A stretch of DNA of 56,121 nucleotides from Parcubacteria group bacterium. Its GTDB lineage: Bacteria; Patescibacteriota; Minisyncoccia; UBA6257; UBA11618. The notes beneath the pieces are model-generated. The model saw nothing but the letters and a program-made list of their open reading frames with translations, did no database searches and was not told where the DNA came from. Below are positions 1-56,121 of the stretch, in pieces. How positions within the stretch are numbered: the first letter of the stretch is position 1; every line of letters begins with the position of its first letter. Position numbers and translations under genes: made by a program. The stretch spans positions 3,688-59,808 of the forward strand of contig CALQZH010000003.1 in assembly GCA_943349395.1 (NCBI GenBank), written 5' to 3'.

Positions 1-56
1 GATTCATCGAAAACAAAAAAGCGCCGAACTCAAGATCCGGAGCTTTTCTCTCTTTC

Positions 57-476
57 TTATGCGAACGTCAGGACGAGTGCCATCGCGAACATCGAGACGA
101 GGCTTTCCGCCGCGTTGAAGGCGAAGAGCTTGAACGGCTTTCCTTCCCAGAGAAAGCTTCCTGCTTGCGTGGTCGCTATGAAGCCGAGCCAGGGCCAGAA
201 CGCGAGCATGAAGGCGAACGAGACGGTGCCTGATTCGCCCATGAAGCTCCCCCATACGTACGCTTCGGCCGCGAGGACGTAGGCTATCACGAGCGCCGTT
301 ACGGCTCCGCCGCATATCGCCTGGCCTGCCGTAAGCGGCATATTTTTCATATCGCTATCCGAGAAGCCCATCATCCTCTTCCAATGCTTCCCGAAGACCG
401 GCCCGTACCACAGCATGCCGATGACCATATTCGCTATCGCCGCTCCTACGACTCCCCAATGATTGATAGAGATCAT
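57..476 (-). CDS. DUF1761-like small integral membrane protein
   Basis: 139-aa ORF with several hydrophobic helices. The N-terminus WGVVGAAIANMVIGMLWYGPVFGKHW resembles the DUF1761 signature. Confidence 0.6.
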   Translation of the reverse strand: MISINHWGVVGAAIANMVIGMLWYGPVFGKHWKRMMGFSDSDMKNMPLTAGQAICGGAVTALVIAYVLAAEAYVWGSFMGESGTVSFAFMLAFWPWLGFIATTQAGSFLWEGKPFKLFAFNAAESLVSMFAMALVLTFA

Positions 477-518
477 GGCCTCATCATATCTTTTTCGCCC
501 CGGGATAGTCTATGATTC

Positions 519-1283
519 ATGATTATGCTGACTCGGGCGGTGGTTCTGGCGGCGGGGAGCGGCAGGCGTATGGCGAGCGATATTCCCAAGGTACTCGTGC
601 CGTTGGCCGGCACGCCGCTTCTGATCCGCCTCCTCACTTCCATCGTTGCCGCAGGGATCGACGCGGAGCCGGTCATCGTTGTCGGCGAGAACAAGCTCCT
701 TATCGAGAGGGCTTTGAATGATCATGGAGTTCGCGTGCGGTATGCCGTGCAAGCCAAGCCTCTCGGTACGGGCCATGCTGTGCGCGCGGCGCAGGCCGCA
801 TGTGCCGGCGCGGAGCGCATTGTCGTCCTCTACGGCGACCATCCGCTCGTCTCCCCCGCGACCATCCGCGCGCTGTGCGATGCCTATGTCGCAGGTTCCG
901 GTCCTGTCGCGCTCGCGACGGCCATTGCGCCTGATTTTTCGGGCGTTCATGCCCCTTTTGCGGATTTCGGCCGCATCATCAGGAACGATGCCGGACGCAT
1001 CATGAAGATCGTGGAGAAGAAAGACACGACTCCTCATGAGCTTGCCGTGCGCGAGGTCAATCCTGCATATTTCTGCTTTTCCGCCGCATGGCTATGGGAG
1101 AAGCTTGCCATGCTTACGAATGAGAATGCCCAAAAGGAGTATTATCTCGGCGATACCCTCCAGGCGGCGATTCGCGAGGGTTACACGATCGCATCCGTCG
1201 CTATCAGTCCGCATGAGGCGCTCGGCGTGAATACGCCAGAGCATTTGAGAGCTGCCGAATTGCTTCTCGGATCTATCTCATAA
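519..1283 (+). CDS. Sugar-phosphate nucleotidyltransferase (GlmU N-terminal-domain-like)
   Basis: 254-aa ORF with an ATG start. It has the LAAGSGRRM nucleotide-binding loop and GTGHAV and YGD motifs typical of GlmU/RmlA-fold nucleotidyltransferases. There is no C-terminal left-handed beta-helix acetyltransferase domain. Confidence 0.8.
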   Translation: MIMLTRAVVLAAGSGRRMASDIPKVLVPLAGTPLLIRLLTSIVAAGIDAEPVIVVGENKLLIERALNDHGVRVRYAVQAKPLGTGHAVRAAQAACAGAERIVVLYGDHPLVSPATIRALCDAYVAGSGPVALATAIAPDFSGVHAPFADFGRIIRNDAGRIMKIVEKKDTTPHELAVREVNPAYFCFSAAWLWEKLAMLTNENAQKEYYLGDTLQAAIREGYTIASVAISPHEALGVNTPEHLRAAELLLGSIS

Positions 1284-1297
1284 CGGTTTGCGTCGCG

Positions 1298-1331
1298 AAA
1301 AAAAGCCCGGCATGACCACATGCCGGGCTTC
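1298..1331. terminator. Bidirectional intrinsic terminator between convergent genes
   Basis: Hairpin AGCCCGGCA-N8-TGCCGGGCT flanked by an A-run upstream and TT downstream. Confidence 0.6.
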
Positions 1332-1356
1332 GGGCTCTTCATCTCTTCCCTTCGGA

Positions 1357-2052
1357 TTATGCAGAAATCGCTCGCACGAATGCGGCGATTTTATCCGCAT
1401 CCAGTTCCGTGTCCGATTTGCTGATTCCTGTCGCCACGAGGAAGCAGTCCGCGTATTCGCAGAAATCCCGGACATTCTCCGGCGTCATGCCGCTCGCGAT
1501 TGCGAGCGGATGCTTGCCGATAGCCCGTTTCATGCACGCGATCTTCTCAACCGAGGGAGGGTATCCCGTCGCGGGGCCGCTCGTCGTGATCACGTCGATA
1601 TAGGGCATCGCGAGATGCGCTGCCTTTCCAGGATCATCCGGCTTTTTTTGATGCTTGAAGGCGACGCCGCCGAAGTAGATGCCGTGCGTCCCGTATCGAT
1701 TGCGGAGTTCGGCGAATTCCCTGGCTTTAGCGACCGGGTCGAGAGCCGCATCATCGATGCCGCCGTCGTCTCTCCATAATCCCCCGACGGTCATCGGCGT
1801 TCTCGTCAGGGTGTCTTTCACATCGAGGTCGAGGCAGTTCAGCCCTATCCACAGGCTCGGGCATTCTCTCCGCGCGTGGGCGTACCAGATAATGAGATCG
1901 CACGCGGGGTTCTGGTGGTTGATCAGGAATATGCCGTCTGCTCTCGCCTCTTCGGCGATCTTGGCATTCCTCAGGACTTGCTCTTCGCTTATCGCGTGGA
2001 TTACCGCGAGCATTGTTCGCGGTTTCGGGAACATGTTCCTGTACAGGTTCAT
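1357..2052 (-). CDS. BtpA/SgcQ-like TIM-barrel protein (putative)
   Basis: Start chosen at MNLYRNMF inside the 260-aa ORF. The C-terminus IASGMTPENVRDFCEYADCFLVATGISK resembles the phosphate-binding end of BtpA-family barrels. Confidence 0.5.
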   Translation of the reverse strand: MNLYRNMFPKPRTMLAVIHAISEEQVLRNAKIAEEARADGIFLINHQNPACDLIIWYAHARRECPSLWIGLNCLDLDVKDTLTRTPMTVGGLWRDDGGIDDAALDPVAKAREFAELRNRYGTHGIYFGGVAFKHQKKPDDPGKAAHLAMPYIDVITTSGPATGYPPSVEKIACMKRAIGKHPLAIASGMTPENVRDFCEYADCFLVATGISKSDTELDADKIAAFVRAISA

Positions 2053-2135
2053 CTCTCTGCTCCGTTCGTTCGAGTTCGGTTGATTCAGTTCACAATGAGA
2101 ATCTACGCGGATGATAGGAGAGCATCGTCCGTCTG

Positions 2136-3101
2136 TCAAGGATTCCCTGCTGGTGCCGTTTTTTTCGCATTATGCCGCATGCCGAAAACGATCCGCTCTT
2201 CGGCTATATTCGTCACGTAGTGGAATGGCCTCTTTGATGACCCGAGGAAGCCCGGTGCGCGCAAGATCATGAGCGTTCCGGGAGCCGTGGGGAGCTTCTG
2301 CCGGCCCGTTCCTTCGCGATCGGCGCAGAGGAATACGTCTCCTCTCCCCTTCAGCGTGAGAACGAGAACGAGATCGACACTCGATCTGTTGTCCATGTGC
2401 GGGGTTATGCCGATCGATCCCGTGTCGTATTTCTGCAGGCTCATCTCGTTGAAACCGATCATCCTCGTGCCGAAGGGGTTCATGGCTGCTTGGGACAGCT
2501 TCCCGTTCATCATGTCCGCGATCTCTTCCGCGAGCGCGATGAACGGGCTCCCTTCTGGGAATTCGCCGCATGAAGAGAGCTCTTCGCGGACTTTATGCGG
2601 GCCGACGACGGTCGGCTGCTTCTCATATGCGCATTTTTCAGCTACATGCATGAGCGCGATACGCCGTTCTTCGGGCAGGATCGGAAATGCCGTGCCGCCA
2701 TAGAGCGTAAGCTCGCGCATGACGAGATCGATGTCGAAATCGAGCAGACTTTTCATGACCGGGGCGTGCCGCGTGATCGTGACGGATGGCGTGCCGTTTT
2801 CCCAGATCGCGGGTTTCTCCACCCTTACCCGCACTGCGCGGAGTCGGTCGTCTTCCAATATCCGCGCAGCGATCGTATCCGCGAGCGTCTCTATGAGCTC
2901 GCAGTGCGGGCCTTCGATCACGTCCTGCGCGATCTTTTTCGGGATGCGGTAGTCGACGGTTTCCGCGAGGTCTTCGCGGACGATATTCGCGCGATACGGC
3001 GTGAGGGCGAGGCTTACGCGGAAGGGCTGGGGCGCCAAGCGTTCCTTTTCCGTCGCGCCGTGCGTGCCGCGGAATGAGAGGTTCGAGATGCGTATTGTCA
3101 T
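2136..3101 (-). CDS. Fusion protein: FolB-like dihydroneopterin aldolase domain plus 2OG-Fe(II) oxygenase-like domain
   Basis: 321-aa ORF. The first ~115 aa (ISNLSFRGTHGATEKERL...VDY...LIETLADTIAARIL) match the FolB/tunnelling-fold pattern. The C-terminal ~200 aa carry an HxD (ITPHMDNRS) plus distal H (RPFHYV) and R (FGMRH) arrangement typical of Fe/2OG dioxygenases. Confidence 0.75.
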   Translation of the reverse strand: MTIRISNLSFRGTHGATEKERLAPQPFRVSLALTPYRANIVREDLAETVDYRIPKKIAQDVIEGPHCELIETLADTIAARILEDDRLRAVRVRVEKPAIWENGTPSVTITRHAPVMKSLLDFDIDLVMRELTLYGGTAFPILPEERRIALMHVAEKCAYEKQPTVVGPHKVREELSSCGEFPEGSPFIALAEEIADMMNGKLSQAAMNPFGTRMIGFNEMSLQKYDTGSIGITPHMDNRSSVDLVLVLTLKGRGDVFLCADREGTGRQKLPTAPGTLMILRAPGFLGSSKRPFHYVTNIAEERIVFGMRHNAKKTAPAGNP

Positions 3102-3125
3102 GGGGATTTTCGGTTATCGGATGGA

Positions 3126-3155
3126 TAAAAAAGCTTCCCCGGAGGGGGAAGCTTT
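3126..3155 (-). terminator. Intrinsic terminator inside the 5' leader of the FolB-fusion gene
   Basis: On the minus strand: AGCUUCCCC-CUCC-GGGGAAGCU followed by UUUUUUAU, 25 nt upstream of the ATG at 3101. Confidence 0.7.
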
Positions 3156-3279
3156 CAGCCGTCCGACGAGACGGGCCTATGGCATCAGATTCCCTCCGGG
3201 CGCGACAGGTCGGCCTCTCGGACGAATCCGGACCATGTCATGACTCGGCGGGTATGCATCATGGTTTCATGATACCATA
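3156..3279 (-). promoter_or_regulatory. Structured 5' leader (riboswitch/attenuator candidate) with a TATGGT -10 box
   Basis: Minus-strand TATGGT lies at 3279-3274. The leader holds a UUCG-capped hairpin (3230-3219). A CCGGAGGG segment (3199-3192) is complementary to CCCUCCGG within the terminator, so an antiterminator alternative is possible. Confidence 0.45.
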
Positions 3280-3366
3280 TCTTTTTTCCGATGTTTTTGG
3301 GGCTTGTAATGCGTCGGCAGTGCCGCCGTCTTCTTGTACATAGACATCTAATTACACTTTCTCACT

Positions 3367-4467
3367 ATGACCAAGATGATGATGGCCTTATGGACGGTTG
3401 TCGTGCTCGCGATTGCCGGAGGGATAGCCTATGCCGTGTATTCCCTTCCCCCGGCGCCTATCGCTCCCGTTTCCGCTGCGAATGTTCCGGTCGCGGCCAT
3501 TCCCGTTCCCGCGGCTCCCGCATTACCCCAGCCCGGAGCGCCTTCCGTCGTGACGAGCGCGAGCGTCATTCCTTCCGATTCGGCCGCGGTCGTTACGGGT
3601 GCTATTGATCCGAACGGCGCCTTCACGACATATTGGTACGAATACGGAACATCGCCCGATGCCGCTCTTCCCCTTTCGAGCCCGCGGCAGATGATAGGGT
3701 CCGGGTACGCTTCGACTCCGGCATTCGGCTATATCACCGGCCTTTCGAGCGGCGCTTCGTATTATTTCCGCCTCGTCGGCGAAAACCAATATGGCAGGGT
3801 TTCGGGCCTGCGATATCCGTTCCAAACGACGCGTGGCAATCCTCCTCCTGCAGGAAGCGTTCCTACGCCGCGGAGTTCGGCCGCAACCGGCATAACGAGG
3901 ACCGCCGCGACTCTCAATGGAACGGTGAATCCCAACAGGGCGTCGACCCAGTATTGGTTCGAGTACGGAACGACGCCTAGCCTGGGCAATGCTTCGGCGC
4001 TCGAGCAGGTCGGAGACGGATCGGCTCCTCGCGCGGTATCCGTCTCCCTTTCCGATCTCAATCCTTCTTCCGCGTATTATTTCCGTCTCAATGCCCAAAA
4101 CCAATTCGGGACCGCGAATGGCGCGATTCTGAGTTTCAAGACCGCGGGCTCTTCGGCCGCTGCCGATCCTTATGTCGTGACCGGGGCGATCTCGAGCATC
4201 GGCGCTTCTTCGGCCACGTTGCATGGCTCGGTCAATCCAAACGGCATGGAAACGTCGTATTGGTTCGAATATGCGCCGAATCCTCCTTTCGGCGTATCCC
4301 TTTCCGTTTCGACAGCGCGGCAGTCCATCGGTGCGGGAACGGCTGCGTTTCCCGTCGCGGCCAGCGTTTCCGGACTGAAGCCGAAGACGGGCTATTATGT
4401 CCGTTTGGTCGCGCAGGGCAGTTCAGGCATCGTGTACGGGGATCGGAAATCATTCAAGACGGATTAG
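3367..4467 (+). CDS. Membrane-anchored/secreted protein with three tandem ~95-aa repeat domains
   Basis: 366-aa ORF with an N-terminal hydrophobic anchor. Three repeats each contain NPNG..T.YW(Y/F)EYG and YY(F/V)RL motifs (Fn3/Ig-like beta domains by pattern). Confidence 0.85.
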   Translation: MTKMMMALWTVVVLAIAGGIAYAVYSLPPAPIAPVSAANVPVAAIPVPAAPALPQPGAPSVVTSASVIPSDSAAVVTGAIDPNGAFTTYWYEYGTSPDAALPLSSPRQMIGSGYASTPAFGYITGLSSGASYYFRLVGENQYGRVSGLRYPFQTTRGNPPPAGSVPTPRSSAATGITRTAATLNGTVNPNRASTQYWFEYGTTPSLGNASALEQVGDGSAPRAVSVSLSDLNPSSAYYFRLNAQNQFGTANGAILSFKTAGSSAAADPYVVTGAISSIGASSATLHGSVNPNGMETSYWFEYAPNPPFGVSLSVSTARQSIGAGTAAFPVAASVSGLKPKTGYYVRLVAQGSSGIVYGDRKSFKTD

Positions 4468-4476
4468 GGCGCGCGA

Positions 4477-5670
4477 TTGCCGTGGTATGATATAGTCATG
4501 CACGAGCGTTGCTTTTGGAGCGATCCCGGATACGAGGCCAATGATCCGCTCATAGGGAACCGGCGGGCGCGGTGGCTCATCGCGGGCGGCGGCGTTGCCG
4601 GGCTTTTCGCCGCGTATTTCCTCTTGAAACGTGGCGAACGCGATATTGCCATCATCGAGAAGAATACCGTCGGGTCCGGGTCGACCGGGCATTCCGCCGG
4701 CATGCTCGTTGCCGATCTCGAGACCGGGCCCTGGAGCGCGGTGATCGCGAATTATGGCGCGGAGGCGGCTGGCGCGTATATGCGCGCGCAAGAGGAGGTT
4801 CAGCGCACCGTTGCCGCGCTCATCGAGAACGAGGGCATCGCGTGCGATTTTTCCCTGCGCGATTTCGTATTGCTCAACGATTCCGAATGGGCCATCCGCC
4901 GGACCATGCGGGAATTTGCCGCGCGGCATGCCATCGATCCCCGCCACCCCACCATTCTCGAGGAGGAGGAACTGCAGAATGAGATCCGGAGCGGCGAGTT
5001 CTCCTTCGGGGAGTATGTCGAGCGGGGCCTTACGGTGAATCCCTTGAAATTCGCCCATGGGATCAAGGCGTATCTCATGCGGCACGGCGTTCGCGTGTAC
5101 GAGCATACGCCGCTCCTCTCGTATCGCGACGGCGTCGCATACGTCCCTCACGGGACGGTCTCGTGCGGGCATTGCATCCATGCGTCGGGAACCTGGCTCC
5201 GCGATGCGAAGCTCCGGAATTACATGACGACGATCGGCGTCACCCGCCCCCTTTCCACCCCAGAGCTCGCCGCGCTGAACCTTGCCGACAAGGACATGTT
5301 CGAGGACGACGGGAAGCGGTCGTACCATTATGGGAAGATAACCGCTGACAATCGATTGCTTGTCGGCTATGGCGACGTGCTTGGGGTTCCCGATGTTCCC
5401 ATGGTTTCCCTCCATACGCCCCATGTCGAGAATATCAGGCGCTTCGTACGGCGTTTCACGGGGCATGATATCCCTCTCGAGTATGCCTGGACCGGGCAGT
5501 ATTCCCTTTCGACCGGCCTTACGGCGCAGATCGTTCTCGGCGAGCGCGAGAGCTCTATCGGCGGGGCGGGCACGCAGATAGCTTCCATCACGGCCGCCTC
5601 CTATCTCGCTGCCGCGCTATGCAGGGAGCCGCATCCGCTCGACGCCATCTTCGAACGCGGTCGGGAGTAG
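4477..5670 (+). CDS. FAD-dependent oxidoreductase (DAO family)
   Basis: 397-aa ORF with the dinucleotide-binding motif IAGGGVAGLFAAYFL...IIEK. Start may be TTG at 4477 or ATG at 4498. Confidence 0.8.
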   Translation: MPWYDIVMHERCFWSDPGYEANDPLIGNRRARWLIAGGGVAGLFAAYFLLKRGERDIAIIEKNTVGSGSTGHSAGMLVADLETGPWSAVIANYGAEAAGAYMRAQEEVQRTVAALIENEGIACDFSLRDFVLLNDSEWAIRRTMREFAARHAIDPRHPTILEEEELQNEIRSGEFSFGEYVERGLTVNPLKFAHGIKAYLMRHGVRVYEHTPLLSYRDGVAYVPHGTVSCGHCIHASGTWLRDAKLRNYMTTIGVTRPLSTPELAALNLADKDMFEDDGKRSYHYGKITADNRLLVGYGDVLGVPDVPMVSLHTPHVENIRRFVRRFTGHDIPLEYAWTGQYSLSTGLTAQIVLGERESSIGGAGTQIASITAASYLAAALCREPHPLDAIFERGRE

Positions 5671-5673
5671 TAT

Positions 5674-5994
5674 ATGGCGACTTCCAAAGAGACGATAGCC
5701 TTCATCCTTTCCCGGCTCGGGGATGATTCGCGCTTTTCCGCGCGAGCGATGTTCGGCGAATATGCCCTGTATGCGGACGGGAAGGTCGTCGCTCTCATAT
5801 GCGGCGATACGCTGTATGTGAAGATGCTTCCGGCAAGCGCATGTCTTGCGGCATCGTGCGAGCAGGGGCCGCCCTATCCGGGAGCGAAGCCTCATTACAT
5901 AGTCAGTGACGATATCATATCCTCGATCGATAATCTTCCCGCGATCTTTTTCGCGATTGCCCGATCCATTCCGGAAAAGAAGGCGAAACGATGA
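5674..5994 (+). CDS. TfoX N-terminal domain protein
   Basis: 106-aa ORF. MFGEYALYADGKVVALICGDTLYVK matches the TfoX_N pattern. Confidence 0.65.
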   Translation: MATSKETIAFILSRLGDDSRFSARAMFGEYALYADGKVVALICGDTLYVKMLPASACLAASCEQGPPYPGAKPHYIVSDDIISSIDNLPAIFFAIARSIPEKKAKR

Positions 5995-6260
5995 CGTATC
6001 ATGCGTATATCCTCGAATGCGCCGATGGTACGCTGTATTGCGGCTCGACGAACGATCTTGACCGGAGGCTTGCCGCCCACAATGGGTCGAAGGCGGGGGC
6101 GCATTATACGAAGATACGGCGGCCTGTCGTTCTGCGTTACTCCGAACTCTTCCCGACATTCCGGGAGGCGCGACAGAGGGAGAAACAGATACAGGCATTG
6201 CCGCGCGCGAAGAAGTTGGATCTTATCGCGGCTTGTCTCGCGCGCGAAAAAGCCCCGTGA
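5991..6260 (+). CDS. GIY-YIG domain protein (UPF0213-like)
   Basis: 89-aa ORF. YILECADGTLYCGSTNDLDRRLAAHN is the GIY-YIG core. A 4-nt ATGA overlap with the upstream gene suggests translational coupling. Confidence 0.85.
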   Translation: MTYHAYILECADGTLYCGSTNDLDRRLAAHNGSKAGAHYTKIRRPVVLRYSELFPTFREARQREKQIQALPRAKKLDLIAACLAREKAP

Positions 6261-6285
6261 GGGGCTTTTCTGCTGATGCTTCGTA

Positions 6286-6546
6286 TTATTTCGTACCCAT
6301 CATTCCCGCGTGCGGCATCATGCCGTATTTTTCGGCACCCATCCACATCTTCCTCTCGCCGTACTGCATGCCGGCCCAGAAGACGAGCACGAGGATCGCT
6401 ATCTTTATCACGACCTTCGCGAACCCGTGCCCGCATCCGCACCCTCCGCATGATCCCATATTGGCGCAGCCGGCGCCCTTGCATGAGCCGCACCCCCCAC
6501 AGTCCTCGCCGCACATCCTCCCGTTGTTCTTTTCCATATGATTCAT
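6286..6546 (-). CDS. Small Cys/Gly-rich, Met/His-rich single-pass membrane protein
   Basis: 86-aa ORF (alternative ATG at 6537). The N-terminus has 9 Cys in CGxxCGGCGSC...CGGCGCG, followed by one TM helix and a C-terminal MWMGAEKYGMMPHAGMMG tail. Confidence 0.55.
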   Translation of the reverse strand: MNHMEKNNGRMCGEDCGGCGSCKGAGCANMGSCGGCGCGHGFAKVVIKIAILVLVFWAGMQYGERKMWMGAEKYGMMPHAGMMGTK

Positions 6547-6585
6547 TCTTCGGTTTATATGACCTTTCTCCAGACTCTAAGCATA

Positions 6586-7020
6586 CCATATCACTCGCGG
6601 GGGCACGCGATAAGCCGGATTCTGTTCCGCCTTGCGGCGGATGGCGGCCATTTGTCTGAGCGGCACTCCCCCGACGCGCAGCGTCGGAAGCGCGAAATCC
6701 GATCCGCCAGCTGGCGGACGAGCTTCGTATTTCCGATGCTGCGCATCGGGGGCACGGCCTTGCACCCGAGCAAGGATTTAGCCGTTTCATCCCGATCTTC
6801 GACTATCGGGCATATCCTTCCGTTCCTTGCGGAACGGCGGGATCCCCCTCTCCTTTCGGATCGGGGCGTTTCTGTTCGCACCTCTCCGTTGCCGGCGACG
6901 GCCTTTCGACCGCTGCTTGTTGTTTGCCCTCCTTGCGGAAGGCAAGAGTGTCCGGACTTTCCTCCCGCTCCGCTTGCGCGGAACGAGCGGCCGTCTGGCG
7001 TACCCCCACGAGTGATATCG
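6586..7020 (-). ncRNA. rnpB: RNase P RNA (bacterial type A-like)
   Basis: The minus strand contains GGAGGAAAGUCCGGAC (P4/CR-I) and ACAGAAUCCGGCUUAUCG (CR-V). The 5'/3' ends pair (AUAUCACUCGUGGGGG with CCCCCGCGAGUGAUAU). No credible ORF is present in the region. Confidence 0.85.
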
Positions 7021-7061
7021 AAGCCATACACCAGCTTCTCGCTACCCGGAATATGACACGC

Positions 7062-7463
7062 CTATTTCCGGCTGTCGAGCGTTTCGTTCACGAGCGCGTC
7101 GGCCGCTGCATTTTCTTCTCGGGGGATCTCCACGAAACCGACTGCCTCGAAGTTCCTGATGAGCTCCCGCGCTTCCATGCAGAGCTTTCTCAAATGCTCC
7201 TGCTTGATCTTGTATTTGCCCGTTATCTGGCGCGCGATGAGCTGGCTGTCGATATGGATCTCGAGCGCCGTTTTTCCGGCGCCATCTCCCGCGATTTTCG
7301 CCGCGCTTTTCAGCGCCGAAATGACCGCCTTGTATTCGGCGACATTATTCGTCGTTTCGCCGATGTATTCGCCGTAGCCCGTGCCGTCTATCACGACGCC
7401 TATCGCCGCCGGTCCCGGATTCCCGCGAGCCCCTCCGTCCGTATGTATGGATATCGTGCGCAT
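7062..7463 (-). CDS. rnhA: Ribonuclease HI
   Basis: MRTISIHTDGGARGNPGPAAIG...NNVAEYKAV...NAAADALVN matches the RNase H type 1 catalytic motifs. Start chosen at the third in-frame start. Confidence 0.85.
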   Translation of the reverse strand: MRTISIHTDGGARGNPGPAAIGVVIDGTGYGEYIGETTNNVAEYKAVISALKSAAKIAGDGAGKTALEIHIDSQLIARQITGKYKIKQEHLRKLCMEARELIRNFEAVGFVEIPREENAAADALVNETLDSRK

Positions 7464-7474
7464 ATTTTTTCCCA

Positions 7475-8299
7475 TCACGCCGTTTTCCAGGGTAATGGCA
7501 TGCCGTCTTTTATGGTGAAGCCAGCCGCTGCCTTGTGCCCGCCGCCGCCGTGCCGCGCGGCGAGTTCAGCGACGTCGAAGTCCGTTGCTGAGCGGAGAGA
7601 TACCACGATCTTCCCGCGCTTCCTGTCCCAGACTATTCCGAAGGGAGGCATGTCGCACGCGAGCTTGTGGCCGATGATGCTTCGGAAGCACGGCGAGTTA
7701 ACTGCCAGCACCTTATAGCCTTCGAATATCACCTCTTCCGCGTTATCGCGGACGATGCGTTCCATGAGCCGGTCCTCGTTCATGAGAAGCAGCCGCCCCT
7801 TTTCCGCGCATCCCTGCAGATCGTCGGCTATCTCCTTTTCGAGCGCGTCCCATGCGGCGAAATCGGGCGGCGCGATGTCCAGATATGCCGATATCTCTTT
7901 CGCGTGCGGCAGGTCCCATTGCCACAGGTCTCCGGCTTCGGCATATGCGAGGATCGCGGGAACGGGCGTCCCGGGATGGAAATAGTCCCATGCAATCGTC
8001 GAGCCCGACCGGCCGTTGTCGAATACGCCTCCTTCCGTGAGCCGTACGGCCGGCTCGCGCATCGCGTGATGGTCGAGCGCCGTCACCCGGCGATTCTTCG
8101 CGATCAGGGCTTTCATAACCTCTTCGTCATAGCAGAAATCTACCAAGTACACGTCCGTGCCTTTGGCCGCCTCGGGAGGCGGTTCCTGGTGGATAACGGG
8201 CAGATAGTTGGCCGTATCGCCCAACTTCTTCCATGCTGCCCACGCGGCGCCGAAGCCGTCGGTACAGTTCTTATGATAGAGGACGATGGTCGGTTTCAT
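7475..8299 (-). CDS. DHH/DHHA1-family phosphoesterase
   Basis: Start at MKPTIVLYHKNCTDGF. It has a DHH motif (ALDHH) and the C-terminal GGGGHKAAAGF DHHA1 motif. The upstream part of the 368-aa ORF is R/G-rich and overlaps the pgk 3' end. Confidence 0.85.
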   Translation of the reverse strand: MKPTIVLYHKNCTDGFGAAWAAWKKLGDTANYLPVIHQEPPPEAAKGTDVYLVDFCYDEEVMKALIAKNRRVTALDHHAMREPAVRLTEGGVFDNGRSGSTIAWDYFHPGTPVPAILAYAEAGDLWQWDLPHAKEISAYLDIAPPDFAAWDALEKEIADDLQGCAEKGRLLLMNEDRLMERIVRDNAEEVIFEGYKVLAVNSPCFRSIIGHKLACDMPPFGIVWDRKRGKIVVSLRSATDFDVAELAARHGGGGHKAAAGFTIKDGMPLPWKTA

Positions 8300-8337
8300 T
8301 GAGTGGAGCATACGTCGAATCGGGCTTCCAGCGCAAT

Positions 8338-9312
8338 CTATTCGGCAGCTTCGAGCGCGGCGATTCCTGGTAGGATCGCTCCCGAAAGGAAAGCGAGCAT
8401 GGCGCCTCCTCCCGTCGAGACGAAGCCGAATTTCCCGAGCATGCCATGGGCTTCCAGGAAATCGGCTGTATCTCCCCCGCCCGCGACGGAAAATGCGCCG
8501 CTTTCCGCGATCTTTTCGGCGATCGCGACCGATCCTCGCGCATAGCGCGGATCCTCCGCTTGCCCGACCGGGCCGCTCCATAATACCGTTTTCGCGTTTC
8601 CGATTACCTCTTCGTATATTCCGATTGTCTTCGGGCCGATGTCGAGATTTTTCCCGTTGCCCGGAACATAGTCGACGGGGAGGGAGATGTCCGCTCCGTG
8701 CGGGAGGGTTTCGCGCATGAGTTCGTAGGCGCCGCCCAAGAGGAAGCGGGCATCATGCTTCGCCAAGTTCGCTATAGTCCCTGCCTTGTCCGCTATCTTC
8801 ATTCCCCCTATCACCACGACGAAGGGCTTTTCGGGATTGTCGCGGACTCGGGAGAGATTGCCGATTTCCCTGTCCATGAGGAGTCCTGCATATGACGGCA
8901 GGAAGCGCGGAAGCCCGACGATCGACGACGATGCGCGATGGCTCGTTGCGAAGTCGTCGTTCACGTACATATCCGCCTTTCGCGCGAGTTCGCGCGCGTA
9001 TCCCTCGTCATTCTCGCCCTCCCGCGGATCGAAGCGGAGATTTTCCTGCCAATCGAGCCTTCCCCCCACGAGTTCCGAGAGCACGTCGATCGCGGGCTTT
9101 ACCGATAGGTCCGGGCTCGCGATGCCATCCGGTCGTCCTTTGTGGCCTATCACGATAGGCTTCGCTCCGCTTCCTATGAGGAATTTGAGCGTGGGAAGGA
9201 CTGATAGCAGACGGAACGATCCAGCATGAGGATGGGCGATATCGAGATTCACCCGTACGAGGCAGGTCTTTCCCGCGAGCTCGCGCGGGCGGATATCGGT
9301 CAGGAGACGCAT
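8338..9312 (-). CDS. pgk: Phosphoglycerate kinase (short form, 324 aa)
   Basis: [41 protein letters not shown] and STGGGA motifs appear in canonical order. Confidence 0.85.
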
Positions 9313-9393
9313 TCCTTCATCTTACCCGATCCTCCGCAGTTCTCCGAGCGGCTTGATTTCCTGCCCTGTTCGGTGGTATTATGCAGGTTACTT

Positions 9394-9681
9394 ATGGCCC
9401 ATACAAAATCCCTCGGATCCACCAAGCTTGGCAGGGATTCCGAGTCCAAGCGCTTAGGAGTCAAACGGAACCAGAACCAGATGGTCGGTCCCGGCGAAAT
9501 CATAATCCGCCAGCGCGGCAGCCATTATCTTGCCGGCACGAACGTCATGCGCGGCTCCGACGATACCTTGTATGCCAAGGTTGCGGGAACGGTCAATTTC
9601 ACGACCAAGAAGAAGATACGCTTCGACGGCTCGCGCCGCATGGCAAAGGTGGTCAGCGTAGTCGCTCCCGTCGCCGCATAG
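9394..9681 (+). CDS. rpmA: 50S ribosomal protein L27
   Basis: [24 protein letters not shown]...IIIRQRG is the L27 signature. ATG at 9394. Confidence 0.9.
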
Positions 9682-9763
9682 AACCTATCTCATAATCCCC
9701 TCGAACCGCGTTGCGAGGCGGCTGTGCCGCTATCGCGGCCGAGGAGATTATGAGAAAGGTTCT
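9680..9763. other. 84-nt extended hairpin immediately 3' of rpmA
   Basis: Arms AGAACCTATCTCATAATCCCCTCG and CGAGGAGATTATGAGAAAGGTTCT pair with 2 mismatches. They enclose nested CCGCG/CGCGG and GCGGC/GCCGC helices. Confidence 0.6.
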
Positions 9764-9766
9764 ATT

Positions 9767-9799
9767 AAAAAAGATCCCCCGGTAAGGGGATCTTTTTTA
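9767..9799. terminator. Bidirectional intrinsic terminator (rpmA / rplI)
   Basis: AAGATCCCC-N6-GGGGATCTT flanked by an A-run and a T-run. Confidence 0.75.
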
Positions 9800-10222
9800 T
9801 CCTGTCGTACGTACCGTGAGGTTCGCTTCCACGCCGTGCGCGAAGTGCACGATCGCTGCATGGTCGCCGATCGTTCGGATCGGATGCTCGAGATCCACCC
9901 GCCGGATCTCCGGACATCCTTGTTCGCCGAGGGCTTTCGCTATGTCGTCTTTCGTTATCGAGTCGAATACCTCGCCATGCTTCCCGGTTTTCAAGAGCAT
10001 CACGAGCGGCTCCTTCATTATTTTTTTTGCCTCCGCTTCGAGGCGCGTGATGCCCGCCGCTTCGTCCTTCACACGCGCCGCGTGCTTCGCGAGCTCTCCT
10101 GGGGTCGCGGGAATCCCCAGCTTCTTGGGGAATAGGAAGTTCGAAGCGTAACCGTCGGATACGTTCACGAGGGCATTCTTCTTGCCTACGCCCTTGATAT
10201 CCTGCAGGAGCACTACTTTCAT
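9797..10222 (-). CDS. rplI: 50S ribosomal protein L9
   Basis: MKVVLLQDIKGVGKKNALVNVSDGYASNFLFPKKL is the L9 N-terminal signature. Confidence 0.9.
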   Translation of the reverse strand: MKVVLLQDIKGVGKKNALVNVSDGYASNFLFPKKLGIPATPGELAKHAARVKDEAAGITRLEAEAKKIMKEPLVMLLKTGKHGEVFDSITKDDIAKALGEQGCPEIRRVDLEHPIRTIGDHAAIVHFAHGVEANLTVRTTG

Positions 10223-11439
10223 AGCTTTGCGCGCACCAGTTCCAGGGCTTTTTCGAGCTGGGGGTCGCGTTTCTTTTCCCGATCCTCGTCCGAAATCTTC
10301 ACTGCCACGTCGGGAACGATGCCGTTCTTGTCTATCTGCGTACCTTTCGGAAGTATCCAGTGGGCTATGGTCAGTTTCAGCTCCGAGCCGTCCCTGAGCG
10401 TCGTGAGCTCCTGGACGGTTCCTTTGCCGAAGCTCTTCTCCCCGACTATCGGCGCCTTCACGTCGTCTTTCAGGGCTCCGGCAAGGATTTCGCTCGCTGA
10501 CGCGGAACCGGCGTTCATGAGTATCGCTATCGGCAGGCCTGCCACTATCGGCGTTCCTTCGGTTTCGAACGAGTCCTTCCTCCCGTTCCTGAATTCCTCG
10601 AATATTACCGTCTGGCCCGGATTCATGAAATAGCCGGCAATCGCTATCGCCGCATCGAGATATCCTCCCGGGTTATTGCGCATGTCGAGGACGATGCCTT
10701 TCGCGCCCGCCGCCTTCGCCTCGTAGAGGGCGTTTCTCATGAGCGCGGCGGAATTCTCGCTGAACGTGAAGAGCTGTATGTGGGCGACATTTCCCTCTTT
10801 CATTTTCCATTCGAGCACGGGTATCGCGATCGTATCCCTCGTGACGCGTATCGTCAGGGGCTTTTCCTTCCCGTTCCTGCCGACCGTGAAATTCACCGCC
10901 GTCCCTTTCGGCCCGCGTATCATCTTCACCGCGTCGTTGATCGCCAGGCCCGCGGTCGAGCTGGCATTGATCTCGAGCAGCTTGTCGCCGCTTATGAGCC
11001 CCGCTTTTTCTGCCGGCGAATCCTTGAGCGGCGCGATCACGATGAGCTGATCGTTCTTGATTCCGATTTCCGCCCCTATGCCGCCGAAATTCCCGTTCAA
11101 GTCTTCGGAGAAGCGCTTCGAGTCGTCGGGCGTCATGAAGACCGAGTAGGGGTCCTTGAGCGCGGCGACGAGGCCGCTTGTCGCGCCATAGGTGAGGTCG
11201 CGGTTCTTCAGCTGTCCCGCCCTCAGGTATGACCCTTCGATGCCTTTCCATGCGTCCCAGAATATCGCGAAATCTCCCGCGTTGACCGCGTCGCTTGCCG
11301 TATTCGCCACGCCCCGTATGACCACCGTCTTCGGATGAGCCGTGCCGATCCCGTATCCCATCACTCCTGATACGCTTATCGCGAGAATGATGATAATCGC
11401 CCGCGCGAAGCGCGGGCGCATGCCGTCCGAGTAATTCAT
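10219..11439 (-). CDS. Carboxy-terminal processing (S41) peptidase with PDZ domain
   Basis: GGIGAEIG...PAEKAGL (PDZ), DMRNNPGGYL and GSASASEILAGAL (S41 catalytic Ser region). Start set at MNYSDGMRPRFARAIIIIL before the TM anchor; the exact start is uncertain. Confidence 0.85.
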   Translation of the reverse strand: MNYSDGMRPRFARAIIIILAISVSGVMGYGIGTAHPKTVVIRGVANTASDAVNAGDFAIFWDAWKGIEGSYLRAGQLKNRDLTYGATSGLVAALKDPYSVFMTPDDSKRFSEDLNGNFGGIGAEIGIKNDQLIVIAPLKDSPAEKAGLISGDKLLEINASSTAGLAINDAVKMIRGPKGTAVNFTVGRNGKEKPLTIRVTRDTIAIPVLEWKMKEGNVAHIQLFTFSENSAALMRNALYEAKAAGAKGIVLDMRNNPGGYLDAAIAIAGYFMNPGQTVIFEEFRNGRKDSFETEGTPIVAGLPIAILMNAGSASASEILAGALKDDVKAPIVGEKSFGKGTVQELTTLRDGSELKLTIAHWILPKGTQIDKNGIVPDVAVKISDEDREKKRDPQLEKALELVRAKL

Positions 11440-11525
11440 CCGCTTTATGATAGCGCTTACTCCGCTTTCTGCGCAATGAAACATCGTTTGATTTTTGAGC
11501 CGATTCGTGGCATAGTATATCGCAT

Positions 11526-11828
11526 ATGGAAGCCCTTTCCGGCATGACGGGCGATTATCTGAAGGCTGCCAAGCGCCGCGCCATCGAATCGAAGGCATAT
11601 AGCGCTTTCCAGCTCATCGGGCTCGAGCTCGCGACCATACTCGGCGATCGCGCGCATACGCCCTTGTATATCAAGATCGCGAAGGATAATCCCGACCATC
11701 ATCGTCTCATGATCCTCGCGAAGGACATTGCCGGGAAGCCCTCCGTGCACAATAAGGGAGCCTATTTCATGCGGCTCCTGTTCAAGAATGACGATAATGG
11801 AAAAAAGGATACTCTCGATACGAAATAA
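11526..11828 (+). CDS. Hypothetical protein
   Basis: 100-aa ORF with an ATG start and normal amino-acid composition, lying upstream of def. I recognise no family. Confidence 0.45.
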   Translation: MEALSGMTGDYLKAAKRRAIESKAYSAFQLIGLELATILGDRAHTPLYIKIAKDNPDHHRLMILAKDIAGKPSVHNKGAYFMRLLFKNDDNGKKDTLDTK

Positions 11829-12279
11829 GGAGGACGCGATAGTCTTGCGGCAGACCGTCGCCGCATTCGACTTCTCGAAATTCACGAAGAAGGAGATACG
11901 CGAGCTCGTGAAGGCGATGCGGATAACCATGAAGGCCGCGGATGGCGTGGGGCTCTCGGCGAATCAGATCGGGCTCAATCTCTCGCTTTTCATCGCGCAG
12001 ACGGGATCGGCCAAGGTACATGCGGTATTCAATCCGAAGATCGTGAAGGCCGCTCCCGATGAAGACGAGATGGAGGAGGGATGCCTGTCGGTTCCCGGAA
12101 CGTTCGGCCTCGTGCGTCGTCCGACGAAAGTCTGGGTCGAGGGGCAGGATGCGGACGGCAAGAGGGTCCGGCTCCGCGCGACCGGCTTTCTTGCGCGCGT
12201 CTTCCAGCACGAGATCGATCACTTGAACGGCGTCCTTTTCATCGACAAGGCCAAGGATGTGCGGACGGTCATGTCGTGA
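11797..12279 (+). CDS. def: Peptide deformylase
   Basis: GVGLSANQIG, EGCLSVPG and HEIDHLNG metal-binding motifs. Start at MEKRILSI. Confidence 0.9.
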   Translation: MEKRILSIRNKEDAIVLRQTVAAFDFSKFTKKEIRELVKAMRITMKAADGVGLSANQIGLNLSLFIAQTGSAKVHAVFNPKIVKAAPDEDEMEEGCLSVPGTFGLVRRPTKVWVEGQDADGKRVRLRATGFLARVFQHEIDHLNGVLFIDKAKDVRTVMS

Positions 12280-12280
12280 T

Positions 12281-13096
12281 ATGAACTATATTTTTTTCGG
12301 GACGCCGGCATTCGCCGCAACCATACTCGAGAAGCTCGTCCGTGCCGGCATGCCGCCGGTCGCCCTCGTCACGAATCCCGATCGGCCGCGCGGCAGGAAG
12401 AAGACCATGTCTCCTCCGCCCGTGAAGGAGCTCGTCCTGGGACTCGGGGCGGGCATCGACGTGCTCCAGCCGGAGCAGCTCGACAGCGCGTTCATCGCCC
12501 AGCTTGCGGCATATCGCGCCGACTGCGGCGTTCTTGCCGCATATGGTAGGATCCTTCCGCAGGAGATCTTCGCCATTTTCCCCAAGGGCATCGCGGTCGT
12601 GCATCCCTCCCTTTTGCCCCGGTATCGCGGCGCGACCCCGATCCAGGGCCCGATCCTCGCGGGAGATTCGGAAACGGGAACGACGCTGTTTTTGATGGAC
12701 GAGAAAGTCGATCACGGCCCCCTGATCGCCTCGCGGCCGGTCGCTTTGCGCGGCGACGAGACCTATGCGACTCTCGCGCGGACGCTTGCCGAGGCGAGTG
12801 CCGACTTGATCGCCGCATCCCTTCCCGGCTACGTTTCGGGCGCGATCATGCCGCAGGCGCAAGACGAGTCGCTCGCCACGTATACCAAGAAAGTTTCAGG
12901 AACGGACGGATTCGTCGACCTGGACAAGGATTCTCCCGAGACGGTTTGGCGCATGGTGCGCGCGCTGAATCCCGAGCCGGGTGTCTGGACCATGAAGGAT
13001 GGGAAGCGCATGAAGATCCTCGAGGCGGATCTCGTAGGCGGCAAGCTCGTCATCCGGCAATTCCAATTCGAAGGAGGCGTACCCCGCACGAATTAA
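12281..13096 (+). CDS. fmt: Methionyl-tRNA formyltransferase (short C-terminal domain)
   Basis: MNYIFFGTPAFA, VTNPDRPRGRKK and HPSLLPRYRGATPIQ motifs. def-fmt gene order. Confidence 0.9.
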   Translation: MNYIFFGTPAFAATILEKLVRAGMPPVALVTNPDRPRGRKKTMSPPPVKELVLGLGAGIDVLQPEQLDSAFIAQLAAYRADCGVLAAYGRILPQEIFAIFPKGIAVVHPSLLPRYRGATPIQGPILAGDSETGTTLFLMDEKVDHGPLIASRPVALRGDETYATLARTLAEASADLIAASLPGYVSGAIMPQAQDESLATYTKKVSGTDGFVDLDKDSPETVWRMVRALNPEPGVWTMKDGKRMKILEADLVGGKLVIRQFQFEGGVPRTN

Positions 13097-13120
13097 TCTT
13101 ATTTTCATACCGAGGGAATA

Positions 13121-13169
13121 TTGACATATATAATAAATCATGTTACATTATATATGTTGAATATATAAT
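13121..13169 (+). promoter_or_regulatory. AT-rich promoter region overlapped by an 11-bp inverted repeat
   Basis: TTGACA (13121)-17 nt-TACATT (13144) and a perfect TATAAT at 13164. The inverted repeat is ACATATATAAT (13124-13134) / ATTATATATGT (13147-13157). Confidence 0.5.
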
Positions 13170-13210
13170 GGGGTATTAGGCATATCTCAAATCAAGGGAG
13201 GGATTCGCCG

Positions 13211-13423
13211 ATGGTTCTTTTCGTGAGGGGTTTGAAAATGGTCAGTCGGGCATGCGCATGCGTGGCGTGCCCGGACTGTCGGGCAGAATTCACGGTCGTG
13301 AGGATCGTGTCGATTCTGCCGGCCGCCGACCCCGCCATCAATCTTGGCTCGTGGACATGTACCGCGTGCTTTCAGGGATCGCACTGGCGCTTGGATGCGG
13401 ACGAAGGGAGCTCTTTACTGTGA
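13211..13423 (+). CDS. Small zinc-ribbon-like protein
   Basis: 70-aa ORF. GGGAGG Shine-Dalgarno sequence 8 nt upstream of the ATG. CxxCxxC (CVACPDC) plus CxxC (CTAC) pairs. Confidence 0.45.
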   Translation: MVLFVRGLKMVSRACACVACPDCRAEFTVVRIVSILPAADPAINLGSWTCTACFQGSHWRLDADEGSSLL

Positions 13424-13478
13424 TCAGGATGGGGTTTGAGACGGATAGTTTTTTCCGGGCACACGCGGCCCGGACTTT

Positions 13479-14084
13479 TTATTTTATACGAGACTCTGCA
13501 AAACTCCAATTCACGATATTCCAGAAACCCGCGATATAATCCGCACGGCGATTTTGATGCTTTAGGTAGTAGGCGTGCTCCCAGACGTCGAGGCCGATAA
13601 TAGGCATGAGGCCTTGCATGAGCGGGCTGTCCTGGTTCGGCGTCGTGATCAGCTTCAGTTCGCTCCTCTCATCTTTCACTAACCATATCCAGCCGCTGCC
13701 GAAAAGACCGAGTGCATCTTTCCCGAATTGTTCCTTGAGCGCGTCGAAGCTGCCGAATGTCGCGGCTATCTTTCCGGCCAGGACCCCTTCCGGCGCATTG
13801 CCTTCCTTTCCCGGGCGGAGCATTTGCCAGAACAGGGAGTGGTTATGGTGCCCGCCGCCCTGGTTTTTGACCGCCGTGCGGATTTTAGGAGGGATCGCGT
13901 CCAGCTTCCCCAGGAGAGATTCGAGGGGGATGTCCGCGCATGATGGCTCTTTCTCGAGCGCTTCGTTCAGCTTCGCGACGTATGTCGCGTGATGCTTCCC
14001 GTGGTGGAGCTCCATCGTCTTCGCGTCGACGAAGGGCTCGAGCGCGTCATATGCGTATGGGAGAGGCGGGAGTTCGTATTTCAT
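13479..14084 (-). CDS. Fe/Mn superoxide dismutase
   Basis: LPPLPYAYDALEP, HHGKHH and DVWEHAYYL motifs. Confidence 0.9.
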   Translation of the reverse strand: MKYELPPLPYAYDALEPFVDAKTMELHHGKHHATYVAKLNEALEKEPSCADIPLESLLGKLDAIPPKIRTAVKNQGGGHHNHSLFWQMLRPGKEGNAPEGVLAGKIAATFGSFDALKEQFGKDALGLFGSGWIWLVKDERSELKLITTPNQDSPLMQGLMPIIGLDVWEHAYYLKHQNRRADYIAGFWNIVNWSFAESRIK

Positions 14085-14548
14085 TTCTTTTTCCCTTCGG
14101 GCGCCTTATAGCTCACGATGATCTGCTGCTTGTCTTCCAAGACGAGCTTTGCCGGGTCGCCGGTCGTTGCGCGGCCATTCACCGTCATCGAGACGAAATT
14201 GGCCGTGACGAGGGGCCTTCCCCATACGCTGAAAAAATCTCCCAGCGTATAGGCGCGCGCGTCCTGCGCCTCGACGTGCATAGTGCCCGTCGTGTCGTGC
14301 GTGTGGAGCGCGTGCTCGCAGGAGGCGCTTATGCCGATATCCTTCGGGAGGGTCGCCGGCACGCCGTTTATGACGATCTGGAGCATCGCGTGCAGGTGCT
14401 GCTTCAAGGGCATGTTCGGCGCGAGGCAGGGCACGGGCTTCATCTTCTCTTCCATGGCTACTTGGGGCTTCTTCCCGGCTATTCCGGCAAGTGCGAGGAG
14501 GACTATGGCCGTTGCCGCTATCGCAAAGAGGAGTTTGTCTTTATGCAT
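14081..14548 (-). CDS. Membrane-anchored hypothetical protein
   Basis: Start at MHKDKLLFAIAATAIVLLALAG (signal anchor). 4-nt overlap with sod. No family recognised. Confidence 0.6.
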   Translation of the reverse strand: MHKDKLLFAIAATAIVLLALAGIAGKKPQVAMEEKMKPVPCLAPNMPLKQHLHAMLQIVINGVPATLPKDIGISASCEHALHTHDTTGTMHVEAQDARAYTLGDFFSVWGRPLVTANFVSMTVNGRATTGDPAKLVLEDKQQIIVSYKAPEGKKK

Positions 14549-14608
14549 GATTTTCACTATACTATCATGATGTCCGGGGGGCAATCGAGCGTTCCCTGTC
14601 TCACATAT

Positions 14609-14679
14609 TCCGGGATCGTCTAATGGTAGGACGCATGGCTCTGAACCATGAAATCGGGGTTCGATCCCCTGTCCCGGAA
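14609..14679 (+). tRNA. tRNA-Gln (anticodon CTG)
   Basis: Acceptor TCCGGGA/TCCCGGA, anticodon arm CATGG-CTCTGAA-CCATG, T arm CGGGG-TTCGATC-CCCTG. Confidence 0.85.
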
Positions 14680-14850
14680 CAATAGTAAGAAAGCACTCCG
14701 TTGTAGTGCTTTCTTAATACTGTCTTCGGAGCGGGATCGAACCCGTAGGGCCCCCGTTTTCAAGGAGGCTTTCAGCCGACTATGAAAAAGGGATGTCTCG
14801 ACCGATCCGCCTCCGCCAGCTGGCGGATGACGGAGGCGGAGAGGAAGAGG

Positions 14851-14868
14851 CGATCCCCTGTCCCGGAA
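14851..14868 (+). repeat. 18-bp direct repeat of the tRNA-Gln 3' end (att-like scar)
   Basis: CGATCCCCTGTCCCGGAA is identical at 14662-14679 and 14851-14868. Confidence 0.8.
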
Positions 14869-14923
14869 TATGCTATATTTCTAAAGTAAGGCGTTTTGAA
14901 TTTATACTATCAAAATATTTTTT

Positions 14924-15532
14924 ATGGATCATTCTCAGGTAAAAAGCAATCCCCTTTTTAGTGGGTGGCGAATGATGGTATTTGTATTATGCATAATTCT
15001 TATTATCGGAGGTTTTTATTTTCTAGATTTCTTCTTTTTTTTGAATATATTTACCCCTAGAATGTCGGATGTTGAAAGATCGGCAATCTTTAACGAGGCA
15101 GTCTTACGGAAAGATTTATCTTTATGCAATAAACTGCCTGAAGTAGAGTGGGTTAATCATCCACGAGACGCTTGCATTGTAAATGTTTTAGTTGCGATTG
15201 GGGATGGAAATTTATGCAATAATCGCCGTTATAGCCAGGATTGTATTGAGCGAATAGCGATCGCAAAATCTGATGTACGTGAATGTCATAAAATAAACCA
15301 CGAAATCTATCGTAGTGATAATGAGCGGGAATTATTTATAAGTAGTTGTTATTATTTAGTCATTGTTGGAAATCATAGATTCGATGATTGTAATATTTTG
15401 ACAATTCAGGATACTGATCGTTGCTATCACGAAGCCGCTATGTATAGGAAAGATATTTTAGTATGTCAAAAAATCAAAGAAATTGATCTGCGGAATACTT
15501 GTATATCGGACATAAAAATGTATTTTAACTAG
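14924..15532 (+). CDS. Low-GC membrane-anchored protein with five Cys-pair repeats
   Basis: 202-aa ORF in a sharply AT-rich segment. N-terminal TM helix followed by five C-x(8-20)-C modules. Confidence 0.65.
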   Translation: MDHSQVKSNPLFSGWRMMVFVLCIILIIGGFYFLDFFFFLNIFTPRMSDVERSAIFNEAVLRKDLSLCNKLPEVEWVNHPRDACIVNVLVAIGDGNLCNNRRYSQDCIERIAIAKSDVRECHKINHEIYRSDNERELFISSCYYLVIVGNHRFDDCNILTIQDTDRCYHEAAMYRKDILVCQKIKEIDLRNTCISDIKMYFN

Positions 15533-15642
15533 TTTAATTCCGTCTGGCTTGTCGACCGAAGGTTAATCGACTTTTCAATAAAAACGTGCTATTATAGTGC
15601 ACGTACATTACCAACCAACCTTTTTCCTCCGGAGGTGCCATC

Positions 15643-16302
15643 GTGGCGCGATCCCCGTCTTTTGGTGCGCTCGTCGTGTTCGCTTTCAGCATAGGCGGAT
15701 ACGTTCCGCTCTCGATCGGCGGGTGGCAGCACCCGTCCGAGATGAATCTCGCCGCATACGGCATTTGGCTCATCATCGCCGCTCTCCTCGTCTATTCCTC
15801 ATGGAAGCAGGGTTTCGCCGGATTGCTCTTGCCGTTCGGCTTTTGCGTCGGGAATTCGTGGATGCTTGCCTTGGGCCTATGGCGCGGCGGCTACACCTTC
15901 AATCTCGGGCAGGCGGAAGCTTTCGCCCTCTACGGCCTCGTCCTCACCCTTTCCCTATGGGCCGCAGTGGGAACGAAGACCGGCACCTGGAGCCCCCGGA
16001 TTCTCTATCTCGGCGCCATTTCCGCCGAGGCCATCTCGTACTATCCGCAGTGGAAGCAGTACCTCGTTTCGCATGAGCGGCCGACCTGGTGGCTCCTTGC
16101 CGGATGGTGCATTTCGATGACGGGAGTACTCGTCAACATCGTCTTCGTCGAGGGGCTTCCCGGGAAGTTCATGATGACGGACGAGCGGTATTGGCATCTC
16201 CATCCCAAAGAGAAGCGCCTCCTGCCCATTTTCGAGGAGTCGGCCTTCTCCATCGAGAATCTCACGCTCGGAAGCTTCACGATCTTCCTGATGGCTCGAT
16301 GA
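15643..16302 (+). CDS. Multi-pass membrane protein, unknown family
   Basis: 219-aa ORF. GTG start with GGAGG 7 nt upstream. About 6 hydrophobic helices. Confidence 0.7.
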   Translation: MARSPSFGALVVFAFSIGGYVPLSIGGWQHPSEMNLAAYGIWLIIAALLVYSSWKQGFAGLLLPFGFCVGNSWMLALGLWRGGYTFNLGQAEAFALYGLVLTLSLWAAVGTKTGTWSPRILYLGAISAEAISYYPQWKQYLVSHERPTWWLLAGWCISMTGVLVNIVFVEGLPGKFMMTDERYWHLHPKEKRLLPIFEESAFSIENLTLGSFTIFLMAR

Positions 16303-16327
16303 CGGCGTTCATTCCTTTCCGCACTAT

Positions 16328-16361
16328 AAAGGGCTTCGCGATTTGATCGCGAAGCCCTTTT
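16328..16361. terminator. Bidirectional intrinsic terminator
   Basis: AAAGGGCTTCGCG-N6-CGCGAAGCCCTTT. Confidence 0.75.
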
Positions 16362-16382
16362 CCATACTTCTGGTTCTTTTTC

Positions 16383-16601
16383 CTAGAGCGCGCTTACGTC
16401 CGCGTCGATTGACGTGAAATCTGCATCGTCCACGTTCACTGTATCGATGTCCGCGGTCGCCGACGGCTGGGCCGCCTGCGCTTCGGTCGAGGTCGCCGCT
16501 CCCCCTGCCGGTTCCGTCGCCACTTCGGCAGGATTCATCCATAGCCATGCTCCGAGGGCGACTACGACGACGGCGATCACTATATAGACTGTCTTGTTCA
16601 T
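16383..16601 (-). CDS. Small membrane-anchored acidic protein
   Basis: 72-aa ORF with an N-terminal TM helix and an acidic, Ala/Thr-rich tail. Last gene of the ftsEX strand block. Confidence 0.45.
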   Translation of the reverse strand: MNKTVYIVIAVVVVALGAWLWMNPAEVATEPAGGAATSTEAQAAQPSATADIDTVNVDDADFTSIDADVSAL

Positions 16602-16614
16602 CGGTTTTTTTCCG

Positions 16615-17322
16615 TTATGCCTTTTCTATCGTTTCGAGGGCTTCGCCTGCCTTATGCGCGGCATCGCGCGCGGCTTTCACGGTGTCTTGCGTCGCTTTCA
16701 GATCCGTTCGCAGGGCCTCTCGGGTCGTCGTCACGTCGGCCTTCAGATTCTTCTCATCCGTTATCGCTATCACGTACGTTTTCGCGGCCTGCGCGGCGAT
16801 CGCCGTGCGCGACGATGAGATCGCGGCCTGCGCGGCGGCCATCGCAGCCTGTGCCGCCGTCACGTCCTTTCCGGCCGCCTTCGCGGCATCGGAGCGCGTC
16901 GCCATCTTTGCGAGCGCTGCCGTGAGCTTGTCGAGTGTTTCCCCGAAATGTGCCGTCGCGTCCACGTTCACTTTGGCGACGGAGGCGTCGATGCGGCCGA
17001 CTGCCGCCTTCTTCCGCTCGTCTTTCAGGGCGCCCATGCGTGCCCTGAAATCGTCGCGCCGCGCCTGCATGCCCTCCTTCCTTTCTTCCCGCTTCGCCTG
17101 CATATTCTCCTTGCGTTCTTCCATCGCCTCTTTTCTTCCGGCTTGCGCGGCCGCGCGCATTGCCTGGTTCTCCTCCTTACGCGCCTCGCGCGCTTCCTGT
17201 ATCTCCTTCCTGACTTCCTGTCTCGGTCCCATCGGCGCCGGACTCGTGCCGTATTCCTGAGCAAACGCCCCTGAGACGAGGGTCGCGGAAATCGCCGTTC
17301 CCATTACTATCTTTTTTATCAT
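16615..17322 (-). CDS. Secreted coiled-coil protein
   Basis: Start at MIKKIVMGTAISATLVSGAFA (signal peptide). Charged E/K/R/A-rich heptad-like sequence. Immediately downstream of ftsX. Confidence 0.6.
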   Translation of the reverse strand: MIKKIVMGTAISATLVSGAFAQEYGTSPAPMGPRQEVRKEIQEAREARKEENQAMRAAAQAGRKEAMEERKENMQAKREERKEGMQARRDDFRARMGALKDERKKAAVGRIDASVAKVNVDATAHFGETLDKLTAALAKMATRSDAAKAAGKDVTAAQAAMAAAQAAISSSRTAIAAQAAKTYVIAITDEKNLKADVTTTREALRTDLKATQDTVKAARDAAHKAGEALETIEKA

Positions 17323-17363
17323 ATGGATGAGTATGCCGTTCTGCCCGGTTAAAATCAATAATC

Positions 17364-18272
17364 TTAGATCTTCAGGTATTTCTGTATGGCGAAGTTGCTC
17401 GAGATCACGCCGAGCGCGATGCCGAAGAGGAGCTGGTAGCCGACGAGCGAGAAGATATGCGCGACGAAATACGCCCGCAGGTCTAGATCGGTTATGAAGT
17501 ACTTGAGATAGGGCGCTCCCCAGTATATGGCCGGCCAGAAGACGGCGAGGCTTATCGCCGCCCCTATCACGCCGTAAATGACGCCTTCGACCATATAGGG
17601 GCCGCTGATGAGGCTCGCGGGGGCGCCGACGAGGCGCATGATGCCGATCTCGTCGCGATTGGAATAGATCGCGAGGCTGACGGTGTTGAAAGTTATTATG
17701 ATCGCCGTGAGCGTGAGGAGGATCGTGATGATGAGTCCGAGGCGGTTTCCGATGTCGATCGCCTTCCCGAGCCGTTCGATGATCGCCTGGTTCTGGCGGT
17801 AGGTTATCTTCTGGGTGAGCGGTCTCCAGTCGGCGTTATCCAGGCCTTTCGCGATCGCGGCGTACTGGCTCGGGTCTTTCGCCTTGATGTTCACGAGCGC
17901 GGAGAGCGGGTTTTCGGCGAGTTCGGACAATGCCTGGCTGATCGCCGGATCGTCCTTATGCGCTTCCTTGAAGGTAGCAAGCGCCTTGTCGCGCGAGACG
18001 TATTCCACGCTCTCGGTTTCGGGAAGGTTCTCGATCGCCTTCTTGATCTTCAGTATTTCCTCTTCCGGCGCCGTCGGCTTGAAGTAGACGGATATGTCAA
18101 TCTTCTCCTTCAGGAGCGCCACGGACGTCTTCGTTATGACGCTGAACACGATGAGGCTTTCGAACACGATCAGTGCCAGCACGATCACGATGAGCGTGGC
18201 GGCGGAAAGCCACTTCCCCCGGGAGAAGTTCTGCCAGCCGTATCTGAATATCCGCGCGAAGAGTGTTGCCAT
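17364..18272 (-). CDS. ftsX: Cell division permease FtsX
   Basis: 302 aa with one N-terminal TM, a periplasmic domain and three C-terminal TMs. Adjacent to ftsE. Confidence 0.85.
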
Positions 18273-18279
18273 GGATCCT

Positions 18280-18969
18280 TTATGAAAGCACGTATTTGCC
18301 GTTCTTCTCGTCGCGGATCACCTTCCCCTGGTCCATGCTGATCACCCGCTTTCCCAGGGCGTTCACGATGTCCTTGCTGTGCGTCGCGAGGATGACGGTC
18401 GTTCCCAGCTCGTTGATTTTCATGAGTAGCTTGATGATTTCCCACGTATTGCCCGGGTCGAGGTTTCCCGTCGGCTCGTCGGCGACGATGACCATCGGCC
18501 GGTTGATCATGGCGCGGGCGATCGCGACGCGCTGCTTCTCCCCGCCCGAGAGCTGGTCTGGGAAGTGGTGCGCGCGCTCGGCGAGCCCTACCATGTCGAG
18601 CACTTGGGGAACGACGCTCTCGATCTCGATATCCGGTCGTCCGGCCACCTCCATGGCGAATGCCACGTTCTCATAGACGTCTTTTTTGGGAAGGAGGCGG
18701 AAGTCCTGGAATACCACGCCGATCTTGCGGCGCAGTTCCGGGAGCTCCGAAGACGAGAGGCGGTTCACTTCCTTGCCCGCGATCATGATCTTTCCTTTCG
18801 TCGGGCGGTCTTCGCCGATCATGAGCTTCACGAGCGTAGATTTTCCCGCGCCTGACTTCCCCACGAGCGTGACGAATTCCTGGGATTCTATCTTCAGGTT
18901 CACGTCTTCCAAGGCCACGCTTTTCGTGCCATTCTCGTACCATTTAGAAACGTTCACGAATGAGATCAT
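18280..18969 (-). CDS. ftsE: Cell division ATP-binding protein FtsE
   Basis: Walker [13 protein letters not shown] signature LSGGEKQR, Walker B VIVADEPT. Confidence 0.9.
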
Positions 18970-19025
18970 ATAGCGAGCTTTTAGGTGGTTAGCTTTTAGC
19001 GATTAGGATTACGGAGTATCGGCAA

Positions 19026-19745
19026 CTATGCCTTCAATTCTATTTCGCTTTCGATGAACTTGTCGAGCTCACCGCCCAGTATCCGGTCGGGATCATGCGA
19101 TTCCGTCTTCGTGCGATGGTCTTTCACGAGCTTGTACGGGTGCAGGACGTATGAGCGGATCTGGTTTCCCCACTCGGGAACGATCTTCGTCTTGAGCGCC
19201 GCGAGCTCTCCGGTCTTCTGATCCTGCAGTGCCTGGAATATTTTCGCTTTCAAGATCGAGAGTGCCCGTTCGCGGTTCTGGATCTGGGAGCGTTCCGCGC
19301 GCGAGGCGGCCGAGAGTCCCGTAGGGACATGGACGATGCGTACCGCGGTCTCGACCTTGTTCACGTTCTGTCCGCCCGGGCCGCCGCCGCGGGACATCTC
19401 GATCTTCAGGTCTTCCGCCGGGATATGCATGGCTTCCGCGTCGAGCCGCGGGAGCTCAGGGAGAATCTCGACCAAGGCGAACGAGGTGTGGCGCATGTTC
19501 TTCGAGGAGAACGGCGAGATGCGAACGAGCCGGTGCACGCCGAATTCGCGCTTGAGCCGGCCGTACGCCCCTTCGCCTTTCAGGTAGAACGAGCGGTCGT
19601 CGATTTCGGTCGCTTTCCAGCCCTTGAGCGCGGCGTATTTGACGTACATGCGCGCGAGCATATTCGCCCAGTCTTTCGCGTCGTCGCCCCCCGCCCCCGC
19701 GTAGACGGTGAGGTGGACGCTGTTTTTATCGTATGTGTCGGTCAT
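19026..19745 (-). CDS. prfB: Peptide chain release factor 2, lacking N-terminal domain 1 (239 aa)
   Basis: SPF tripeptide (RISPFSS) and GGQ (GPGGQNVNK). The protein begins at the AGAGG..DW..ML.RMY segment that starts domain 2 in full-length RF2. No frameshift site or upstream exon is present. Confidence 0.8.
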   Translation of the reverse strand: MTDTYDKNSVHLTVYAGAGGDDAKDWANMLARMYVKYAALKGWKATEIDDRSFYLKGEGAYGRLKREFGVHRLVRISPFSSKNMRHTSFALVEILPELPRLDAEAMHIPAEDLKIEMSRGGGPGGQNVNKVETAVRIVHVPTGLSAASRAERSQIQNRERALSILKAKIFQALQDQKTGELAALKTKIVPEWGNQIRSYVLHPYKLVKDHRTKTESHDPDRILGGELDKFIESEIELKA

Positions 19746-19749
19746 CGTG

Positions 19750-19820
19750 AGCCGGTGAGAGGAATCGAACCCCCGTCTTTGCTTTACGAAAGCACCGCTC
19801 TGCCATTGAGCTACACCGGC
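19750..19820 (-). tRNA. tRNA-Thr (anticodon CGT)
   Basis: Reverse complement GCCGGTG...CACCGGC acceptor, anticodon loop TTCGTAA, T loop TTCGATT. Confidence 0.8.
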
Positions 19821-19844
19821 TTTTCTCCGTTTGGCGTACCAGGA

Positions 19845-19873
19845 ATGATAGCAGGTCGCGGTTTTCCGGGCAA
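19845..19873 (-). promoter_or_regulatory. Sigma70-type promoter for tRNA-Thr/prfB
   Basis: Minus strand TTGCCC-17 nt-TATCAT, about 25 nt upstream of the tRNA 5' end. Confidence 0.5.
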
Positions 19874-19931
19874 TCGGCTGATATGTCCTTAATGGGAACG
19901 CCCGACATGTGCCGGGCGTGAGCGCTATGCG

Positions 19932-20156
19932 CTAATTTCCGCAATACGGTTCTTCATAGGGTCGTATGCCGAGCCGTATCTTTTCCCTCTGTCGTGCGTT
20001 TTCATGCGCGGCGTCGCATCGTTCCGAAAATTCTCCGAGCCATAGTTTCCCCGCAGGCGTTCCGAGGAACCGGTTCTGCGCCTCGACTGCGCCGCCGAAT
20101 GCCATCAGATACCGTTCGGTCGACGTCAGTTCTGCGTATTTCGCGTTTCGTGCCAT
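19932..20156 (-). CDS. Hypothetical small protein
   Basis: 74-aa ORF with an ATG start, followed by a hairpin (ACGCCCGGCACATGTCGGGCGT). No family recognised. Confidence 0.4.
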   Translation of the reverse strand: MARNAKYAELTSTERYLMAFGGAVEAQNRFLGTPAGKLWLGEFSERCDAAHENARQREKIRLGIRPYEEPYCGN

Positions 20157-20279
20157 GATAGCTCCTCATCCAGGGCAGTACATGCCCCATTGCGTGTCTT
20201 CGTTGGTTAGCCGAAAGATCCGCTATCAACTATAGTGCGGCTTCGTCATGGCCGCAATCGGTCCGGCTTATTTTTTTTG

Positions 20280-20350
20280 AGCGGGATACGAGAATCGAAC
20301 TCGCGCCTCAACCTTGGGAAGGTCGCGTACTACCACTGTACTAATCCCGC
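20280..20350 (-). tRNA. tRNA-Gly (anticodon CCC)
   Basis: Acceptor GCGGGAT/ATCCCGC, anticodon arm CGACC-TTCCCAA-GGTTG, T loop TTCGATT. Confidence 0.85.
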
Positions 20351-20369
20351 GTTTCGTATCGTTATACCC

Positions 20370-20921
20370 TTATTTCGCGAACCTGACAATCTTCGCTTTT
20401 CCCCGTTCGCTCGCGAGCCAGGCCGCGAATGCCGCGTCGTCCCATTTCTTCTTCCCTTTCAGGAATTCCCGTTCCGTTTCTGGGCGGGCGATGAATTCCA
20501 CGAATCCCGCGGCGTTCAGTCCGTACACTACGGACATCGCGACGGAAAATTCGGGGTTTTGGGAATAGGTCGTCATTTTCTCCTCGAGCAGGGTATCCGC
20601 TTCGGCCTCGTCATCCTCATGCGCGATCGCATCCCGTACGATAATCGTGTCGATGAGCGCGTCTACGCTCTTCGTGCGCGCTTCCCGTGCCAGTTCTGGC
20701 GTGATTTTCGCGGTCGATGTAGCTTGGCCCGCGGCCTGGCCGTAATAGCGGATCGCCGATGCCGCCATGCGGCTCGCGTCCGATGCCCAGACGACATGCG
20801 CGTTGCCGCCGATGTCCGCGTGCGCCACGACGAATGCTGCCGGGTACCACCCGAGCATGGCGCATGCTGCCGCGACTCCTATCGCGATTATGGCCGCGAA
20901 TGCCTTTCCTGGGTGACTCAT
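20370..20921 (-). CDS. Membrane-anchored hypothetical protein
   Basis: 183-aa ORF with an N-terminal TM helix. 4-nt overlap with the upstream ftsB-like gene. Confidence 0.6.
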   Translation of the reverse strand: MSHPGKAFAAIIAIGVAAACAMLGWYPAAFVVAHADIGGNAHVVWASDASRMAASAIRYYGQAAGQATSTAKITPELAREARTKSVDALIDTIIVRDAIAHEDDEAEADTLLEEKMTTYSQNPEFSVAMSVVYGLNAAGFVEFIARPETEREFLKGKKKWDDAAFAAWLASERGKAKIVRFAK

Positions 20922-21181
20922 CGTTTCGGAATGATGACGTAGACCTTTTCTCCCGGGGCGGCGTATCCCGCCCTTCTCAATTCGCGCAGGACGGTATCTG
21001 AATCCTTGAGCGAGGAAAGATCGTTTTCCAGCTTGCCGTTTTCCTTCGCGAGCGGCGCGATCTTCGCCTCGATCGCGGCAAGCTCGCGTTCGAGCTCGCC
21101 CTTCTTCACGGCGAGGCGATACAGCTGGAATGCCAACGCTCCCACAGCGACTACCGTCAGGGCATACAGGACGAATCTCAT
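20918..21181 (-). CDS. Septum formation initiator (FtsB/DivIC-like)
   Basis: 87 aa with an N-terminal TM followed by a coiled coil (KKGELERELAAIEAKIAPLAKENGKLENDL). Confidence 0.65.
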   Translation of the reverse strand: MRFVLYALTVVAVGALAFQLYRLAVKKGELERELAAIEAKIAPLAKENGKLENDLSSLKDSDTVLRELRRAGYAAPGEKVYVIIPKR

Positions 21182-21213
21182 GCTTTCACACTACCATGCG
21201 GCGGGCGTCGCAT

Positions 21214-22995
21214 CTATTTCTTCATCAGCTCCTTGAAGATCGAGGCTGGGATCTTCACCTCATTCCGCTCGCCCATCTCCTTCAGCCTCACCTTTCCCCG
21301 TTCTTGTTTCTTCCATAGCTTCATCTTGCGCGTGCGGTCGCCGCCGTTCTTTCCGAAGTCGCCCAAGCTTTTCTTCATGGCCGGTATCGTTTCGCGGGCG
21401 ATGATCCTCGTCCCTACCGCCGCCTGGATGGCCTGCGAGAATTGCTGGCGCGGGAGGAGATCCTTAAGCCGTTCGACGGTGAGCCGGGCCTCGCGGTCCA
21501 TCCGCTCTTTGGGCAAGATCCGCGTGAGTCCGGGAATGAGATGCGTCGCGACCAGGATATCCACTTTCTCGAGGTCGGCCGCGCGGTAGCCCGTGAGCTC
21601 GTAGCTCATCGAGGCGTATCCTTCGGAGAGGGATTTCAAGCGGTCGTCGAGATCGCTCATGAGATCCGCGAGCGGGAGCGAGGCCGAAAGCACGACCCGG
21701 GTGCCGAGCGTCTTCGTGTCGAACTCGCCGAAGCGGAAGAATTCCGCGAGCGTGAGGATGCTCCCGATATATTTCGGGGGCGTGATGATCTCCATGCGCG
21801 CCATCGGCTCCTCTATACCCTCGCTCACGGACGGGAAGTCTTTCGGGTTGCGCACGAAGCGCCATTCCCCTTTCATTTTCACGCGGTATTCGACGGTCGG
21901 GAAGCTGTGGACCGTCTCGATGCCGAATTCCTTCTCGAGACGCTCCGCGGCTATCTCGAAGTGGAGGTGGCCTAGGAAGCCGCCTTTGAATCCGCGGCCC
22001 AGGACTTCGCTCGTTTCCGGCTCGAATGAGAGGGCCGAGTCGGTGAGCCGGAGCTTCCCCAGCGCTTGGCGCAGATTCTCGTATTCGTTCGGATCTTCGG
22101 GGTAGAAGGAGACGAAGACGACCGGCTGAGGCTCCTTGTAGCCGGGAAGGGCCGGGTCGTCCCCGATGCGGATCGTGTCGCCGATCTTCAGGTGGCCCGG
22201 GTCCTTGATGCCCGTCGCGATATACCCAATCTCGCCATTTCCGAGGCTCTCGGCCGGTCTCATTTTCGGGAAGAACCATCCAACCTCCTTCACTTTCGCG
22301 CGCGTATCGGTGGCTATGAATCGCACGTCGCCCTCCTTCGCGAATGCTCCCCCGAACACGCGCACGAACGCGATGACTCCCTTGTGGTCGTCGTAGACCG
22401 AGTCGAATATGAGCGCGCGCGCGCCTTTCTCGCTTTCTCCCGGGGCGTTCTTCGGCGGCGGCACTTTCCGTATCACTTCCTCGAGCAGGCTTTCCACGCC
22501 CAGCCCGGTCTTCGCCGACACGCGCACGATCTCCCCTTCCGGGCAGCCGATCAGCTCCGCGACGTCCTTCACGATTTCCTCGAGACCCATCGGATTCATA
22601 TCCACCTTGTTGATGGCTCCCAGTATCGTGAGGCCGGCACGCCTCGCGTTCTCGAAGTTGGCGAGCGTCTGCGCCTGTATTCCCTGGGTGCCGTCGACGA
22701 GAAGGATCGCCCCTTCGACCGCTTGGAGCGCGCGCGACACCTCGTAGCCGAAGTCGGAGTGGCCGGGCGTGTCGATGAGGTTCAGGACATAGTCCCGGTA
22801 TTGCATTCTCACGGGGGCCATCTTGATCGTGATGCCGCGCTCCCGCTCGGACTCGAGCTGGTCGAGATATTGTTCCTTCATGACGCGCTGCTCGACCGTG
22901 TGGGTCAATTCCAAAAATCGGTCGGCAAGGGTCGACTTGCCGTGATCTATGTGCGCGATTATGACGAAATTCCTTATCTTATCGAGATTATTCAT
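21214..22995 (-). CDS. lepA: Elongation factor 4 (LepA)
   Basis: IIAHIDHGKSTLADR, DTPGHSDF and NKVD GTPase motifs plus the LepA C-terminal domain. 593 aa. Confidence 0.95.
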   Translation of the reverse strand: MNNLDKIRNFVIIAHIDHGKSTLADRFLELTHTVEQRVMKEQYLDQLESERERGITIKMAPVRMQYRDYVLNLIDTPGHSDFGYEVSRALQAVEGAILLVDGTQGIQAQTLANFENARRAGLTILGAINKVDMNPMGLEEIVKDVAELIGCPEGEIVRVSAKTGLGVESLLEEVIRKVPPPKNAPGESEKGARALIFDSVYDDHKGVIAFVRVFGGAFAKEGDVRFIATDTRAKVKEVGWFFPKMRPAESLGNGEIGYIATGIKDPGHLKIGDTIRIGDDPALPGYKEPQPVVFVSFYPEDPNEYENLRQALGKLRLTDSALSFEPETSEVLGRGFKGGFLGHLHFEIAAERLEKEFGIETVHSFPTVEYRVKMKGEWRFVRNPKDFPSVSEGIEEPMARMEIITPPKYIGSILTLAEFFRFGEFDTKTLGTRVVLSASLPLADLMSDLDDRLKSLSEGYASMSYELTGYRAADLEKVDILVATHLIPGLTRILPKERMDREARLTVERLKDLLPRQQFSQAIQAAVGTRIIARETIPAMKKSLGDFGKNGGDRTRKMKLWKKQERGKVRLKEMGERNEVKIPASIFKELMKK

Positions 22996-23043
22996 GCGTC
23001 AGATACCTATGAGTTATAGGTCATTTCTCCCTTTAACGCAAAG

Positions 23044-23200
23044 AAAAATCCCCTTGCGGGGGACTTTTCTCAGAGACTCTGCCTGGAAATCGCCGACTGG
23101 CATTCAAATTGGAGTTCTCGCCTTGTCTCCACGGAGACAAGCGCACCGAGCCCCCATACAAACTGCTTAACTCGGATTCTAGGCAGAATCTCTATGTTTA
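23044..23200 (-). ncRNA. Candidate small RNA (long irregular hairpin with own -35 box and terminator)
   Basis: Minus-strand TTGACA at 23226-23221. A 13-bp closing helix forms between 23193-23181 and 23084-23072. Apical hairpin CUUGUCUC-CGUG-GAGACAAG. Terminator at 23068-23044 followed by UUUUUCUUU. No ORF. Confidence 0.5.
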
Positions 23201-23246
23201 GAGTAGCACACCCTGACTGCTGTCAAAAGGAGTTATCCACACCCCT

Positions 23247-23864
23247 CTAGATCATCAATTCTTCCTCGATGCGGCGGTAGTCGCTGATCTCGCCTTGCTT
23301 GAACCACAATACCATCTCGTGCTTCGCCTCTTCGGGCGTTTCCGACGCGTGGATCAGGTTGTGGATCGCGCGCTTTCCCGCGTTCGCCGCTGCCGGAGAA
23401 TCCGCCGAGAAGTCGCCGCGGATCGAGCCGAGCTCGGCCGACGACGGCACCGTGTGCCCGCAGAGTTTCCGCACCATGTCGATCGCGTGAACACCTTCTA
23501 TCATCAGCTTCACCGTCGGGCCGGACGTCATGTAGTCCAGGATCCATTCGCGCACGAGGCGGCCGATCTTTTCCAGGTCGTCGGTGCCGAGCTCCTTCTT
23601 CGGATCGATGCCGTACTTCGCGTACGTTCCCATCGTCTTTTCGCCCAAGCGCTTGATCCATTTCGCGTCTTTCGGGTAGTGCCGGTCGATCTGCGCCCGC
23701 GAGGGCGAGAACATCGCGCATGCGATGACTTTCAACCCGCGCTGCTCGATGCGGCCGATGATCTCTCCGGTGAGTCCGCGCTTCACGCCGTCCGGCTTTA
23801 TCATCGCGAACGTGCGTTCCTGCGTGAACGCCGCCTTACCCTTTCCCTTCTTTATTGGTTTCAT
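23247..23864 (-). CDS. ndk: Nucleoside diphosphate kinase (long form with insertion)
   Basis: ERTFAMIKPDGV and NLIHASE (catalytic His) motifs. 205 aa, with an N-terminal extension and an internal insertion. Confidence 0.85.
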   Translation of the reverse strand: MKPIKKGKGKAAFTQERTFAMIKPDGVKRGLTGEIIGRIEQRGLKVIACAMFSPSRAQIDRHYPKDAKWIKRLGEKTMGTYAKYGIDPKKELGTDDLEKIGRLVREWILDYMTSGPTVKLMIEGVHAIDMVRKLCGHTVPSSAELGSIRGDFSADSPAAANAGKRAIHNLIHASETPEEAKHEMVLWFKQGEISDYRRIEEELMI

Positions 23865-25257
23865 GGTTCTTTATGAGAGCCAATCCTACCTCATCCAGCT
23901 GGGATTTCGCAAGCGCGCTCGGCGCATCCATCATGAGGTCCCGCGCATCGCCCGTCTTCGGAAAGGCGATGACTTCCCTGATGTTCGGCTCGTTTGCGAG
24001 GATCGCGAGCAGGCGATCGATGCCCATGGCGATGCCGCCGTGGGGCGGCGCCCCCATGTCGAGAGCATTCAGCATATGGCCGAAATTCTCCCCGATCTGC
24101 GCCGCGGAATATCCGATGATCTCGAACACCTTTTTCAGCGCCGCCGACGTATGGTTCCTGATCCCTCCCCCGCCTACTTCGTATCCGTTCAGTGCCAGGT
24201 CGTATTGCGCGGCGACGATGCCCCCGATATTCTCGCCTGCCATGAGCTCGCCGTGGTGTTCCGGCTTCGGCGCCGAGAACGGGTTGTGGGTGAAGGTCCA
24301 TTTTCCGCCGTCCGTCTGCTCGAAGAACGGGAAGTCGATGATCCACGCGAAGGCGAGGAGGTCCGGGTCGTTCTTGTCGTTCCGCAGATCGGGCTTGTCC
24401 GAGCCGTATTTTTCCATGGCCTCCTCGTACGAGAGGCGCGGGAACGGCTTTTCCTGGATTTTCTTTTCCGGCATGAGCGTTTCGACAGTCGCGATATAGA
24501 GATTCTCGATGAGATTCATCACGTCTTCCTGGGCAACGAAGCTCATCTCAAGGTCGAGCTGGGTGAATTCGGGCTGGCGGTCGCCGCGCGTATCCTCGTC
24601 GCGGAAGCAGCGTGCGAACTGGAAGTATCGCTCGAGGCCCGCCACCATGAGCAGCTGCTTGTATTGCTGGGGCGATTGCGGCAAGGCGAATGATTTTCCC
24701 GGATAGATGCGCGACGGCACGAGATAGTCGCGTGCTCCCTCGGGCGTCGATTTTGAGATGATGGGCGTCTCGACTTCGGTGAAATCACGTTCGCCTAGAT
24801 AGTCGCGCATGAAGGCGATCACCTCGTGGCGCAGGGCCAGGTTCTTCTGCAGGCGCTCGCGCTTCAGGTCGACATAGCGGTATTTCAGCCGGTGTTCCTC
24901 GCCTATCTCGTATCCGTCCGTATCGATGGCTATGGGCGGGGTTGCCGCCTCGTTCAGTATCTCCAAAGACGATGCCTTGATTTCCCATGCGCCGTTTCCG
25001 AGGTCCGGGTTCACCATGCTGTCCGGGCGCCTCGCGACCGTTCCTACGAGACGGATTACCCATTCGGGGCGCAGGGTCGCGGCTTTCCCATATAGCTCGG
25101 CGTCCTTTGCCACGAAGACGCATTGCGCGATACCGCTCCGGTCGCGCAGGTCTATGAAAATGATCTTGCCGTGGTCGCGGCGGATATTGACCCAGCCCAT
25201 GAGGACTATCTCCTTTCCTTCTGATTTTCCGATATCTGCAGCGAGTACGCGTTCCAT
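23836..25257 (-). CDS. aspS: Aspartyl-tRNA synthetase, bacterial type without the GAD insertion domain
   Basis: OB-fold N-terminus. Class II motifs FRDEDTRGDRQPEFTQLD and GGGGIRNH. GSDKPDLRN runs directly into WIIDFPFFE, where the GAD domain normally sits. Confidence 0.9.
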   Translation of the reverse strand: MERVLAADIGKSEGKEIVLMGWVNIRRDHGKIIFIDLRDRSGIAQCVFVAKDAELYGKAATLRPEWVIRLVGTVARRPDSMVNPDLGNGAWEIKASSLEILNEAATPPIAIDTDGYEIGEEHRLKYRYVDLKRERLQKNLALRHEVIAFMRDYLGERDFTEVETPIISKSTPEGARDYLVPSRIYPGKSFALPQSPQQYKQLLMVAGLERYFQFARCFRDEDTRGDRQPEFTQLDLEMSFVAQEDVMNLIENLYIATVETLMPEKKIQEKPFPRLSYEEAMEKYGSDKPDLRNDKNDPDLLAFAWIIDFPFFEQTDGGKWTFTHNPFSAPKPEHHGELMAGENIGGIVAAQYDLALNGYEVGGGGIRNHTSAALKKVFEIIGYSAAQIGENFGHMLNALDMGAPPHGGIAMGIDRLLAILANEPNIREVIAFPKTGDARDLMMDAPSALAKSQLDEVGLALIKNHETNKEGKG

Positions 25258-25272
25258 ATGGCCTTCATCCTA

Positions 25273-26091
25273 TCATTTTTCGGTGAAAATCCTCAAGGAT
25301 CCTCCGCTCGGGACGATTTTCACCGTTCCGCGCTCTCGCGTGGCATAGGTTCTCGCCCCGATGCCTTCCAGGCGCGCTACCGTTCCCGGCGCCGGATGGC
25401 CGTATGAATTCTTCCCTACTTCGAATACTGCGATTTTCGGCCTGACTTCGTTCACGAACGCCGCGCTCGAGGAAAAACGCGAGCCGTGGTGCCCGACCTT
25501 CAGCACGTCGGCTTTCAGCTTGTATTTTTTCCGCAGGCGATCCTCGTTTGCGGCATGGGCATCGCCCATAAAGAGCATGCTCGTGCCGGGACCCGAGAGG
25601 AGCGCCACGAGAGAAGTCTTATTCGGGTCGGAATCATTCCGCTCGTTTTCGTCCGGACCGAGAATCGTCATGACATAGTCGCCGTACGTTATCCTGTCCC
25701 CTTCGCCGAGCACGAGGCCCGGCCCCTTCAGGCTTCCGTAGGCAGGTGCCGTCCCTTCCGTGCTGTTCGTGATGAATTTCCCCACGCGGTACCGTTTCAT
25801 GATTTCCGGCAGGCCCCCGAAGTGGTCGAGATGCGGATGCGTGAGGAGAACGAGGTCTATATAGCGATCATCCCGTCCGAGGGCCCGCTTGAGGGCTTTC
25901 AGGGCCATGCCGTTCGGTGGGCCGCCGTCTATCAGGATCTCAACGGGGCCGAAGTCGAGCAGCTCGCCGTCTCCCTGTCCGACGTCGAAGAAATAGAATG
26001 ACGGGATTGCGGGGCGCGCGGCGATCGCCGCCTGCCGCCAGGCGATTGCGTTACAGATAACGAGCAGCGATATGAATGACTTCCATCTCAT
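25273..26091 (-). CDS. MBL-fold metallo-hydrolase (ComEC C-terminal-domain-like), membrane anchored
   Basis: HPHLDHFGG motif and GHHGS. N-terminal hydrophobic anchor. Overlaps the comEC-like ORF in another frame. Confidence 0.8.
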   Translation of the reverse strand: MRWKSFISLLVICNAIAWRQAAIAARPAIPSFYFFDVGQGDGELLDFGPVEILIDGGPPNGMALKALKRALGRDDRYIDLVLLTHPHLDHFGGLPEIMKRYRVGKFITNSTEGTAPAYGSLKGPGLVLGEGDRITYGDYVMTILGPDENERNDSDPNKTSLVALLSGPGTSMLFMGDAHAANEDRLRKKYKLKADVLKVGHHGSRFSSSAAFVNEVRPKIAVFEVGKNSYGHPAPGTVARLEGIGARTYATRERGTVKIVPSGGSLRIFTEK

Positions 26092-27352
26092 ATGACAAGA
26101 GTATTCCCGCGAGCCATGCCGGCGCAAAGGCGAGCGTTCCCGAAACGAGCGCCGTTCCTCCGGTTAGGAATCCGAGCGTGACCGTATACGGAACGGCGGC
26201 GGCGATCAGCATGTTCGGGATGATCGCGAAGGGCGCCGTGCGGCCGACCGCGATAGCCAGGAGCGGCATGACCGCCGCTTGCGCCGAGACCGACTCGAGC
26301 AGCGTCCTGTTCTTCCACGGCGAATATCGCTCCAAGATCGGCATGATATAGGCCATGCCGAGGATCGCCGCGAACGAGAGCTGGAAGCCGAGATCGAATG
26401 CCGGCACGAGCGGGTTCCATAGCGCCATCATGAGCGCTGCCGCGACTATGGCGTTCCGCATGCTTCCCGCGCGCTCGTAGCGCCGGGCGGCGAGGACTAT
26501 GCCGTTCATGATTGCCGCGCGTACCAATGAGGATTCGGCGCCGGTCATCGCGACGAAAAGCGCGATCGCGAGAATCGTCGGCCAGAATATCTTCCGGCGC
26601 GGCAGGACGAGCCCGAGCAGGAACATGATGCCCGCAATGATTCCCGTCACGTTCGATCCCGACAGGGCCACGATGTGCGTGGTGCCGCTCGCGCGGAGCT
26701 CGTCTACGAATTCCTTCGAGAATTCGTCGGTCGTGCCGAGTGTGAGGCCGGCAAGGAACGCCGCCTGATCGGACGGCAAGACCCTTTTCAGATTATTTTC
26801 GAATGCGGCTTTCGCCGCGAGCAGGCGCCGTTGGATCGCGTATCCTCCACCCTCCGATTCCAGGCGGATCGTCGCATGTCGTGCGTTCACGATGCCCGCC
26901 ATGAGCGGATTTTTCGACCGTTTAGCCTCGCCCCGAAGCGCGATCGTATCCCCATATTCGAATTCCGGATACCTATCCGCATAGATGCGCAGGCCGTTTC
27001 CGAGCGAAAGCTCCTGATGGTCCAGGTGATGCTCTGCGCGCATCACGAGCCCCCGTATATTTCCCATGTGCCCGAATGCGATCGGTTCCGGAAAGCGATG
27101 CGCACCATAGAACAGGCAGTATGCCGCGCCTATCACGACGAATGCCGCATACGGCGAGATCCGCCGCATGCCGAGCAGTCGCAGGACGACGACCGCCGTG
27201 ACCGCCGTCGCTCCTATGAATCCGGTTCGCGACGCGAGCCCGTGGAACGGGAGCGTGCATGATCCGACGAGCGTGCCGAGGAGGAAGAAAAATGCCGCCC
27301 AGAAGAACATGTCGTGGGGCGGCATCCTTTGAATATTTACAATTTTAGACAA
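26051..27352 (-). CDS. comEC: ComEC/Rec2-like competence channel protein (membrane part only)
   Basis: 433-aa polytopic membrane protein with a DUF4131-like N-terminus and a competence-domain pattern (HIVALSGSNV). Confidence 0.8.
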   Translation of the reverse strand: MSKIVNIQRMPPHDMFFWAAFFFLLGTLVGSCTLPFHGLASRTGFIGATAVTAVVVLRLLGMRRISPYAAFVVIGAAYCLFYGAHRFPEPIAFGHMGNIRGLVMRAEHHLDHQELSLGNGLRIYADRYPEFEYGDTIALRGEAKRSKNPLMAGIVNARHATIRLESEGGGYAIQRRLLAAKAAFENNLKRVLPSDQAAFLAGLTLGTTDEFSKEFVDELRASGTTHIVALSGSNVTGIIAGIMFLLGLVLPRRKIFWPTILAIALFVAMTGAESSLVRAAIMNGIVLAARRYERAGSMRNAIVAAALMMALWNPLVPAFDLGFQLSFAAILGMAYIMPILERYSPWKNRTLLESVSAQAAVMPLLAIAVGRTAPFAIIPNMLIAAAVPYTVTLGFLTGGTALVSGTLAFAPAWLAGILLSYEMEVIHIAARYL

Positions 27353-27398
27353 TTGTATATTTTTGTAAATATTCCGCTTCCGATACCGAGCTGATTTT

Positions 27399-27908
27399 TT
27401 AGAAATCCAATGCGACCTTCGCGAGCTCTCCCTTATTGAAGGGGTGCTTGATTTCCCTCATTTCGGTCGCGAGGTGCGCGGCTTTCAGGAATGACGGCGG
27501 CGCATCGCGGCCGGTCATGATTACGAAGGTTTCGAGGGGCGCTTTCTTCACGGCTTTCAATACCGCGGACGACGAGAGGAGCTTCAACCCTACCGCCACG
27601 TTCACTTCGTCCAATACGATCAGGTCCCATTTCTTGGACTTCAGCTCTTTCGAGAATTTTGCGAGCGCGCCTTCGGCCGCTCGCACGTGCGTGGCGCGGG
27701 GCAGGGCGTCGCCCAGGATTCCCACGAATCCCTTACCCATCTTCATAAGCTCGAAGCCGGGCAGTTGCGTGCCGTCCTCCCCCGACTTCCAGGGGCCTTT
27801 TATGAACTGGATCATGAGAGCCTTCTTTCCCCTGCCTACGGTGCGGACCATCTGGCCTAGTGCCGCCGTGGTTTTTCCTTTTCCATTGCCGGTGAAGACG
27901 ATCAGCAT
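27399..27908 (-). CDS. CobA/CobO/BtuR-family P-loop protein (ATP:corrinoid adenosyltransferase-like)
   Basis: TGNGKGKTTAALG...QFIKGPWKSGE matches the family signature. Confidence 0.75.
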   Translation of the reverse strand: MLIVFTGNGKGKTTAALGQMVRTVGRGKKALMIQFIKGPWKSGEDGTQLPGFELMKMGKGFVGILGDALPRATHVRAAEGALAKFSKELKSKKWDLIVLDEVNVAVGLKLLSSSAVLKAVKKAPLETFVIMTGRDAPPSFLKAAHLATEMREIKHPFNKGELAKVALDF

Positions 27909-27910
27909 TC

Positions 27911-28975
27911 TTACATGATAACGCCCCCGCCGATCATTTCTCCATCGGTTGCATAGAGCACTGCGGATTGTCCCGGCGCGACGGCTTTTTGCGGCTCATC
28001 GAAGATTAGTTCGGATACTCCTTTTTTCGGCGCCTCGAGCGTGGCATTCGCGAGCGGCTGGCGATAGCGCACGCGGGCCCGGACCTTCATCGGGTAGCGC
28101 GAAGGCGTGATCGGGTTCACGAAGCTCATATCTGAGAGCATGGCCTTGCTCGCGTAGAGGCTCGCGTGGCTTGCGCCTTCTGCGACCGTTATCGTATTTT
28201 TTCCTATATCTTTTCCTGAGACATAGAGCGCTTCTTTCCGTCCGCCGATTTTCAGGCCATGGCGCTGGCCTATGGTATAGAATTCCGCACCGTCATGGCG
28301 TCCAACTTCTTCTCCCATATCTGTCACGATCGTTCCTTTCCGTTCCGGGATATAACCCTTGAGGAATTCTACCGCGGATACTTGGCCTAGGAAGCAGATG
28401 CCTTGCGAGTCTTTCTTTTTCGCCGTCACGAGGCCTAATTTTCCGGCGATGGCGCGCACTTCGGGCTTCGTGATATCGCCGAGCGGGAAGAGGCAGTGCG
28501 CGAGCTCTTCCTGCCCGAGCGTCCAGAGGAAATACGACTGGTCTTTGTTCCCGTCTTTCGCCGCGTAGAGGGAGAAGACCCCTTCTTTTTCGCGTAGGGC
28601 GACATAGTGGCCGGTCGCGACATGTGTCGCGCCGAGCTCGAGAGCGCGCGCGAGGAAGAGGCCGAATTTTATCTCCTTATTGCACATCACGTCGGGATTC
28701 GGCGTGATGCCCGCCTCGTAGCCACGCACCATATAGTCCACGACGCGTTCCCGGTATTCCCGCTCGAGGTCGAAGACATAGAATGGGATCGCGAGCTGTT
28801 CGGCGACGCGGCGCGCATCGTCCGCGTCCCGTTCGGCGCAGCCGTCGACGTTCACGCACTTCAGGTGGATGCCGGTCACCTCATGCCCCTGCCCGATGAG
28901 CAGTGCTGCGGCAACGCTCGAGTCGACGCCGCCCGAAAGGCCCACAAAAATTTTCTTTTTCTCCGAATCTTTCAT
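27911..28975 (-). CDS. mnmA: tRNA 2-thiouridine(34) synthase MnmA
   Basis: GLSGGVDSSVAA PP-loop and conserved catalytic Cys regions. 354 aa. Confidence 0.9.
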   Translation of the reverse strand: MKDSEKKKIFVGLSGGVDSSVAAALLIGQGHEVTGIHLKCVNVDGCAERDADDARRVAEQLAIPFYVFDLEREYRERVVDYMVRGYEAGITPNPDVMCNKEIKFGLFLARALELGATHVATGHYVALREKEGVFSLYAAKDGNKDQSYFLWTLGQEELAHCLFPLGDITKPEVRAIAGKLGLVTAKKKDSQGICFLGQVSAVEFLKGYIPERKGTIVTDMGEEVGRHDGAEFYTIGQRHGLKIGGRKEALYVSGKDIGKNTITVAEGASHASLYASKAMLSDMSFVNPITPSRYPMKVRARVRYRQPLANATLEAPKKGVSELIFDEPQKAVAPGQSAVLYATDGEMIGGGVIM

Positions 28976-29192
28976 ATTTAGAAAAACGCCTCAGGATCCC
29001 CTGTAAGGTTCCTGAGGCTCTCCCGACATTGCTTGCGGCAACCGAGAGTCTTGGTGGGGGCGTGCTTTGGAGGTTAGGAAGCTACGCAACAGCCAATTGC
29101 ATTAAAAATACGTATTATCTCGGCATTTGTCAATTATTTTTTCCTTCTAATCCCTTGATTATCTCGCCGTTTTCTTGTATGTTATATGGACT

Positions 29193-29768
29193 ATGTCGAC
29201 TCTCGGATACAATGATTTGCGGAAAGGGGTGGTATTCGACATCGACGGCGCGCCGTACGAGGTCGTCGAATACGCCTTCGTCCGCATGCAGCAGCGCAAA
29301 GCCGTGGCGCAGGTGAAGATGAAGAATCTCATGACCGGGAAGGTCGTGAGTCGCAACTTCCACCAGAATGAGAGCTTCGAGGCTGCTGACATGGAACGCG
29401 AGACCATCAAGTTCCTCTACCGCGCGAAGGGCGACTCGTGGTTCTCCGAGAAGAACGATCCGAGCAAGCGCTTCTCCGTCTCCGAGGAAGTGGTAGGTAC
29501 TGCGGGGAATTTCCTGAAGCAGAATACCGACGTCAGTGCTGTTTTCTTCAATGAGAAAATCATCAAGATCGAGGTGCCGATCAAGGTGGATCTCATGGTG
29601 AAGGACGCGCCTCCGGGCGAGCGCGGCAATACCGCCCAAGGCGGCATGAAGCTCGCGGAGCTCGAGACTGGCGCGAAGGTGAACGTCCCGCTTTTCGTGA
29701 ACACCGGCGACGTGGTGCGGATCAATACGGATACGGGAGAGTATACGGAGCGCGTAGAGAAGAATTAA
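29193..29768 (+). CDS. efp: Elongation factor P
   Basis: MSTLGYNDLRKGVVFDIDGAPYEVVE...VPLFVNTGDVVRINT. ATG at 29193 inside the TTG-started ORF. Confidence 0.9.
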   Translation: MSTLGYNDLRKGVVFDIDGAPYEVVEYAFVRMQQRKAVAQVKMKNLMTGKVVSRNFHQNESFEAADMERETIKFLYRAKGDSWFSEKNDPSKRFSVSEEVVGTAGNFLKQNTDVSAVFFNEKIIKIEVPIKVDLMVKDAPPGERGNTAQGGMKLAELETGAKVNVPLFVNTGDVVRINTDTGEYTERVEKN

Positions 29769-29775
29769 GCTTTCT

Positions 29776-29982
29776 AGGATTCCGTTCCACGATTCCCGAA
29801 TGCGCACGGCTCATATGCCCGCGAATCGCCGTTCGAATAAGCCGACAGGAAAAACGGAACTCAACCGCGGCTGCGCGCCGCGGGATTCAGACAGCCTTTT
29901 TTCCCCTCGGCTTATCTCTCATGGCTCGTCGCGGCATCCCATTCGCCTCAGCGATGTTCGGTAATCATCGAAACGGAATCCT
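29776..29982. ncRNA. Unclassified structured RNA-like element, copy A
   Basis: Shares identical blocks with 47790-47972 and folds into five nested helices (see findings). No conserved ORF. Confidence 0.6.
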
Positions 29983-30030
29983 TTGTATGGTTACCGATTT
30001 TTCTCGAGGGCGGTTTTAATAAGGGGGGAA

Positions 30031-30067
30031 AATGAAAACGCCGCCTTTGTCGGGCGGCGTTTTCATT
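30031..30067. terminator. Bidirectional terminator hairpin (15-bp stem)
   Basis: AATGAAAACGCCGCC-N7-GGCGGCGTTTTCATT. Confidence 0.7.
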
Positions 30068-31905
30068 TATTCCTTTATCGGGGGCGTTTCTTCCCTCGGC
30101 GGCATTAGCTCCTTGGAGGTCGGTTCGGAGGGAGGCGGCATCGTTTTCGGTTTTTCGGCGAGCGCTTTTCCGAGCGCTTCTTTCAGCCCGAGCACGTTGA
30201 TGGGCTTGCGTTCCCGAGGAGGCGCGGCCGGCGCAGGGGCCCGCTCGGGAGCTTGTCGCTCGGCTTGCGCAGGCGGCGGCGTCATGGGCGTCTGAGGCCT
30301 TTGCGGAGCGGGTTGCGCGGGTATGGGAGCTGGCGTTGCCTGCGGCGGCTTCGGGGCGGAGGGGGCGCTTGGCGCGTTCGCGGATTTCATGGGCACATAC
30401 GTCTTTGGTTGGGATGGCCGGGGGCTCGATGACGGGGCTTGTCCGGCGTTCATCGGCTTGCGTGCCGCTGGTTCGGGGTGGAAGATTGCCGGGGCCATTT
30501 CCGGGCGTTTTTCGCGCGGGATGAATGGCTTTTTCGTGACGATTGGGGCGTTCTCGGTCAAGGTTCCCGCGAGGGTCTTTTCGTCGCGTCGCTCGATCTT
30601 TTCCTTCATCGAGTTCGAGCCTTGGTTCAGCCATTCGCCCGCGATCGTATTCTCCACCTGCTCGCGCGGGATCGCGTGGCGCGTGCGTGCGTTCTGGATG
30701 ATTTCCTCCTTGTACGAGCGCGCGGGCTTCGGCGGGGGCGGGAGCGTATGCGCGGAGAATGGGCGTGACGAGATGCCGTCGATCATCAGCTTCATGTAGA
30801 TATTGTACTTGGCGAGGTTCACCATGTCGGTGCCGAGGAATTCGGGCATGAATTCCTTCTCGAGGAATTCGCCGTCTTCCGCGCCTACGCGGAAGACGAT
30901 CATGGTTCCCACGTTGCCGAAGATAGCGTCCTTCACCGTCGATTTGCCCTCGTCGTCCAGCTGGCGGAGATATTGGTTCGCGACCGTGAGCGATAGGCGG
31001 TATTTGCGGGCTTCGGACAAGATGCTCGCGAAGGACTCCGTGGCGAAGTTCTGAAACTCGTCGACGCACAGGTAGAAGTCGCGGCGCTTCGCCTCGGGGA
31101 TGTCCACGCGGCTCATGGCGGCCAATTGGAGCTTCGTGATGATCATAGCGCCCAGGAGGGCCGAGTTGTCCTCCCCTATCCTCCCTTTCGAGAGGTTGAT
31201 GATGAGGATTTTGCTCTCGTCCATGACTTTCCGTAGGTCGATCGAGGAATGGGCTTGGCCGAGGATATTCCGTACCAAGGGATTCGACACGAATTGGCCG
31301 ACCTTGTTCTGGATGGCGGCCGTCGCCTCCGTCTCGAATTTCTGGCTGTATTTCGAGAACTCGTTTACCCAGAAGCTCCGCACAACCGGGTCCTTGAGGT
31401 TCGATACGACCTGCTTCCGATATTCCGGGTCGTTCAACATGCGCATGATACCCAGGAGCGTCGTGCCCGGGTATTCGAGGAGCGCCAAGAGCGTGTTGTT
31501 CATGATATAGGCCATGCGGGCGCTCCAGGCATCCGCCCAGATTTTCTGCAATACGCCCATCATGCCGGAGGCGACGAGGTGCCGGAATTCCGGGTCTACC
31601 TGTTCCAGGGGATTGAACGCCACGGGGAATTTGGTATCCGACGGGTCGAGGTAGATCACGTCGTCCACCCGGTGCTCGGGCACGTAGTCGAGGATTTTCT
31701 CGGCGGATTCGCCGTGCGGGTCGATGAAGGCGACCCCTCGGCCCTGGTTGATATCCTCGATGATCATGTTCTCCAAGAGCGTGGATTTTCCCACGCCGGT
31801 CTTCCCGATGATGTATATGTGGCGGCGGCGGTCATCAACCTTGATGCCGAACCGGCGCTCCTCGTTCCTGAAGTTGGTCCTTCCGAGCCAGGTAATGCTA
31901 TCCAT
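30067..31905 (-). CDS. TraD/VirD4/TraG-like P-loop ATPase (type IV coupling-protein-like) with Pro-rich C-terminal tail
   Basis: Walker A IIGKTGVGKST, Walker B FYLCVDEFQNF. 612 aa. The last ~200 aa are low-complexity and P/A/Q-rich. Confidence 0.8.
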   Translation of the reverse strand: MDSITWLGRTNFRNEERRFGIKVDDRRRHIYIIGKTGVGKSTLLENMIIEDINQGRGVAFIDPHGESAEKILDYVPEHRVDDVIYLDPSDTKFPVAFNPLEQVDPEFRHLVASGMMGVLQKIWADAWSARMAYIMNNTLLALLEYPGTTLLGIMRMLNDPEYRKQVVSNLKDPVVRSFWVNEFSKYSQKFETEATAAIQNKVGQFVSNPLVRNILGQAHSSIDLRKVMDESKILIINLSKGRIGEDNSALLGAMIITKLQLAAMSRVDIPEAKRRDFYLCVDEFQNFATESFASILSEARKYRLSLTVANQYLRQLDDEGKSTVKDAIFGNVGTMIVFRVGAEDGEFLEKEFMPEFLGTDMVNLAKYNIYMKLMIDGISSRPFSAHTLPPPPKPARSYKEEIIQNARTRHAIPREQVENTIAGEWLNQGSNSMKEKIERRDEKTLAGTLTENAPIVTKKPFIPREKRPEMAPAIFHPEPAARKPMNAGQAPSSSPRPSQPKTYVPMKSANAPSAPSAPKPPQATPAPIPAQPAPQRPQTPMTPPPAQAERQAPERAPAPAAPPRERKPINVLGLKEALGKALAEKPKTMPPPSEPTSKELMPPREETPPIKE

Positions 31906-31911
31906 AGTTTC

Positions 31912-33192
31912 TTATCCGACGGGCAACGACGGCGGCGGCGTTCCCTTCTTCGCCTCGATGCGGCCCAGCATCGGCGTCTTCACCGTCGCGCTCGGGAAGT
32001 GGTAGATGGTCGAGAGCTCCTCAGTGTTCATGATCGAGAACGTTTCGGGGAACTTGCGCCTGCGGGCGAAGTCGTAAATCATCCGTTTCTTTATATATGC
32101 CTTCCGCTTTTTGAACGGCTGGCGGTTCGCCTGGGTGAGGGTCGCGAGATTAGGCTTGAGGCCGTTCAGGTTCTCGTCTATGAACTGTTTCGCCCATGCC
32201 GCGATACCCTTCACCTTGTCGGGGTTCAATGCTTCAGCGCGGTCGATATACACCCATCGTATCACGGTTTCGAACGCGAGCTTCGAGGTCTTCTTGTCGA
32301 TCGCTTCGATCTTCTCCTTTTCCGCGAACGTGAGTCCGGCGAGCGCCGGCTTTTCGCCCGCCTTCCCTTCCGGCCATTTTATCGTCGCGGTCTCCTTCCC
32401 GAGGATCACCGGAATTATGTTTCCGAATATCAGCTTTATGAAATCCCAGCGGGAAGGCTTCGATTCCTCCTTCCTGCCTATGATCTTGTCCCGGAATGCC
32501 TGTGCCTTCTTGACCCAGTCCGAGGTGAGCCCTCCCGTGGGGCGCACCATGACGTGGATCCAGGTCGTTTCCTCGTTCTCGTGGTGCGAGAGGGATTCCA
32601 TGAGCGTCGAGATCGTGTCTATCTTTTCCCCTTCCTCGATCGCCTCGAAATAGTCGTAGGTGCGGATGGGCAGGGCATTGTCCATGACGAGGACATAGTC
32701 GGATCCCTGGAGATCGTATTCGTCGTTCGGGAGGACGGCGGGGAATTTCTCGACGTAGTCTTCGGCCTCCTCGATTTCCGCGTCGGGATACTGCGCGTAT
32801 ATCGCGGCCTCGAGCATCTTCCTCGAGCTCGATACGATGCGGATGAAGAATTGCGGCCCGGTCGCGTCCGCCATGATCTCGAACGAGGTCCAGAGCTCGA
32901 CTTCGCCGTTCCAGTACTTGTTGTACATCCTGAAGCCGAACGAGTACGTGCCGTGGGCGGCGGCGAAGATCTGCTCCATGGCTTTGGGGGTCTTCAGGAC
33001 CGTCTGCGGCACGCGCACGGCAAGCAGGGTCCATTGCAGGTTCCTGACATAGAGTCCCCGGATATAGAAGAGCCATCGCCTCCAGAAGAAGGGGCCCAAG
33101 AAGAGCGGCAGGATGATCCACCAGGAATACGACCAGAGCGTTCCCAGGTTCCCGAAAAGCGCCTGCGACGGGCCGCCCACTATCGAGTTCAT
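31912..33192 (-). CDS. Membrane protein partner of the TraD-like ATPase, unknown family
   Basis: Start at MNSIVGGPS. Two N-terminal TM helices followed by a ~380-aa soluble region. 7-nt gap to the ATPase gene. Confidence 0.7.
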   Translation of the reverse strand: MNSIVGGPSQALFGNLGTLWSYSWWIILPLFLGPFFWRRWLFYIRGLYVRNLQWTLLAVRVPQTVLKTPKAMEQIFAAAHGTYSFGFRMYNKYWNGEVELWTSFEIMADATGPQFFIRIVSSSRKMLEAAIYAQYPDAEIEEAEDYVEKFPAVLPNDEYDLQGSDYVLVMDNALPIRTYDYFEAIEEGEKIDTISTLMESLSHHENEETTWIHVMVRPTGGLTSDWVKKAQAFRDKIIGRKEESKPSRWDFIKLIFGNIIPVILGKETATIKWPEGKAGEKPALAGLTFAEKEKIEAIDKKTSKLAFETVIRWVYIDRAEALNPDKVKGIAAWAKQFIDENLNGLKPNLATLTQANRQPFKKRKAYIKKRMIYDFARRRKFPETFSIMNTEELSTIYHFPSATVKTPMLGRIEAKKGTPPPSLPVG

Positions 33193-33254
33193 ATGCTTAC
33201 AATATATCGCATCCTCTCCATAAAAAATACCGCCTTTTCGGCGATATTTTTTCC

Positions 33255-34220
33255 TTATGCTTTTCTTACGAAGTATTTTCCCTCGTCCATCCGCTTGAAC
33301 CAATTCCTGTTCTGGAGGTTGATCAGGAGGGTCTTTTCCTTGAACGGGCGGTGCGACAAGGCGAGACCGATGATGTCCTTCGCGGGCATCGGGCCGTGTT
33401 TCTTTAGGAGGTGCGTGAGCACTTCGCGGGCCGTGCCGGGGAGGATGTTGAATTCCTGGAGGCCGTACATGCCGCGTCCCACGAGCATGAAGCGCTTGTC
33501 CTTGATGAGCTCGTTATGGATCGTCTGCGCGTTCACCCGCTTCGTCACGCGGATCTTGTTGATCTCCGTCGTTATCTGCGAGAAGTGGAGCGGCTTGCCC
33601 GACGTCTTTAGGACCAGGAACGCCCAGTCGCGGGAAACCTTCGGGTTGATGTCGCGCCATTCCGCGAGGCCGAATTCCCCGTGCGGGCTGACCGCGAATT
33701 TCTTCGATATGGAAATGTAGTTCTGCGAGGAGGTGTCCTTGGGGATCGCCGCGGGGCGTTCGGCGCTCTTCTTCAGGGACGACGCGAGTTCCGCGACGAA
33801 CGTGTTGCCGCGCTTCACGCTTTCGTCGGAAAGGCTCCAGAAGGCGTAGCGGTTCTTGTCCTCGGCATTGAACGAGGCTACCTTGCTGGCTTCGAATGCG
33901 CAGCGCACGGCGTTGCCGTTGCCGAAGTCGGCCGCGACGAGGTCATGGCGGCGCATGCCGTCGTATTTCGCGAGGTAGGCGACGGTCGACGTCCTAAAGG
34001 CGTCGAATTCGGCCTTGGTGAACTGGGCGTGGAGCGCCCGGAGGGCCTGGGCCTCGATCTGGCGGATGCGTTCCCGGGTCACCCCGTATCGCTTTCCTAT
34101 CGCCGCAAGGGTCTGCCCTTCTGCCGATTTGAGGCCGTAGCGCAGCTGGATTATATCCCGCTGGCGAGGGGTCAGGGGGGCGAGGGCCTGGGCGATTATT
34201 TTCGAGAGATTGTAGTCCAT
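33255..34220 (-). CDS. Sigma-70 region 4 domain plus HARE-HTH/winged-helix domains protein
   Basis: N-terminus LTPRQRDIIQLRYGL...LAAIGKRYGVTRERIRQIEAQALRAL is sigma70_r4. The C-terminal part (KPLHFSQITTEI...DKRFMLVGRGMYGLQEF) resembles HARE-HTH. Confidence 0.75.
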   Translation of the reverse strand: MDYNLSKIIAQALAPLTPRQRDIIQLRYGLKSAEGQTLAAIGKRYGVTRERIRQIEAQALRALHAQFTKAEFDAFRTSTVAYLAKYDGMRRHDLVAADFGNGNAVRCAFEASKVASFNAEDKNRYAFWSLSDESVKRGNTFVAELASSLKKSAERPAAIPKDTSSQNYISISKKFAVSPHGEFGLAEWRDINPKVSRDWAFLVLKTSGKPLHFSQITTEINKIRVTKRVNAQTIHNELIKDKRFMLVGRGMYGLQEFNILPGTAREVLTHLLKKHGPMPAKDIIGLALSHRPFKEKTLLINLQNRNWFKRMDEGKYFVRKA

Positions 34221-34279
34221 ATCCGATTATTTATATGATACCACAAGCATGATTGGGAGTCAACAATCCCCTCTCGGGC

Positions 34280-35176
34280 TCAGGATTTAGCCTTGTTCGA
34301 CAGGACGAGGAGCGGGCTCGCGACGAAGATCGACGAGTATGTTCCCAGCGAGACTCCGACGAGTATCGCGAGCACGAAGTAGAAGAGGTTTGCCGATCCG
34401 ATCGCGAGAAGGGCGACGAGAACCAGGACGAGGGTGAGTGAGGTGTTTACCGACCGTACCATCGTCTGGTTCACGCTCGCGTTCACGAGGTTCGCGAAGC
34501 TGCCTCCTCCCTGCCGTTCGAGGCGGAGATTTTCGCGGATGCGGTCGAATACGACGATCGTGTCGTGCACCGAGAAGCCCATGACGACGAGTATGGCCAC
34601 GATGATGTTCGTATTCATCTCGACGCCGTACGCATGGCCAAGATACGCGATCATGCCGAGCGGGATCAGCGCGTCGTGGAAGAGCGTCACGAGTGTTATT
34701 AGGGCATATTTCCACGAGCTTACCGGGCGGGACACGTGCCGGAAGGCGAAGGCGACATAGAGGGAAATCGCGAGGAGCACGCCCAGGAAGGCCCATGCCG
34801 CCCGGCCTTTCAGCTCGGTGCCGATCGCGGGACCGATCGTCTCATAGCTCAATTCCTCGATAGTGCCGAAATCCTTCGCGAGCGCGGCTTTGTATTCCGC
34901 GTGCAGCTTCTCGTCGAGCTCGGGAAGGCGGATGATGACGCTTTTGGTCGTGGGTTCCGATACTACGGTCGCTTCCTCGCCGTTGAAATCCTTCTCGATC
35001 GCGAGACGGACGGCTTCTGTCGAAGGATTCGTCGCGAAGCGCGCCTGCCACGAGGTCCCACCTTTGAAGTCGATACCTTCTTTCAGGCCGAATGTCCCCA
35101 GCGCGGCTATCGCCGCGATCGCGAGGATCGCCGAGAATCCGAGATATATCTTCTTTCTTCCTATGATGTCGTACAT
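34280..35176 (-). CDS. secF: Protein translocase subunit SecF
   Basis: 298 aa with six TMs. GIDFKGGT motif. Follows secD. Confidence 0.9.
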   Translation of the reverse strand: MYDIIGRKKIYLGFSAILAIAAIAALGTFGLKEGIDFKGGTSWQARFATNPSTEAVRLAIEKDFNGEEATVVSEPTTKSVIIRLPELDEKLHAEYKAALAKDFGTIEELSYETIGPAIGTELKGRAAWAFLGVLLAISLYVAFAFRHVSRPVSSWKYALITLVTLFHDALIPLGMIAYLGHAYGVEMNTNIIVAILVVMGFSVHDTIVVFDRIRENLRLERQGGGSFANLVNASVNQTMVRSVNTSLTLVLVLVALLAIGSANLFYFVLAILVGVSLGTYSSIFVASPLLVLSNKAKS

Positions 35177-35180
35177 GGTC

Positions 35181-36422
35181 TTATTTCTTAGCGAACGAGA
35201 ATAGGATGGCCCGGCTCACGCTGATTGCCGAGAACATGCTCATTATGACTCCGAGGAGCAGGGTGAGCGCGAAGCCCTTCACGAATCCCGTTGTCAGGTA
35301 ATAGAGGACGAGCGAGGTGATGATTGTTGTTATGTTCGAGTCGCGGATGGACGGCCATGCCCGTTTGAATCCCTCCTCGAGCGCGGCGATTCCCGCCAGG
35401 CCCTTGCGCGCCTCTTCCTTGCGCCGCTCGAAGATGAGCACGTTCGCGTCGACGGCCATGCCGATCGAGAGTATGAAGCCCGTGATGCCTGCGAGCGTCA
35501 TCGTGATCCCCACGAGCTTGAAGAGCGCGAGGGATAATACCGAATATATGAGGAGGGCGGATGCGGCGCCGAGGCCCAACCCGCGGTAGTACAGGATCAT
35601 GAAGAGCACGACGAGCGCCATGCCGAAGAGTCCGGCGCGCGCGGTCGCGTGGAGCGAGCTTTCCCCGAGCGATGCTCCGACCGTCGCCTGGCTTATGAGC
35701 TTGATGGGGGCGGGAAGCGCTCCCGCGTTGAAGCGCGCAACGAGCTGTTTCGCTTCCGGCAGGGTGAAATGCCCGGTGATCTGCGCCTTGCCGCCGCTGA
35801 TCTTCTCTTGGACGACCGGCTCAGAAATGAGGTTGTCGTCGAGGAATATCGCGATCGGCTTGCCGACGTTCTCGCTCGTCAGCGTCTCGAACATATCGCC
35901 TCCTTCCTTGTCGAATTGCAGGCTGATCTGCGGCGCGTTCGTCGTGCCGTCGAAGGTGAGCTGTGCGCCTTTGATATAGCGGCCGGTGAGCTTCGTCTGC
36001 TGGTACCCCGTGATTTTCTTGCCGTCGTTGTCGAATTCGCGCGGCAGGCCGAAGTAGAGCGAGGGCGTCGCGCCGATCTGCTCGATGGCTTTCTGCACGT
36101 CCTTAACACCGGCGAGCTCGACGACGAGGCGGGAGGAATTCCCGCTCTTCGCCTCGTATACCTGGGGCTCGCTCACGCCGAAGAGATTCACCCGTTTCTC
36201 GATGACGTCCCGGAGGCCGCTCACGACCGATGCCCGGTCGCTAGCGCTTACCCCCGACAGGTCTATCTCGTAGACGAGGTGGCTGCCGCCGATCAAGTCG
36301 AGGCCGAGCTTCCACGGCCTGAATTTGTAATGGGCGTCGAACAGCTGAGGTGATATGAATATCGCGGCTATCGCCGTCACGATGATAGTTCCCACGAGGA
36401 AAAAATGGGGCGTTTTGTTCAT
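35181..36422 (-). CDS. secD: Protein translocase subunit SecD
   Basis: Start at MNKTPHFFLVG. LGLDLIGG motif and C-terminal six-TM bundle. Confidence 0.9.
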   Translation of the reverse strand: MNKTPHFFLVGTIIVTAIAAIFISPQLFDAHYKFRPWKLGLDLIGGSHLVYEIDLSGVSASDRASVVSGLRDVIEKRVNLFGVSEPQVYEAKSGNSSRLVVELAGVKDVQKAIEQIGATPSLYFGLPREFDNDGKKITGYQQTKLTGRYIKGAQLTFDGTTNAPQISLQFDKEGGDMFETLTSENVGKPIAIFLDDNLISEPVVQEKISGGKAQITGHFTLPEAKQLVARFNAGALPAPIKLISQATVGASLGESSLHATARAGLFGMALVVLFMILYYRGLGLGAASALLIYSVLSLALFKLVGITMTLAGITGFILSIGMAVDANVLIFERRKEEARKGLAGIAALEEGFKRAWPSIRDSNITTIITSLVLYYLTTGFVKGFALTLLLGVIMSMFSAISVSRAILFSFAKK

Positions 36423-36474
36423 TGGGTATGAGGATATCAGGAAATCAATGCCGTCGCAAGATAAAACCGTTGCG

Positions 36475-36545
36475 TGTCCCCACATGGAATCGGACCATGG
36501 TCAATTGCTTAAAAGGCAACTGCTCTACCATTGAGCTATGGGGAC
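36475..36545 (-). tRNA. tRNA-Lys (anticodon TTT)
   Basis: Acceptor GTCCCCA/TGGGGAC, anticodon arm GTTGC-CTTTTAA-GCAAT, T arm CATGG-TCCGATT-CCATG. Confidence 0.85.
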
Positions 36546-36602
36546 ACGCAGCGGCTCTATGCTTAGCGTCTATTGTACGGCATTCCGTGCCTCCTTTCAA
36601 TG

Positions 36603-36629
36603 AAAAAGCCGCGCGGGGGTACGCGCGGC
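36603..36629 (-). terminator. Intrinsic terminator after tRNA-Ala
   Basis: Minus strand GCCGCGCG-UACCCC-CGCGCGGC followed by UUUUUCA. Confidence 0.65.
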
Positions 36630-36715
36630 GTGTACTGGGCGAGGGGCGGGATTTTTTTCCCGCATACCGGGATTGGACCCCGGCGTCCTGTCTTAGACGA
36701 CCCGTCGCCATAGAA

Positions 36716-36788
36716 TGCACTGGAGGGAGTTCGAATCCCCGACCTCCGGATCGCAAACCCGGCGCTCTCCCAACTGAGCTACCAATGC
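36716..36788 (-). tRNA. tRNA-Ala (anticodon TGC) with non-canonical acceptor stem
   Basis: The body is a near-classic tRNA-Ala (GCTCAGTTGGGAGAGCGCC...TTTGCGA...GGAGGTC). The acceptor is GCATTGG/CCAGTGC, giving A3-U70 and U4-G69. Confidence 0.75.
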
Positions 36789-36798
36789 GAATATCAAA

Positions 36799-36935
36799 CC
36801 GGAAACGCATCGTCCGCTTTTCGGGGAAATGTCGAAAACCCCGAGAAGGCAATGCGTTCCGGCACGAAATGGATCATACCGGCAGGAACCTTGCAGTCCC
36901 CTCGGAGCTCCCAGCTCCCCACAAGGCCCTGCCGG
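36799..36935 (-). other. Two stable hairpins in the leader upstream of tRNA-Ala
   Basis: Hairpin 36879-36935 is closed by CCGGCAGG/CCUGCCGG. Hairpin 36799-36862 is closed by CCGGAACGCAU/AUGCGUUUCCGG. Confidence 0.5.
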
Positions 36936-37003
36936 CGCGAAAAAGTGCAAGTTTAAATATTGCCATATCCTTTTTTCGATTACAAGGGGGTTTCTGATTC
37001 TTC

Positions 37004-37693
37004 TTAATCGCTCCGTTTCGACTGGTAGAGGGGCACGATTTCCACATCGCCTTTCTCCTGGGCCCGGATTACGTCGATTACCTTGCCGAATATGTTGAAA
37101 TCGCGCCGCAGGATGATTGGCTTGTGGCTGGGGTCCGAAGAGACCGGCCGCAGGATTACGGCATTGTTCGCGTATTCGATCTTCTTGATCACGGCGAAGC
37201 CGTCGATCACTGCGACCACGAGGTCGTTTTCCATAACCGCCTGGGTCATCTCGACTAGGACATGGTCGCCCTCCCTGATTCCTGCGTCGTTCATGGAGTC
37301 ACCGATCGCCTTGATGCATGCGATGCTTTTCAGGTTCTTGCCGCGCACGAGTTCGTTTGACACGCAGAGATATTCCCCGAAGCTCTCTTCCGCGAACACT
37401 TTCATATTGTCGCAGCCGGCCGAGGCGATGACCGGCACCATGACCGTTTCCGATTCGAAGGTGTCCCCGAGTATGCGGAGCTCGATGCCGCGCTTTTCGT
37501 ACGGCTTTCGGCGGATCAATCCTTTCTTCTCGAGCGATCCGAGATACTGGCTGACCGCGCGCGGCGAGGAGAGCTTTAGGATTTTCGCGAGTTCCGCGAC
37601 TGTGGGCGAGACGGCGTACTTGCCGATATATCCCTTGAGGGCTTCGAAGAATTTTTTCTGCTTCGGCGTGAGAGACGCGGTAGTTGGGTTCAT
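37004..37693 (-). CDS. lexA: LexA repressor
   Basis: N-terminal winged HTH (SPTVAELAKILKLSSPRAVSQYLGSLEKKG) and S24 peptidase motifs GDSM and K (VIKK). Confidence 0.9.
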   Translation of the reverse strand: MNPTTASLTPKQKKFFEALKGYIGKYAVSPTVAELAKILKLSSPRAVSQYLGSLEKKGLIRRKPYEKRGIELRILGDTFESETVMVPVIASAGCDNMKVFAEESFGEYLCVSNELVRGKNLKSIACIKAIGDSMNDAGIREGDHVLVEMTQAVMENDLVVAVIDGFAVIKKIEYANNAVILRPVSSDPSHKPIILRRDFNIFGKVIDVIRAQEKGDVEIVPLYQSKRSD

Positions 37694-37740
37694 GGGCGGA
37701 ATGATTAGTTTATAGTGGTCAGTTATTAGGAATGAAAGCG

Positions 37741-37763
37741 ACGTATATATAGTATATATCCGT
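37741..37763. promoter_or_regulatory. Candidate LexA operator (TA-rich 23-bp palindrome)
   Basis: ACGTATATATA-G-TATATATCCGT has one mismatch between arms and lies 48-70 nt upstream of the lexA ATG. Confidence 0.4.
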
Positions 37764-37853
37764 ATTTGCCGATGTATATACCCATCTTGTGGAGAACTTT
37801 CCTTCTTTTAGAATGATTCTCCAATATCTGATATACTAGAAGTATTCTTATAT

Positions 37854-38399
37854 ATGTCTTTATCCAAGCTTTTCGTATTTAATTGGTGTCCCGCATCGCT
37901 TTTTCTTTTAGCGGGCGTTATCGGCATGGGAATCAATGCCGATATTTATTACGATGTTCTTCAGGATATACAATTTGCGAGTCTTATATTTTTTCCAGCA
38001 GGAGTTATCGGTGCCTGGTTTTGGGGGTATAAATGGTTTCGACAGTTTTCCATTATTATCTTTTCGGCGATTCTCATAGCCTTTTTGAATTATAGGTATG
38101 AGTATCTATATTATTCTCTTTCTCTCGTTATTTTAGCAGTTATGATTTTCGGTATTTTTGACAAAGAAAATCCCTATCTATACAGGAGTCTTTTTAGAAA
38201 TATAAGCTTCCCGTGCATTCTTTTATGGCTCTATATGGCGTATTCGTCTTATGTCGGATGTTTCGGCGGTGGTGCATGTGAGTCCCCCGCTCTTTTGATC
38301 CCCATTTTCTTTTTATTGTTTTGGATTGCCTTGGGATTTATCGTTTGGGCTGTCAAAGCCGCCATCTTTTCCTTAAAAAGAGATGCTTCGGTGATATAA
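37854..38399 (+). CDS. Low-GC polytopic membrane protein, unknown family
   Basis: 181-aa ORF with 5-6 hydrophobic helices, in a markedly AT-rich segment between lexA and the tRNA cluster. Confidence 0.6.
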   Translation: MSLSKLFVFNWCPASLFLLAGVIGMGINADIYYDVLQDIQFASLIFFPAGVIGAWFWGYKWFRQFSIIIFSAILIAFLNYRYEYLYYSLSLVILAVMIFGIFDKENPYLYRSLFRNISFPCILLWLYMAYSSYVGCFGGGACESPALLIPIFFLLFWIALGFIVWAVKAAIFSLKRDASVI

Positions 38400-38403
38400 A
38401 AAA

Positions 38404-38426
38404 AGAGGTCGCGTTGCGCGACCTCT
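38404..38426. terminator. Intrinsic terminator hairpin
   Basis: AGAGGTCGCG-TTG-CGCGACCTCT. Confidence 0.65.
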
Positions 38427-38429
38427 GAA

Positions 38430-38502
38430 AGCCCTCAGCGGGAGTCGAACCCGCGACCCCTATCTTACCAAGATAGCGCTCTGCCGACTGAGCTATGAGA
38501 GC
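38430..38502 (-). tRNA. tRNA-Thr (anticodon GGT)
   Basis: Acceptor GCTCTCA/TGAGGGC, anticodon arm CTATC-TTGGTAA-GATAG, T arm CGGGT region with TTCGACT loop. Confidence 0.85.
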
Positions 38503-38504
38503 AC

Positions 38505-38577
38505 AGCTCTTAAGAGGAGTTGAACCTCACCCCCGCCGTTACCAGTGACGGTGCTCTTCCATTAAGCTATTAAGAGC
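38505..38577 (-). tRNA. tRNA-Thr-like (anticodon GGT by best hand fold), atypical
   Basis: Acceptor GCTCTTA/TAAGAGC and T loop TTCAACT. The anticodon loop reads CTGGTAA only with an A-C mismatch closing the stem and a 4-nt variable loop. The alternative register gives an 8-nt loop. Confidence 0.55.
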
Positions 38578-38585
38578 ATTTAGAT

Positions 38586-38658
38586 CTCCCTCGCCAGGAT
38601 TTGAACCTAGACACCCGGGTTAACAGCCCGATCCTCTACCGATTAAGGATACGAGGGA
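38586..38658 (-). tRNA. tRNA-Asn (anticodon GTT)
   Basis: Acceptor TCCCTCG/CGAGGGA, discriminator G, anticodon arm TCGGG-CTGTTAA-CCCGG. Confidence 0.8.
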
Positions 38659-38669
38659 ATGCTATCGAA

Positions 38670-38735
38670 CACGCCTGAGGGGACTTGAACCCCTTCCGAA
38701 AGGCCTTTGGAAGGCCACCGGCTCCTGCCAGGCGT
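38670..38735 (-). tRNA. tRNA-Trp-like (anticodon CCA) lacking a normal D arm
   Basis: 66 nt. Acceptor ACGCCTG/CAGGCGT, T arm AGGGG-TTCAAGT-CCCCT, anticodon hairpin GGCC-TTCCAAA-GGCC. Only ~11 nt lie between the acceptor and anticodon stems. Confidence 0.45.
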
Positions 38736-38744
38736 AGGAATCGT

Positions 38745-38825
38745 TCGGCATAGCGGGGCTCGAACCCGCATCTCGAGCTTCAGCGCTCGCGCTCTAGTCC
38801 CCTGTAGTTTTTGAGCTATACACCG
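38745..38825 (-). tRNA. tRNA-Phe-like (GAA) with oversized D loop and 6-nt anticodon loop
   Basis: 81 nt. Acceptor CGGTGTA/TATGCCG (2 G-U pairs), T arm GCGGG-TTCGAGC-CCCGC, D stem GCTC/GAGC around 18 nt, anticodon stem CGAGC/GCTCG around GCTGAA. Confidence 0.45.
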
Positions 38826-38837
38826 TATGCGAAAGGA

Positions 38838-38929
38838 GAGTCGGCAGGAAACGTGCGGCTTTTAGCGTAACCGTCGCCGAGGCGGGCCACCGCTCCAAGC
38901 GACGGAGCACAACGGGATCCTGCCGACTC
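38838..38929 (-). ncRNA. 92-nt structured leader RNA upstream of the tRNA cluster
   Basis: A 12-bp perfect closing helix GAGUCGGCAGGA/UCCUGCCGACUC encloses CCGUCGC/GCGACGG and further helices. It lies between the promoter at 38959-38987 and the first tRNA-like gene. Confidence 0.5.
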
Positions 38930-38958
38930 ATCGCATCAATGCAAAAAGACCAGGCTTC

Positions 38959-38987
38959 ACCATATCACTAGGTCTGCATTTTTGCAA
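38959..38987 (-). promoter_or_regulatory. Sigma70-type promoter of the tRNA cluster
   Basis: Minus strand TTGCAA-17 nt-TATGGT. Confidence 0.55.
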
Positions 38988-39081
38988 TCCAAGGCGCCTT
39001 TTTGTAGAAGCAGACTCAAGCGAAGTGCAGGCGCATTGGGATGCGCCGAAGCGGTCTGCTGTGCAGAAAGGCGCCTTGGAT
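38987..39081. other. 95-nt imperfect palindromic hairpin 3' of dnaJ
   Basis: 15-bp outer helix ATCCAAGGCGCCTTT/AAAGGCGCCTTGGAT, 7-bp AGCAGAC/GTCTGCT, apical GGCGCA-TCCCAA-TGCGCC. Confidence 0.6.
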
Positions 39082-39095
39082 CAACTAAATTCCCC

Positions 39096-40202
39096 TTATT
39101 CCAACTCCCCTCTCAGTTCCTCCAAGAGCCGTTTCGCTTCCGCGGTGAGCTTCTTCGGTTTCCTGATCACGAGCTCGATATACAGATTGCCGCGGGCGCG
39201 GCTTCCGAGGCGCGGCATGCCCGCGCTCGGGATCCGTATCGGCTCGCTCACCGCGATGTCGGGCGGCAGGTCGAACGAGTAGGAATCACCCCCGATGCTC
39301 GTCACGTCCAGCTTCCTGTTCGTCATGATGTCGATCAGCGGGACTTCTTTTTTCATGATAAGGTCGCTTCCCTTCCGCTCGAATGTCTTGTGGGGCGCGA
39401 CCGTCACGTGGAGATACAGGTCGCCGGCTTCCGCCCCGCGCGCGCCGCAATTCCCGGCTTTCGCGATCTTCACGATTTGCTCACTTTCGATGCCGGCCAT
39501 GACCGTCACGGAGACCGTTTCTTTTTCCTTCAGGCGCCCTACGCCCGAGCATTTCGCGCAGACCTTGTTCGGGATGCTTCCCGTTCCCGCGCATGCCGCG
39601 CATGCTTTGATATAGATCGAGTTGCCGAAGAATCCCCGGCGCGTTTCGCGGATCTCCCCCTGGCCCGCGCATGCCGCGCATTGCGTTGTCCCCTCCTTCG
39701 GGTCGTGGCCCGCGCCCTTGCAGTCCTTGCAGGCGACGAAGTGCGACACGTTGATATCTTTCACCGTTCCCGAGAATGCCTCCTCGAGCGTTATCCCGAG
39801 CGAGAGCTCGAGATCCTCTCCCCGTTCGTAGGTGCGGCGGCGCCGCTTGATGCCGAGCCCTTCGAAGAAGGCGTCGAAAATCTCTCCCGTGTCGCCGCCC
39901 ATGCCCTCGAACATGCTCGGGTCGAAATTCATATCGAAGCCGAAACCGCCGAAGGGATTCGCTCCCCCGGATCCTCCTTGGCCACCTTCGTTCACGCGGC
40001 CGAAACGGTCGTACTGGCTGCGCTTCTCGCGGTTCGAGAGTACCTGGTACGCCTCGTTGATGGCCTTGAACTGCTCCGCATCCCCTCCTTTCTTGTCGGG
40101 ATGGTGCTGGTGCGCGAGTTTGCGGTAGGCCTTCTTTATGTCTTCCTCGCTCGCGCCGCGTTCGACGCCGAGGATCTTGTAGTAGTCTTTGGAGCTTGCC
40201 AT
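39096..40202 (-). CDS. dnaJ: Molecular chaperone DnaJ
   Basis: J domain with HPD (HHPDKK), G-rich linker, four CxxCxGxG zinc-finger repeats. Confidence 0.95.
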   Translation of the reverse strand: MASSKDYYKILGVERGASEEDIKKAYRKLAHQHHPDKKGGDAEQFKAINEAYQVLSNREKRSQYDRFGRVNEGGQGGSGGANPFGGFGFDMNFDPSMFEGMGGDTGEIFDAFFEGLGIKRRRRTYERGEDLELSLGITLEEAFSGTVKDINVSHFVACKDCKGAGHDPKEGTTQCAACAGQGEIRETRRGFFGNSIYIKACAACAGTGSIPNKVCAKCSGVGRLKEKETVSVTVMAGIESEQIVKIAKAGNCGARGAEAGDLYLHVTVAPHKTFERKGSDLIMKKEVPLIDIMTNRKLDVTSIGGDSYSFDLPPDIAVSEPIRIPSAGMPRLGSRARGNLYIELVIRKPKKLTAEAKRLLEELRGELE

Positions 40203-40218
40203 ATGGGATGAGCCCTCG

Positions 40219-41022
40219 TCATGCGGAGACGATCTCCTTATCCACTTTTTCCGTCCTTATGGTAATGAAATTGATGCGCAAAAGCAATCCGACGACCATC
40301 CATAGGAAGAAGACGATGACGGGTATGAGAAGGCCCGTCAGGCTGTTCACGAGCAGGAATACGATGATGCCGATTCCCACGAGGAGGCCCGCCCGCGCCT
40401 CCTCGGGCACGGTGTCGATTATCTTGCTTATTCCCGCATGGATCGCGGTAATCGCCTTTTCCTTGAGATCAGCTTCGGTTTCGGGCGTTTGCGGCAGGCT
40501 CGTCATCTTCGCGATGAATTTCTGCCCGACGCTCGTCATCACGCTCTGTACCGATTCGGCCACGAGCGAGCGCGGTATGCGGATCGTCTTAGGATCCACG
40601 AGCGACAAGTACGAGGCGATGAGGAGGAAGAGGAGCGCGTGGAGGGAGGAGCGGATGAAGCCCGCCCCCAGTTCACGCAGGCGGATTTGGACCATATTTT
40701 CCACCTCGTATCCCCCCTTCTTCCAGGCCGAGAAGAGCCATGCTCCCGCTATCACGATTCCCAGCATGAACCATGGGGAGAAATGCCCGTTGAACGACAC
40801 GGCGAAGAGCCCGAGGTCGAGGACGATCAGCGCCCCCGATTGCCATGCCTTCTTGATCACGAGCATGCGGAGCGTCACGAGCGCGAGGTATATGAGGGCG
40901 AGAACGGAGGCTATGGTGAGCGCCTTGTAGTCGTTCAGGAGCGCGAACGACGCGAAGAAATATCCCATGAGCGCGGACGTTAAAACGCCCAGCGCGCCTA
41001 TGACGGTCATCTTATAGTCCAT
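40219..41022 (-). CDS. Polytopic membrane protein inserted between dnaK and dnaJ
   Basis: 267-aa ORF with about 7 hydrophobic helices. No family recognised. Confidence 0.65.
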   Translation of the reverse strand: MDYKMTVIGALGVLTSALMGYFFASFALLNDYKALTIASVLALIYLALVTLRMLVIKKAWQSGALIVLDLGLFAVSFNGHFSPWFMLGIVIAGAWLFSAWKKGGYEVENMVQIRLRELGAGFIRSSLHALLFLLIASYLSLVDPKTIRIPRSLVAESVQSVMTSVGQKFIAKMTSLPQTPETEADLKEKAITAIHAGISKIIDTVPEEARAGLLVGIGIIVFLLVNSLTGLLIPVIVFFLWMVVGLLLRINFITIRTEKVDKEIVSA

Positions 41023-41063
41023 CGCTCCAGTATAGCACGGGAGGCGACGGACTTGCCCGGTTT

Positions 41064-42917
41064 CTATTCCTGCGTTTTCGGCCCCTCTGCCGGTTCCGCG
41101 GGCGGGGGCGTTCCTTCTTTCGGCGCGTATTGCGCCGCGATCTTCTGCATTTCGTCCGATAGGGCCGACGCCGCTTTCTTGATCGCCTCTGCATCGCTTC
41201 CCGCGTTCGCCGCCTTTACCGCCTCGATCTTCTCCGTGATCGCCTTTTTCATGTCTTCCGGCACCTTGTCCGCGTGGTCCTTGAGAGACTTTTCCGCGGC
41301 ATAGGCCATGTGCTCCGCCTTGTTCTTCTCGTCGACGAGCTCCTTCTTCGCCTTGTCTTCCTCGGCGTGGGCGGCGGCTTCGGCCTTGAGCTTCTCCACC
41401 TCTTCCTTCGAGAGGTTGCTCGTCGCCTCGATCTTCACCGATTGCGACTTGCCGCTCGCCTTGTCCTTCGCCGACACGTTCAATATGCCGTTCGCGTCGA
41501 TGTCGAAGGTCACTTCGACCTGCGCCGTGCCGCGCGGGCCCGGCGGTATGCCGTCTAGGACGAACCGGCCGAGCGTCTTATTGTCCGCAGCCATCTCGCG
41601 CTCGCCCTGGAGCACGACGATCTCGACCGAGGTCTGGTTGTCCGCGGCCGTGGAGAACGTCTGCGTCTTCGCGGTCGGCACGGTCGTGTTCTTCTCGATG
41701 ATGCGGGTGAAGACGCCGCCCAGGGTCTCGAGGCCTAGGGAAAGCGGCGTGACATCCAAGAGCAGGATATCCTTCACGTCTCCTTGGAGGATGCCCGCTT
41801 GGACTGCCGCGCCGATCGCGACCACTTCGTCGGGGTTGATGCCCTGGTGAGGCTCCTTGCCGAAGGCGGCTTTGACCGCTTCCACGATCTTCGGCATGCG
41901 CGTCTGGCCGCCCACCATTACGATTTCGTCGATCGCGCCTATCTCGAAGCCCGCATCCTTCACCGTCTTCTTCGTCAACTCGACCGACTTCGTTATGAAA
42001 TCCTCCACGAGGCTTTCGAGCTTCGCGCGGGTGAGCTTTACCAGGAAGTGCTTCGGGCCCGCTGCGTCGGACGTGATATAGGGGAGGTTCACTTCGGTTT
42101 CCATCGAGGTCGAGAGCTCGTGCTTGGCGCGCTCGGCCGCCTCCTTGAGGCGCTGGAGCGCGAGCGGATCCTTCGAGATGTCGATGCCGTCGCTTTTGCG
42201 GTATTCCTCGACCAGGTGCTGGATTACGCGCTTGTCGAGGTCATCGCCCCCCAAGTGCGTGTCGCCGCCTGTCGCCTTCACCTCGACCGTGTCGTCGCCC
42301 ACCTCGAGCACGGACACGTCGAACGTGCCGCCACCGAAGTCATACACGACGATCTTTTCGTTCTTCTTGCGGTTCATGCCGTACGCGAGCGCGGCCGCGG
42401 TCGGCTCGTTGATGATGCGGCTCACCTTCAAGCCCGCGATTTCCCCGGCGTTCTTCGTCGCCTGGCGCTGGCTGTCGTCGAAATAGGCGGGTACCGTGAT
42501 TACCGCTTCAGTGACCGTCTCGCCGAGCTTCGCTTCGGCATCGGCTTTCAGCTTCGAGAGGATCATGGCCGATATTTCTTCCGGCGTGTGCCAGGTGTCG
42601 CCGATCTTCACCTCGATGCCGCCCGTCTTCGACGCCTGGATGGCATAGGGGAGCCATTGCTTGTCGCTCTGCACTTCGGCATCGGCGAATTTGCGGCCGA
42701 TCAGGCGCTTCACGGAGAAGATCGTGTTATTGGGGTTCGTGACGGATTGGCGCTTGGCCTGGAGTCGCGCGAGGCGTTCGCCTGCCTTCGATACGGCGAC
42801 GATCGAAGGGGTCGTGCGGTTTCCCTCGGCGTTCTCCAATACGCGGGGTTGGCCCGCTTCCATCACGGCGACTGCCGAGTTCGTGGTTCCCAAGTCTATT
42901 CCTATTATTTTTGCCAT
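41064..42917 (-). CDS. dnaK: Molecular chaperone DnaK (Hsp70)
   Basis: [10 protein letters not shown] and [10 protein letters not shown] motifs. 617 aa. Confidence 0.95.
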
Positions 42918-42967
42918 ATGCGGAGTTTCTAGTTTTTAGTGGTTAGTGATCAGATGTAACGACGTTT

Positions 42968-43456
42968 TTATTGAAATATTCTGACGCGCGCGGGGCGGAT
43001 GGTCTTTCCGCGGAGAGCATATCCCTTTCCGACCTCTTCCGCAACGGTGTCGGAACGGCTTTCTTCTCCTTTTGGCGGTTTTAGGGCGGCTACAGCCTCA
43101 TGGCGCGAGGGGTCGAAGAGATCGCCGGCATTCGCCGTGATCGTTTCAAGGCCGTATTTCCCCATGAGCGATTCGAATTGGCCTTGGATCATCATAATGC
43201 CTTTATGTGAGGGATCGGTCTCGGGGGTCGACGCCAAAGCGAGCGCGATGCTATCCATCACCGCCACGAGATCTTTCAGGATCGCTTCCTGCGCGAACTT
43301 GGCGAATTCCGCGAAGCGCTTGTGCTCGTCAGCGCGGTAGTTCGCGAGGTCTGCCTGGGCGCGCTTCCACCCGCCGAGGTAGTCATCGCATGTCTTTTTG
43401 AGCTCGTCCGTTCCCGATGTTTCTTCAGCTGATGCCTGTTGTTCGATATCGTCCAT
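42968..43456 (-). CDS. grpE: Nucleotide exchange factor GrpE
   Basis: RAQADLANYR coiled coil and C-terminal beta domain (GYALRGKTIRPARV). Confidence 0.9.
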   Translation of the reverse strand: MDDIEQQASAEETSGTDELKKTCDDYLGGWKRAQADLANYRADEHKRFAEFAKFAQEAILKDLVAVMDSIALALASTPETDPSHKGIMMIQGQFESLMGKYGLETITANAGDLFDPSRHEAVAALKPPKGEESRSDTVAEEVGKGYALRGKTIRPARVRIFQ

Positions 43457-43514
43457 AATCAGTCAGATGATATCAAGCGGTTTCGTTGTTTTCAAGACTA
43501 AGCTGAGAAGATGC

Positions 43515-44360
43515 TTATTGGTACTTACAGCACCATGTGGGCATCACGTCGCAATTCGGTATATCTACCGATGTTGCGCTCGTGCCGTCAGCGTCGAGTC
43601 TGTCGTATTCTGCTGTCCATGCCGCATTCGTGCTTTTTGATAGTATGAATCCCTCATCATAATCGCATCTGATGTACTTCCTCTTTCCTGATCCGCACGC
43701 GCCCCATCCTTGTCCCTCAATAACCAGTGGGGTTGCTGGGTCATCGCCCCCGTTTACATCCCGATTTGATTTCGTGCAGACCCACCATCCTCGGGGGCAT
43801 GCTGCAGCTGATGATGCCCAGGGAGTTCCCACCTCACTTCTCGCTACCTTTATATCTCCCGTATCGCATGTACCGTTCGAGTTCTCATCCCTATAACATT
43901 CGCTGGTGCCGTTGCAATTCGTCGTTGCTGAGGCAGGACTACTCGTGACTACATCCATACCATTCCTTCCTTCGCTCCATACGCGAACTTTCAAAACGGT
44001 CGTCGTTGATGTTTGGTCTGTTCCGATTTGCGAGTCGACATAGGTCTTATTTGCCGCGCCGGTGCCGGTCGAGGGTGCGTTTAGATTAAGAATAAGATTA
44101 CTTCCCATGTCGAGATTCTTGGAGAAGCTCGACGGTCCGGTGACGAAGAGTCCTTGGCGCACGGTCGTCGTGCCGTTCACGTCCAAGGTCGTCAACGGGG
44201 CTATATTTATACCGATGTATTTCGGCGTGGTGCTCGCTTGGAGTATGCCGTAGGTCGCGCCGACCGTTCCCGAGGGCGGGTTCGCGAGCGTCCAGGCGGA
44301 AAAGAGGAATGACGCGACGACGGCCGAGACGATGGTCGTCATGAATATCTTCGGGGACAT
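43515..44360 (-). CDS. Secreted/anchored protein with tail-fibre-like N-terminal motif and Cys-rich C-terminal domain
   Basis: 281-aa ORF with an N-terminal anchor. It has the LNLNAPSTGTGAANKTYVDSQI motif and 12 Cys in the C-terminal half. The segment is somewhat less GC-rich than its neighbours. Confidence 0.7.
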   Translation of the reverse strand: MSPKIFMTTIVSAVVASFLFSAWTLANPPSGTVGATYGILQASTTPKYIGINIAPLTTLDVNGTTTVRQGLFVTGPSSFSKNLDMGSNLILNLNAPSTGTGAANKTYVDSQIGTDQTSTTTVLKVRVWSEGRNGMDVVTSSPASATTNCNGTSECYRDENSNGTCDTGDIKVARSEVGTPWASSAAACPRGWWVCTKSNRDVNGGDDPATPLVIEGQGWGACGSGKRKYIRCDYDEGFILSKSTNAAWTAEYDRLDADGTSATSVDIPNCDVMPTWCCKYQ

Positions 44361-44436
44361 GCTTTCATTGTACCTCTCCCCTGCAGCCGTGCAAATCCTT
44401 GCCCAACGTCTTTATCCGCAGTAGCATAAGCACCAT

Positions 44437-45834
44437 ATGGCTCTCCGTATCTTAGACACCCTTTCCGGCGAACAGAAGCCTTTGCGGAAATCGAAAAAAG
44501 CGGTGAAGATGTTCGTGTGCGGCCCGACCGTCTACGGCCCCGCGCATATCGGCCATGCGCGCGTCGAGGCAGTATTCGACTCGTTCGCGCGGCATATGCG
44601 CGATTCCGGCTATGTCTTGTCGTACGTGCAGAACATAACCGACGTTGACGATAAGATCATCGATGCCGCACGCGAAGCGGGCATCACTCCCCAGGCGCTC
44701 GCGCGCCGCTATGAGAAGGAGTACCTCGCGGACATGAAAGCGCTCCGCATTGTGTCTGTCGACCGGCGCGCGCGGGCGAGCGATTTCATTCTAGATATCC
44801 AAGGGCAGATCGCGCGTCTCATGAAAAAGGGCTTTGCCTATCGTACATCGTCGGGTGTGTATTTCGAGGTGCGGAAATTCAAGCCGTACGGGGCCCTGTC
44901 GAAGCAGGATCTCGATGCCGTGCGTCCCGGATGGCGCATCGAGCCGGATGCCGAAAAGAAAGACCATCTCGATTTCGCGCTCTGGAAGAATTCCGTCGCT
45001 TTGGACGAGGTCGGCTGGCCGTCGCCGTGGGGTCGGGGCAGGCCCGGATGGCATATTGAGGATACGGCGATTACCGAGAAGCTCCTCGGCCAGCAGTACG
45101 ATATCCATGGCGGCGGGAACGACTAGAAGTTTCCCCACCACGAGTCCGAAATCGCCCAGCAGGAAGCGGCATCCGGCAAAACGCCGTTCGTCATGGCGTG
45201 GATGCACGTCGGTTTTCTCTCGATCGGCGGCGCTAAGATGTCGAAGAGCCTGCACAACTCCATAGAGATATCGGAATTCCTCGAGAAGCATTCTGTGAAT
45301 GCGATACGCCTCATGTTCATGAGTGCACATTACCGTTCGCCTATCAACTACACCGAGCGGCTCATGGAGCAGGCCGCATCCGCGATAGCCTCGATTGCTG
45401 GCGCGCTTGCGCGGCTCGACCTCGTTGCCCTCCGCGGAACCGCGATCGAGCTTGTTCCGCGCAAGGTCGTTCTATGGCTTGTGCCTCACGAGAAAGCGTT
45501 CAGGGAGGCTATGGACGACGATTTCAATACGCCTGCGGCGCTCGCTTCCCTCTTTTCCTTCATGAGCTCGTGCGAGGCGCGCATGTGGCAGATGAGCCGG
45601 GGCGAGGCCCATGCGGCGCGGCATTTCCTTGTGAAGCGTCTCGCGCTTTTCGGCATCATCGTGAAGAATCCGCCTATTCCCGTCCTCGTGCGCGGCATCG
45701 CGAAGCGCCGGGAGACGCTCCGCACGAAAAAGGACTTCGTCGGCGCCGACCGCGCGCGGCGCGAGATCGAGGTCGCCGGTTATTCCCTCGAAGACACCCC
45801 GCTCGGGCCGCTTATCTTCCCTAACGTCGCTTAA
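44437..45834 (+). pseudogene. cysS: Cysteinyl-tRNA synthetase interrupted by one in-frame TAG (45124-45126)
   Basis: ORFs 44437-45126 and 45193-45834 are in the same frame. Read-through gives DIHGGGND*KFPHHESEIAQ, which is the conserved GGxDLxFPHHE motif with the stop at the Leu position. HIGH (AHIGH) and KMSKS are present. Confidence 0.8.
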
Positions 45835-45845
45835 CCTTTTACTCC

Positions 45846-47201
45846 GTGCCAACGACGCTCAAAGTAACTCCCCAGAACATAGAGGCAGAGGAATCCGTCC
45901 TCGGCGCCATCATGATCGATCGCGACGCGATCGTTAAGGTGACGGACATCCTGACCGCCCGCGATTTCTACGTGCCCGCCCACGGCCTTATTTACGAAGC
46001 CATGGTCAAGCTCTTCGAGAAGCATGAGCCGATCGACATCGTGACGATGGCGAACCGCTTGAAAGAGGATGGCACGCTCGAGCGCGCCGGCGGCGCGACG
46101 TACCTCTCGACGCTCGTCGAGCGTGTGCCTTCGTCCTCGCATATCGTCCATTATGCGGAGCTCGTGAAGGAGAAGAACGTCCTCCGGAGCATCATCACGG
46201 CCGCGGCCGAGATGACCGAGGCGGCATTCAACCCCCAGGAGGAGGCGGACGACATATTGGATGCGGCCGAGCAGAGGATATTCTCCATATCCCAGGGGTC
46301 CGTGCGCCAGAAATTCGTCGCGGTGAAGGACGAGCTCCAGAACGCCTACGAGCGCATCGAGCGGCTCCACCGCGGCGAGGGAACATTGCGGGGCGTAGGT
46401 ACGGGCTTCCCCGACCTCGACAATTGCCTGTCGGGCCTCCAGAAGTCCGACCTCGTGATCATCGGCGCGCGGCCGTCGCTCGGAAAGACCACGTTCGCGC
46501 TCGACATCGCCCGGCACGCGGCGATACGCGAGGGCTTCCCCGTCGGCATATTCTCCCTCGAAATGTCTCGCGAGCAGGTCATCGACCGCCTGATCGCCGC
46601 GGAAAGCCAGGTTCCCTTGTGGAAGCTGCGCACGGGGCGCCTGCAGGACGATATGGACTTCCAGATGGTCCAGGCGGGCCTCGACGTGCTCTCGAAGGCG
46701 CCTATATATATCGATGACGCCGCGAGCCCCACCATACTCCAAATGAAGTCCATGGCGCGCAGGCTCCAGATGGAGCATGGCCTTGGCCTCATCGTCGTCG
46801 ACTATCTCCAGCTCATCCAGCCGCGCATCGGCGGCGACAATACCGTCGCGCAGATCACGGAGATCTCGCGCGGATTGAAGGCGCTTGCGCGCGAGTTGAA
46901 CGTCCCGGTCGTCGCCTTGTCCCAGCTCTCGCGCGAAGTCGACAAGCGCGAAGTGAAGGTGCCGCGCCTGTCCGACCTCCGCGATTCGGGCTCGATCGAG
47001 CAGGACGCGGACGTCGTCATGTTTATCTATCGCAAGGATCGCGACAAGCTGAATCCCGACCCCGAGGAGATGAATAGCGCGGAGATCATCGTCGCGAAGC
47101 ACCGCAACGGCCCCTTGACCGTCGCCAAGGTCAAGTTCGACTCCGAGAAGGTCAGCTTCAGGAGCATCGACGAGGTGCATACCAACAACAGCCCCTTCTA
47201 G
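45846..47201 (+). CDS. dnaB: Replicative DNA helicase DnaB
   Basis: PQNIEAEESVLGAIM N-terminal domain, Walker A GARPSLGKTT. 451 aa, GTG start. Confidence 0.95.
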   Translation: MPTTLKVTPQNIEAEESVLGAIMIDRDAIVKVTDILTARDFYVPAHGLIYEAMVKLFEKHEPIDIVTMANRLKEDGTLERAGGATYLSTLVERVPSSSHIVHYAELVKEKNVLRSIITAAAEMTEAAFNPQEEADDILDAAEQRIFSISQGSVRQKFVAVKDELQNAYERIERLHRGEGTLRGVGTGFPDLDNCLSGLQKSDLVIIGARPSLGKTTFALDIARHAAIREGFPVGIFSLEMSREQVIDRLIAAESQVPLWKLRTGRLQDDMDFQMVQAGLDVLSKAPIYIDDAASPTILQMKSMARRLQMEHGLGLIVVDYLQLIQPRIGGDNTVAQITEISRGLKALARELNVPVVALSQLSREVDKREVKVPRLSDLRDSGSIEQDADVVMFIYRKDRDKLNPDPEEMNSAEIIVAKHRNGPLTVAKVKFDSEKVSFRSIDEVHTNNSPF

Positions 47202-47773
47202 TGCTTCCCCGCCCCATCCAGAGGTTCATAGACGCGTTTTCCGCCTTGCCGGCGATCGGGCCGCGGCAGGCTATGCGTCTCGCGTTCCACCTGATCGGCC
47301 TCGGCGAGAATTCGATTGCCGAGATCGCCGCGGCTGCCGCCGGGCTTTCCGCGCTCCGCATATGTCCCGACTGCTTCTTCTTTTCCGACGGGGCATGTTC
47401 GCTCTGCACGGATGCGCGGCGCGCGCGGAAGATCCTTGCGGTCGTCGAGCGGCCTACGGACGTTCTCGCCATCGAGAAGACCAAGAAGTTCGACGGGACG
47501 TACCTCGTGCTCGGCGAGATGCGGAAGACCGGCGGTTTCGCTCCCGACCAGAAGCTGAAGCTCGCCCGGGCGCGGGAGCGCGGCCCGTTCGATGAGGTGA
47601 TCCTGGCGTTCGACCAGACGACGTATGCCGATTTCGGCGCGTCGGCCGTCATGAAGGAATTGGAAGGCGTTACGAAGAAAGTGACCCGGCTTGGGCGGGG
47701 CATTCCCACGGGCGGGGAGATAGAATTTGCAGACGAGGATACGCTCGGCGGCGCATTGCGGAACAGGAGCTAG
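47201..47773 (+). CDS. recR: Recombination protein RecR
   Basis: HhH (LPAIGPRQAMRLAFHL), C4 zinc finger (CPDC...CSLC) and Toprim domain. GTG start overlapping the dnaB stop. Confidence 0.9.
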   Translation: MLPRPIQRFIDAFSALPAIGPRQAMRLAFHLIGLGENSIAEIAAAAAGLSALRICPDCFFFSDGACSLCTDARRARKILAVVERPTDVLAIEKTKKFDGTYLVLGEMRKTGGFAPDQKLKLARARERGPFDEVILAFDQTTYADFGASAVMKELEGVTKKVTRLGRGIPTGGEIEFADEDTLGGALRNRS

Positions 47774-47789
47774 TGCGGCGGAAGGCCGC

Positions 47790-47972
47790 ATCGCCCCTCT
47801 CGAATGCGCACGGCTCATATGGCCACTCTCGCCATTCGTCCGGGATTTCTCGAAAAAGAGAACTCAACCGCAGCGTGGCTGCGGGATTCATACATCTCTT
47901 TTTCTTCGGTCCCGTTCCTCATGGCTCGGCGGACCATCTCATTCGCCGTAGCTATATTCTCGCGCGGGCGAT
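47790..47972. ncRNA. Unclassified structured RNA-like element, copy B
   Basis: Homologous to 29776-29982 with compensatory changes in helices P1, P3, P4 and P5 (see findings). Confidence 0.6.
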
Positions 47973-48043
47973 TACAACCTTCTTTTCCAGCCAGCTTCCT
48001 ATTTCTCTTGCACCGCCTCGCTCAGGGTTTCTCAATGAAAACG

Positions 48044-48067
48044 AAAAAGGGGCTGGTGCCCCTTTTC
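48044..48067. terminator. Bidirectional intrinsic terminator (recR side / rplU)
   Basis: AAAAGGGG-CTGGTG-CCCCTTTT. Confidence 0.75.
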
Positions 48068-48379
48068 CTATTTGATCGCGGTTATTTCGACTTCGGTGAA
48101 TTCCTGGCGGTGTCCCTTCTTCTTCTTGTAGCGGGTTTTCGAGTGGTAGCGGAAGACGATGATCTTCTTTGCCCTGCCTTGCTTCACGAGCTTCGCTTCC
48201 ACCGAGGCGCCCGGGACGAGCGGCTCGCCGATCATGAACGTTTCGCCGTCCGCCTTCATGAGCACGTCGGAGAACACGACAGAACCGTCCTCTTTGGGGG
48301 CTATCTTCTCGATCTTGAGCGTTTGGCCGGGTTCCACGCGATATTGCTTGCCGCCGGTGCGGATGATTGCGAATGCCAT
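48068..48379 (-). CDS. rplU: 50S ribosomal protein L21
   Basis: MAFAIIRTGGKQYRVEPGQ...HSKTRYKKKKGHRQ. Confidence 0.9.
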   Translation of the reverse strand: MAFAIIRTGGKQYRVEPGQTLKIEKIAPKEDGSVVFSDVLMKADGETFMIGEPLVPGASVEAKLVKQGRAKKIIVFRYHSKTRYKKKKGHRQEFTEVEITAIK

Positions 48380-48387
48380 AGGAAGAT

Positions 48388-48729
48388 TTAATTAACTGCA
48401 ATGATACCAAGTATCGCGATCAAAATCAAGAGGACGATGAGAACCGTGAGCATGCCGATGGCGTTCGCGAGCGCCCGATTCCTGCTCGCGAGAATCGCCG
48501 CAAGCATGCCGTTCGCGACGAGAATCATCCCTCCCGAAACGAGCATGCCGAGCGCGTCGCCCGCAGTACCCAAGACATCCGCTCCCCGGCCGGCCATGAA
48601 GTGTAGGATGATGAGATTCTCCGTTTCCGCGAGGCGCACGTAGTACGCCGAGAACCCGATCACGAGGATGAGGAATGAGGCCGCGAACCACCCCAAGGGG
48701 CCGTTCTTCCTGATGAATTCGACCATCAT
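48388..48729 (-). CDS. Small polytopic membrane protein
   Basis: 113-aa ORF with 3-4 hydrophobic helices. 4-nt overlap with ddl. Confidence 0.6.
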   Translation of the reverse strand: MMVEFIRKNGPLGWFAASFLILVIGFSAYYVRLAETENLIILHFMAGRGADVLGTAGDALGMLVSGGMILVANGMLAAILASRNRALANAIGMLTVLIVLLILIAILGIIAVN

Positions 48730-49883
48730 TTCTTGCCGAGCTTCGCCGACCAGTCGGCATGCGCGAGGATGTTCGAGGCGAAGGACGATATCGTGCCGCC
48801 TTTTTCCGCATGGCGCTCTTCCGCGAACGCGATGAGCTTTAGGAGCAGGTCGCCGAGCGGCACGCCGCTCTTTTCCCAGAGGTGATGGTAGAGCGTTCCG
48901 GGCAGGGGGTTGATCTCGTTCACGTAGATCTTTCGCGTTTTCATGTCACAGAGGAAGTCGACGCGGGCGAGGCCCGAGCATTCGAATTTCGCGAATACCT
49001 GCGTCGCGAGGTTTTGCACGGCCGAGGTCATCGTTTCGTCGAGCCGCGCGGGAATCTCGAAGTTGGCCGTCGCGCGGCCGAGCTGGGCGCCCCCTCCCGT
49101 CAAGTACTTGTCCTCGTAGGAAAAGAACCCGTCGGAGAAGATGCACTCCTGGAGCAGGGACGGGACCGGATTCTTCGTGCCGATCACGGCGCAGGTGACG
49201 TCCATGACGTTCTCCACCCCTTCTTCCACGATTACCTTCTCGTCATATCTGAATGCAACGTCGATCGCGAACGAGAGATCCTTCTCGTTCGCGACTTTCG
49301 CGATGCCTATCGAGGAGCCGAGCCGAGCCGGTTTCACGAAGAGCGGCCATGAGAGGCCGGTCTCGATCTTCTTCATGAAATCCGCCTTCTTCCGTTCCCA
49401 GTCGCGCTTGCCGAAATAGATGAATTTCGCGGTCGGAAATCCCGCCTGTTCGTAAAAGAGCTTGGTCAGCACCTTGTCCATCGCTATCGCCGATGATGCC
49501 ACGCCGCAGCCGACGTAGGGGATCCCCATGATTTCGAAGAGGCCTTGCATCGTGCCGTCTTCCCCGTTCTGGCCGTGGAATGCCGGGAACGCGAGGCCGA
49601 TCTCGACCGTTTTTCCGCCGAATCCCTTTTTCTTGAATACCATCTTGCCCCTCGACTTCTCGAGGTCGAGATACCATCGCCCGAGGCGATCCATATCCCC
49701 CGTTTTTTTGAAGAACGCTATCGAGTCGAGCTCGTCGCCCAGGCGCCAGTTCCCCTCTTTATCCAGATATACGGCGCATGCGTCGCGGCCGATCTTTTTC
49801 AAGCCGTTCAGTATGAGGTTTCCCGTTATTATCGAGATGTCGTGCTCGGGGTTCTTTCCCCCGAAGAATACGCCGATTTTCAT
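48726..49883 (-). CDS. ddl: D-alanine--D-alanine ligase
   Basis: HGQNGEDGTMQGLFE, ATP-grasp motifs, EINPLPG. 385 aa. Confidence 0.9.
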   Translation of the reverse strand: MKIGVFFGGKNPEHDISIITGNLILNGLKKIGRDACAVYLDKEGNWRLGDELDSIAFFKKTGDMDRLGRWYLDLEKSRGKMVFKKKGFGGKTVEIGLAFPAFHGQNGEDGTMQGLFEIMGIPYVGCGVASSAIAMDKVLTKLFYEQAGFPTAKFIYFGKRDWERKKADFMKKIETGLSWPLFVKPARLGSSIGIAKVANEKDLSFAIDVAFRYDEKVIVEEGVENVMDVTCAVIGTKNPVPSLLQECIFSDGFFSYEDKYLTGGGAQLGRATANFEIPARLDETMTSAVQNLATQVFAKFECSGLARVDFLCDMKTRKIYVNEINPLPGTLYHHLWEKSGVPLGDLLLKLIAFAEERHAEKGGTISSFASNILAHADWSAKLGKK

Positions 49884-49886
49884 TCG

Positions 49887-51317
49887 TTAAAAGTAGTTAT
49901 CCGGCCAATCGTTTTGGAATAAGATTACATCCCCCTCCTTCAAAATGCCAGGGAGCGCCGCATGCGCTTCCTGTGCCGTGCCGAATTCCCTGATGTTGCC
50001 TTTCTCGAATCCCGCCGCCAGGAGCCCTTCGCGCATGTGCCGCGTGGCGCTGTTCCTGATGAGGATCACGAGATCCGCGGCTTTCGCGAGCTGGGCCCCG
50101 AGCGCCTGATGGATAATCTTCACCATATCTCCCGTTTCCACGAGGCCTGGCGTGCAATAGATCTTCCGCCTGTCCGCGAACCGCGCGAGCACGCGCATCG
50201 CCTCGCGCGCGCCGTGGGTATTCCCGTTGTAGCTGTCGTCGATCACGAGCACGTTGCCTGAGGCCATGAAGGGCTCCAGGCGGTGCGGCACGGGCCGGAG
50301 CCTTGCGAGTCCGCGCATAATGTCGTCGTGCGACAGTCCGAGTCGTTCGGCGACCGCGATCGCGGCCGCTACCATGCCGGGGGCATAGCTTCCGAGGAGC
50401 GGCACGCGCGCTTCGTAGGCACCGTCTCCTTCTCCCCGTATCGCGAATGACGCTTCCAGGCCGTCCGCGCTCCAATGGGTTCCTTCGCGCGGCTTGCAAT
50501 CCGCCTTTTCGCTGCTCGGCGAGGAGCTATAGAGAACGGCTTTTTTCTTATGGATATGGCTTCCGTACGCGCGTATCACGGCATCGTCGTCCGCATTCAT
50601 GACCGCGAGCGCGCCTTCCTTCGCGCAGTCGATGATCTCGAATTTCGCCGCTATCGTGTTTTCGATGCTCCCGAAGCGCTCGAGATGCGCTTCGTTGATC
50701 CCCGTCAAGATCGCGATATCGGGCGCCCGGAACGCGCATAGGTCGCGGATGTCCCCTTTCCGGTACGCGCCCATTTCCACGATCAGGATATCCGTATGTT
50801 CCGTGAGCCTGTCCACGATCAGCTTTGCCACTCCGAGCGGGGTATTCACGCTGTCGGGGGTCGCGAGCACGTCGTATTTTTCGGCTAGCAGGGCCGCGAC
50901 CGTTTCTTTCATGCTCGTTTTCCCGTAACTGCCCGTGATGCCCACGACTTTCAGGCCGGGGTAGAGGGCGAGCTTCGCTTTCGCGCGCATGATGCGCCGG
51001 CGCTTTGCCAGAGCGTCGATCGGGGAAAGCATGATTACGGCGAGGCTCATCGGGAGCGGGAATGCCGCTATGCTTAGAATAAGGGTGCCGAAAGCCCAGG
51101 CTGATCCGCCGTTTCCGAATGCATAGAGGCATGCGACCAGGACAACGATCCATGCGAGAGCGGCGACTGCCCGCATCTTCACCGTCCATACGAGTTCTTG
51201 CCGCAGGCTTTTCGGCGGCAGGTAACGGGACCCTAGCGCGCGCCAAAACCGTTCCAGGCGGTAGTTTTCGAGCTGGAGCAGGGAGAAGTGGTAGCGGATC
51301 ATCCGTACGGGATACAT
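49887..51317 (-). CDS. murF: UDP-MurNAc-tripeptide--D-Ala-D-Ala ligase MurF with N-terminal membrane extension
   Basis: ITGSYGKTSMKE P-loop, Mur ligase central and C-terminal domains. About 100-aa hydrophobic N-terminal extension. Confidence 0.85.
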   Translation of the reverse strand: MYPVRMIRYHFSLLQLENYRLERFWRALGSRYLPPKSLRQELVWTVKMRAVAALAWIVVLVACLYAFGNGGSAWAFGTLILSIAAFPLPMSLAVIMLSPIDALAKRRRIMRAKAKLALYPGLKVVGITGSYGKTSMKETVAALLAEKYDVLATPDSVNTPLGVAKLIVDRLTEHTDILIVEMGAYRKGDIRDLCAFRAPDIAILTGINEAHLERFGSIENTIAAKFEIIDCAKEGALAVMNADDDAVIRAYGSHIHKKKAVLYSSSPSSEKADCKPREGTHWSADGLEASFAIRGEGDGAYEARVPLLGSYAPGMVAAAIAVAERLGLSHDDIMRGLARLRPVPHRLEPFMASGNVLVIDDSYNGNTHGAREAMRVLARFADRRKIYCTPGLVETGDMVKIIHQALGAQLAKAADLVILIRNSATRHMREGLLAAGFEKGNIREFGTAQEAHAALPGILKEGDVILFQNDWPDNYF

Positions 51318-51356
51318 GGCCTTATTTGTACCGTATTACGGCTTTTTAGGCGAGGA

Positions 51357-51385
51357 TTGCCTTATTATTCTCCGCGTCGTATGGT
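51357..51385 (+). promoter_or_regulatory. Promoter of HTH/receiver-like paralog 1
   Basis: TTGCCT-17 nt-TATGGT. The leader ends in the conserved TTGACAT just before the ATG. Confidence 0.5.
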
Positions 51386-51454
51386 ATCTATAGCGTTCGT
51401 TCCTGTTTTCCATTTTCATCAGCCAGCTCATGGAGCAGAAGGATTTTTGACATC

Positions 51455-52084
51455 ATGTCCACACCACGGAATCAAGATGAAAGGGAGTATGAAGCGTTCA
51501 TGGTCAAGATGCGCACCTTGCAGATTTTCAGCACGGGACAAGTTGCGCGAATCTGCCTCGTCGCTCCGCGAACCGTTTCGAAGAACTGGTTCGACAGCGG
51601 CCGGCTTCGCGGCTATCGGATTCCCGGGAGCAGGGACAGGCGGATTCCGCTCGAGCATCTGATAGCTTTCCTCAGGGAATACAAGATGCAGGACATTCTC
51701 GATCGATTGGTGACTATCGGTTCAGAATGTACGGGCGTTTATATCGGCGCTGGTGGGGAGGCGTGCGCGGCCGCGCTCGGGGCCGATTTCAAGCTCCATA
51801 TCGCGAGCAATCAGATCGAGCTCGGCTTCATGATCGGCAGGTATGCGCCCGGGTCGGTTCTCATCGACTTCGCGCGACCCGGTAAGGATAACCCCGCCGC
51901 GCTTTGTGCCGGCTTGCGCGCATTGCCTGGTATGGAGGCGGTCGCTTTCATCGGCATCCGCGATGCCGACATGTCCGATGCCGCCGCATCGTTCGATCCG
52001 TCTCTCGTCGACGCGTCCGTTTCCGACGTGCTCAATTTCCTCTTGAGCGAGATCGTTTCCCAGGTCGCGAAAAAGGCATTGTGA
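51455..52084 (+). CDS. Excisionase/MerR-type HTH plus receiver-like domain protein, paralog 1
   Basis: 209 aa. The HTH (FSTGQVARICLVAPRTVSKNWFDSGRLRGYRI...RRIPLEHLIAFL) is followed by a ~110-aa alternating beta/alpha segment with a VLIDF acidic site. Confidence 0.75.
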   Translation: MSTPRNQDEREYEAFMVKMRTLQIFSTGQVARICLVAPRTVSKNWFDSGRLRGYRIPGSRDRRIPLEHLIAFLREYKMQDILDRLVTIGSECTGVYIGAGGEACAAALGADFKLHIASNQIELGFMIGRYAPGSVLIDFARPGKDNPAALCAGLRALPGMEAVAFIGIRDADMSDAAASFDPSLVDASVSDVLNFLLSEIVSQVAKKAL

Positions 52085-52118
52085 GCGGGACGGATCATCA
52101 TGGATCAAAAGACATAGA

Positions 52119-52157
52119 GCGTCGTACCGGGCTTCCCGCCCGTACGCCGCTTTTTTT
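52119..52157 (+). terminator. Intrinsic terminator of paralog 1
   Basis: GCGTCGTAC-N14-GTACGCCGC followed by TTTTTTT. Confidence 0.7.
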
Positions 52158-52167
52158 ACGCCGTATC

Positions 52168-52196
52168 TTGCATAATTACTAGTATCGTGGCATACT
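52168..52196 (+). promoter_or_regulatory. Promoter of paralog 2
   Basis: TTGCAT-17 nt-CATACT, preceded by TG (extended -10). Confidence 0.5.
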
Positions 52197-52251
52197 ATCC
52201 GCGGTTTCTCCTGGCATTCCCCTCCCTCTCGAATCACAGGAAATTGACATT

Positions 52252-52830
52252 ATGAGCTCGTCTCGTCCGTCGCGAGCGTCTTGGCGTCCTGCCTGGCGCT
52301 CATTGCCTTCGCTTACCATCCCGATGATCGCGGAGCTGGCCCGCGTTCCCAGAGAGACCGTATCGGATTGGCTCGATGCGGGTTCCATGCCCAGTTTCGG
52401 ACAGGGCGACGAGCGGCGCGTCAAGCGCGCGCAGTTCGTCGAATTCGCCAAGAGCCATCGTATGCGGCATGCGGTCAATTTTCTCGAAGGCCGGCAACGC
52501 AAGCGCATCGCGTATTTCGGCTTGCGCGCTTGCCGTGTCGCTTCTGCCGTGAACGGCAGGGGCAGGCCGTTCGAGTTTCATACGTTCGTCACGCCGTTCG
52601 ATCTCGGTTTCGATTTCCTCCGGGTCTATCCGGATGCCGTCGTGATCGACGTGCGAGACGATATGGGATTCAAGCTAGCCCCTTTCGTTCTCGTCGTGGG
52701 GCGAGCGGTTCAGACGTTCGGCATCCCGCTCGTCGTCATCAAGAAAAGCACCGGCCAGCGAATGCCCGCTATCGTGCATAAGGCGGTGTGCCGGGCGAGT
52801 GCCGTGCGGGGAAAGATCGATGGCATCTAA
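52252..52830 (+). CDS. Excisionase/MerR-type HTH plus receiver-like domain protein, paralog 2
   Basis: 192 aa. It aligns with paralogs 1 and 3 (IAELARVPRETVSDWLDAG..., RIAYFG, PDAVVIDV, IPLVVIKK). Confidence 0.75.
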   Translation: MSSSRPSRASWRPAWRSLPSLTIPMIAELARVPRETVSDWLDAGSMPSFGQGDERRVKRAQFVEFAKSHRMRHAVNFLEGRQRKRIAYFGLRACRVASAVNGRGRPFEFHTFVTPFDLGFDFLRVYPDAVVIDVRDDMGFKLAPFVLVVGRAVQTFGIPLVVIKKSTGQRMPAIVHKAVCRASAVRGKIDGI

Positions 52831-52864
52831 CCAGCCAATCGTTCGTTTCGAAACGGATTTCAAG

Positions 52865-52900
52865 CGTCGTATCAGGCTTCGGCCGCGTACGGCGTTTTTT
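52865..52900 (+). terminator. Intrinsic terminator of paralog 2
   Basis: CGTCGTA-N15-TACGGCG followed by TTTTTT. Homologous to the paralog 1 terminator. Confidence 0.65.
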
Positions 52901-52912
52901 CTTTAGCATGCC

Positions 52913-52941
52913 TTGCATTATTCAAATTATCGTGGCATGCT
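52913..52941 (+). promoter_or_regulatory. Promoter of paralog 3
   Basis: TTGCAT-17 nt-CATGCT. The same TATCGTGGCAT spacer end as the paralog 2 promoter. Confidence 0.5.
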
Positions 52942-52989
52942 ATGCGCAGCGTTTCCTATCCCGTTTCTCTTTTGACTAGGATATTTGAC

Positions 52990-53592
52990 ATGGATTCCCC
53001 TGTTTTTCCGCCGGGCCCGTGGCCTGCGGAGTGGCGCGATTTGGAAGAATTGCGTATGGGTATGATCGCTCAATTGGCCGGCGTTTCCGAAGATGTCGCA
53101 GTGTCGTGGGTTACCGAAGGCTGCCTTCTCGGCCGAGGAAGGCTTGGAGGCCGCAATTGGCGTGCTGATCGCGATGATTTCCTTCTTTTCGCAAAGCATC
53201 GGGGCATGTGGCCTGCCGTCCATTTTTTCGAAGGCCGGGTTGCCAGGCGTATCGCGTATTTCGGCGATGATCCTGACTCCGTGACTCAGGCCTTGAGCGC
53301 GAGTTCGGAGCCTCTCACCGTCGAGCAATTCACCGATACGTTCGCGTTCGGGCATGCGTTCATGGGTTCGTATCCGGACTGCATCGTCCTCGACATGCGG
53401 TGGCACGATATGGTCCAGATCATCTTCATCCTCGTTCAAAGCATGCTTCCGACGCTCGAACGGACGAGGATTCCTTTTATCGTGCTGAAGCATCGGCCCA
53501 ATGAGGCGGTTCCTCCGGGTACCCGCCATTCCGTCCATAGCCTGGAAGCCTTGCTTCCGACGGCTCGCGAGGCTCTCGGGCTCGCTGGATGA
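52990..53592 (+). CDS. Excisionase/MerR-type HTH plus receiver-like domain protein, paralog 3
   Basis: Start set at MDSPVFPP (ATG after the conserved TTGACAT) rather than the ORF-track ATG at 52942, which abuts the -10 box. RIAYFGDD, PDCIVLDM, IPFIVLKH. Confidence 0.7.
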   Translation: MDSPVFPPGPWPAEWRDLEELRMGMIAQLAGVSEDVAVSWVTEGCLLGRGRLGGRNWRADRDDFLLFAKHRGMWPAVHFFEGRVARRIAYFGDDPDSVTQALSASSEPLTVEQFTDTFAFGHAFMGSYPDCIVLDMRWHDMVQIIFILVQSMLPTLERTRIPFIVLKHRPNEAVPPGTRHSVHSLEALLPTAREALGLAG

Positions 53593-53690
53593 CGTTTCCG
53601 GTTCGGTTTTTGGAATGAACGAGTTGCTCCCGATCATCGGGCGCTGCGTGCATCCCAAATGACGATCTGTCGCCAAGAAACTCCGGCATT

Positions 53691-53722
53691 ATCGCCCCGT
53701 ATCCGCGGGGCGATCTTTTTTT
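53691..53722. terminator. Bidirectional intrinsic terminator
   Basis: ATCGCCCCG-N6-CGGGGCGAT followed by a T-run. Confidence 0.75.
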
Positions 53723-54482
53723 ACTTCTTTTCCAGGAATTCCCTGATGAGTTCAGCGCATTCCGCCGGCTTTTCCACGAAGCAGTAATGGCCTGCATTTT
53801 CCACTATTTCCAAGTCAGCGTTCGGGATTTTCGCCGCGATCTTCTTTCCGTATGCGAGCGGCGCCATATCGTCCTTTTCTCCCCATATGACGAGTGTATC
53901 TGCCATCACTTTCGGGAAGAGCGGTGCGATGTCCTCGCCTATCACATTCACGAACGTCTCCTTGAGTTCGGGGGTTTCGACATAATCGCCCGCGCCGATC
54001 ATCGTATATAGCCTCTTGCGCAACGGTTGCATGAATCGTGCCTTGAAAAAAGGCTTTGCGAACTTCGCGATCGCCTTCTTCGCCCCGCGTTCCGCGGCAT
54101 TCATGTCCGCTCCGCCGCTCCCTATGAGCACGAGCCGCGCGAGCCATTCCGGATCCTCTGCGGCGATCTTCACCGCTATCCGCGCGCCGAACGAGTGGCC
54201 GACAAGCACGATGTCCTTTTCCGGGCAGACCGCATCGACGAAGCCTTTCACGATATCCGCATAGTCTCCGACCGTCAGGCATTCTTTCGGCGTTTCGGAC
54301 ATCCCGAAGCCGGGAAGATCCAGGCTGTAGAGCGTCCGCTTTCCGATTTCCAGGCAGTCTATGAGCGGGCGCCATATGGTTCCGTTCGATCGCCATCCGT
54401 GCAGGAAAATAACGGCCCTGTCCCCCCTTCCTTCTTCGTGATAGGCAATGAGGATGCCGTGCATGACGAGCCGCTTTTCCAT
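53721..54482 (-). CDS. Alpha/beta hydrolase
   Basis: Start set at MEKRLVMHG because the upstream part of the ORF overlaps tRNA-Glu. HGW oxyanion motif and GHSFG nucleophile elbow. Confidence 0.8.
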   Translation of the reverse strand: MEKRLVMHGILIAYHEEGRGDRAVIFLHGWRSNGTIWRPLIDCLEIGKRTLYSLDLPGFGMSETPKECLTVGDYADIVKGFVDAVCPEKDIVLVGHSFGARIAVKIAAEDPEWLARLVLIGSGGADMNAAERGAKKAIAKFAKPFFKARFMQPLRKRLYTMIGAGDYVETPELKETFVNVIGEDIAPLFPKVMADTLVIWGEKDDMAPLAYGKKIAAKIPNADLEIVENAGHYCFVEKPAECAELIREFLEKK

Positions 54483-54587
54483 TATATTCGGAAGAATACC
54501 GCTTCCGTGGCTATTTGGGTATATCGGCATGTTTCCTCCGGAAGCGGCGCTTCCCGGAGAAGCTCGCTTCGCCCCGATATGCATATG

Positions 54588-54659
54588 TGCTCCCACGGAG
54601 AATCGAACTCCGATTTCGACGATGAGAACGTCACGTCCTGGCCATTAGACGATGGGAGC
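54588..54659 (-). tRNA. tRNA-Glu (anticodon CTC)
   Basis: Acceptor GCTCCCA/TGGGAGC, anticodon arm TGACG-TTCTCAT-CGTCG, T loop TTCGATT. Confidence 0.85.
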
Positions 54660-54698
54660 GTTCAGAGACCTATCCTGACAAATCCTTTTCAAAATACC

Positions 54699-55511
54699 TC
54701 ATATTCCCTCGCGCGGCAAGGCGCTTATGGGCGTTCTGAAATAGCGTAGGGAGTCCGCTATGCGCGGGAGGTTCAGGCCGAACGCGATGCCCACGCAGGC
54801 TGCCGATGCGGCCGCATACGCCACTTCCCGGCCGAACGCGTCGTCTATCGCGACTGCCGCCTTCTTTCCCGCGTATTCGAGCATGAAGGATATGCCCAAG
54901 AGCTTCTTATTGCCTCCCGGCGCGCTCGTCCGTACCGCATATTCGGTGATATGCATATCGCACCCCTCTTCGAATCCGAAGGATGTGACATGGGCGCGCG
55001 TGTAGCGGATGAGCCCTTTCGCGCCCCGGCTGTCGCCGTTCACGATGCCGTATCCGTTCGAGGGCAGGGCTTCGACGAGCGGCGCCGCCTTATATGCGCG
55101 CTCGTCGGTCGATGCCGTGACGAGCGTTATCTGCGGCTTCGCTATGTCCAGAAATTTTCCCGCATCGTCCGTGCGCTTCGCGGGACATTCGAGCATCAGG
55201 AGCTCGGGGTAGGCGGTCTCGAGGAACGCGGCACATGCCCCTTCCCATATGACCGCGAGCCAGAACAGGAAGCCCTCGCCCCGTTTCCGTCCTCCGAGTA
55301 TCGCGAGCGGCATGGCGATATCCTGCGGAATGCCGCTTTCCGCGATGCGGACATGCCGGAATCCCCTCATGACTGCGTCGATCGCCGCGAGCGCGAGATT
55401 ACGCGACGTCTCGCCCGTCACGACGAGCATTCCCGGCTCGTACCGTTTCAATATCGCGCGCATGAGCGCGCCCAAGACCGCTTCCCTCTTCTGCATGAAA
55501 AACGATGCCAT
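54699..55511 (-). CDS. Degenerate Mur-ligase-like protein (P-loop lost, no C-terminal domain)
   Basis: Start at MASFFMQKREA. It aligns to the MurF/MurE central domain, but GETSRN replaces the GxxGKT P-loop. 270 aa. Confidence 0.6.
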   Translation of the reverse strand: MASFFMQKREAVLGALMRAILKRYEPGMLVVTGETSRNLALAAIDAVMRGFRHVRIAESGIPQDIAMPLAILGGRKRGEGFLFWLAVIWEGACAAFLETAYPELLMLECPAKRTDDAGKFLDIAKPQITLVTASTDERAYKAAPLVEALPSNGYGIVNGDSRGAKGLIRYTRAHVTSFGFEEGCDMHITEYAVRTSAPGGNKKLLGISFMLEYAGKKAAVAIDDAFGREVAYAAASAACVGIAFGLNLPRIADSLRYFRTPISALPREGI

Positions 55512-55521
55512 TATTCCTGTC

Positions 55522-56121
55522 CTAGCCGGTCGCGTTCTTAAGCGCGTCCGGAGGAATATCATAGTATTGCAGTATGAACTCCGCAAGGTCGTGGAATGCG
55601 GGAACGACGGTCGTTCCCGCGAGCGGGGCGCCTGCCGGCTTGTCGAGCTTTATGAGGATGATGAATCGCGGAGCCGATGCCGGCGCGAATCCGACATAGG
55701 TGTTGATCACGTCCTTCGTGTATCCTCCGTGCACGAAGTCAACCGCCTGCGCGGTCCCCGTCTTTCCCGCGACGCCGTAATTGTCGATATGCGCGACCTT
55801 GGCCTTGTCCACGGCGGACTCCATCATGGCAACCGTCTTTTTCGCCGCGCCTTCCGACAGCACGCGGCGCACGGCTTCGGGCTTTCCCGAGGCGAGGATC
55901 CACGGCTTCATGAGCATGCCGCCGTTCGCGATAGCGGATACCGCCGTGATGAGCTGGATGGGCGTCACGGCGACGCCTTGGCCGAATGACGCGGCGGCGA
56001 AGTCGATGTCCGCCGTATGCGTTTTTATGTTCTTCAGATTACCCGATACTTCGCCCGGCAGTCCGATGCCCGTCGTCTCGTTCAGCCCGAATTTCAGGAG
56101 GTAGTCGTAAAATGGGCCGTT
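55522..56121 (-). CDS. Penicillin-binding protein transpeptidase domain (FtsI/PBP2-like), 5' end outside window
   Basis: The frame is open to the window edge. SFGQG, KTG (AGKTGTAQ) and a C-terminal tail. The ORF-track start at 55968 is an internal GTG. Confidence 0.85.
   Translation of the reverse strand, partial: NGPFYDYLLKFGLNETTGIGLPGEVSGNLKNIKTHTADIDFAAASFGQGVAVTPIQLITAVSAIANGGMLMKPWILASGKPEAVRRVLSEGAAKKTVAMMESAVDKAKVAHIDNYGVAGKTGTAQAVDFVHGGYTKDVINTYVGFAPASAPRFIILIKLDKPAGAPLAGTTVVPAFHDLAEFILQYYDIPPDALKNATG

Follow-up and report, generated by a model that had tools for sequence, protein, structure and literature searches.

A candidate family of palindromic intergenic repeats downstream of efp and recR in a Patescibacteria clade

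Introduction

What defines a MITE is a set of inverted repeats at its ends, matching those of a parent IS, together with target-site duplications; among them, the Correia/CREE and RUP elements are co-transcribed with neighbouring genes. The ERIC/IRU elements of enterobacteria are ~127 bp long and best conserved in their central part, and they lie in transcribed intergenic regions near gene 3' ends, where they are thought to affect mRNA stability as an RNA hairpin; they are associated with a TA target duplication. REPINs, which are REP doublets mobilised by RAYT, are non-coding, extragenic units of ~70–110 nt in which two highly conserved inverted terminal REP 16- to 25-mers surround a variable spacer, and the whole unit forms a long hairpin in ssDNA or mRNA. 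They occur in tens to hundreds of copies per genome, and the cognate RAYT (a Y1 transposase) is usually REPIN-flanked. Compensatory changes across the REPIN hairpin are common (PMC3116915), and REPINs are inherited vertically and duplicate very slowly; the 'master sequence' is conserved and older copies have diverged (bioRxiv 10.1101/2021.07.10.451892).

Here we analyse a ~200-nt non-coding, extragenic element that is present as two copies (A and B) in a 56,121-nt stretch of a Parcubacteria group bacterium genome (hereafter the window), and that resembles each of these systems in part. Homologues of EF-P and RecR assign the window to Patescibacteria, and it belongs to a 234-kb metagenome contig (ENA ERZ27280317, k141_291755). 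Like a REPIN, the whole unit is capable of forming one long hairpin in ssDNA or mRNA, and this hairpin is kept with compensatory changes (92.9% of cells, 14/40 pairs). Unlike a REPIN, it has outer segments (18–25 nt per side) that differ in 4/4 sequences, and its conserved blocks lie in the interior and do not form reverse complements of one another; it is also longer than a REPIN, is represented by only 2 copies in 71 kb, and no RAYT was seen within those 71 kb. The element shares with ERIC/IRU an imperfect palindrome (100–200 bp) that is best conserved at its centre, a location near gene 3' ends, and presence or absence at orthologous sites, but it belongs to another phylum, is ~200 nt long, shows no recognisable TA duplication, has a far lower copy number in the DNA sampled, and has no similar sequence among 5,426 E. 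coli genomes. As with the Correia/CREE and RUP MITEs, it is small, non-coding, insertion-polymorphic among close relatives and hairpin-capable, but its termini differ between copies, and neither terminal repeats nor a target duplication was found. Because it has neither the terminal REPs of a REPIN nor the ends of a MITE, we regard it as an element that works like both and is a member of neither. Its size range, covariation-supported helices and conserved loops also recall structured RNAs held in Rfam (6S, raiA, HEARO, OLE, riboswitches), but it reaches the gathering score of no family and forms a single unbranched rod.

Position and Extent of the Two Copies

Copy A is a full hairpin rod of 207 nt (29776..29982; CM R1 172.8 bits), described here in the orientation collinear with efp (+). 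It follows efp (29193..29768, + strand; stop TAA 29766–29768), which encodes elongation factor P of 191 aa; a database entry with the identical 191-aa sequence carries EFP Pfam domains. In the predicted fold, the 5' arm of the closing stem (AGGATTCCGTT..., 29776..29793) pairs with its 3' arm (29960..29982). Alignments and covariation counts delimit a conserved core of 167 nt (29794..29960) comprising block 1 (29797–29817), helices, and the invariant loops CGGCTCATAT and ATTCGCC; within it, the apical hairpin CCGCGGC-UGCGC-GCCGCGG (29865..29883) has the conserved flanks GAACTCAA and GATTCAGACA. A tail (29983..30029) connects the rod to an intrinsic terminator that is bidirectional (30030..30068), with a perfect 16-bp stem that includes AATGAAAACG, and that overlaps the stop codon of a TraD/TrwB-like (DUF87) gene (30067..31905, − strand), assigned from the Pfam families of its orthologues in relatives.

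Copy B, a full hairpin rod of 202 nt (47781..47982, + strand; CM R1 176.7 bits), follows recR (47201..47773, + strand; 190 aa, stop TAG 47771–47773). The sequence-only reading had confined this copy to 47790–47972; folds, the CM score and orthology to the copies of relatives (L055/L056 and L063, below) support the wider extent. Its conserved core, taken from the alignment and the CM, spans 47798..47960. The tail (47983..48044), defined by alignment of the window with its sister species, is noticeably better conserved between the two than the rod is, as judged by eye and not by counting. It is followed by a bidirectional intrinsic terminator that is common to recR and rplU (48045..48066), and by rplU itself (ribosomal protein L21; 48068..48379, − strand). 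The tails of copies A and B show a weak likeness (TTACCGATTTTTCTCG versus TTCCTATTTCTCTTG) and may be homologous.

The two sites thus have the convergent setting that had been noted from the sequence, with efp facing the TraD-like gene and recR facing rplU. Both rods begin at the 8th base past the stop codon (i.e., after 7 intervening nt) and lie upstream of a bidirectional terminator, and for every copy, including those of relatives, the start of the rod is 6–14 nt 3' of a stop codon.

All of the shared blocks listed by the sequence-only reading were located where it had placed them. In the 56-kb window, the 21-mer CGAATGCGCACGGCTCATATG is found only at 29797 and 47801, and allowing 3 mismatches adds no further match (chance expectation 0.00); the blocks GAACTCAACCGC, GCGGGATTCA, CTCATGGCTCG and CATTCGCC are common to both copies, and AATGAAAACG accompanies both, at 30031–30040 and 48034–48043. 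Aligned with their flanks, copies A and B are 76% identical, and their cores are 71–74% identical. No copies beyond those described here were found in the window, in the 6.7 and 7.9 kb of flanking contig added to it (14.6 kb) or in the loci of relatives; ~71 kb of the window genome therefore contains 2 copies, and one full copy was seen in ~30 kb from the sister species. Logan contigs L053 and L054, assembled independently from the same population, both end at 47904, inside copy B and immediately 3' of the TCTCTTTTTC arm; the element may be heterogeneous or undergo excision at this point.

Two other repetitive features were observed in the window. The convergent rplI/rpmA spacer contains an 88-nt hairpin (9678–9765) with 26-nt arms that are 92% complementary and a 36-nt loop; it too is unusually long and lies between convergent genes, but it has no sequence relationship to the element. 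A 95-nt direct repeat, 72% identical between its two occurrences (52118–52212 and 52863–52957), corresponds to the terminator-plus-promoter spacers between three tandem paralogues (51500–52084, 52252–52830 and 52990–53592), of which the first two have an HTH_17 match and the third is without a Pfam match.

Conserved Hairpin Structure

On the + strand, copy A folds at −93.4 kcal/mol (z −6.0 against shuffles) and copy B at −83.3 kcal/mol (z −4.5); the corresponding − strand values are −107 kcal/mol (z −7.5) and −95.4 kcal/mol (z −6.3), and the minus-strand fold is the more stable in 4/4 sequences. The architecture is that of one ~200-nt rod with no branch points, composed almost purely of Watson-Crick pairs (~95% on both strands). 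Since this rod folds equally well on either strand, both its nature as RNA and its assignment to the + strand are putative; a comparison of G-U with A-C cells gave no strand signal (6 versus 3 on the + strand).

The structure and covariation counts rest on four distinct sequences, namely copies A and B, and the copies of L055 and L063. In the core alignment of these four, 92.9% of cells pair, and 14 of the 40 pairs have changes on both sides; the result from three sequences was already similar, and the L063 sequence, which was not used in deriving the structure, fits it. None of 500 shuffles reached the observed pairing or double changes, and sliding the partners by 1–3 columns left 1–4 such pairs. 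Copies of A that were randomly mutated by 25–32% fold at −0.28 ± 0.04 kcal/mol per nt, versus −0.38 to −0.47 for the real homologues. The hairpin shape is maintained by compensatory change, and the helices proposed from the sequence do covary once the sequences of relatives are added. Folding reproduced four of them (P1, P5, P3 and P4). The exception is P2, proposed as CGAATG/CATTCG: it is complementary in the window copies, yet this register is supported neither by homologues nor by covariation, and the pairing of that region which both of these back is CCGAATGCGC..GGC with GCC..GCG.TGTTCGG.

Each of the four copies has a closing stem of its own sequence, and pairing is kept in all: copy A has 11 perfect bp (AGGATTCCGTT/AACGGAATCCT), and the counterparts are GAAGG..ATCGCCC / GGGCGAT..CCTTC in copy B, GGCAACCGTG / CACGGTTGCC in L055, and CCGACGGCATATCTTTTC / GAAAAGATATGTTGTCGG in L063. 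An origin of these stems in insertion into a pre-existing terminator hairpin, or in an inverted target duplication, was considered and dropped. The closing stems of copy A and L055 share a GG-NNN-CCGT/ACGG-NNN-CC frame with covarying middles, which argues that the stem belongs to the element; the sharing of a 9-mer with the efp flank of the sister falls short of significance (E 8.9). The apical hairpin (helix 5) is 100% paired, with a G-C to A-U double change in copy B.

The conserved internal loops measure 4x7, 7x6 and 6x6, with no large central bubble. Three unpaired motifs are invariant, CGGCUCAUAU, AUUCGCC and GCGGGAYUCAUACA (in DNA, CGGCTCATAT, ATTCGCC and GCGGGAYTCA); they are situated in the asymmetric internal loops and beside the apical hairpin, and they are not mutual reverse complements. 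Unpaired and paired columns are equally conserved, with 36/78 and 35/73 invariant, respectively.

Database Searches and Absent Features

When the whole window was searched with Rfam 15 at the gathering threshold, only tRNAs passed. Permissive Rfam scans of both copies gave a single hit on the rod, to Guanidine-III, which at 13.8 bits (E = 1.7) lies well below the gathering score of 36 and is not credible; other weak hits fall on the terminator region, and scans of the homologue loci L063 and L056 gave nothing at E up to 1. The earlier view that the sequence matches no named RNA family is thereby borne out, at gathering and permissive thresholds alike. BLAST against plasmids, phages and complete E. 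coli genomes (5,426) found no match. Pattern scans gave 5 hits in GTDB genomes and 31 in JGI metagenomes, all attributable to chance with no similarity outside the anchors, and nothing in viral contigs; the patterns used for genomes and metagenomes contain blocks peculiar to the window copies and would miss L055B and L063B, and these negatives are therefore weak evidence on the distribution of the family.

The element has no evident coding capacity. As the sequence-only reading had claimed, the copies share no open reading frame: they differ by indels of 1–2 nt, and tblastx between them gives only short hits (8–36 aa) whose frame and strand are inconsistent. Both copies, translated in six frames and queried against 5.8 billion proteins, gave no hits. 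Neither of the features that the sequence-only reading had named as evidence against a new RNA, a conserved micro-ORF or terminal repeats with target-site duplications, was found between or around the copies. The termini are copy-specific and the ends are the least conserved part, with weak symmetry of the CCGAA type only at the core borders, and thus no conserved terminal inverted repeats were identified. No target-site duplication could be defined; the empty site in L064 and the filled sites are too diverged for junctions to be placed, and TTTCT/TTTGT beside copy A is unconvincing. An integron attC site (5'-RYYYAAC ... GTTRRRY-3') was rejected: copy A has 5'-..CCGTT ... AACGG..-3', which is of opposite polarity, and the other copies are without these boxes. 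A consensus scan found no sigma-70-like promoter on either strand, and Pfam lists for the window and its extensions (71 kb) contain no transposase or RAYT.

Distribution and Divergence of the Copies

The copy between recR and rplU is old and vertically inherited. An orthologous copy occupies this site in the sister species (GCA_023244835.1; RecR 94% identical; L055/L056), at 3588–3777 of L055 (145.5 bits), and in a relative with 79% RecR identity (L063), at 2992–3194 (119.4 bits); both scores are from CM R1, which was built without L063. The recR copy keeps its structure across these three species-level lineages. Window and sister species are ~80–90% identical in coding DNA and only 61–74% identical in the element. 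In a relative with 74% RecR identity (L064), the recR–rplU site is empty, with a 26-nt spacer that consists of the bidirectional terminator only. A 413-nt spacer after recR in L057 (77% RecR; 3577–3990) was rejected as a homologue: it is not homologous, is not significantly structured, and lies in a different gene order. This spacer contains several hairpins and short tandem repeats (e.g., ggttcggttacgtaagg twice), and a gene of >1300 aa replaces rplU there.

Copy A has a much narrower distribution. Same-strain contigs (L006 = L007) carry an identical copy A, while the sister species, with EF-P that is 97% identical, has an unrelated 196-nt spacer at the efp site and no copy A, and ~80% relatives with the same gene order have only 6–26 nt between efp and the TraD-like gene. 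Because copy A is seen only in the window's strain and is missing from the corresponding sites of relatives, it represents a recent gain private to this lineage. Orthologous sites are therefore found in both states: efp filled only in the window's strain, and recR filled in three lineages and empty in L064. At the site of copy A, the sister spacer (L008 10573–10752) holds a minus-strand ORF for a hydrophobic 59-aa protein (MPMKEIERLMM...WIIVKEQGGFRA) that sits after the TraD-like gene and overlaps the efp stop codon; this ORF has no counterpart at the efp site of the window or of the 80% relatives, which suggests that the spacer is a turnover hotspot. The neighbouring TraD/TrwB-like protein has a variable proline-rich C-terminal extension, and measures 612 aa in the window, 571 in the sister and 521–529 in the 80% relatives. 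A role for copy A as a stimulator of stop-codon read-through at efp was discarded, there being an in-frame TAG two codons past the efp stop.

A third site is suggested by the sister's mnmA–efp spacer, upstream of efp, which contains TCGAATGCGCACGGCTtATTaCcCCGTAGtATtATAT (L008 9921–9960; L009 5265–5319; L010 106–160). This sequence is block 1 (16/16 exact) fused to a 3'-arm block, with TCGAATGCGCACGGCTtAT joined to CCGTAG..TATAT; a rough estimate of the chance expectation is ~0.01 for a 15-mer. It is probably an internally deleted third copy; slippage between the CTCAT repeats that the two arms carry may have produced the deletion.

Across 151 ungapped core columns, copy A has 2 private substitutions, compared with 17 in copy B, 15–16 in L055 and 10 in L063; the newest copy is thus the most ancestral-looking. 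Copy A differs by 26–29% from copy B of the window and by 23–27% from the L063 copy, and is accordingly no closer to the former. Given that copy A is consensus-like and no nearer to copy B, a local duplication of copy B is not the expected source, and the pattern is the one expected if new copies stem from a conserved 'master' sequence, as in REPINs. Over evolutionary time, copies of the element have thus arisen, been retained and degenerated at different intergenic sites. The sequence-only reading had set mobility aside, but the copies behave like a dispersed repeat, as seen in the strain-private copy A and its consensus-like sequence, the empty recR site, and the probable deleted copy at a third site.

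Interpretation and Alternative Explanations

We consider the element to be best explained as a small, lineage-restricted family of non-coding palindromic intergenic repeats of the REP/BIME-ERIC-Correia-REPIN kind in a clade of Patescibacteria (CPR), and put the probability of this reading at roughly 0.45; the family is new, and the general kind (REP/ERIC/REPIN/Correia) is already known. The repeat unit would be the ~200-nt imperfect hairpin, possibly with the ~50–60-nt tail included. New copies would arise from a consensus-like source copy via a single-stranded hairpin intermediate, using an enzyme encoded elsewhere (in trans), and those landing between a stop codon and an existing terminator would be the ones to survive. 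Surviving copies would be transcribed within the 3' UTR of the upstream gene, where the rod may fold to a long RNA hairpin and so provide a 3'-terminal barrier or a site of processing, with neither convergent gene harmed. Against this reading are the low copy number, the lack of classic transposon ends, and the fact that no transposase or RAYT was seen; its long persistence at recR across three lineages also counts against it, and the invariant non-complementary loops, together with conservation of unpaired positions equal to that of paired ones, would be more usual in a protein-binding RNA than in a selfish palindrome.

Such a protein-binding role is at the center of the main rival account, possible but unlikely in our estimation, in which the element is a dedicated lineage-specific structured RNA, either acting in cis within 3' UTRs or released as a small RNA by processing of the efp and recR transcripts, with invariant loops that bind protein and an efp copy that reflects a rare gene duplication. 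The strong covariation accords with this, as do closing stems that are free in sequence and always paired, the invariant asymmetric unpaired motifs, the same orientation at both independent sites between stop codon and terminator, and a recR–rplU copy that persisted through three lineages while the adjoining spacer turned over. The loops and the persistence at recR are indeed better explained in this way; the account fares worse with the efp gain, with a copy A so close to the consensus, and with the probable deleted copy at a third site. A dedicated RNA would also have to be reconciled with the lack of a detectable promoter, with two strands that give the same rod (~95% Watson-Crick, no G-U bias), with its absence from close relatives that have the same gene order, and with a copy A that is new yet consensus-like and no closer to copy B than to L063. 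The two readings are not mutually exclusive, and the structured-RNA interpretation of the sequence-only reading is weakened, not refuted; it is partly supported, in that the element is non-coding and has nested helices, against which stand the single unbranched rod that folds on either strand and the behavior of a dispersed repeat. More doubtful again is a broader claim that spans both: that the element exemplifies an undescribed, structure-defined class of hairpins in Patescibacteria, known by its invariant asymmetric loops and not by its ends, that is either copied to stop-codon-proximal sites by a mechanism unlike that of transposons or acts as a clade-specific protein-binding 3'-UTR RNA.

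The compensatory changes could themselves be a product of DNA replication if the element were a functionless quasi-palindrome with arms re-matched by template-switching ('quasipalindrome correction'), which would mimic compensatory evolution. Nearly pure Watson-Crick pairing on both strands, symmetric folding, double changes that often come in runs (e.g., ATT/AAT versus CAA/TTG in the closing stems), and the resemblance of the putative deleted copy to slippage between two CTCAT direct repeats are all in keeping with this; templated correction should, however, erase mismatched loops, and the loops persist as the most conserved positions. It also leaves unexplained both the arrival of a copy at a new locus and the small amount of change in the copy A lineage, and we judge it improbable. 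An antisense or independent small RNA transcribed from the minus strand, running from the tail region toward efp or recR, would fit the greater stability of the minus-strand fold in 4/4 sequences and a tail that is seemingly better conserved than the rod (window versus sister) and could therefore hold a promoter. The consensus scan found none, the G-U counts do not favor the minus strand, and the element lies directly past a strong terminator, with the result that such a transcript would run into the upstream gene without a terminator of its own; this is very improbable. Least probable of the explanations weighed is a divergent 6S-type RNA with two paralogues, its rod mimicking an open promoter and sequestering RNA polymerase. 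We take the element to resemble 6S RNA in being a ~200-nt irregular rod with conserved internal loops, present in one or two copies per genome region, and like a processed transcript without its own promoter; the Rfam 6S models nevertheless give no hit even at E up to 10, the loops (4x7, 7x6, 6x6) include no large central bubble, and the locus is empty in relatives, with the efp copy recently gained.

Implications for Patescibacteria

Mobile and repetitive DNA, like non-coding RNA, has hardly been explored in the very small genomes of the Candidate Phyla Radiation. The family has been seen in only three closely related lineages, which limits its practical value. If the element is a dedicated RNA, it would give a phylum in which few RNAs are known one more family, backed by covariation. 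If it is instead a family of palindromic intergenic repeats, as we favor, it would provide a compact case for how hairpin repeats persist in streamlined genomes, long kept at one site and occasionally seeding others, and also for the question of whether the host makes use of such repeats, for example in shaping mRNA 3' ends.

Follow-up and report, generated by a model that had tools for sequence, protein, structure and literature searches.

Patescibacteria have tiny genomes with little non-coding DNA, and to our knowledge almost no lineage-specific structured RNAs have been described for them. What, then, is the long imperfect palindrome that lies between the convergent genes recR and rplU in the 56-kb stretch of Parcubacteria DNA analysed here (henceforth the window), and which of its strands is the functional one? 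About 45 base pairs and three internal loops of this element are kept while the rest turns over, which means that something in the cell must recognise it. The identity of that partner could reveal a new RNP, a new layer of regulation next to the stress regulons of hrcA and lexA, or a hitherto unseen mode of hairpin spread.

An imperfect rod behind recR and efp

The element occurs behind recR (copy B) and again behind efp (copy A). The features of the two loci are, in window coordinates:

47201–47773, plus strand: recR, from its translation; homologues carry RecR Pfam domains
47790–47972: the complete rod of element copy B, both P1 arms included, beginning 17 nt past the recR stop codon
47801–47960: conserved core module, P2 to P2', the homologous part among copies; scores 129 bits with covariance model R1
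47973–48044: pyrimidine-rich spacer of 72 nt from P1 to the terminator, 61% identical to the spacer of the relative L004
48045–48066: bidirectional intrinsic terminator, common to recR (plus strand) and rplU (minus strand)
48068–48379, minus strand: rplU (ribosomal protein L21), convergent with recR; Pfam Ribosomal_L21p in syntenic relatives
29175–29768: efp
29776–29982: element copy A, beginning 7 nt past the efp stop codon
30030–30068: terminator downstream of copy A

A scan with model R1 (filters off) finds exactly two copies in the window, and the ORFs adjoining them are recR, rplU, efp and a TraG-like gene. Aligned with each other, copies A and B show a mean column identity of 77% that is concentrated in five blocks identical between them (CGAATGCGCACGGCTCATATG, GAACTCAACCGC, GCGGGATTCA, CTCATGGCTCG and CATTCGCC), while the helix sequences differ. 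This conservation is not protein coding, because indels put the reading frames through A and B out of register; a coding reading was rejected, the ORFs through the two copies lying in different frames and neither strand holding a conserved small ORF.

All the helices that a first-pass annotation of this DNA had named in copy B are present where it placed them, and copy A has equivalents of other sequence. Together with the helices and loops added here, the fold of copy B, from the outside inwards, is:

47790–47796 with 47966–47972: P1, ATCGCCC with GGGCGAT, the outer stem, locus-specific and different in every copy
47802–47806 with 47955–47959: P2, a helix beyond those named earlier
47810–47814 with 47945–47949: Px, also beyond those named earlier
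47815–47818 opposite 47938–47944: loop A, TCAT opposite CTCATTC
47819–47824 with 47931–47937: P5, ATGGCC with GG(A)CCAT
47825–47840 opposite 47915–47930: central internal loop, containing Pc
47831–47835 with 47921–47925: Pc, a short helix inside the central loop, GCCAT with ATGGC
47841–47847 with 47908–47914: P3a, CGGGA(TT) with (GG)TCCCG
47852–47860 with 47896–47904: P3b, GAAAAAGAG with CTCTTTTTC
47861–47867 opposite 47885–47895: loop C, AACTCAA opposite GATTCATACAT, enclosing P4 (region 47861–47895)
47868–47884: P4 hairpin, CCGCAGC-GTG-GCTGCGG

Since all helices are nested, in the order P1, P2, Px, P5, Pc, P3a, P3b and P4, the element is one long imperfect rod with three internal loops (A, central and C) and not a multi-way junction. 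The central loop has 10–13 nt on each side and holds a helix of 2–5 bp (Pc), and the terminal stem ranges from 2 to about 20 bp among members of the family. Elements are 160–235 nt long, a typical copy measuring ~180 nt and its core module ~160 nt. Both window copies, on both strands, fold far better than shuffled sequence (z of −4.7 to −7.7).

Family members, covariation and turnover of sites

Whether other genomes carry further copies was a question that the first-pass annotation had raised. Syntenic contigs and a three-block pattern run over 185,579 species genomes were searched for members, and five more are found in four other Patescibacteria genomes, bringing the family to at least seven copies in five genomes of two clades:

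L004, 10585–10800: member L004a, at the same recR/rplU site as copy B
L004, 800–995: member L004b, flanked by the lexA promoter region and a tRNA-cluster terminator
L010, 2825–3040, minus strand: member on an 805-kb chromosome of the other clade, adjoining the hrcA promoter and CIRCE operator
L016, 318–554: divergent member with a 22-bp P1, downstream of dnaJ
L021, 9619–9809: seventh member, found via an HrcA search, directly upstream of the hrcA promoter and CIRCE operator

Homologues of RecR and EF-P assign the window to Patescibacteria, and no exact match to its RecR is on record. The genome closest to that of the window is Candidatus Harrisonbacteria nzgw434 (RecR 94% and EF-P 97% identical); recR and rplU DNA is 87% identical with the closest relative, and third codon positions are 69–70% identical. 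Two degenerate relatives of the element lie in L006. Among GTDB representatives the strict three-block pattern matched only two species, at one or two places per genome, and viral contigs gave no match to three patterns. Three JGI metagenome matches to an exact two-block pattern were rejected as chance, two of them lying in coding DNA, and matches from a genome scan in Bacteroidetes (L011 and L012) are coding sequence and not family members.

Two further observations concern the surroundings of members. In L016 the 3' tail of the element (TATATGCGCCTGCACTTCGCTTTAG, at 508–533) recurs at 660–685, about 150 nt downstream, which suggests a partial second copy in tandem. In L022 a branched rod ~130 nt long, at 9800–9955, stands upstream of the hrcA promoter and CIRCE, the same position as that of the L010 and L021 copies; its hrcA-sense strand carries UGAG/CGAG and UGAGCG/CGCGAA tandem G·A modules, and model R1 misses it.

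Model R1 was built from copy B, L004a and L004b on a hand-made nested structure. Copy A, which was left out, scores 96 bits, and the members in L016, L010 and L021 score 52, 43 and 29 bits; members overall span 29–174 bits. The next best score in the window is ~13 bits (filters off), and nothing besides the members scores higher in about 225 kb searched. In the seven-member alignment, 88.6% of pair cells are standard, as against 68.0% after shuffling and 39–48% in slid controls, in which the partner is shifted by 1–3 columns. Pairs that change on both sides number 33 of 45, and none of 500 shuffles reaches any of five covariation measures with seven members (a six-member version was also run). 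One instance is the loop C pair A47865–T47889, which is A-U in copies A and B, L010 and L021 and G-C in L004a, L004b and L016. These values come from only seven related sequences in an alignment fitted to the model, and despite this the fold is real; the conserved fold with compensatory changes that had been claimed from copies A and B beats the shuffles and the slid controls alike. Selection keeps the pairing and the three internal loops while the helix sequences drift.

The unpaired junction strands had also been called invariant. They are identical in copies A and B, but other genomes carry CATGCGGCTCAT, ACTCGACC, GGGACTCA and CTCGTCGTTTCG, which limits the invariance to this genome. That the two copies are not the product of a recent duplication agrees with the first-pass annotation. 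Recent duplication, or a chance palindrome free of structural constraint, would fit the presence of only two copies in the window and the failure of exact block patterns to find a copy in viral or JGI metagenome collections. We regard it as already refuted and hardly credible, given helices that have diverged almost fully around identical loops in A and B, members in five genomes of two clades, covariation above all controls, and the fold z-scores.

The sites themselves are gained and lost. The efp site is empty in L018 and L019, and a relative with an empty efp site has a 97%-identical EF-P; the recR site is empty in four relatives (L013–L017, with RecR 66–74% identical), whose recR–rplU interval holds the terminator and nothing else. 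A given site can do without the element. The lexA/tRNA position is a variable site as well, because L004 carries L004b exactly where the window has an AT-rich ORF of 181 aa (37854–38399, plus strand, between lexA and the terminator of the tRNA cluster). Two genomes of the L010 clade (L010 and L021) share the position just upstream of the hrcA promoter. The expectation that copies always come after gene 3' ends does not hold: it is borne out at the recR and efp sites alone, and four other copies sit beside divergent lexA or hrcA promoters.

Core modules are more alike within a genome (88% between L004a and L004b, 73% between copies A and B) than across genomes at the same recR site (64% between copy B and L004a). 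Homology ends inside P1; no two copies share a related P1, though each of these stems is a good one of 7–22 bp, and neither direct repeats nor conserved ends were found flanking the copies, P1 and the flanks being unrelated in all of them. Because copies are few (two to three per genome), alike within a genome and placed at hairpin-prone sites, we infer that the family spreads and is homogenised by duplication or gene conversion of the core into places that form, or are able to form, hairpins.

Some empty sites hold traces of outer stems. At 10577–10590 of L018, in the empty efp site, stands CGGAATCCT, which equals the 3' arm of the P1 of copy A. The empty recR sites of L016 (about 10075–10105) and L017 (about 4063–4090) contain ATCGGCC/GGCCGAT and ATCGCTCCG/CGGAGCGAT, which resemble the P1 of copy B. 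Local sequence may be the source of the outer stem, a thought that we offer as a lead rather than a result. The narrower idea that P1 is the ancestral recR terminator stem was rejected: it resembles the L016 and L017 stems, but the terminator of the window is still at the ancestral position.

Other features of these contigs deserve mention in their own right. The cysS gene of the window (44437–45834, plus strand) has one in-frame stop inside the conserved GGGND-L-KFPHHE motif, where relatives are intact at 463–466 aa; possible causes are a nonsense mutation, a sequencing error and recoding. In L004 the gap of 373 nt between an hrcA-like gene and cysS (6857–7230) has no copy of the element and apparently contains a small ORF that was not called. 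Two tandem tRNA-Thr(GGT) genes (window 38430–38577, minus strand) lie within a cluster of four or five tRNA genes. A direct repeat of 95 nt (window 52118–52212 and 52863–52957, 72% identical, TTGCAT...TATCGTGGCATACTAT after a T-run) has the look of a promoter or leader region that was duplicated.

The functional strand and competing readings

Covariation alone cannot tell the functional strand, whereas the composition of unpaired positions can. When the two arms of the rod are aligned with scoring symmetric for both strands, the plus-strand oppositions are C·U 55, C·C 21, A·C 21, G·U 21, U·U 13, A·G 10, A·A 6 and G·G 1. Wobble pairs do not separate the strands, because G·U and A·C are equally frequent in this alignment. 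Helix Pc of copy A speaks against the minus strand, in that its plus-strand G·U turns into an A·C there. The non-Watson-Crick positions are ~75% C or U on the plus strand, and across eight elements there are 17 tandem GA/AG modules on the minus strand and 0 on the plus strand. Read on the minus strand, loop A is CGAA/UGAG, the central loop is UGAG/CGAA with a second G·A pair, and loop C is UGAR/YGAG, beside which stands the covarying loop C pair. In copy B, loop A then reads GAAT/ATGA: a tandem G·A stacks on Px, and next come two Watson-Crick pairs and a bulge of 3 nt. The central loop reads GAGGAA/GACGA, two tandem G·A pairs. The minus-strand terminal loops of L004a (GCGA) and L004b (GUAA) are both GNRA, and the tip in L010 is GAGC-GGA-GCGA. 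All six members tested fold to a lower minimum free energy on the minus strand, by 5–13 kcal/mol. We lean towards the minus strand as the functional one. The earlier reading of the junctions on the plus strand was right in that the blocks are constrained; on that strand, though, they are pyrimidine-rich, and it is on the minus strand that they form tandem sheared G·A.

Transcription bears on both strands. Through the window copies it is assured on the plus strand, because recR and efp have no terminator ahead of the element and the sole terminator comes after it. For the minus strand, every locus has the terminator of the upstream gene ahead of the element. A scan for sigma-70-type promoters on both strands at all loci found none. 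The replication strand could not be read from skew, which is too weak and does not switch within the window.

Our favoured explanation, which we put forward tentatively, is a minus-strand RNA rod with tandem G·A docking modules that is recognised by protein and belongs to a family whose core duplicates. A core module of ~160 nt folds into the rod P2-Px-P5-Pc-P3a-P3b-P4, closed at each locus by a different P1, and the selected single strand would be the minus strand, most likely as RNA; the same element acting as single-stranded DNA is less likely. With 5'-YGAR-3' on both of its sides, each conserved loop would make up one tandem sheared G·A module on this strand, and a number of the terminal loops are of the GNRA or GNA type. 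Modelled in this way, the element would be an almost uninterrupted rod bearing three copies of one docking module, and its role would most likely be that of a protein-recognised scaffold. Copies occupy hairpin-prone intergenic spots beside terminators and hrcA or lexA promoters.

The first-pass annotation had offered a ligand-binding, catalytic or protein-binding RNA. The constrained unpaired blocks agree with a functional RNA of this sort, but the element is a single rod with no junction pocket, and nothing points to a ligand or to catalysis. Copies lie after stop codons or upstream of promoters with all helices nested in one rod, which does not answer to a riboswitch, and no known self-cleaving ribozyme class matches; a riboswitch or ribozyme is unlikely because position, architecture and model searches all argue against it.

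That the plus-strand RNA is the functional one seems to us rather doubtful. It would be a rod in the 3' UTR of recR or efp that ends at the shared terminator, with open pyrimidine-rich loops (CUCAU, AUUC, CCUC) that bind a single-stranded-RNA-binding protein or pair with Shine-Dalgarno-like purine sites, and it may be released as a 3'UTR-derived small RNA. Its location is in keeping with this: at recR (in the window and in L004) and at efp the element begins 7–19 nt past a same-strand stop codon, and a terminator follows 36–71 nt later with none between. CCUC-type motifs, which are anti-Shine-Dalgarno-like, recur in the central loop of most members, and in L016 a promoter-like TTGTGT-N16-TATACT, seen by eye and under the scan threshold, ends 5 nt before P1. 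The model-fitted alignment has 20 G·U, which work only on the plus strand, to 10 A·C, and this alignment is biased towards the plus strand. However, four of the seven copies have no same-strand gene upstream, and no plus-strand promoter was found at the loci scanned. Tandem U·C/C·U oppositions are no known stable RNA motif, whereas their complement is one; structured RNAs seldom have C-rich unpaired regions such as the plus strand would have; this strand folds less stably in all six members; and loops locked in a rigid rod would probably make poor seeds for target pairing. A role at the level of DNA, which we think unlikely, is nevertheless a serious rival because genomes gain and lose copies and the outer stem is specific to each locus. 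The element would be a single-stranded DNA hairpin for a recombinase or transposase encoded elsewhere, like attC or REP/RAYT, would move or be copied into the loops of existing hairpins, and would fold as RNA only incidentally. Such a role would account for filled and empty sites among relatives, for the greater likeness of copies within a genome than of same-site copies in different genomes, and for a homologous unit that lacks P1 and yet is always flanked by a local inverted repeat of 7–22 bp. It also fits the P1 arm of copy A (CGGAATCCT) at the empty efp site of L018, the resemblance of the P1 of copy B to the terminator stems of L016 and L017, and a terminal stem of 2 to about 20 bp, comparable to the variable terminal structure of attC. 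A single-strand substrate needs strand asymmetry, and DNA too stabilises tandem sheared G·A in the 5'-YGAR-3' context. Against a DNA-level role, the genes called up to 10 kb from the copies with listed neighbours include no recombinase, transposase, HUH-family enzyme or reverse transcriptase, conserved termini, target-site duplications and attC core boxes are absent from copies A and B, and the copy number is very low; moreover, the loops are conserved between distantly related clades, and L010 and L021 have kept their copy at the same place upstream of hrcA.

Far less probable than either is a 6S-type RNA of this clade, whose central loop would mimic an open promoter and sequester RNA polymerase, with two paralogues as in Bacillus. 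The size and proportions agree, with a closing stem, 10–13 nt per side in the central loop, and internal loops in the terminal stem, as do two copies per genome, and no 6S gene was detected elsewhere in the window. But none of 4227 Rfam models, RF00013 included, matches stretches of 270–400 nt even at E<=10; the loci come and go among relatives, and degenerate copies exist; inside the central loop there is a helix of 2–5 bp, and G·A pairs close this loop when the minus strand is read; and an own promoter was not found. To return to the minus-strand rod, its boldest form would be a new rod RNP RNA, or single-stranded hairpin, that is specific to Paceibacteria-type Patescibacteria, bears three G·A modules, runs antisense to the recR and efp mRNAs and has a core that nests in the loops of existing hairpins. 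As a whole we consider this combination somewhat improbable, and we know of no element for which hairpin-in-hairpin dispersal, with a core nesting in the loops of terminators or operator-like palindromes, has been described.

Comparison with known systems

At gathering thresholds, a scan of the whole window with Rfam 15 returns tRNAs only, and scans of copies A and B, L004b and L021 at E<=10 on both strands return sub-threshold noise only (Guanidine-III at 13.8 bits; C/D-box and miRNA models). No description of such an RNA in Patescibacteria was found in the literature searched. Judged from these comparisons, the element appears to be an undescribed hairpin-rod family of candidate-phyla bacteria. 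Two candidate origins were rejected: ARAGORN and Rfam find nothing at the GGGAYTCA and ACTCRACC blocks that would make them tRNA- or tmRNA-like, and the GGA motifs are too few and mostly paired for a CsrA sponge. No reverse transcriptase, DEDD recombinase or TnpB/IscB adjoins the copies in the gene tables, as would a retron msr-msd, an IS110 bridge RNA or an IS605 omega RNA.

Tandem sheared G·A pairs are known from C/D-box K-turns and from 5'-YGAR-3' duplexes, and the minus-strand loops of the element, 5'-(U/C)GA(A/G)-3' opposite the same and flanked by Watson-Crick or G·U pairs, resemble them. In a K-turn, however, the 3-nt bulge adjoins the G·A pairs, whereas the bulge of loop A is two pairs away; a K-turn reading of the loops was rejected, the G·A pairs being flanked by paired positions on both sides and the bulge misplaced. 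As an observation apart, C/D-box sRNA models match the minus-sense strand of L021 at 9603–9689 (plus-strand coordinates; UGAUGA ... CUGA) far below their gathering scores. UGAUGA is found in L021 only among members, and we know of no C/D RNPs in bacteria.

Like 6S RNA (RF00013 and its relatives), the element is rod-like and ~180–200 nt long; both have an internal loop in the centre between the closing and the terminal stem, and two paralogues per genome are possible in both. It differs in matching no model, in having loci that are unstable among relatives, and in a small central loop that is G·A-closed on one strand. Copies A and B lie between a stop codon and an mRNA terminator, as do bacterial 3'UTR-derived small RNAs, but most other copies lie outside 3' UTRs and the element has no obvious single-stranded seed.

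With integron attC sites the element shares a folded single-strand structure conserved over sequence, unpaired bases that set the strand used, a terminal structure of variable length and a position just after gene 3' ends. It is longer than attC (160–235 nt) and has conserved internal loops of defined sequence. Of the attC core boxes R''/R' (RYYYAAC/GTTRRRY), neither copy A nor copy B has a GTTRRRY at its 3' end or close to it, and in the loci with gene tables neither an integron integrase nor a cassette array was called up to 10 kb away. The neighbours of the copies are housekeeping: recR, rplU, efp, the TraG-like gene, lexA, tRNAs and hrcA.

There is a parallel in habit with REP/BIME, the ERIC elements of enterobacteria, the Correia elements of Neisseria and the Rickettsia palindromic elements, which are likewise intergenic imperfect palindromes co-transcribed with their neighbours. 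Elements of the REP/ERIC/Correia type, like this one, often lie between convergent genes or after 3' ends, beside terminators, and have no promoter or terminator of their own; their sites are filled or empty by strain, and mismatches make their strands differ. No RAYT-type or other transposase gene was seen near the copies of the element, and a comparison with REP, ERIC and MITE elements found neither conserved terminal sequences or inverted repeats nor many copies similar over their full length. The REP/ERIC/Correia type is marked by high copy number, full-length similarity and conserved ends, whereas the element has two to three copies per genome and outer stems that are unrelated among copies. 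Unlike the REP-type families, it has helices that are fully turned over, and three internal loops conserved across clades.
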